DNA from: an uncultured Erysipelotrichaceae bacterium
Lineage (GTDB): Bacteria > Bacillota_I > Bacilli_A > Erysipelotrichales > Erysipelotrichaceae
NCBI GenBank assembly: GCA_964401865.1
Contig: CAYNZZ010000021.1
Span: 1 to 15,609, forward strand
Length of the DNA: 15,609 nucleotides
Direction: 5' to 3'
This document shows, one piece after another, positions 1-15,609 of the stretch (positions are counted from its first letter, which is position 1; each line of letters opens with the position of its first letter). The notes beneath the pieces are model-generated. The model did not search any database and had not been told where the DNA came from. It saw nothing but the letters and a program-made list of their open reading frames with translations. Both the position numbers and the translations under genes were made by a program.

Positions 1-291
1 GTAAACTTACTGAACGGAAAAGATTTAATACCTACACTCTTACAAGTTTGTGATGCAACCGCAATAGGTTTTCTTTTTACAATTATTTTTTACAAAGGAA
101 AGAGCCTTTTACCGTGTATTATTGCACATAGTTTTGTAAATTCTTCGAGCGTTTTTGCTGTTGAAAATTCTTCAATGAAGTTTCATATTATTTCAAGTGC
201 AGTATTATGTATTATTAGCTTAAGTTACGCACTGTGGATATTGAAAAAAACAAAACAATTTGATGAATATGAAAATAATGATAGGCGGTGA
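1..291 (+). CDS. CPBP-family intramembrane glutamic endopeptidase (CAAX-protease-like), C-terminal part; 5' end off-window
   Basis: Frame 1 is open from base 1 to TGA at 289-291. The translation ...AIGFLFTIIFYKGKSLLPCIIAHSFVNSSSVFAV...ISLSYALWILKK is rich in hydrophobic helices. It carries the C-terminal H-x3-N motif (AHSFVN) typical of CPBP proteases. It is absent from the ORF track because no start lies in the window. Confidence 0.6.
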   Translation, partial: VNLLNGKDLIPTLLQVCDATAIGFLFTIIFYKGKSLLPCIIAHSFVNSSSVFAVENSSMKFHIISSAVLCIISLSYALWILKKTKQFDEYENNDRR

Positions 292-300
292 TGATATTGT

Positions 301-474
301 ATGCCAACTATTATTTCAGAATGGATATATCGCTCTGTATGTGGCAATAAAACCCGTGCTATGATACGGGAAGATACGGAATTAAAAAACTTTCCTCTCT
401 ACTGTCCGAAATGTAAGCAGGAAACAATCATCAATGTTCAGGATATGAAAATTACACTTGCAGACAGTAAATAA
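301..474 (+). CDS. cysteine-rich KTR-domain small protein (57 aa)
   Basis: ATG at 301, TAA at 472-474. Translation: MPTIISEWIYRSVCGNKTRAMIREDTELKNFPLYCPKCKQETIINVQDMKITLADSK. It has C-G-N-K-T-R plus CPKC, the signature of the small KTR zinc-ribbon proteins seen on Firmicutes integrative/conjugative elements. It falls below the ORF-track length cut-off. Confidence 0.65.
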   Translation: MPTIISEWIYRSVCGNKTRAMIREDTELKNFPLYCPKCKQETIINVQDMKITLADSK

Positions 475-484
475 TTATGTATAC

Positions 485-518
485 CGCCGCTATGGATAAC
501 ACCATACACGGCGTTTTT
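485..518 (+). terminator. rho-independent terminator after the KTR gene
   Basis: Imperfect GC-rich hairpin CGCCGcTATGG...CCATAcaCGGCG followed by TTTTT (514-518), 11 nt after the stop codon. Confidence 0.55.
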
Positions 519-679
519 GAATGCCTATCGGCTATCTCTGTCAAAGGATTTCTTACGCTGTCTTTGGGGCGGTTTCTGCTTATTGCGTTCCTGTATCTCA
601 CGCAGATGTTTTAACACGCTTTGCTTTTCGGGCGGTCTGTACTGTGCCTTAGCGGTGGCTGTCGGTTTCCTGCTGACTT

Positions 680-1213
680 GACGTTCCCATTCGGCTTTTC
701 AAGACATCCATGATCATAGTCGTCCAACATTGAAATGGCATCTGCATATGTTTCAACAACATTCAGTACCTCTTCTTCATCCAACTCTATAGTTGATGCG
801 ATAATCCTTGATTGGATCTTAACTGTTCGATCCAAAGCTTCTAGTCTTTTCTGATTAATAGCATAGCCTTTGAGCATATAGTCTTTCAGTATCGATGTTG
901 CCCATTTACGAAAGACAATACCATTTGGTGATTTAACACGATATCCAATTGCAAGTATCATATCAAGATTGTAAAACTGAACTTTATATTTTTTTCCGTC
1001 AGAACCAGTATGCTCAAAAAACGAGCATACTGAATTCTGTTCAAGTTCATTATCTTTATATATGTTTTGAATATGTCTAGTTATCGTTCTTCGATCTTTA
1101 CCGAATAGCTCAGCAATTTGTTTTTGAGTCAGCCATACAGTTTCTCTGTCTTCACTAACAGATACTTCCAATTCCAATTATCCATTTTTAAAGATTACAA
1201 TATCATTGTTCAT
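680..1213 (-). pseudogene. rhuM-family (virulence protein RhuM-like) gene, disrupted by an in-frame stop and 3'-truncated
   Basis: The translation DRETVWLTQKQIAELFGKDRRTITRHIQNIYKDNELEQNSVCSFFEHTGSDGKKYKVQFYNLDMILAIGYRVKSPNGIVFRKWATSILKDYMLKGY is the conserved RhuM N-terminal core. The real start is ATG at 1211-1213 (MNNDIVIFKNG, RBS GAGAGGGG). It is separated from the rest by an in-frame TAA at 1178-1180. RhuM-like sequence stops after ...DDYDHGCLEKPNGN at about nt 683, where a GC-rich unrelated sequence begins. The family is normally about 300+ aa. Confidence 0.7.
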
Positions 1214-1427
1214 GTAATCAACCCCTCTCATAATGTCATGAACGACAAGGTGGATAAAATAAATGTACCCATAGTACAACATTTCCAGCAATCCATTATA
1301 AGATGTTGCTTTCACTGTTTTTAGGTTGGACTTCACGAATGATTTATGAAATACTGTTATCAGTGAATGCAACATCATACATATCCTTAAAGATGTTATT
1401 TGCTCTTCAGGATATGTAACAATGCTT

Positions 1428-1577
1428 TAAAACCATTTTCTGTGAAAACATTTTTGAAAACATTTTTTGTAGACGTATGAGAAATAGGGGATATTTCATG
1501 GAATTGCACCTGTAAATAAGCGACAAAAAGGGTGTGTTTTAGACCATTTGGAAAATAATACAATCGAGTTTGAATAA
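1428..1577. repeat. R1 scaffold repeat, copy A (core only)
   Basis: Aligns with 4186-4328 and 7179-7321. A 34-nt stretch, gtgaaaacatttttgaaaacattttttgtagacg, is identical in all three copies. The blocks ...ggaattg.acctgtaaataag...caaaaaggg...gaccatttggaaaataatacaatcgagtttgaataa are also shared. Confidence 0.85.
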
Positions 1578-1634
1578 TTCAATAAACATCAAAAATCCTT
1601 TATATAAGGGCTTTTTTACATGCCAATTTTGGCC

Positions 1635-1654
1635 GTGAGTACAAAATGAGTACA
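1635..1654. repeat. left 20-bp inverted repeat bracketing the abiE module (2 x GAGTACA)
   Basis: The reverse complement of gtgagtacaaaatgagtaca is tgtactcattttgtactcac. This matches 3222-3241 (tgtactcaatatgtactcac) at 17 of 20 positions. Confidence 0.6.
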
Positions 1655-1694
1655 TAAATTATTGGATATGAATAATTAAATAAATTGAAGTCGA

Positions 1695-1723
1695 TTTACA
1701 TTCTCACTAATATAAAGTATAAT
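1695..1723 (+). promoter_or_regulatory. sigma-A type promoter of abiEi-abiEii
   Basis: TTTACA (1695-1700), a 17-nt spacer, then TATAAT (1718-1723), about 43 nt upstream of the abiEi ATG. Confidence 0.5.
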
Positions 1724-1765
1724 ATTAGCAAGAATGTAAAAGGCGGTGAGAGTGTGGAAGGAGTA

Positions 1766-2332
1766 ATGGATTCTAAAAAAATTGAGGTTTTGAATGTTAA
1801 AAAATTAAAGAATGTGAACGTATCGAGACAGTCTATTTATAATTTTATAAAAAGGAATTGTATGGAAAAAGTTGGCCCAGGTATTTATATTTCAAAAGAT
1901 GTGTTGGAAGATGAAGCTTATGTTTTGTCACAGCGTTGTCCAAAAGGAGTTATTTCTCATGATGATGCCTTATATTATTATGGTCTGGTTGATCGAGAAC
2001 CTTTTGTGCATTGTATTACAATTTATAGTGGATATAATCCTTCTGCTTTAACAAACTCAGGTTACAAGGTTTATACTGTAAAAAAGGAGCTTTTGGATCT
2101 AGGAAAGACTACAATCACAAATCAATTTGGTCATGAAATCCCAATGTATGATTTGGAAAGAACAATTTGTGATTTAGTGAGAAGTAGACGTAATTTCGAA
2201 ATTCAGGATTTTAATATGGCGATTAAAACTTATTTACAAAGAAGTGATAAAGATCTGAATTGTTTAATGGTGTATGCAAAAGCATTTCGAATTGAAAAGA
2301 TAATTAGACAATATATGGAGGTTTTATTGTAA
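1766..2332 (+). CDS. abiEi: type IV toxin-antitoxin system antitoxin AbiEi (wHTH)
   Basis: ORF 1685-2332 trimmed to ATG 1766, which has RBS GGAAGGAG 3 nt upstream. The N-terminal wHTH reads NVSRQSIYNFIKRNCMEKVGPGIY. The C-terminal part (...ERTICDLVR...) is typical of AbiEi. Its stop overlaps the start of the next gene (TAATG). Confidence 0.8.
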   Translation: MDSKKIEVLNVKKLKNVNVSRQSIYNFIKRNCMEKVGPGIYISKDVLEDEAYVLSQRCPKGVISHDDALYYYGLVDREPFVHCITIYSGYNPSALTNSGYKVYTVKKELLDLGKTTITNQFGHEIPMYDLERTICDLVRSRRNFEIQDFNMAIKTYLQRSDKDLNCLMVYAKAFRIEKIIRQYMEVLL

Positions 2333-3180
2333 TGTATCTAACTCCAGCACAAATAAAAGGTAGAATTAAAAATGTCGCCAAACAAAATGGATCGGATCCT
2401 ATAACTTTGTTACGTATTTATATGATGGAACGTTTTCTTGAAAGAATAACGTATTCTAAATATAAAGACGATTTCATTGTTAAGGGTGGAATCTTGGTTA
2501 CTTCTATGATTGGTATATCGATGCGATCGACTATAGATATTGATACAACAATACGTAATTTTGATTTAACCAAAGAAGAAACCACAAGGATTGTAAATGA
2601 AATTAAAGATATTTCTCTTGATGATCACATTGAATTTATCTTAAATGATGTATCTGATATCATGGACAATATGGAGTATCCAGGAATAAGAATTCATATG
2701 GATGCAAAATTAGAAAATTTAATAGTGCCAATCAAAATAGATATATCAACAGGTGATGTGATTACACCTAGAGAAATAAGATATGAATATCCGTTGTTGT
2801 TAGAAGACAAATCAATACAACTCTGGTCATATAATTTAGAGACAATACTTGCAGAAAAAATTCAAACAATTCTTTCTAGAGGATTGTTGAATACACGTAT
2901 GCGTGATTTTTATGATGTAACGACTTTATTTGATCGTTATAACGTTCAAATAAACTATAATGATTTATCATTGGCATTTGATAAAACATGTAGAAAAAGA
3001 GAGACACTTTCTTTATTGGAGCATTATGAAGAAATATTATGCTCAATAAGTGAAGATTCAACGTTGCAGAATTTATGGAAGAATTATTGTCGTAAATATA
3101 AATATGCTAGTCATATTGAGTTTTCTACAAATTTAGAAATAATAAAACAATTGATGAGTCAAATGTTAGAAATTGAGTGA
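2332..3180 (+). CDS. abiEii: AbiEii/AbiGii-family nucleotidyltransferase toxin
   Basis: 282 aa. It has the nucleotidyltransferase motif FIVKGGILVTSMIGISMRSTIDIDTT (G-G ... D-x-D). It also has ...NLETILAEKIQTILSRGLLNTRMRDFYD, characteristic of the AbiEii/DUF1814 family. It is coupled to abiEi by a 1-nt overlap. Confidence 0.85.
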   Translation: MYLTPAQIKGRIKNVAKQNGSDPITLLRIYMMERFLERITYSKYKDDFIVKGGILVTSMIGISMRSTIDIDTTIRNFDLTKEETTRIVNEIKDISLDDHIEFILNDVSDIMDNMEYPGIRIHMDAKLENLIVPIKIDISTGDVITPREIRYEYPLLLEDKSIQLWSYNLETILAEKIQTILSRGLLNTRMRDFYDVTTLFDRYNVQINYNDLSLAFDKTCRKRETLSLLEHYEEILCSISEDSTLQNLWKNYCRKYKYASHIEFSTNLEIIKQLMSQMLEIE

Positions 3181-3221
3181 AACAATATCTTAATTGTATG
3201 TATTGTTAGAATGAAATGGTT

Positions 3222-3241
3222 TGTACTCAATATGTACTCAC
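3222..3241. repeat. right 20-bp inverted repeat bracketing the abiE module
   Basis: tgtactcaatatgtactcac, the inverted partner of 1635-1654. A further direct-orientation GAGTACA (aaaatgagtacaaaat) follows at 3251-3266. Confidence 0.6.
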
Positions 3242-3378
3242 AGTGACTCCAAAATGAGTACAAAATATATGTAAAAGATTTGGAAAATAAAATAATACAG
3301 GAAGTAATTGTATAAATAACCATATAATGTATATGTTGTATGGATTTAAAAGTATACAAAATTGAGTTTGAGTAAAAT

Positions 3379-3400
3379 GCCGAGTAATCGGCGTTTTCTT
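3379..3400. terminator. hairpin terminator (GCCGA-gtaa-TCGGC plus T-rich tail), homologous to 4446-4470
   Basis: A 5-bp GC stem with a 4-nt loop, followed on the + strand by gttttctttt. It lies between the abiE operon and the parA remnant, so it could serve either strand. Confidence 0.5.
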
Positions 3401-3418
3401 TTACCCATTTTTCATCAT

Positions 3419-3555
3419 GTTTTTAGAGCCTAAGCAGTAATTGTAATCACTTTGTGGATTAAAGTCAGCAATTGATACTTCGTTTTCAGCATTGATGATC
3501 TTGAAAAACTCTACCTGTTTTGGTTTGTCGCTGTAATTAGTTTGTATTTAGACAT
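3419..3555 (-). pseudogene. parA remnant (P-loop deleted, frameshifted, truncated)
   Basis: ATG at 3553-3555 gives MSKYKLITATNQNR*. Compare the intact-looking start MSKCKVIAVANQKGGVGKTT at 6325. A second frame gives INAENEVSIADFNPQSDYNYCLGSKN, which matches RNGNEVLIVYFDPQGDLTACLGWKN of the 5921-6325 copy. Confidence 0.6.
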
Positions 3556-3647
3556 AAAAAACTCCTTTCCCATAACCACCAGCTAGTAGTGGATATGTAA
3601 AGGAGTTAAAATTATTCTTGCTTAATAGATAAATTGGAATTTATCTA
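3550..3647. repeat. R2 repeat copy 1: parA leader with SD-sequestering hairpin and a perfect 9-4-9 palindrome
   Basis: 3563-3606 is 44/44 identical to 6335-6378 (tcctttcccataaccaccagctagtagtggatatgtaaaggagt). The palindrome tagataaat-tgga-atttatcta at 3626-3647 is identical to 6397-6418. Confidence 0.85.
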
Positions 3648-3667
3648 ACTGTTTTATGAATTAAAAT

Positions 3668-3964
3668 CTACTGATTGTAATGATACAACACTTCTTTTCC
3701 ATGCCTTTCAGCATACTCAATTTCTTTTTTCACAGATGTTCCAATATAACCATCCATATTTACAACATATATTCCATCACTTAAATCTATTTTTCTGTAA
3801 TGAGCATCTGCAAGTTTTAAAAGTTCATCTTCAGTTGGAACAATATTATCTTCACAATAAACACATTGTAATATATTATATCCTTTGCTTATTTCAAGGT
3901 CATAAGCAATTTTTTTCATATCTTCGGCAAATTTCATGCTTCCACAAATTGTATAAGTTTTCAC
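3668..3964 (-). CDS. small nucleoside 2-deoxyribosyltransferase-like (NDT/DUF4406-type Rossmann-like) protein, 98 aa
   Basis: GTG start at 3962-3964 with RBS GAGGTGA. The pattern ICGSMKF ... H-x3-I-x2-SDGIYVVNMDGYIGTSVKKEIEYAERHGKEV matches the N-terminal phosphate-binding loop and the C-terminal G-x-S-x3-E-x2-YA motif of the NDT-like fold. The functional assignment is by motif only. Confidence 0.55.
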   Translation of the reverse strand: MKTYTICGSMKFAEDMKKIAYDLEISKGYNILQCVYCEDNIVPTEDELLKLADAHYRKIDLSDGIYVVNMDGYIGTSVKKEIEYAERHGKEVLYHYNQ

Positions 3965-3977
3965 CCAATCACCTCAT

Positions 3978-4403
3978 CAAATCCCGATTTGTATAAATCT
4001 ACTTATTTAAAATTACATGGATTATAACATTTATTTATAAATCTGAATAGACGGTATAAATTAGTTAAACCATAACGGATTCTATTTGATTCAGTTGTAA
4101 TAATATAATTAATCAATAGAATAGAGTGGAGATTTAATTGAGAACTAGATTGATTTTCATGACATGCAACAATCACACCAAAACCATCTCCCGTGAAAAC
4201 ATTTTTGAAAACATTTTTTGTAGACGCATAGGAAAACGGCCTGCTTTGATGGAATTGTACCTGTAAATAAGGGCCAAAAAGGGCACATTTTCGACCATTT
4301 GGAGAATAATACAATTGAGTTTGAATAAATATAGGCTTTAATGGGGTATAAATTTAAAAATATATGAAACATACCCCTTTAACTTGAAAAAATATAACAC
4401 CTC
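3978..4403. repeat. R1 scaffold repeat, copy B (full length: 5'UTR box, promoter, core, AT-rich tail)
   Basis: Colinear with 6971-7399. Shared blocks are: caaatcccgattt; ataacatttattta..ctgaatag; ggattcta; taatataattaat; tcatgaca.gcaa; the 37-nt identical gtgaaaacatttttgaaaacattttttgtagacgcat; ...gagtttgaataaatataggctttaa.gggg.tataa...cccctttaacttgaaaaaa.ataacacctc. Confidence 0.9.
4021..4047 (-). promoter_or_regulatory. extended -10 promoter inside R1-B driving the 98-aa cargo gene
   Basis: Minus strand: TTCAGA (4042-4047), 15 nt, then TGtTATAAT (-10 at 4021-4026). The same architecture sits at the same place in R1-C. Confidence 0.5.
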
Positions 4404-4445
4404 AATTAGAATGTTCCAGGAACAATCGAATTCGAGTAAAATGAT

Positions 4446-4470
4446 AAAACGCCGAGAAATCGGCGTTTTT
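4446..4470. terminator. bidirectional rho-independent terminator after the 475-aa gene
   Basis: aaaacGCCGAgaaaTCGGCgttttt, with A-run and T-run flanks, 8 nt beyond the stop of the minus-strand CDS ending at 4478. Confidence 0.75.
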
Positions 4471-4477
4471 AACTGGT

Positions 4478-5905
4478 TTATAAGTCGTTTTTATCGTCAA
4501 CTAATATGAATACTGAATATGGAGATTTAGGATTTCCTTCTCTTTTAATAATATTTTTTTCAATAAGTGGGTTTATTACCCTAGATAAAAATGTTGATCT
4601 ACTTTTATAAGGAGTAACACCTTGTAATTCGTTTATTTGTTTTGGACCGCTTTTAAGCGAATGTATTATCACTTCTTCATAATTTTTTAAGTCTGTAATA
4701 TTATCGACGTCTAATTCTTTCACCTCTTCGTTGTACAAAAGATCATAAAGCTTTAAGGATAGAAAACCTGGATATGCAGAGACAACTGGTTGTTTGTTTT
4801 CAGGTGCTTTCTTATAACACTCTACGATTGTCTGAAATCCTGTGCCACCACGTTCCATTAGATTTGCAACATCCAGACATGCTGCTATTATTTTGTTTCT
4901 TCTAATGGAAGGAATGGTGCCAACAGGATATTCTTCGTATGGCTTTGGAAGCAACCATGACCCAGGGGATACAACTTCAATTCTATCATCATAAATATCT
5001 ACATCAATCTGCGTTCCCATGATTGAATAATCACGATGTGCTATTGCATTAACCAGTATTTCTCTTATTGCTTCTTTAGGATAGGAACGTACTTCTTCTC
5101 TTCCTCCATTTGCTGCCTTTTTCCATCCGGATTTTGTGTTTCTTTCAATAAAATTGAGTGTTGAAGAAAAAACATCTAATAAAGGTCCTTTATATCTACC
5201 AGTATCTAAAACAGTGCCCACTTTGTTAATTCCTTTCCAAAGTCTGCAACATATTAAAGAATCATCGTTAGCATAGTCATCTTTAAACATTAGTAGCCCG
5301 GTTGATGAATATCCGTCCTTTGATACAATTTGTTCATTTTGTAATTCTTTTAAGCTCGGGATGCTGTGGTCGGTTCGATAAATGCTACATGTCGAAAGAT
5401 ATTTGCTCCAGTCTGATTCTTTATATAAGATTTCACTTATTGAATTATCGACACCATATTTACGCTTAGATAGTGAGATAATGTCTTCTGGAGTGGCAGG
5501 AGTTGTATTTCCATCGCCTTTAATATAAACAGTTTCGTTAAAATCTCCATCTCTATATCTCACAACAGAGTCGGAAGAATATATTTTTACTGCCAAAACA
5601 AATTTTTCAGCATCGTTATCAACGCTCCTCATAGAATATGATATTTTTGCATGTGGAAAAATGTGTCTATCATTAATAATTGCAATAAGATTTTTGGTCT
5701 TATCAATCTCTTCAATCGATAGTCCAAAAACATCTCGATTATTGGAAACACCAACAAAGATTATTCCACCATCACCATTAGCATATCCAACAATAGTTTT
5801 TGCCCATTTCAATGGGTTATCGGATGATAAAATGCTTTTGAGTTCATAGTGCAAATCTTCTGTTATGACATCTAGATATAGTTCGTTAATTTTCAAATTA
5901 ATCAC
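4478..5905 (-). CDS. COG2865-type ATP-binding regulator-like protein: N-terminal AlbA_2 (Schlafen-core-like) domain, HATPase_c_4-like domain and C-terminal wHTH
   Basis: N-terminus: EDLHYELKS...WAKTIVGYANGDGGIIFVGVSNNRDVFGL (AlbA_2 / divergent AAA signature). Middle: EAIREILVNAIAHRDYSIMGTQIDVDIYDDRIEVVSPG (HATPase_c_4). C-terminus: a wHTH-like segment, IIHSLKSGPKQINELQGV...INPLIEKNIIKREG. The track start is GTG 5905, but GAGGTG (5903-5908) is itself the likely RBS, so TTG 5894-5896 (MKINELYL...) is the more probable start. Confidence 0.8.
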   Translation of the reverse strand: MINLKINELYLDVITEDLHYELKSILSSDNPLKWAKTIVGYANGDGGIIFVGVSNNRDVFGLSIEEIDKTKNLIAIINDRHIFPHAKISYSMRSVDNDAEKFVLAVKIYSSDSVVRYRDGDFNETVYIKGDGNTTPATPEDIISLSKRKYGVDNSISEILYKESDWSKYLSTCSIYRTDHSIPSLKELQNEQIVSKDGYSSTGLLMFKDDYANDDSLICCRLWKGINKVGTVLDTGRYKGPLLDVFSSTLNFIERNTKSGWKKAANGGREEVRSYPKEAIREILVNAIAHRDYSIMGTQIDVDIYDDRIEVVSPGSWLLPKPYEEYPVGTIPSIRRNKIIAACLDVANLMERGGTGFQTIVECYKKAPENKQPVVSAYPGFLSLKLYDLLYNEEVKELDVDNITDLKNYEEVIIHSLKSGPKQINELQGVTPYKSRSTFLSRVINPLIEKNIIKREGNPKSPYSVFILVDDKNDL

Positions 5906-5914
5906 CTCGCAATA

Positions 5915-5943
5915 ATTATATCAACATTTCGCAAACATTTCGA
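5915..5943 (-). promoter_or_regulatory. promoter of the 475-aa gene, overlapped by iterons
   Basis: Minus strand: TATAAT at 5915-5920, with a weak -35 TCGAAA at 5938-5943 (17-nt spacer). Confidence 0.45.
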
Positions 5944-6325
5944 TAACATTTCGCAAACATTTCGAATTACGAATAGTTAAAGTAATGCTTGTTGGATATA
6001 GTCCAAAAACAATACGCATTTCAAAATTTGTCAGTTCAATGTTTGCTGGAATTACATCGGCATCCTCTTCATGTTTTAAGATTAGAGATGCATAGTTGAT
6101 ATCCTTATCGTTGATGTAATCATCAAGCATGGTTGAAACAGTATTATCCAATGAGTCATTGTTCTTCCAACCAAGACATGCAGTAAGATCTCCCTGAGGG
6201 TCAAAGTATACAATCAATACTTCATTGCCGTTTCTTGCTAGGCCAATTGCAACATTCTCGGTTGTAGTGGTCTTGCCAACGCCGCCTTTCTGGTTGGCAA
6301 CTGCAATTACTTTGCATTTGGACAT
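5921..6325 (-). pseudogene. parA: parA-family partition ATPase, truncated after about codon 105
   Basis: MSKCKVIAVANQKGGVGKTTTTENVAIGLARNGNEVLIVYFDPQGDLTACLG... carries the deviant Walker A KGGVGKT of ParA/Soj. Family-like sequence ends near ...VIPANIELTNFEMRIV (about nt 6010). The ORF then runs into the iteron array. Full-length ParA is about 250 aa, and Walker B and later motifs are missing. Confidence 0.75.
5923..5964. repeat. four direct 9-mers AACATTTCG (minus strand CGAAATGTT) at exact 11-bp spacing; iteron/operator or centromere-like array
   Basis: Copies at 5923-5931, 5934-5942, 5945-5953 and 5956-5964, read directly from tcAACATTTCGcaAACATTTCGatAACATTTCGcaAACATTTCGaatt. Confidence 0.85.
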
Positions 6326-6418
6326 AATAAAAAATCCTTTCCCATAACCACCAGCTAGTAGTGGATATGTAAAGGAGTATTTTGTATCTTGTTAGATAGA
6401 TAAATTGGAATTTATCTA
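6320..6418. repeat. R2 repeat copy 2 (parA leader hairpin plus 9-4-9 palindrome)
   Basis: See 3550-3647. There is a 44-nt identical block at 6335-6378 and an identical palindrome at 6397-6418, which lies 6 nt downstream of the GNAT stop codon. Confidence 0.85.
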
Positions 6419-6424
6419 TGTTGC

Positions 6425-6946
6425 CTATAACATAATAATGTATTCTTCTTTATCTGAATTTTCACTCTTTATTATACGATTTAGTTTTCCTCCACAAGCT
6501 ATTATAGTTTTTCTGGAAGGCATATTATCAGCAGAACACACAACTTTCACTTCCGAAAGATTATGCATTTTAAATCTTTTTAAAGCTTCTTTTAGCATTT
6601 CAGTTGCATATCCTTTCATACGTTCTTCCGGAACAACACTATAACCGACATGCCCGCTATCCTTATAAAACTCTGTCATATCATAACGGATATTAATGAT
6701 ACCAACAATTTTATTTTCCTCATTCATCGCAAATAGCGTATCAGATACTCCAAATTTAGGATTAGCAGTACTGAAACTTGCATTATTTATAATTATCTCT
6801 AACCATTCAAGATAAGAATATTTATCTACATCTAATTTGTAACTACCGAAAATTGTTTTTTCTCCATTATTATAAAATTTCATTTTAAATTCTTGAGCAT
6901 CTTTTTCCATCTCAATAGTTGGAAATACTAAATTTACTCTTTTCAT
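6425..6946 (-). CDS. GNAT-family N-acetyltransferase (173 aa)
   Basis: The motif region IVGIINIRYDMTEFYKDSGHVGYSVVPEERMKGYATEMLKEALKRFKMHNLSEVKVVCSADNMPSRKTIIACGGKL is the GNAT acetyl-CoA-binding core. The track ORF (to 7009) was trimmed to ATG 6944-6946, which has AGGAGG 8 nt upstream. The longer version would begin inside the conserved R1 promoter/UTR. Confidence 0.8.
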   Translation of the reverse strand: MKRVNLVFPTIEMEKDAQEFKMKFYNNGEKTIFGSYKLDVDKYSYLEWLEIIINNASFSTANPKFGVSDTLFAMNEENKIVGIINIRYDMTEFYKDSGHVGYSVVPEERMKGYATEMLKEALKRFKMHNLSEVKVVCSADNMPSRKTIIACGGKLNRIIKSENSDKEEYIIML

Positions 6947-6970
6947 TTCTGCTTTTCCTCCTGAACTCAC

Positions 6971-7399
6971 CAAATCCCGATTTTTATAAATCAATTCTTT
7001 TAAAATCACCTAGAGTATAACATTTATTTAAAGCTCTGAATAGTTGAAAAAACCTGATAAATTCAAACTGGATTCTACTTGAAACGAATATGAAAATATA
7101 ATTAATTGGTAGATGAAAGCAAAGATCTATCTAAGAAGGAATCCTTTCTTCATGACACGCAATAATTACATCAAAATCATCATCTGTGAAAACATTTTTG
7201 AAAACATTTTTTGTAGACGCATGAGAAAAAGCCCTGTTTTGGTGGAGTTGTACCTTTAAATAAGTGTCAAAAAGGGCACTTTTTAGACCATTTGGAAAAT
7301 AATACAATCGAGTTTGAATAAAATATAGGCTTTAACGGGGGGTATAATTTTAAAAATATATAAAAAATGCCCCTTTAACTTGAAAAAAAATAACACCTC
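6971..7399. repeat. R1 scaffold repeat, copy C (full length)
   Basis: Colinear with 3978-4403 (see that entry). The tandem 12-mer GAAAACATTTTT is at 7188-7211. Confidence 0.9.
7014..7040 (-). promoter_or_regulatory. extended -10 promoter inside R1-C driving the GNAT cargo gene
   Basis: Minus strand: TTCAGA (7035-7040), 15 nt, then TGtTATACT (-10 at 7014-7019). It is positionally homologous to 4021-4047. Confidence 0.5.
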
Positions 7400-7430
7400 T
7401 TTACTGAAATAAAAGTAAAGAGATTTTTTT
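7397..7430. terminator. bidirectional terminator at the outer edge of R1-C
   Basis: Perfect 9-bp stem CTCTTTACT-gaaataaa-AGTAAAGAG with a T7 run after it and an A-rich run before it. A second small hairpin, GTAGGgtgaCCTAC, follows at 7437-7450. Confidence 0.65.
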
Positions 7431-7634
7431 ATGAAAGTAGGGTGACCTACTTCTTTTAATTTAGTCATTTATTTTGAAAATGACAAAATTAAAGTGAGAA
7501 ACTTAAAAAAATTTTAAAAGTGAAAGAAATAAAATATATAATCATAGATAGTATAGAAGTAATAGAATTTGTGAAGATGGAAAAATGATATAGGTTGAAC
7601 TTCAAATATATAAAATATAAATGGAGGATGTTTC

Positions 7635-7949
7635 ATGCAAAAAGCAATAAAAGAAATCATAGAGTTTAATAGAGAAAGAGAGTGGGATCAATTTCATTCG
7701 CCCGAAAATTTAGCAAAATCTATAGTCATAGAAGCAGGAGAACTCTTGGAATGTTTTCAATGGAATAATAACTATGATAAAGAAAAAGTATGTGAGGAAT
7801 TAGCCGATGTAGTGAATTATTGCGTTGTAATGGCAGATCGTTTACAAGTGGATTTAGAAACAATAGTGTTAGATAAATTAGAGAAAAATCGTCAAAAATA
7901 TCCAGTCGAAAAAGCGAAAGGAAATTCAAAGAAGTATAATGAATTATGA
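7635..7949 (+). CDS. MazG-like all-alpha NTP pyrophosphohydrolase, RS21-C6/DCTPP1/YpjD type (104 aa)
   Basis: RBS GGAGG 7 nt upstream. The sequence REREWDQFHSPENLAKSIVIEAGELLECFQW...EELADVVNYCVVMADRLQVDLETIVLDKLEKNRQKYP contains the E-x2-E and E-x2-D metal-binding motifs and the family-typical F-H-x-P-x-N-L and K-N-x3-YP boxes. Confidence 0.85.
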   Translation: MQKAIKEIIEFNREREWDQFHSPENLAKSIVIEAGELLECFQWNNNYDKEKVCEELADVVNYCVVMADRLQVDLETIVLDKLEKNRQKYPVEKAKGNSKKYNEL

Positions 7950-9811
7950 TTGTATACCAAGAAACAAAAAAGAAATTTTTAACAGATGTAAGACTGGATT
8001 TAATTGAGGATAAAATAGAACAAAAGGTACTCGAACGGTTGCATAAAAAGACTGCTCATAATGAATTTTTATCTTGGATGAATTCGATGCAGTATATGTA
8101 TAAAGTCTTGGAAGCTAAAAGTATTCCAGATGATAGTGTAATTGCAATCGAGTATAGGATACCTAATTCAAATAAGCGGGTGGATTTCATCATTAGTGGT
8201 GAAAATGAATTAGGACAAGAAAGTGCAGTTATTATAGAACTGAAGCAATGGCAAAAATTAGAAAAAGTGGACTCCAAAGAAGCGGTTGTCAAAACTCATT
8301 TACAAGGAAGAATGGTGGAGACAACGCATCCTTCATATCAGGCTTGGTCTTACGTAAGTATGATAGAAGACTATAATGAAGATGTTAGAAAATATAAAAT
8401 CAATTTGCAACCATGTGCTTATTTACACAATTATAGGCTTCAAGAGCATGATGATTTAACAGATTTATGTTATGAATATTATATTGATAAGGCACCAGTA
8501 TTCACCAGAGGAGATACAGATAAATTAGCGAAGTTTATCTCGAAATATGTGAAAAAAGGGAATCCTGATGTGCTTTATCATATTGAACAAGGAAGAATTG
8601 TTCCAAGCAAATCTTTACAAGACAGTTTATCATCCATGTTAAAAGGTAATAGAGAATTTACATTGATTGATGAACAAAAAGTAGTGTTTGAAAGGGCATT
8701 AGAAATTGTAAGAAATCAAAACAAGAAAAAAGTATATATAATTCATGGAGGTCCGGGTACTGGGAAAACGGTTTTAGCAATAAATATGCTTGTTGCGATA
8801 TTGAACATGAATCAAAATGTGATGTATGTAACAAAGAATTCTGCGCCTCGAGAAGTGTACCGGAAAAAATTGACAGAAGGAAAATATCGAAAAGCATATA
8901 TCGATAATTTATTTAAAGGATCAGGAGCTTTTACAGAAGCCATATCAGATGATTTTGATTGTTTAATTGTCGATGAGGCTCATCGGTTAAACGAAAAATC
9001 TGGAATGTTTCAAAATTTAGGGGAAAACCAAGTAAAAGAAATTATAAATGCAGCGAAAACAAGTATATTTTTCGTTGATGATTTTCAAATCGTAACTACT
9101 AAAGATATTGGAAGTACAAATGAAATAAAAAAATGGTGTCTTTTCTTTGATGCTCAAGTATATGAAGATACACTTATATCACAATTTAGATGCAATGGTA
9201 GTGACTCTTATCTTTCATGGATAGATAATGTCTTGGAAATCAATCCAGAAGCAACAGATGACTTTGATTGTGATTATGATATTCGCATTTGCGATACTCC
9301 AGACGAAGTAAGACAATTAATTTTAGAAAAAAATAAAACTAATAATAAATCGAGAATGGTTGCTGGTTATTGTTGGAAATGGATTAAAGAAGGGAAAAAT
9401 GATAGTCATGTTCATGACATACAAATTGGAGATTTTGGAATGTCATGGAATCTTGGGTCTTCTTCAACATGGGCTATCGATTCTGAATCTGTAAATGAAA
9501 TAGGTTGTATTCATACCTGTCAAGGATTAGAGTTTGATTATGTTGGAGTTATTATCGGCGATGATATGCGTTATGACAATGGCATTATTACTGATTTTAT
9601 GAAAAGGGCTAGTACTGATCAATCTATTAAAGGGTTAAAAGGTTTATATAAAAAAGATAAAGATAGAGCTAAAAAAATTGCAGATCAAATTATAAAAAAC
9701 ACATATAGAACATTATTAACAAGAGGGCAAAAAGGATGTTATATCTATTGCGTTGATGGTAGTTTAAAATCGTATTTGAAAGAAAGATTAACAAAATCTA
9801 TTCAAAATTGA
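7946..9811 (+). CDS. DUF2075-family (Schlafen-type) P-loop helicase with an N-terminal PD-(D/E)xK-like nuclease motif (621 aa)
   Basis: The start overlaps the MazG stop (ATGA at 7946-7949). Nuclease-like motif: VDFII (aa 79-83) ... IIELK (aa 96-100). Walker A: GGPGTGKT (aa 268-275, nt 8747-8770). Walker B: CLIVDEAHR. C-terminal boxes: IHTCQGLEFDYVGVIIG and YRTLLTRGQKGCYIY, typical of DUF2075. Confidence 0.85.
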   Translation: MIVYQETKKKFLTDVRLDLIEDKIEQKVLERLHKKTAHNEFLSWMNSMQYMYKVLEAKSIPDDSVIAIEYRIPNSNKRVDFIISGENELGQESAVIIELKQWQKLEKVDSKEAVVKTHLQGRMVETTHPSYQAWSYVSMIEDYNEDVRKYKINLQPCAYLHNYRLQEHDDLTDLCYEYYIDKAPVFTRGDTDKLAKFISKYVKKGNPDVLYHIEQGRIVPSKSLQDSLSSMLKGNREFTLIDEQKVVFERALEIVRNQNKKKVYIIHGGPGTGKTVLAINMLVAILNMNQNVMYVTKNSAPREVYRKKLTEGKYRKAYIDNLFKGSGAFTEAISDDFDCLIVDEAHRLNEKSGMFQNLGENQVKEIINAAKTSIFFVDDFQIVTTKDIGSTNEIKKWCLFFDAQVYEDTLISQFRCNGSDSYLSWIDNVLEINPEATDDFDCDYDIRICDTPDEVRQLILEKNKTNNKSRMVAGYCWKWIKEGKNDSHVHDIQIGDFGMSWNLGSSSTWAIDSESVNEIGCIHTCQGLEFDYVGVIIGDDMRYDNGIITDFMKRASTDQSIKGLKGLYKKDKDRAKKIADQIIKNTYRTLLTRGQKGCYIYCVDGSLKSYLKERLTKSIQN

Positions 9812-10023
9812 AAATAAAATGTAATCTTTTGAAAAATCTTTTAGACAATAGAAAAATGATAAAGATAAGCTTGTATGGAAGATAGATACCATTTTGCTAC
9901 CAACACCAGAAAAATAAGTAATAATGCAGAGAAAATAGCTTTATTATCTAATAAACGCCTAAAAAACGTTAACAAATATGTTCGCTATAATCGTTTCATT
10001 TCGGAGTTCGAATAATTTCGATA

Positions 10024-11943
10024 TTAATCATTATCAAAGAAACGATAATAATCATAGTACATAATATTTTTACTCATGTTTATCATATTGGCAACATTCT
10101 GGTTGATAGCATCGACATATGAATCGCCGACATCTAAACCAGAAATAAAAGGTTCAAAAGTATTGGTACTGGCATAGTATTTTCCTAGATTGCTAACCCA
10201 GCTTCTATCGTTAAATATAGCTAGTTTTAGTGTAGAATTATCCAATATGTCTTTGCCAATAATCAATCTAGAATCATAAGCTATATCAAATAAATTATAA
10301 ATAGTGGGAAGTACGTCGATTTGACTGCCCACATTGTTGATGTGTTTAGTTTCCATTTCACTATTGTATAGAATGAAATTAGAACGGTTTATTTCGATGA
10401 TACCGTCTTTTTGCGTATCAGACATCTCGTTCATTTCATCTAAGCTCAAGGCATATGGATAATGATCGCCAACAAGAGCGATGACAGTATTCTCCAATTG
10501 TCCGTTTTCTTCTAGCTTACTAAGCAGACTTTCTAATGCTCGATCTAGTTCGATTTGAGTAGCAATATATGCTTTTACGCGATAAGAATAGGGTAAGTCT
10601 TTAACCTCTTCCTGATGTTTAATACTCATGGCGTTATCGGTAAAATCATAATTCATATGACCGCTTACAGTTGCGTAATATACTAAAAATTTATCATCAT
10701 TGATATATTCATCAATTGTAGAATCTATCATTTCTTGGTCACTTTTTGGAAAAATGGAGCAGTCAATCTTTTCTTCTAGACCATTTCCGCATGCTTCATA
10801 ATAATCGAAACCTATAGAATTTAAATATATATTCCTCTCTTGAAAAGAGTAATCGTGATTATGATAACTGTAAGCACTATAACCGTTTTCTTTAAATAGT
10901 GTAGCTAGTCCAAATGGATATGAGTTTTTGCCTGTTCGCCACACATATGACAACATACTTAAATCAGGATATAAGCCAGTCAATTCTTGAAATTCTCCGC
11001 CAATTGTCGAAAGTATTACCGGTGAGTAGAAATTGTCAAATACGAATCCATTATTTACTAGCTTATATAACGTCGGAGTAAGCTCTCTATCTACTACAAC
11101 ACCATTAAAACTCTCGGCCATAAACAGAATTAAGTTTTTATCTTTAAAAAAACCAGTATATTCATTTTTGTTGCCAGCTTTATTATTCGCAAAATATTCA
11201 TGCATTGTTTTGATGTCATGGTTTTTCTCGTTTTCAATTAATGAATTAAAATCAATGTCTAATATTTGTTTTTCATATTCAAATTTTTTTATTTCTTCTT
11301 CATCGCCGTCGATATCTTTCTCAGGATTTACTATAACTATTTCTTCTTTAAAGCTGGTTACATTTTTTCTCATCTCAATAATTGTGGATGGAATAACACC
11401 AAAATACTGATGATTCAGAGCGTTGTTTTGAGTGTATAAATATAGAGATTTTAAAGAATTGGTACCATTATTGATTAAGGAATTATAAAAGCACAAATAC
11501 GAGCATATTGCGATTGTGAGAAGTATTAATTTTGCATCGTTAGCGAACTTGATTCTTTTATAAAAAATGATAGCCAAGAAAAAAGGAATAAACATCAAGA
11601 CAATGATTAAGAAATTGGATTTTATAATTGATATGGCTTGGGCAAAAAAACCAAGCGCTTGATCGGCGAATCCAGTTGCAGATAAGGAAAAATAGACACC
11701 GAATGTTTTGTAAAAAATAGTTTCTATACAAAACCAAAGCGAGATTAAAAAAACAATGATTAAAAAGACAAACTTCTGTATTCTAGTTGGCAAAGATTTG
11801 GTTAAGATACTTAACAAAGCAGATAGGAAGATTATATATAATAAATTGAGCAATAAATATATTCCGAAAGTATTACTTACCAGTATTTTGAAAATTAATT
11901 CCAGATAGCTGAAAATAAACAAGTAAAAAATAAACAATCTCAT
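10024..11943 (-). CDS. ltaS: LTA synthase family protein (polytopic N-terminus plus extracellular sulfatase-like domain)
   Basis: 639 aa. The first 190 or so residues form several hydrophobic helices. The sulfatase/LtaS core follows: NLILFMAESFNG...TIGGEFQELTGLYP...YYATVSGHMNY...IALVGDHYPY. Confidence 0.75.
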   Translation of the reverse strand: MRLFIFYLFIFSYLELIFKILVSNTFGIYLLLNLLYIIFLSALLSILTKSLPTRIQKFVFLIIVFLISLWFCIETIFYKTFGVYFSLSATGFADQALGFFAQAISIIKSNFLIIVLMFIPFFLAIIFYKRIKFANDAKLILLTIAICSYLCFYNSLINNGTNSLKSLYLYTQNNALNHQYFGVIPSTIIEMRKNVTSFKEEIVIVNPEKDIDGDEEEIKKFEYEKQILDIDFNSLIENEKNHDIKTMHEYFANNKAGNKNEYTGFFKDKNLILFMAESFNGVVVDRELTPTLYKLVNNGFVFDNFYSPVILSTIGGEFQELTGLYPDLSMLSYVWRTGKNSYPFGLATLFKENGYSAYSYHNHDYSFQERNIYLNSIGFDYYEACGNGLEEKIDCSIFPKSDQEMIDSTIDEYINDDKFLVYYATVSGHMNYDFTDNAMSIKHQEEVKDLPYSYRVKAYIATQIELDRALESLLSKLEENGQLENTVIALVGDHYPYALSLDEMNEMSDTQKDGIIEINRSNFILYNSEMETKHINNVGSQIDVLPTIYNLFDIAYDSRLIIGKDILDNSTLKLAIFNDRSWVSNLGKYYASTNTFEPFISGLDVGDSYVDAINQNVANMINMSKNIMYYDYYRFFDND

Positions 11944-12010
11944 GTCGTAAGTATATTACAAAATATTTATTAAAACATAAAAAAAGATTCCATCGGAATC
12001 ATATTTTTAA

Positions 12011-12087
12011 TGGCGGTCCGGACGGGGATCGAACCCGCGATCTCCTCCGTGACAGGGAGGCATGTTAAACCACTACACCACCGGACC
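12011..12087 (-). tRNA. tRNA-Asp (GTC)
   Basis: The reverse complement ggtccggtggtgtagtggtttaacatgcctccCTGTCACggaggagatcgcgggttcgatccccgtccggaccgcca folds as a cloverleaf. The anticodon loop is CT-GTC-AC and the CCA end is encoded. Confidence 0.9.
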
Positions 12088-12088
12088 A

Positions 12089-12162
12089 TGGAGCAGATGA
12101 AGGGAATCGAACCCTCGTGTCGACCTTGGCAAGGTCGCGTTCTACCATTGAACTACATCTGC
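12089..12162 (-). tRNA. tRNA-Gly (GCC)
   Basis: Reverse complement: gcagatgtagttcaatggtagaacgcgaccTTGCCAAggtcgacacgagggttcgattcccttcatctgctcca. Anticodon stem is cgacc/ggtcg, the loop is TT-GCC-AA, and CCA is encoded. Confidence 0.9.
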
Positions 12163-12170
12163 ATTTATTA

Positions 12171-12261
12171 TGGCGAAGAAGGAGGGATTTGAACCCTCGC
12201 GCCGGTTTCCCGACCTATGCCCTTAGCAGGGGCACCTCTTCGGCCTCTTGAGTACTTCTTC
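12171..12261 (-). tRNA. tRNA-Ser (GCT), long variable arm
   Basis: Reverse complement: gaagaagtactcaagaggccgaagaggtgcccCTGCTAAgggcataggtcgggaaaccggcgcgagggttcaaatccctccttcttcgcca. Anticodon loop is CT-GCT-AA, with a class II variable arm. Confidence 0.85.
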
Positions 12262-12353
12262 ACTCTACGCTTGCCGTTTAGCGCTTTTTAATATTAGCAT
12301 AGTGATTTTATTTTTGCAAGTATTTATGATATTATTTTTTTGAGGTGAGTATT

Positions 12354-12845
12354 ATGGCTATTGCAGAATTTATGAAAGTTAGTGCTGAACAGTTTGAAAA
12401 AGATTGTTTAAAGGTAAATGGTAATTATCAAAAAGAATGGTATGAAGACATCATTTTGCCGAAAAGAGCGACCAAAGGTTCTGCTGGCTATGATTTTCAT
12501 TGTCCCTATGATGTAGTTATCAAGCCTCAGGAAATGGTTAAAATCCCATTAGGTATCAGAGTGAAGATGGAAGAAGGCTATGTGTTAAATTTGTATCCTA
12601 GATCTTCTATGGGTTTCAAATATCAGATGACTTTAGCTAATACGACCGGAATCATTGATAGCGACTATTTTAATGCTGATAATGAAGGACACATTCTTGC
12701 TGCTATCGTTAATAGAGGAAATAAAGATATCATTTTAAACAAAGGAGATCGCTTTGTTCAAGGAATCTTTTTAGCTTACTATCTTGCAAAAGAAGATGAA
12801 GACTTTAAACTTAGAACTGGTGGCTATGGAAGTAGTGGTAAATAG
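12354..12845 (+). CDS. dut: dUTP diphosphatase
   Basis: KGSAGYDF, YPRSSMG, GIIDSDYFNADNEG and the C-terminal RTGGYGSSGK are the five dUTPase motifs. The track ORF was trimmed to ATG 12354, which has GAGGTGA 5 nt upstream. Confidence 0.9.
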   Translation: MAIAEFMKVSAEQFEKDCLKVNGNYQKEWYEDIILPKRATKGSAGYDFHCPYDVVIKPQEMVKIPLGIRVKMEEGYVLNLYPRSSMGFKYQMTLANTTGIIDSDYFNADNEGHILAAIVNRGNKDIILNKGDRFVQGIFLAYYLAKEDEDFKLRTGGYGSSGK

Positions 12846-12850
12846 CTTTT

Positions 12851-12925
12851 GTGTCTATAGCTCAATGGATAGAGTATTTGATTCCGATTCAAAAGATGTA
12901 GGTTCGATTCCTACTAGGCACGCCA
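12851..12925 (+). tRNA. tRNA-Arg (CCG)
   Basis: gtgtctatagctcaatggatagagtatttgaTTCCGATtcaaaagatgtaggttcgattcctactaggcacgcca. Acceptor stem is gtgtcta/taggcac (one G-U pair), the anticodon loop is TT-CCG-AT, and CCA is encoded. Confidence 0.85.
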
Positions 12926-12929
12926 TATT

Positions 12930-13020
12930 GCTGACTTGTGTGAGCGGTTGAAACAACCGTCTTGGAAAGGCGGCGTACGTCAAAAGCGTACCACAGGTTC
13001 GAATCCTGTAGTCAGCGCCA
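12930..13020 (+). tRNA. tRNA-Ser (GGA), long variable arm
   Basis: gctgacttgtgtgagcggttgaaacaaccgtcTTGGAAAggcggcgtacgtcaaaagcgtaccacaggttcgaatcctgtagtcagcgcca. Acceptor stem is gctgact/agtcagc, the anticodon loop is TT-GGA-AA, and the variable arm is gtacg...cgtac. Confidence 0.85.
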
Positions 13021-13025
13021 TTTTT

Positions 13026-13044
13026 AAGCACTTAGGTGCTTTTT
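13026..13044 (+). terminator. terminator after the tRNA pair
   Basis: AAGCAC-ttag-GTGCTT followed by TTTT. Confidence 0.6.
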
Positions 13045-13091
13045 ATTATTTTAGTGGTGTATAATAATTTTATATTATAAGGAGGTTAGTT

Positions 13092-14456
13092 ATGGAAACA
13101 ATTTGGAAAAAGTATGAAGATGAAAAAATTAAGCCAGTAATGGAATTTTCTGAAGGCTATAAGAATTTCTTAGATAACGGAAAAACAGAAAGAGAATGTG
13201 TTACAAAAGCTATCGAACTGGCTGAAGCACATGGATTTAAAGATTTGAATTCGGTTGATAAATTAAAAGCCAATGATAAAGTATATGTAAATAATCGTGG
13301 TAAGAATATTTGCTTATTTGTTATCGGTAAAGAAGGCATTACAAACGGTATGAATGTTTTGGGCGCTCATATAGATTCGCCACGTGTTGATTTAAAGCCA
13401 AATCCTGTGTATGAAAGTGACGGTTTATGTCTTTTGGATACACATTATTACGGTGGCATTAAGAAGTATCAATGGGTTGCTCATCCAATGGCTCTACATG
13501 GTGTAGTATGCAAAAAAGATGGAACAAAGGTAACTGTAAGCATTGGTGATGATGAAAAAGATCCAGTTATCGGTTTTACGGATCTACTTATCCACTTGGC
13601 TCAAGACCAGATGAAAAAGTCTGGTGCCACAGTAGTTGAGGGCGAAGATTTAAATGTATTATGCGGTTCAATTCCTGCTAAAAATGAAGAAAAAGATGCT
13701 GTAAAAACCAATATTTTAAATATTTTAAAATCAAAGTATGATATTGAAGAAAAAGACTTCTTATCAGCCGAACTATCTGTTGTGCCTGCTGGAAAGGCTA
13801 GAGATTACGGTTTAGATTCTAGTATGGTTATGGCATATGGTCACGATGACAGAGTTTGTGCCTATACATCTTTGATGGCTATTTTAGATACAGAAAATCC
13901 AGAAAGAACTTCTTGTTGTATCTTAGTTGATAAAGAAGAAGTTGGCTCACAAGGCAATACTGGTATGCAATCAAGATTTTTTGAAAATGTCGTTGCGGAA
14001 TTAATCGGCAAGATGGAAGAATATAATGATTTAAAACTTCGCCATACATTGACTAATTCTAAGATGTTATCATCAGATGTATCTGCTGGTTATGATCCAA
14101 ATTATGCATCGGTATTTGAAGCGAAGAATGCAGCATTTATCGGTGGTGGTTTGTGCTTCAACAAATATACAGGTTCAAGAGGCAAGAGTGGATGTAATGA
14201 TGCAAATGCCGAATATGTTGCAAAGGTCAGAAAAGTCATGGATCAAAACGATGTCAATTTTCAATTAGCTGAATTAGGAAAAGTTGATCAAGGCGGTGGC
14301 GGAACTATCGCTTATATCTTAGCTAATTTAAATATGGATGTCATTGATGCTGGTGTAGCTGTGTTAAATATGCACGCTTGTTACGAGGTTGCTTCTAAAG
14401 CTGATATTTATGAAGCGTATCGTGGATATGTTGCTTTCTTGAAGGACATGCAGTAA
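13092..14456 (+). CDS. M18-family aminopeptidase (aminopeptidase 1 type)
   Basis: 454 aa with RBS AGGAGG. The boxes GAHIDSPRVDLKPNP, HYYGGIKKYQW, AYGHDDRVC, VDKEEVGS and LNMHA match the conserved metal-ligand blocks of the M18 aspartyl/aminopeptidase family. Confidence 0.8.
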   Translation: METIWKKYEDEKIKPVMEFSEGYKNFLDNGKTERECVTKAIELAEAHGFKDLNSVDKLKANDKVYVNNRGKNICLFVIGKEGITNGMNVLGAHIDSPRVDLKPNPVYESDGLCLLDTHYYGGIKKYQWVAHPMALHGVVCKKDGTKVTVSIGDDEKDPVIGFTDLLIHLAQDQMKKSGATVVEGEDLNVLCGSIPAKNEEKDAVKTNILNILKSKYDIEEKDFLSAELSVVPAGKARDYGLDSSMVMAYGHDDRVCAYTSLMAILDTENPERTSCCILVDKEEVGSQGNTGMQSRFFENVVAELIGKMEEYNDLKLRHTLTNSKMLSSDVSAGYDPNYASVFEAKNAAFIGGGLCFNKYTGSRGKSGCNDANAEYVAKVRKVMDQNDVNFQLAELGKVDQGGGGTIAYILANLNMDVIDAGVAVLNMHACYEVASKADIYEAYRGYVAFLKDMQ

Positions 14457-15352
14457 TGTTTGTTTATTATGATGAAAGTATTTTGACAATAAGTTCAAGC
14501 GTTCGCAAGTATTTTAAGTTAAATACTTATTATCCAAGCGATAAAGAACTAGATGCTTTCCTTGATAAACAGAAACCTAAGAAAATTATTAATATCATAA
14601 TTGATGGTTTAGGAGCTAATGCATTAAATAGAACTTTAGCTCCTACTTCTTTTTTGATTGAGCGTCAATTTAAAAAGCTGCAGACCGTTATGCCAAGTAA
14701 TTATGCGGCAGAAGCAATTATTTCTGGCAAGACATTTAATCTATGCAGTAATGGTGATGTTCAAACAATTAAAATAGTTGACATCAACGATTTAAAGCTT
14801 TTGTATAAAGGTAACAATAATCTTGTATATGTTCAAATTGATGAGTATAAAAAGATGATAATCAAACATAATGTTGATAGTTTTGAAGCAAATAACTGTT
14901 TAAATGAAATAAACGAAAAAATTAAGGAATTGAAAGAAAACATTGATAATGACACTTTGATTATTGTGTACGGTAATTGTGGCTATATCAAAATCAATAG
15001 AAGATGCAACCTTGATGAATCGTATTCCAAATATTTCAATTTGCCACCAGTTTTAGAAAATAGATGTATTTCTTTTTTTGTAAGAGAAGATAAAACTTTG
15101 GAATTTGAAAAATCATTTAAACGTGATTTTGAAAAAGATTATATATTGTTGAATAAAAAACAGGTAATTGATTCCAAAATGTTTGGTTATGATGATAATT
15201 GTCAAACTTTCATTGATATGTTAGGCAGTCATTTAGCGGTCGCAAAAAATGATTTAATTCTTGAAAGTGAGAAAATGTTATATCCATATGATTATTCTTC
15301 TGGCGGAATACTGGACGATGAACTTTATGTACCGATTATTGTGATTAAATGA
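14456..15352 (+). CDS. hypothetical protein, possibly a degenerate alkaline-phosphatase-superfamily (phosphodiesterase-like) protein
   Basis: 298 aa. The start overlaps the aminopeptidase stop (TAATG). KKIINIIIDGLGANALN resembles the N-terminal metal-binding D-G-L/M-G box of type I phosphodiesterase/AP-superfamily proteins. However, the usual downstream D-H-G box is replaced (IIVYGNCGY). The functional call is weak. Confidence 0.35.
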   Translation: MFVYYDESILTISSSVRKYFKLNTYYPSDKELDAFLDKQKPKKIINIIIDGLGANALNRTLAPTSFLIERQFKKLQTVMPSNYAAEAIISGKTFNLCSNGDVQTIKIVDINDLKLLYKGNNNLVYVQIDEYKKMIIKHNVDSFEANNCLNEINEKIKELKENIDNDTLIIVYGNCGYIKINRRCNLDESYSKYFNLPPVLENRCISFFVREDKTLEFEKSFKRDFEKDYILLNKKQVIDSKMFGYDDNCQTFIDMLGSHLAVAKNDLILESEKMLYPYDYSSGGILDDELYVPIIVIK

Positions 15353-15371
15353 TGTAAATAACAAGCAAAAC

Positions 15372-15398
15372 AAAAAGTCCTTTATTAAGGACTTTTTT
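15372..15398. terminator. bidirectional terminator between convergent genes
   Basis: aaaaAGTCCTTtattAAGGACTttttt: a 7-bp stem and 4-nt loop with an A-run and a T-run on either side. Confidence 0.75.
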
Positions 15399-15452
15399 AG
15401 ATGCTTAAACTGTATAAATATAGTTCCGTAAAGAAGAATGAACAACAACTTT

Positions 15453-15608
15453 TTATTTTATAACCTCATATTTTAATTGAATATATGAATTGTCTAGTTG
15501 TTTACACTCGATCAACTTCAATGCTTTTAATTTACCAAGTTCTTTAGAAGAAACAATTGATTCTCCATCTATAAGAGTTGATGTATCTTTGCCTCCTACC
15601 AATAACGG
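15453..15608 (-). CDS. 3' end of an unidentified protein-coding gene (start off-window)
   Basis: The minus-strand frame is open from the window edge to TAA (15453-15455): PLLVGGKDTSTLIDGESIVSSKELGKLKALKLIECKQLDNSYIQLKYEVIK*. It is followed by the shared terminator. No family was recognised. Confidence 0.45.
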   Translation of the reverse strand, partial: PLLVGGKDTSTLIDGESIVSSKELGKLKALKLIECKQLDNSYIQLKYEVIK

Positions 15609-15609
15609 A

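Follow-up and report, generated by a model that had tools for sequence, protein, structure and literature searches.

A variable one-gene slot bounded by short recombinase-site-like cores in tandem, decayed units of an Erysipelotrichaceae element

Related systems for the movement of single genes

The dif modules of Acinetobacter are small, often carry toxin–antitoxin or resistance genes, and are associated with pdif sites and XerC/XerD. Their short recombinase cores are inverted, the sites alternate in orientation along the array, and the replicon backbone itself forms a module; simple excision of a single module is not possible, and the proposed route of movement is cointegrate formation and resolution (PMC13141974). 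The locus described here lies on a 15.6-kb contig of a metagenome-assembled genome (MAG) from an uncultured Erysipelotrichaceae bacterium (the window, 15,609 nt, is the whole stretch analysed; independent assemblies confirm its unit C and flanks only). It resembles the dif modules in that a one-gene slot between two repeats, R1 and R2, has inverted cores with putative overlaps TCGGGA upstream and TTCCAA downstream, and in that the segment from R2 to R1 has a 5' arm on one side and a 3' arm on the other, like a recombinase–RelB–ParE triad in the metagenomic arrays discussed below. However, this system belongs to another phylum, and its AAA-N6-TTT layout with short arms differs from the 11-6-11 layout of dif. 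Its cassettes are promoterless, co-directional single ORFs behind a putative upstream promoter, a hairpin or third repeat is added to most of its sites, and some arrays contain a dedicated Xer-like gene, as yet a candidate enzyme only.

The arrangement also recalls integrons, which are nearly absent from Firmicutes (PMC9024848). A putative promoter is followed by a first site (the R1 extended -10 and AAATCGGRATTT, a layout shared by loci L003 and L004), and the cassettes are promoterless, co-directional, mostly of one ORF and 0.2–3.4 kb long, each ending in an imperfect palindrome. The junction falls just short of the 3' end of the site, by a few bases that go with the following cassette, as in integrons (compare G/TTRRRY; slashes mark junctions). 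The cargo spectrum (acetyltransferases, hydrolases, immunity proteins, toxin–antitoxin pairs) and the targeting of sites by group II introns are likewise shared. Unlike integrons, this system lacks both an IntI-type integrase and attC (R''/L''/L'/R', GTTRRRY), has a second junction class at the 5' arm, and carries its candidate recombinase inside the arrays, where the gene is co-directional with the cassettes. The preliminary description recognised no standard integron, and this judgement stands: the window lacks an integrase and matches no Rfam family (attC being covered only if it is in the library), and it would work like a cassette platform.

Two further comparisons are informative. As in the recombinase-associated acquired interbacterial defence loci (rAID-1) of Bacteroidales, slots here carry Imm33 and SUKH-1 immunity genes; but rAID-1 has a 5' recombinase with close homologues restricted to Bacteroidales, whereas the hosts here are Firmicutes, the recombinase lies within the array with RelB/ParE, the site sequence differs, and mobile-element heads also receive single cassettes. 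Tandem accretion of ICE/CIME and SCC elements likewise leaves repeated partial copies of end regions and decayed backbone genes, but the units of the window have neither an integrase nor an att duplication bounding them. Recent accretion is not indicated, since the copies are old paralogues (71–92% identity) and positionally orthologous across genera. A full-text literature search found no description of this system.

Repeats and gene content of the window

The features of the window, read in minus-strand sense, are as follows.

6966-7399, minus: R1-C, cargo-type non-coding leader; conserved core of ~190 nt (7149-7345), then a variable ~200 nt; core box at its 3' end
7014-7022, minus: R1-C extended -10, TGTTATACT
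6971-6983, minus: putative upstream recombination core of slot C, AAAT-CGGG-ATTT-G; junction GGA/TTT probably between 6975 and 6974, by analogy with slot B
6405-6974, minus: GNAT cassette, probable boundaries placed from the cores; own RBS AGGAGG; ORF 6425-6946, 173 aa from ATG
6397-6418, minus: downstream core of slot C, perfect palindrome TAGATAAA-TTCCAA-TTTATCTA; ssDNA fold z = -4.1
6329-6378, minus: R2-C hairpin, ACUCCUUU...AAAGGA, then a U-run; RNA fold z = -3.8
5921-6325, minus: parA', N-terminal 134 aa only; terminal TGA in frame with the next ORF
4478-5905, minus: Schlafen-like AlbA_2 + HATPase_c_4 gene, backbone between the two slots
4446-4469, minus: intrinsic terminator before R1-B
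3973-4403, minus: R1-B, cargo-type leader; core 4156-4350; extended -10 TGTTATAAT at 4021-4029
3978-3990, minus: putative upstream recombination core of slot B, AAAT-CGGG-ATTT-G; junction between 3982 and 3981
3634-3981, minus: 98-aa cassette; own RBS GAGGTG; ORF 3668-3964; 3' tail ends in TAGATAAAT
3626-3647, minus: downstream core of slot B, palindrome TAGATAAA-TTCCAA-TTTATCTA; DNA fold z = -3.7
3557-3606, minus: R2-B hairpin, terminator-like; RNA fold z = -4.9
3401-3555, minus: parA'', decayed remnant of the start of parA, with stops inside it and 30 nt deleted
3379-3392, minus: terminator closing unit B
1272-1595, minus: R1-A, rhuM-type leader; core 1405-1578; -10-like TGTTGTACT at 1273-1281; without the core box
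611-1378, minus: rhuM pseudogene; in-frame TAA at 1178; C-terminally truncated compared with the 316-aa L017 and L020 copies

The three R1 and two R2 copies of the preliminary description are all present. Relative to the R1 core at 4156-4329, those at 1405-1578 and 7149-7322 are 75% and 87% identical, and R1-B (3973-4403) and R1-C (6966-7399) match over their full length, with segment identities of 71%, 87% and 92%. The R2 hairpins (3557-3606 and 6329-6378) are 98% identical, the palindrome regions (3616-3647 and 6387-6418) 91%, and the terminator repeats (3373-3397 and 4445-4469) 92%. Both short boxes far exceed chance: AAATCGGGATTTG occurs twice on the minus strand (3978-3990 and 6971-6983; 0.04 expected), as does TAGATAAAT-N4-ATTTATCTA, which in the window extends to a perfect 22-bp palindrome (3626-3647 and 6397-6418; 0.01 expected). 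Homology between units B and C ends a few bases past the box and restarts at the palindrome; the unrelated cargo segments do, as claimed, occupy an identical slot between conserved flanks. The R2 hairpin of both units resembles a terminator and is predicted to sequester the parA ribosome-binding site.

Some details required revision. R1-A is present, but its first-assigned extent (1428-1577) was too short, as ~1272-1595 aligns with the rhuM-type R1 of other genomes. The promoter ascribed to copies B and C is retained as a conserved extended -10, but only that element is found, and it is absent from a generic sigma-70 scan, and promoter-like sites are not enriched across the region (40 against 38.3 expected). 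The GCCGA-n4-TCGGC hairpins are homologous and score as minus-strand terminators, but they do not end both units: that at 4446-4469 precedes R1-B in cargo sense, while that at 3379-3392 closes unit B after the parA remnant. A separate hairpin (7395-7424) precedes R1-C, and the region has 7 terminator-like sites where 1.8 would be expected.

An exact 26-mer search recovered R1 at 8 loci, in Erysipelotrichaceae only and often in 2–4 copies per locus. It is followed there by rhuM, by a Schlafen-like gene (relatives with R1 upstream in L021, L023 and L024), or by a variable gene and then R2 with a ParA-SSB-Lar-ParB operon. Of the R1 copies, 13 extend as far as the extended -10, and every one of them conserves it. 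Single-base indels among 16 aligned copies indicate that the R1 flanks are non-coding, which disposes of the suggestion that they are parts of ordinary genes. Intact versions of the element, of the kind that the preliminary description proposed to look for, do occur: full ParA, SSB, a Lar-like protein and ParB_N follow the slot in L020 and L022. The truncated parA' form also occurs in Floccifex porci (L017 109-513). That R1 and R2 recur in other genomes, that the flanks are non-coding and that slot content varies were points on which the preliminary description had staked its reading, and all came out in its favour.

Cargo boundaries, metagenomic arrays and a candidate recombinase

Eight homologous slots carry eight different cargos, among them Imm33, SUKH-1 with a cytidine-deaminase-like gene, a metallophosphoesterase, a 140-aa protein, the GNAT protein and the 98-aa protein. 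The last (WP_256137153.1, on at least 1000 contigs) has a predicted nucleoside 2'-deoxyribosyltransferase-like fold. Its ~350-bp unit was listed in 1643 collection blocks; in the ten unrelated Clostridia contexts that were read (L003-L012), all without R1 or R2, it is 98.9–100% identical in nucleotide sequence to window 3630/31-3982/92. That identity is confined to window 3630-3992; at one end it stops within the 12-nt box, at the other within the palindrome. The slot cargo of L020 is similarly 98.9% identical over 469 nt to the metagenomic array L084, bounded at short cores with junctions GAA/TTTG and AAATTCCAG/. Because the identity of these cargos ends at the short boxes while R1 and R2 are absent, the comparison points to the boxes as the exchange points and to R1 and R2 as the backbone of an Erysipelotrichaceae element. 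Two earlier proposals are thereby set aside: exchange through the long conserved flanks, given that the 98-aa cargo moves among contexts that lack them, and a 5'UTR signal in the upstream box, which reads better as a recombination core.

Strain variants L015 and L016 diverge exactly at the slot C palindrome, immediately after it; the insertion site of a group II intron in L012 coincides exactly with a core; and the cores are also insertion points for an integrase-bearing element. No second context was found for the GNAT cassette, and a 42% homologue is located immediately upstream of an array site in L132. Neither an excised circle, an empty slot nor a strain series was seen, because close-strain contigs break at R1.

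Every gene of an array is followed by a ~49-nt site (AAAyTTTCAGtCTT-N7-AGAyTGAAAGCA-N8-TTTGAA/KTY), which was found in more than 120 metagenome stretches; the ORFs are almost all co-directional with it. The 5' arm, outside the search pattern, is present in 104 of the 115 sites with enough flank; the sequences flanking these 104 fall into 72 distinct types upstream and 78 downstream, and a Shine–Dalgarno sequence and start codon follow 74 of the 104 (median distance 15.5 nt). The junction is exact: the N8 spacer travels with the upstream cassette (9 informative groups) and KTY with the downstream one (8). The 5' arm is the position of a second class of junction. The array hairpin is of modest energy (z ~ -1.2) and tolerates G.T wobbles in one strand alone, the sense strand. 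At pair -10/2, 63 sites have TA and 12 have GT; at pair -11/3, 52 have GT and 24 have GC.

A 323-aa Xer-like recombinase recurs inside the arrays with RelB/ParE (at 85% identity or more in 8 of 120 array loci); the triad of these genes is itself flanked by a 5' arm and a 3' arm. It scores 231.7 bits (cutoff 220) against NF040815, 'tyrosine recombinase/integron integrase'; its clusters hold 4318 and 6052 members, and a 70% relative is the recombinase of an hsdS shufflon. No recombinase is encoded in the 15.6-kb window, nor in most array loci; many of the latter are short contigs. The link to cassette exchange is one of co-occurrence, and that this is the responsible enzyme is possible rather than probable; since the window encodes no recombinase, it would act in trans.

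Proposed cassette exchange and competing explanations

Taken as a whole, we consider it probable, though well short of certain, that the window carries cassette slots subject to site-specific exchange. It would hold the head of an integrated plasmid- or ICE-like element typical of Erysipelotrichaceae, present as two and a half decayed units in tandem; the accretion of decayed copies suggested earlier suits this count and the damage to parA, which is truncated in one unit and decayed in the other. The source is probably a Beduini relative. A complete unit would consist of a terminator, R1 (a ~190-nt core, then ~200 nt, then the extended -10), a one-gene slot, R2 and parA-ssb-lar-parB. The putative cores, AAA-TCGGGA-TTT at the end of R1 and AAA-TTCCAA-TTT at the start of R2, fit a tyrosine-recombinase layout of AAA-N6-TTT with a presumed 6-bp overlap, and the downstream core is inverted relative to the upstream one because TTCCAA, at its centre, is TTGGAA read on the other strand. 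Cassettes, promoterless but with their own RBS, would be transcribed from the R1 promoter and drawn from a pool common to gut Firmicutes, which Clostridia would keep in co-directional arrays. They would be swapped by site-specific recombination at the cores; because the slot cores are inversely oriented, simple excision is unlikely, and exchange may proceed by cointegrate formation and resolution or by double crossover.

It is also conceivable, if unlikely, that tandem duplication or accretion of one parA-carrying element was followed by RecA-dependent homologous replacement of cargo between the long R1 and R2 flanks of related elements, the short boxes being incidental. The decayed units just described would suit this explanation, as would the presence of R1 and R2 around every slot in Erysipelotrichaceae and the disparity between R2 (98%) and R1 (71–92%) identities between units, which suggests gene conversion. 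Such replacement could explain spread among related elements but not entry of a cassette into the slot: the 98-aa and 140-aa cargos are ~99% identical where R1 and R2 are absent, identity ends in 12-nt cores, and array junctions are exact to ~3 nt. We regard as quite improbable that the inter-gene elements are primarily RNA signals (an intercistronic hairpin with a processing or translation-initiation context), the genes being shuffled as a by-product of microhomology or illegitimate recombination at these repeated sequences. An RNA-level role could account for the sense-strand-only wobbles and for the constant position between stop codon and next RBS, and most loci have no recombinase; but junctions fall at fixed positions instead of spreading over the repeat, palindromic AAA-N6-TTT cores are typical of recombinase sites, minimal-site cassettes without a hairpin (98-aa) move equally well, and the same cores receive an integrase-bearing element and a group II intron.

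Explanations drawn from conjugation fare less well. Were the sites oriT-like, cleaved ~17 nt 3' of the hairpin, with single strands moved by the HUH relaxase (MobA/MobL) of the mobilizable elements on which some arrays reside, then hairpin, spacer and junction would be expected on one strand with wobble-tolerant pairing, as is seen, and in L004, L005 and L010 the array begins directly after MobA_MobL-TnpV. This is nonetheless very unlikely: MobA was found in only 3 of the 120 array loci but the recombinase in 8, no relaxase is present in the window, and the second junction class and the perfect 22-bp palindromes, which better suit a recombinase dimer, argue against it. Scarcely credible is the idea that R1 is a Frpo/ssi-type single-strand promoter preceding early genes of a conjugative leading region, with no cassette mechanism. 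Although ~430-nt non-coding modules do precede different small genes, with SSB, Lar-like and ParB-like neighbours typical of leading regions, the defining long imperfect hairpin is absent. R1 has no conserved fold: whole copies as ssDNA, on either strand, give z from -0.7 to +0.15, and its predicted pairs show no covariation (0 of 18 with compensatory changes). Cassette boundaries would also be left unaccounted for.

Site-specific exchange at the cores, if true, would represent an integron-like exchange of one-gene cassettes in Firmicutes, a group in which classical integrons are almost absent.

Cassette boundaries and gene order in the window

The preliminary description held that the place between R1, a reiterated non-coding leader, and R2, a hairpin module before parA, takes in different genes, and comparison with other loci (L numbers) agrees: eight homologous slots contain eight different cargos.

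Cargos recorded in the slot between the R1 box and the R2 palindrome
Window, unit B: 98-aa protein
Window, unit C: GNAT
L019: Imm33
L020: 140-aa protein of unknown family
L022: metallophosphoesterase
L023: cytidine-deaminase-like gene and SUKH-1 gene

The exact 98-aa protein is present in 1643 blocks of the assembly collection and corresponds to WP_256137153.1 ("MULTISPECIES: hypothetical protein [Clostridia]"), on at least 1000 contigs. In the ten places read, its cassette has unrelated neighbours: it lies after MatE, after RelB/ParE and a recombinase, among small co-directional genes, downstream of MobA-TnpV, or after a group II intron. Nucleotide identity among the copies is 98.9-100% and is limited to window positions 3630/31-3982/92. 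On the gene strand, every copy starts ...GAA|TTTGATGAGGTGATTGG-GTG and ends TAG-N20-TAGATAAAT-TTGAATTT, followed by the RBS of the next gene. The box that had been read as part of a scaffold 5'UTR is indeed conserved, but it is instead the upstream junction of the 98-aa cassette, where identity breaks; the R2 palindrome, a conserved flank as proposed, is also the cassette's downstream junction. A second case comes from the L020 slot cargo, which shares 98.9% identity across 469 nt with a cassette of L084, a metagenomic array (a run of co-directional cassettes). Identity there opens at GAA|TTTGACGGGG and closes at AAATTCCAG|, beyond which R2 follows in the element and a hairpin site in the array; box and palindrome are therefore confirmed as cassette junctions. 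The exact GNAT protein was confined to this locus and close variants of it, with no second context.

The earlier naming of the 98-aa gene as NDT-like holds at fold level only: the best matches of the predicted structure (pLDDT 91) are nucleoside 2'-deoxyribosyltransferases and DNPH1 (TM ~0.74), whereas Pfam, NCBIfam and PDB sequences gave no significant match. The protein is about 50 residues shorter than these enzymes. Its cassette is often accompanied by a dCMP/cytidine deaminase cassette (L003, L007-L009).

Repeat finding recovered the three R1 copies that had been claimed, with the core at 1405-1578 (75% to the reference), 4156-4329 (the reference) and 7149-7322 (87%), together with the duplicated palindrome region and the GCCGA...TCGGC terminators. 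The homology between R1-B and R1-C (~430 nt, 3973-4403 versus 6966-7399) and the duplication of R2 (a 50-nt hairpin, 98% identical, 3557-3606 versus 6329-6378) likewise stand. The box AAATCGGGATTTG occurs twice in the window against 0.04 expected by chance, and TAGATAAAT-N4-ATTTATCTA twice against 0.01. In alignment, homology between units B and C ends a few bases past the box and restarts at the palindrome; unrelated genes therefore occupy the same slot, as first proposed.

Gene order in the window, from left to right
Leftmost: CPBP-protease fragment
Right of the CPBP-protease fragment: Cys-rich KTR gene
611-1378, minus strand: rhuM pseudogene
1685-3180, plus strand (opposite to the cargo genes): AbiEi/AbiEii
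3668-3964, minus strand: 98-aa gene
Right of the 98-aa gene: Schlafen-like AlbA_2/HATPase_c_4 gene
Right of the Schlafen-like gene: ParA N-terminal fragment
Right of the ParA fragment: GNAT
7635-9811, plus strand: MazG-like and Schlafen-group-3/DUF2075 helicase genes
Right of the DUF2075 gene: LtaS-like sulfatase
12011-13020: cluster of five tRNAs, with housekeeping genes (dUTPase, aminopeptidase) among and after them

Read on the minus strand, the order is terminator, R1-C with its core (a short putative recombination box), GNAT cassette, inverted core, R2, parA', Schlafen-like gene, terminator, R1-B with its core, 98-aa cassette, inverted core, R2, parA'', terminator, the AbiE pair on the other strand, R1-A and the rhuM pseudogene. 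The window, a complete contig of 15,609 bp, is thus a two-cassette arrangement with a 2.4-kb element backbone as "spacer module"; it can be read just as well as two head units in tandem that differ in their cassettes. Neither parA copy is whole—one is cut short at 134 aa, the other has decayed to ~50 codons—and neither SSB nor ParB lies downstream of them in the window, so that the locus is a decayed, reiterated remnant. The rhuM pseudogene has an in-frame TAA at 1178, and its C-terminal half is truncated when compared with the 316-aa copies that follow R1, intact, in L017 and L020. The end of parA' is encoded by two copies of a 22-nt tandem repeat, AACATTTCGCAAACATTTCGAw (5906-5965), where its TGA is in frame with the Schlafen-like ORF. 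A 615-aa ParA-Schlafen "fusion" listed for L013 was rejected as a gene-calling artefact, L013 having the same in-frame TGA as the window.

At 1695-1723 the AbiE pair has a separate, strong promoter-like site, with 11 of 12 matches. Direct repeats of 28 nt (GTGAGTACAAAATGAGTACA..., 82% identical) lie on either side of the pair, at 1635-1662 and 3243-3270, which suggests a separately inserted module. The MazG-like pyrophosphatase and DUF2075 helicase genes are translationally coupled and divergent from R1-C; with the AbiE pair, rhuM and the AlbA_2 gene, they give this stretch beside a tRNA cluster the look of a defence island.

Unit C is confirmed by independent assemblies, with L013, L014 and L002 99.96-100% identical to the matching window segments. 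The close variants L015/L016 are 99.8% identical to window 6392-7212 and diverge directly past the palindrome, where the overlap reads TTCCTA instead of TTCCAA and, at 800-2226 of L015/L016, a higher-GC element follows, ending with a convergent 432-aa tyrosine integrase. Among near-identical strains this site thus acts as a live breakpoint, and the palindrome may double as the attachment site of that integrase element. Further strain variation is masked here, since R1 breaks short-read assemblies: all 23 contigs carrying the flanking mazG gene stop 340-445 nt upstream, at R1-C (L161-L170). Plasmid and phage collections yielded nothing relevant to units B and C in BLASTN searches.

The R1 leader and the R2 module

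A search with the exact 26-mer of the R1 core, using one genome per species, recovered copies in eight stretches, all Erysipelotrichaceae (Floccifex porci, Holdemanella porci, Traorella and MAGs), most with at least two copies ~1.8 kb apart. Sixteen copies were aligned. R1 comprises a strongly conserved core of ~190 nt that begins right after a terminator hairpin, itself variable from copy to copy; a ~200-nt stretch that exists in two versions; and an extended -10, TGTTATAMT, at an invariant position. From genus to genus the copies keep orthologous positions. One type stands before rhuM (window R1-A, L017, L020), another before Schlafen-like genes (L021, L023, L024), and a third before the variable gene, with R2 and parA following it (window B and C, L019, L020, L022, L023). 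Only this third, variable-gene type ends in the box AAATCGGRATTTG.

What the R1 core is can be narrowed by exclusion. That it does not code for protein, as the preliminary description had it, follows from single-base indels inside the core and the lack of a consistent open frame, with stops at differing places in every frame. Decay from a former gene—for example, one in the plus-strand frame ...DHLENNTIEFE*—was rejected for stop codons and indels that vary by copy. A structured RNA (riboswitch, leader or sRNA) would be expected to leave compensatory pairs, but none of 18 pairs has double changes across the 16 copies, and the core consensus fold energy is -4.8 kcal/mol. Rfam searches of the window (E<=1) and of nine related loci (gathering score) returned only tRNAs and group II introns, with no match on R1, R2 or the sites. 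Single-strand promoters of the Frpo/ssi kind are ~300-nt elements marked by a long imperfect ssDNA hairpin; R1 was excluded from this class, as its ssDNA fold is no better than that of shuffled sequences (z of +0.12, +0.15, -0.19 and -0.67 over the two strands of R1-B and R1-C). A protein-binding regulatory region is the putative identity of the core.

An intact form of the element, which the preliminary description had proposed to look for, exists in L020 and L022, where R2 is followed by a full-length ParA (272-281 aa), SSB, a Lar-like restriction-alleviation protein and ParB_N. A conjugative or plasmid-like element would be expected to carry such an operon in its head or leading region. At the RNA level, R2 forms a stable hairpin (z -2.8 to -4.9) followed by a U-run, and the parA Shine-Dalgarno sequence sits inside the hairpin's 3' arm; R2 is therefore predicted to stop or attenuate transcription arriving from R1 and to mask the translation of parA.

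Array sites, crossover points and a candidate recombinase

Array sites were scanned for with a pattern of the 3' half only, AGWYTGAAAGCA-N8-TTTGAAKTY, which matched more than 120 metagenome stretches, the majority of human or animal gut origin, and had no match in viral contigs; many of the array loci are short contigs. The 5' arm, absent from the scan pattern, was nevertheless present in 104 of the 115 sites with enough flank, giving a consensus of ~49 nt, AAAyTTTCAGtCTT-N7-AGAyTGAAAGCA-N8-TTTGAAKTY, whose 5' arm, AAMTTTCAGKCTT, repeats the 3' arm, AAGATTTGAAKTT, imperfectly and in inverted orientation. These 104 sites lie a median of 4.5 nt past a stop triplet; in 74, a Shine-Dalgarno sequence and start codon follow (median 15.5 nt), and their flanks comprise 72 distinct upstream and 78 distinct downstream sequences. 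Consecutive sites are 0.2-3.4 kb apart, with nearly all ORFs co-directional with the site. The cargo includes GNATs, alpha/beta hydrolases, NUDIX proteins, a hexapeptide acetyltransferase, HlyIII, MerR-TipAS, CPBP proteases and AbiE pairs, the last standing as cassettes beside array sites in L046 and L038. Wobble pairing in the array hairpin is tolerated on the sense strand only, which leaves room for a possible role at the RNA level. In several arrays (L011 from 11078, L033, L116, L124, L131), the last site is followed by TCACTTGAGGTATTTTwAGGGATTTAATAAC..., which may be the conserved end of a carrier element.

The N8 spacer is constant in nine groups that have a common upstream gene and differing continuations, and the last three bases (TTT, GTT or TTC) travel with the downstream gene in the eight groups sharing that gene; crossover therefore falls at TTTGAA|KTY. 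A second class of junction, at the 5' arm (...TTYCAG|), occurs at R2 and at the 5' end of the recombinase module described below. A second type of site, AAATTCCAGTTT-N9-13-AAATCGGAATTT, accounts exactly for the two half-sites, one closing R1 and the other opening R2. Every core fits the form AAA-N6-TTT, where N6 is TTTGAA, TCGGRA or, inverted, TTCCAG/TTCCAA, and the observed junctions fall at one or other edge of N6, as would be expected of a tyrosine recombinase with a 6-bp overlap. The window palindromes are perfect 8-6-8 structures, TAGATAAA-TTCCAA-TTTATCTA (DNA fold z of -3.7 and -4.1). A serine recombinase (TnpX/TndX) cutting at GA was rejected: although all cores contain GA, the junctions are not there, and TnpV is seldom nearby.

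The most recurrent non-cargo gene encodes a 323-aa tyrosine recombinase, at 8316-9284 in L006 for example, present at 85% identity or more in 8 of the 120 array loci listed, compared with 3 of 120 for MobA, and RelB/ParE stands behind it wherever the downstream sequence is readable. It passes the XerA-type NCBIfam model NF040815, "site-specific tyrosine recombinase/integron integrase" (231.7 bits, cutoff 220), but fails the IntI models TIGR02249 (68 bits, cutoff 265) and PRK15417 (35.6 bits, cutoff 435); its nearest solved relatives are XerC-like and XerA proteins, and its 90%-identity clusters comprise 4318 and 6052 sequences, mostly on short contigs. The recombinase-RelB-ParE triad is nested between a 5' arm and a 3' arm, the same topology as that of the R2...R1 backbone segment between the two window cassettes. 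Its copies (L006 8316-9964; L145-L152; L059, L067, L100, L124) are 93-99% identical and sometimes broken, always with the junctions ...TTYCAG|TAATACGC upstream and ...TTTATTTGAA|TTT downstream.

A 70%-identical relative lies between two hsdS genes, in one locus three (L153-L160, 8800-12200). That type I R-M locus, where AbiJ, Fic, NERD and Abi_2 genes are present as well, forms a phase-variable specificity shufflon, so the family includes proven kinds of site-specific shufflers. The 323-aa protein is accordingly best treated as a candidate for the cassette enzyme: co-occurrence links it to the arrays, and the hsdS context is also a caution. The window contains no recombinase ORF; any exchange there would therefore be catalysed in trans.

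Relation to known systems and significance

Several known systems share part of this organization. As in integrons, promoterless co-directional cassettes stand behind a platform promoter—here a predicted one—and a first site, with the junction near the 3' end of an imperfect palindrome, and the arrays carry a range of cargo similar to that of integron cassettes. In L012 (8106-9985), a group II intron together with its RT is inserted precisely inside a core, at AAATCGGAATT^T upstream of the 98-aa cassette, and recalls the class C introns that target integron attC. However, there is no adjacent IntI-type integrase, and cassette 3' ends have, instead of attC (R''-L''...L'-R', GTTRRRY), sites that read AAAyTTTCAG...TTTGAA|KTY or AAATTCCAGTTT-N-AAATCGGAATTT. 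The inversely oriented, alternating sites of dif modules are found in the window, whose cores read TCGGGA and TTCCAA, which is TTGGAA reverse-complemented. In dif modules, host XerCD recombines XerC/XerD binding sites (11-6-11) similar to the chromosomal dif of the host; the cores here are probably unlike Bacillus subtilis dif. The nearest parallel for inverse alternating cores, and for a backbone that is itself a module, is that of the Acinetobacter dif modules (PMC13141974). The gut setting, Xer-like recombinase and immunity cargo recall rAID-1 of Bacteroidales, which is defined by a 5' XerD-like recombinase more than 44% identical to BF9343_RS08045; the hosts here are Firmicutes, however, and the recombinase lies within the arrays.

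Taken together, these observations are consistent with a reading that we consider about evenly balanced between right and wrong: that Clostridia and Erysipelotrichia of the gut share an undescribed form of site-specific cassette exchange. One-gene promoterless modules would move between alternately oriented AAA-N6-TTT cores, most often ~49-nt hairpin-bearing sites with a TTTGAA|KTY junction, occurring as arrays on mobilizable or conjugative elements and as single insertions behind promoters such as R1, with a dedicated Xer-like recombinase and its RelB/ParE addiction pair. On whether the system is new, we lean neither way, because literature coverage was incomplete: the full text searched describes no integron-like or cassette system in Clostridia, Bacillota or Lachnospiraceae, which is weak evidence of novelty with most subscription journals uncovered.

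If this reading is correct, the system would do for a phylum without integrons what integrons and dif modules do elsewhere. Classical integrons are nearly absent from Firmicutes, where IntegronFinder 2.0 found one complete integron (PMC9024848), and how single adaptive genes are traded there had been unclear. The exchange site described here is precise and testable, comprising a cassette architecture, a junction placed to within ~3 nt and a candidate recombinase. The system connects Clostridia arrays with the heads of Erysipelotrichaceae mobile elements, one cassette being ~99% identical across classes on at least 1000 contigs. As the cargo includes GNAT and hexapeptide acetyltransferases, hydrolases, MerR/TipAS regulators, Imm33/SUKH/CPBP immunity proteins and nucleotide-modifying enzymes, it could offer resistance genes and genes for inter-bacterial defence a means of spreading in the human gut; and the site motif could let metagenomes be mined for cassette content, as attC sites do for integrons.

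Follow-up and report, generated by a model that had tools for sequence, protein, structure and literature searches.

Defence is the accepted role of nuclease-DUF2075 helicases such as Nhi, Nhi-like and AbiO. Nhi (Staphylococcus epidermidis SERP2475; Bari et al. 2022) and AbiO have the layout of a nuclease plus a DUF2075 SF1 helicase, and both are single-gene systems for which no pyrophosphatase partner has been described. The structural relatives reported for Nhi are Dda, Upf1, and DNA2; Nhi reportedly targets the replication intermediates of phages, and its over-expression has been discussed as possibly damaging host DNA. Nhi-like (Bacillus cereus FSL H8-0482, 611 aa; Millman et al. 2022) joins an N-terminal PD-(D/E)xK-type nuclease to a DUF2075 helicase; its single gene has been shown by experiment to defend against phage, and phage escape from it occurred through loss of the phage DNA methylase. 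Two less closely related systems also bear on the locus described here. SauUSI, a Type IV restriction enzyme that cuts 5mC/5hmC DNA, combines a PLD nuclease, an SF2 helicase and the 5mC/5hmC reader DUF3427, and the NUDIX gene conserved beside it is dispensable for restriction. The eukaryotic group III Schlafens (SLFN5/11/13/14) carry a PF09848 helicase domain and an N-terminal Schlafen core tRNA endonuclease; we know of no pyrophosphatase partner for them. On the side of nucleotide metabolism, the mammalian dCTP pyrophosphatase 1 (DCTPP1, also RS21-C6) prefers dCTP-type nucleotides, DCTPP1-type enzymes are house-cleaning enzymes, and NudG is a pyrimidine (d)NTP diphosphatase.

In the window, which is the whole stretch of 15,609 nucleotides of uncultured Erysipelotrichaceae DNA that was analysed (contig CAYNZZ010000021.1, forward strand), a nuclease-helicase gene of this general kind is joined to a gene for a small MazG-type enzyme. 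The features of the locus and of its upstream DNA are as follows.

7397-7422 and 7435-7452, + strand: two terminator-like hairpins, marking where the upstream repeat element stops and insulating the operon
7464..7484, no strand: inverted repeat GTCATTT-n7-AAATGAC, in window-specific DNA
7513..7542, + strand: sigma-70-like promoter candidate TTTAAA-18-TATAAT, the best match (10/12) among promoter-like sites whose count around the operon was not above that in shuffled sequences
7571..7634, + strand: conserved leader, common to the window and its 96%-identical relatives
7571-7593, + strand: 3' end of an HTH_26 gene remnant, the last ~23 nt of a lost regulator gene
7623-7627, + strand: GGAGG ribosome-binding site, 7 nt upstream of the MazG ATG
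7635..7949, + strand: MazG-like ORF, 104 aa; all-alpha NTP pyrophosphohydrolase of the DCTPP1/RS21-C6 type
7946..7949, + strand: ATGA start/stop overlap, translational coupling of the MazG and nuclease-helicase ORFs
7946..9811, + strand: nuclease-helicase ORF, 621 aa, with Nhi/Nhi-like architecture
7946..8665, + strand: N-terminal domain (aa 1-240), predicted PD-(D/E)xK core
8726..9757, + strand: DUF2075/Schlafen group III SF1B helicase domain (aa 261-604), PF09848
8747-8770, + strand: Walker A GGPGTGKT of the helicase domain
8972-8983, + strand: DEAH motif of the helicase domain

The coordinates and strand of the two ORFs and their ATGA overlap were reproduced as the original prediction had given them, and the GGAGG sequence that it placed before the pair was present. 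Other statements about this region stood in part. The inverted repeat has the sequence and position described for it, but it was rejected as a conserved operator, because it sits in DNA that is absent from the relatives. The claim that the pair forms a two-gene unit holds in the window but not in the 96%-identical relatives, in which an HTH_26 gene (69-74 aa) lies immediately upstream of MazG; in these nearest relatives the unit is three genes, HTH-MazG-helicase. Terminator-like sites upstream of the operon were more frequent than expected (3 found versus 0.6 expected).

Profile and pairwise comparisons confirmed that the 104-aa protein belongs, as predicted, to the MazG-like/DCTPP1 (RS21-C6) family. 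It matched PF12643 with an E-value of 2.6e-21 (76.1 bits, cut-off 27) and mouse RS21-C6/DCTPP1 with an E-value of 9e-21 over 96 aligned residues. Its motifs EAGELLE (E33/E36/E39) and EELAD (E55/D58) are invariant or at least 90% conserved in the 52 MazG proteins that accompany homologous helicases, and the metal ligands E33/E36 and E55/D58 align with E63/E66/E95/D98 of mouse DCTPP1. Two Trp residues corresponding to mouse Trp47/Trp73 are likewise conserved in the 52 partners, and all four metal ligands and the two Trp are common to both proteins; unlike DCTPP1, the window MazG is a minimal 104-aa bacterial form that is operon-linked to a helicase. MazG proteins of the same type also occur in phages, where 71 of 80 viral loci had no DUF2075 neighbour, and the type is therefore not specific to the helicase system.

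For the large protein, profile searches and structural modelling confirmed a DUF2075/Schlafen group III helicase with an SF1B fold. The match to PF09848 covered the full profile (positions 1-354/354, residues 261-604, E 1.8e-104, 350.3 bits), and the AF2 model of the 621-aa protein (pLDDT 92.6) gave Foldseek matches to Dna2, SLFN11, RecD2, Dda, and Upf1 at E-values of 1e-10 to 1e-7, with the Dna2 nuclease-helicase as the best PDB match and SLFN14 also among the best. The PD-(D/E)xK motif recognised earlier in the N-terminal region was borne out by a domain model (pLDDT 94.3) in which the predicted core places E40 on a helix and E69, D80, and E98-x-K100 on three successive strands. Among 59 homologues, E69, R78, D80, E98, and K100 of this motif region and G271, G273, K274, D343, and E344 of the helicase were invariant. 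A Foldseek search with the N-terminal domain returned no significant match, and its weak top matches were restriction-type nucleases. Neither profile searches nor the AF2 model revealed a recognisable modified-base reader domain in the 621-aa protein. About one quarter of the homologues have in addition, at the C-terminus, an S24 autoprotease domain of LexA-like type whose Ala-Gly site and Ser/Lys dyad are intact.

The likeness of the general nuclease-plus-helicase layout to that of Nhi, already remarked upon in the original prediction, was upheld by the motif, the strand topology and the DUF2075 helicase, and the fold matches of the window protein coincide with the structural relatives reported for Nhi. 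The pair was not a named system in PADLOC 2.0.0, because no model matched MazG and the helicase was matched only weakly and in part. The Nhi profile PDLC02372 matched residues 184-395 (profile positions 131-311/470; 48.5 bits, E 1.3e-13), the AbiO model matched the central region only (51.7 bits), and the candidate PDC-S41 scored 65.4 bits over three separate segments, of which the strongest covered residues 410-606 only; membership in PDC-S41 was rejected, as the match came in pieces and not at full length. NCBIfam held nothing specific for the pair, and full-text literature searches found no paper linking DUF2075 with MazG. Nhi-like and the window protein shared 18-22% identity (BLASTP, E 1e-4, 171 aa), and hhalign aligned them at 98.9% (E 2.7e-17) over 330 columns, from the nuclease past helicase motif II within the first 399 aa of Nhi-like. 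By these alignments the 621-aa protein is a remote homologue of Nhi-like from nuclease through helicase. As the homology was at profile level only, close membership in the published Nhi-like family was rejected, and because the relationship is remote, the modification dependence of Nhi-like may not transfer to the window protein. The two also differ in that the single Nhi-like gene suffices, whereas members of the window family usually occur with MazG. Fontibacillus panacisegetis DSM 28129, which carries the pair, was not found in the Nhi-like homologue table of Millman et al. 2022. The same strain occurs in three other supplement tables of that paper.

SauUSI and its linked NUDIX resemble the pair in joining a nuclease-helicase to a small conserved NTP pyrophosphohydrolase. 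Identity with SauUSI-type Type IV enzymes (PADLOC mREase_IV) was rejected, as the window protein has neither the PLD nuclease nor the SF2 helicase nor DUF3427, and its partner is a MazG and not a NUDIX. The group III Schlafens share the PF09848 domain, and SLFN11 and SLFN14 were among the best fold matches, but their N-terminal endonuclease core stands in place of the PD-(D/E)xK domain.

A survey of 80 homologous loci, some 71 of them with usable flanks, placed MazG immediately next to the helicase gene, in the same orientation, 51 times. The paired loci came from Firmicutes, Bacteroidota, Proteobacteria, Verrucomicrobiota, Chloroflexota, and CPR, and a haloarchaeal plasmid carried the pair as well; thus the adjacency is conserved well beyond close relatives, in many phyla and in both gene orders. 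The two genes lay at most 30 nt apart or overlapped in about 41 of the 51 pairs, with the 4-bp overlap itself in 11 of the 51, and the small gene was usually upstream, the order being reversed in whole clades. Divergence of MazG and helicase was weakly but significantly correlated (Mantel r 0.30, 0/2000 permutations), a signal to which we give little weight. The flanks of the 80 loci contained no further MazG matches and no other conserved gene. Coupling to MazG had been supposed to be obligatory; it proved to be frequent, but no pyrophosphatase partner of any kind accompanied the helicase in some 20 informative loci, an entire Bacillaceae clade among them. An HMM built from the 52 partner MazG proteins was applied to the 29 partnerless loci and brought no overlooked MazG to light; the absence is therefore either real or due to contig ends. 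Apparent MazG-helicase fusions in three loci (L069, L076, and L088) were rejected as artefacts of over-extended ORF starts. Since whole clades have lost MazG, we regard the partner as accessory.

Both halves of the pair were found to vary. Among DUF2075 helicases, the nuclease domain is exchanged between PD-(D/E)xK and GIY-YIG, and MazG also accompanies GIY-YIG-DUF2075 variants. On the partner side, a NUDIX takes the place of MazG in a sister DUF2075 family (hhalign 99.3%); the coupling is again by 4 bp, and the unit is preceded by the same type of HTH_26 gene. This NUDIX shares 36% identity with the one accompanying SauUSI-like Type IV restriction enzymes, and in scoring comparisons NudG was its best or second-best match. 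Because a NudG-like NUDIX stands in the sister family where MazG stands in ours, two unrelated folds, both dCTP-pyrophosphatase-like by sequence, appear to occupy one partner slot.

The repeated occurrence of the pair beside defence genes on mobile DNA of bacteria and archaea suggests that it belongs with the Nhi-type anti-phage helicases, probably as a two-gene variant that has yet to be named. We propose, with a probability of roughly 0.5, that it is a mobile defence module in which a nuclease-helicase effector is accompanied by a MazG that keeps modified cytosine nucleotides out of replication. As in Nhi and Nhi-like, the SF1B DUF2075/Schlafen-type motor would move along foreign DNA and carry the N-terminal PD-(D/E)xK nuclease with it. 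The co-translated MazG would be a catalytically active accessory enzyme of the DCTPP1 type that hydrolyses dCTP-type nucleotides to the monophosphate, the likeliest substrates being 5-modified dCTP (5-methyl- and 5-hydroxymethyl-dCTP), and its likeliest task would be to exclude such nucleotides from replication, whether they came from degraded modified phage DNA or from phage synthesis. Clearing them could keep the host chromosome from becoming a target of its own modification-sensitive nuclease-helicase and could also deprive the phage of a protective base. An accessory, losable partner of this kind fits the precedent of SauUSI, whose NUDIX is conserved yet not needed for restriction. The comparisons show the gene structure, the families, the conservation of catalytic residues and a linkage that is conserved, mobile and tied to defence genes; the anti-phage role, the nuclease activity, the substrate of MazG and the logic that joins the two proteins are inferred. 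Against the proposal weigh the lack of a recognisable reader domain for modified bases, the remoteness of Nhi-like, the partnerless loci, the outcome of the N-terminal fold search, the phage MazG proteins that have no DUF2075 neighbour and the many housekeeping genes in the neighbourhoods.

The comparative data favour a role for the partner as a cytosine-nucleotide pyrophosphatase, and with such a role either host protection or attack on phage nucleotides would fit. An offensive MazG, which would deplete dCTP or destroy phage-specific modified dNTPs such as hm-dCTP and so stall phage DNA synthesis, leaving the stalled replication intermediates to the nuclease-helicase, seems to us unlikely but is the most serious of the alternatives; both proteins would then act one after the other on the phage and would not serve to protect the host. 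The strong conservation of the metal ligands in a DCTPP1-type enzyme speaks for it, the NudG-like substitution in the sister family accommodates it equally well, and the action reported for Nhi on replication intermediates agrees with it; defence by enzymes that deplete dNTPs, such as dCTP deaminase and dGTPase, is established. Against these points, the constitutively co-translated 104-aa enzyme has no visible sensor or regulatory domain, the partner is missing from many clades, and the analogous NUDIX contributes nothing essential to SauUSI restriction.

The genomic surroundings bear on whether the pair serves in defence at all. The original prediction had placed it among defence genes, and this was sustained both in the window, whose island contains AbiEi/AbiEii (PADLOC, 2.6e-63 and 8.4e-98), and in close relatives, where the pair lies within Tn916-like elements beside QatABCD, AIPR, and AbiH. 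AbiE, RM, Fic, and HNH genes were also recorded as neighbours, and in several loci the pair adjoined or interleaved with SauUSI-like plus NUDIX modules, whose NUDIX family is the one coupled to the sister DUF2075 family. A purely descriptive Pfam survey of 252 neighbours also yielded many housekeeping genes. These last, together with the house-cleaning nature of DCTPP1-type enzymes, the LexA-like domain in about one quarter of the homologues and the presence of the pair on plasmids and ICEs, could be taken to indicate SOS-linked DNA repair or nucleotide sanitation, or else service to a mobile element, for example in plasmid or ICE competition. We consider a non-phage role of this sort improbable, as it would have to accommodate a patchy, cross-domain phyletic distribution with 45-59% identity between phyla, the exchange of PD-(D/E)xK for GIY-YIG nucleases, the repeated adjacency to Abi, RM, Qat, Type IV, and Fic genes, and the homology to proven defence proteins. 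Very improbable is a MazG that works mainly by binding, whether as regulatory subunit or as antitoxin, and holds the nuclease-helicase inactive until infection with hydrolysis secondary, for although the small gene is mostly upstream and translationally coupled, the order HTH-small gene-large gene resembles a toxin-antitoxin layout and Nhi over-expression may harm host DNA, the metal ligands are invariant or at least 90% conserved over 52 divergent partners, gene order is reversed in whole clades, many homologues have no partner at all, and in the sister family an unrelated NUDIX fold takes the place of MazG, which therefore favours chemistry over a specific protein surface.

Returning to the defence module with a nucleotide-clearing MazG, we note that the conserved, catalytically intact dCTPase-type partner of these helicases points to an involvement of cytosine nucleotides in how they work. 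We tentatively extend this to a general design rule, one that we hold to be somewhat doubtful, whereby modification-sensitive nuclease-helicases of both the DUF2075/Schlafen type and the SauUSI type would each be paired with a small pyrophosphatase for (modified) dCTP, either MazG/DCTPP1 or a NudG-like NUDIX. If the rule were true, MazG-DUF2075 would rank as a two-gene immune system that is common among bacteria and archaea and has so far gone unnamed, and the SauUSI-NUDIX linkage, noted in 2011, would receive its first functional rationale; the biology of DCTPP1 and Schlafens in animals might hold an echo of it. Should sanitation of modified dCTP indeed be coupled to modification-sensitive attack on DNA, it would account for that linkage, defence catalogues would gain a two-gene system, or a three-gene system with the HTH gene, and the bacterial systems would be tied to human DCTPP1 and Schlafens in their connection with nucleotide pools and with replication stress or viruses. 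Were MazG irrelevant, the finding would shrink to one more subfamily of Nhi-type helicases.

Some minor observations concern the island and its counterparts. The window island also encodes a SLFN_AlbA_2/HATPase_c_4 protein. SauUSI-type domains were found in neighbours of the relatives' loci. The island repeats matched no RNA family of Rfam, and a search with the ltaS product gave no empty site, only contigs of the same strain with an identical arrangement. In the 87%-identical relatives, the downstream neighbour of the pair was constant and the upstream side was variable.

Both the ORF listing and the raw sequence bore out the original prediction of two ORFs that share an ATGA, with a GGAGG located 7 nt upstream of the first ATG:

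7635-7949, + strand: MazG gene, 104 aa
7946-9811, + strand: nuclease-helicase gene, 621 aa
7946-7949, + strand: ATGA overlap, common to both ORFs

The 104-aa protein matched the Pfam MazG-like family PF12643 in a profile search (2.6e-21), and its closest solved structures by sequence were mouse RS21-C6 and human DCTPP1 (E 9e-21 over 96 residues), as anticipated from its motifs. In the RS21-C6 alignment, window residues E33, E36, E55, and D58 aligned with mouse E63, E66, E95, and D98, and W17 and W43 aligned with mouse W47 and W73. Residues F11, E36, E55, D58, K81, and P90 were invariant across the partner MazGs, which indicates, at the level of sequence, that the partner MazG is selected for enzymatic function. 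Residues 261-604 of the 621-aa protein covered the complete PF09848 profile (DUF2075, presently named 'Schlafen group 3 helicase'; 1.8e-104), and a search of 1.8 billion cluster representatives gave 4397 relatives, of which many were full length with 30-55% identity. Conservation was read from an alignment of 59 of these relatives, in which E69, R78, D80, E98, K100, W102, H128, and P129 of the N-terminal region and G271, G273, K274, D343, and E344 of the motor were invariant; the proposed combination of a PD-(D/E)xK-like motif with a DUF2075 helicase held, with the nuclease fold being predicted. In confident AlphaFold2 models, with a pLDDT of 92.6 for the full-length protein and of 94.3 for the segment 1-240, E69, D80, and E98-x-K100 lay on three consecutive strands following a helix with a near-invariant E40, which is, in the models, the usual PD-(D/E)xK arrangement. 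Foldseek searches with the whole model returned the Dna2 nuclease-helicase at the top, followed by SLFN11, RecD2, RecD, Dda, Upf1, and IGHMBP2, and from these matches we assign the modelled motor to SF1B. The isolated N-terminal domain gave no significant Foldseek match in the PDB; its weak top matches, EcoO109I, Shedu, EndoMS, SfsA, and Exo5, are restriction-fold nucleases. Because these matches were weak and non-significant, we regard the PD-(D/E)xK nuclease as a well-supported prediction and not as a demonstrated fold match.

A genome scan yielded 80 homologous loci with 41-80% identity, spanning Firmicutes, Bacteroidota, several proteobacterial classes, Bdellovibrionota, Verrucomicrobiota, Planctomycetota, Chloroflexota, Saccharibacteria, Parcubacteria, and methanogenic archaea. 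The original prediction had proposed a gene-neighbourhood survey for an overlapping upstream MazG and had taken the coupling to be obligatory. The pair indeed recurred across phyla: a MazG homologue was present in 51 of the 80 loci, always on the helicase strand, upstream of the helicase in ~38 and downstream in ~13, and in ~41 of the 51 it overlapped the helicase gene or lay ≤30 nt from it, 11 loci sharing the same 4-bp overlap; on a haloarchaeal plasmid, a 'nucleotide pyrophosphohydrolase' gene lies 5 nt upstream of a DUF2075 gene. Coupling was not obligatory, however, since an HMM built from the partner MazGs detected none in the other 29 loci, of which ~9 were cut by contig ends, and no further MazG elsewhere in the flanks. 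In a neighbour-joining tree, MazG-positive loci were scattered over the whole helicase family, gene order was clade-specific, and MazG was missing from entire clades, one of them within the Bacillaceae; MazG and helicase distances showed a weak but significant correlation. All-against-all clustering of neighbour ORFs from the 80 loci revealed no other conserved family.

In viral-contig loci, MazG adjoins proteins of GIY-YIG-DUF2075 type, a few of which also have an S24 peptidase at the C-terminus; from this the MazG partner, judged by gene content, tracks the helicase and not the nuclease. Two such viral contigs (L142, 5306-7549; L102, 5312-7078) have an N-terminal GIY-YIG in place of PD-(D/E)xK and a MazG of the same type. 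In a sister DUF2075 family, whose homology extends from end to end and takes in the E...D...E-x-K region (hhalign 99.3%), a NUDIX hydrolase replaces MazG and shares the 4-bp overlap with the helicase gene; this was seen in one Saccharibacteria genome and in abundant gut Firmicutes, where the unit stands behind an HTH_26 gene. The sister loci are L062 (2854-5387) and L206-L213 (4759-7525); their DUF2075 protein is 709-713 aa long and is listed for 386 contig-index blocks. Their NUDIX is 36% identical to that of a PLD-DEAD-DUF3427 enzyme, which PADLOC places among the Type IV methyl-directed restriction enzymes (5e-214) and whose NUDIX it lists as candidate PDC-S07. Against NCBIfam, NudG, a pyrimidine (d)NTP diphosphatase, was the best or second-best match of the NUDIX proteins, below the NudG cut-off. 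The SauUSI-like enzyme with its NUDIX adjoins or interleaves with MazG-DUF2075 in several loci from unrelated genomes, the order being NUDIX-TypeIV-MazG-DUF2075 in L037 and MazG-TypeIV-NUDIX-...-DUF2075 in L017:

L009, 4289-7553: SauUSI-like enzyme and NUDIX
L012: SauUSI-like enzyme and NUDIX
L017, 1162-4698: SauUSI-like enzyme and NUDIX
L019, 8396-11765: SauUSI-like enzyme and NUDIX
L037, 2502-5667: SauUSI-like enzyme and NUDIX

DCTPP1 and NudG both favour 5-modified dCTP. That two unrelated pyrophosphatase folds, both similar to dCTP-type enzymes, fill the same translationally coupled slot next to DUF2075 nuclease-helicases, and that one of them also serves a known 5mC-dependent restriction enzyme, argues that the chemistry counts over any particular binding surface and that the MazG/NUDIX substrate would be a cytosine nucleotide. 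We give a probability of about one half to the reading that the pair comprises an Nhi-class nuclease-helicase effector and an accessory (modified) dCTP pyrophosphatase; the latter would exclude modified cytosine from replication, and thereby the host would be protected, the phage starved of a protective base, or both. SauUSI cleaves DNA that carries 5mC or 5hmC. A pyrophosphohydrolase of unknown function accompanies at least 60 SauUSI-like genes, and restriction is not abolished when this NUDIX is deleted. That MazG instead plays an offensive, nucleotide-depleting role is conceivable, and we hold it to be rather unlikely. A non-defence function of the pair in repair or in a mobile element, which we consider improbable, draws on LexA-like S24 fusions with an intact cleavage site and Ser/Lys dyad. 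That MazG is an antitoxin-like regulator seems to us the least probable. Many homologues of the nuclease-helicase, most of them also with a MazG partner, are ~790-820 aa long and have at the C-terminus a LexA/CI-type S24 peptidase domain, whose Ala-Gly site, GxSM serine, and lysine hint at RecA-triggered self-cleavage:

P0123, P0124, P0125, P0129, P0131, P0135, P0179: S24-fused homologous proteins
L044-L049, L052, L060-L065, L094: loci with S24-fused homologues

PADLOC 2.0.0 assigned neither protein to a named system, in line with the proposal of an undescribed pair: MazG was unmatched, and the helicase gave weak, partial matches to PDC-S41 (C-terminus only), AbiO, and Nhi. The Nhi-like protein tested by Millman et al. 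is likewise built from an N-terminal nuclease followed by DUF2075. Its first 399 residues, taken from the supplement of that paper, aligned with the window-family profile over a stretch that starts in the nuclease and runs past helicase motif II (hhalign probability 98.9%, 18% identity); pairwise BLASTP was marginal. Fontibacillus panacisegetis DSM 28129, which has a MazG-DUF2075 pair (L051), was not found in the Nhi-like table file and occurs in three other tables of the supplement. Because of the profile-level homology, the weak PADLOC matches, and this result, we place the window protein, by sequence comparison, in the Nhi/Nhi-like class and outside the described families. Phages escape Nhi-like by inactivating their own DNA methylase. 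The helicase class is already known, and PF09848 is in use as a defence marker; for the conservation of a MazG partner, for the NUDIX that takes its place, and for the connection with SauUSI-type modules, we found no description in the literature searched and no model in PADLOC 2.0. RefSeq names the genes only 'nucleotide pyrophosphohydrolase' and 'DUF2075 domain-containing protein'.

Domain and PADLOC searches recovered the predicted AbiE-containing island, with AbiEi/AbiEii, a SLFN_AlbA_2/HATPase_c_4 protein, a ParA fragment, GNAT, and a truncated RhuM-like gene:

611-1177, - strand: RhuM-like gene, 188 aa; PADLOC candidates PDC-S23, PDC-S05

The RhuM-like gene aligns only with positions 1-70 of the 252-position Pfam RhuM and with approximately the first half of the ~330-position PDC-S23 models, and for the ParA-type ATPase gene (5921-6325, - strand, 134 aa) the match is confined to the N-terminal half of the profile; since both look truncated, the island appears partly decayed. 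The 96%-identical relatives are carried by elements that encode a Tn916-type integrase, Xis, and Rep_trans, and have as neighbours an AIPR protein (PADLOC AbiU), QatABCD, an AAA_21 protein, or AbiH. There an HTH_26 gene (69-74 aa) directly precedes MazG; in these closest relatives the regulator is VanU-like (L095-L101, about 9424-9648). The window keeps only the last ~23 nt of this gene (7571-7593) and the leader, together 7571-7634, so its operon has probably lost the regulator. The inverted repeat noted at 7464-7484 is present, but it lies in window-specific DNA unrelated to the relatives. Loci 87% identical have a fixed downstream neighbour and a variable upstream side (SbcCD+HIRAN, an OLD-type ATPase, or a PLD-DEAD-DUF3427 enzyme with NUDIX). 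A descriptive tally of nearest neighbours across the 80 loci gave Fic (8/252), AbiE, RhuM, methyltransferases, HNH, integrases, and many housekeeping genes.

Six loci, L020, L021, L027, L029, L031, and L078, have a Fic/DOC-domain gene in the vicinity of the pair, and in four of them the order is Fic-...-MazG-...-DUF2075. Between MazG and the helicase, L027 and L029 have an unannotated 165-aa gene, with overlaps, and L075 has a HEPN_AbiU2 gene. On a Hymenobacter canadensis plasmid (L195, 6001-9987), two tandem DUF2075 nuclease-helicase genes adjoin a restriction-modification pair and a DUF4747 gene, with an unannotated 207-aa gene in the usual MazG position.

A repeated non-coding element separates single-gene or two-gene cargo blocks of the window; a second repeat pair and a 98-aa ORF are listed with it:

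1405-1578: repeat element copy
3973-4403: repeat element copy
6966-7399: repeat element copy
3557-3647 and 6329-6418: second repeat pair (3557-3606/6329-6378, 98% identity; 3616-3647/6387-6418, 91%)
3668-3964, - strand: 98-aa ORF, own block between repeat elements

The repeat element has a core of ~175 nt in three copies, extended to ~430 nt in two of them, had no Rfam match, and its last copy ends ~235 nt before MazG. Thirteen gut metagenome contigs contain a 34-nt core string of the element, frequently as a pair of copies spaced 1.5-1.9 kb, and short-read contigs of the window strain break at the element, which suggests a cassette-boundary or recombination element. The second repeat pair holds the palindrome ATAGATAAATTGGAATTTATCTA and is found a short way downstream of two minus-strand genes, 3668-3964 and 6425-7009. 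The 98-aa ORF had no Pfam, PADLOC, or NCBIfam match and by eye resembles small nucleoside 2-deoxyribosyltransferase-like proteins.
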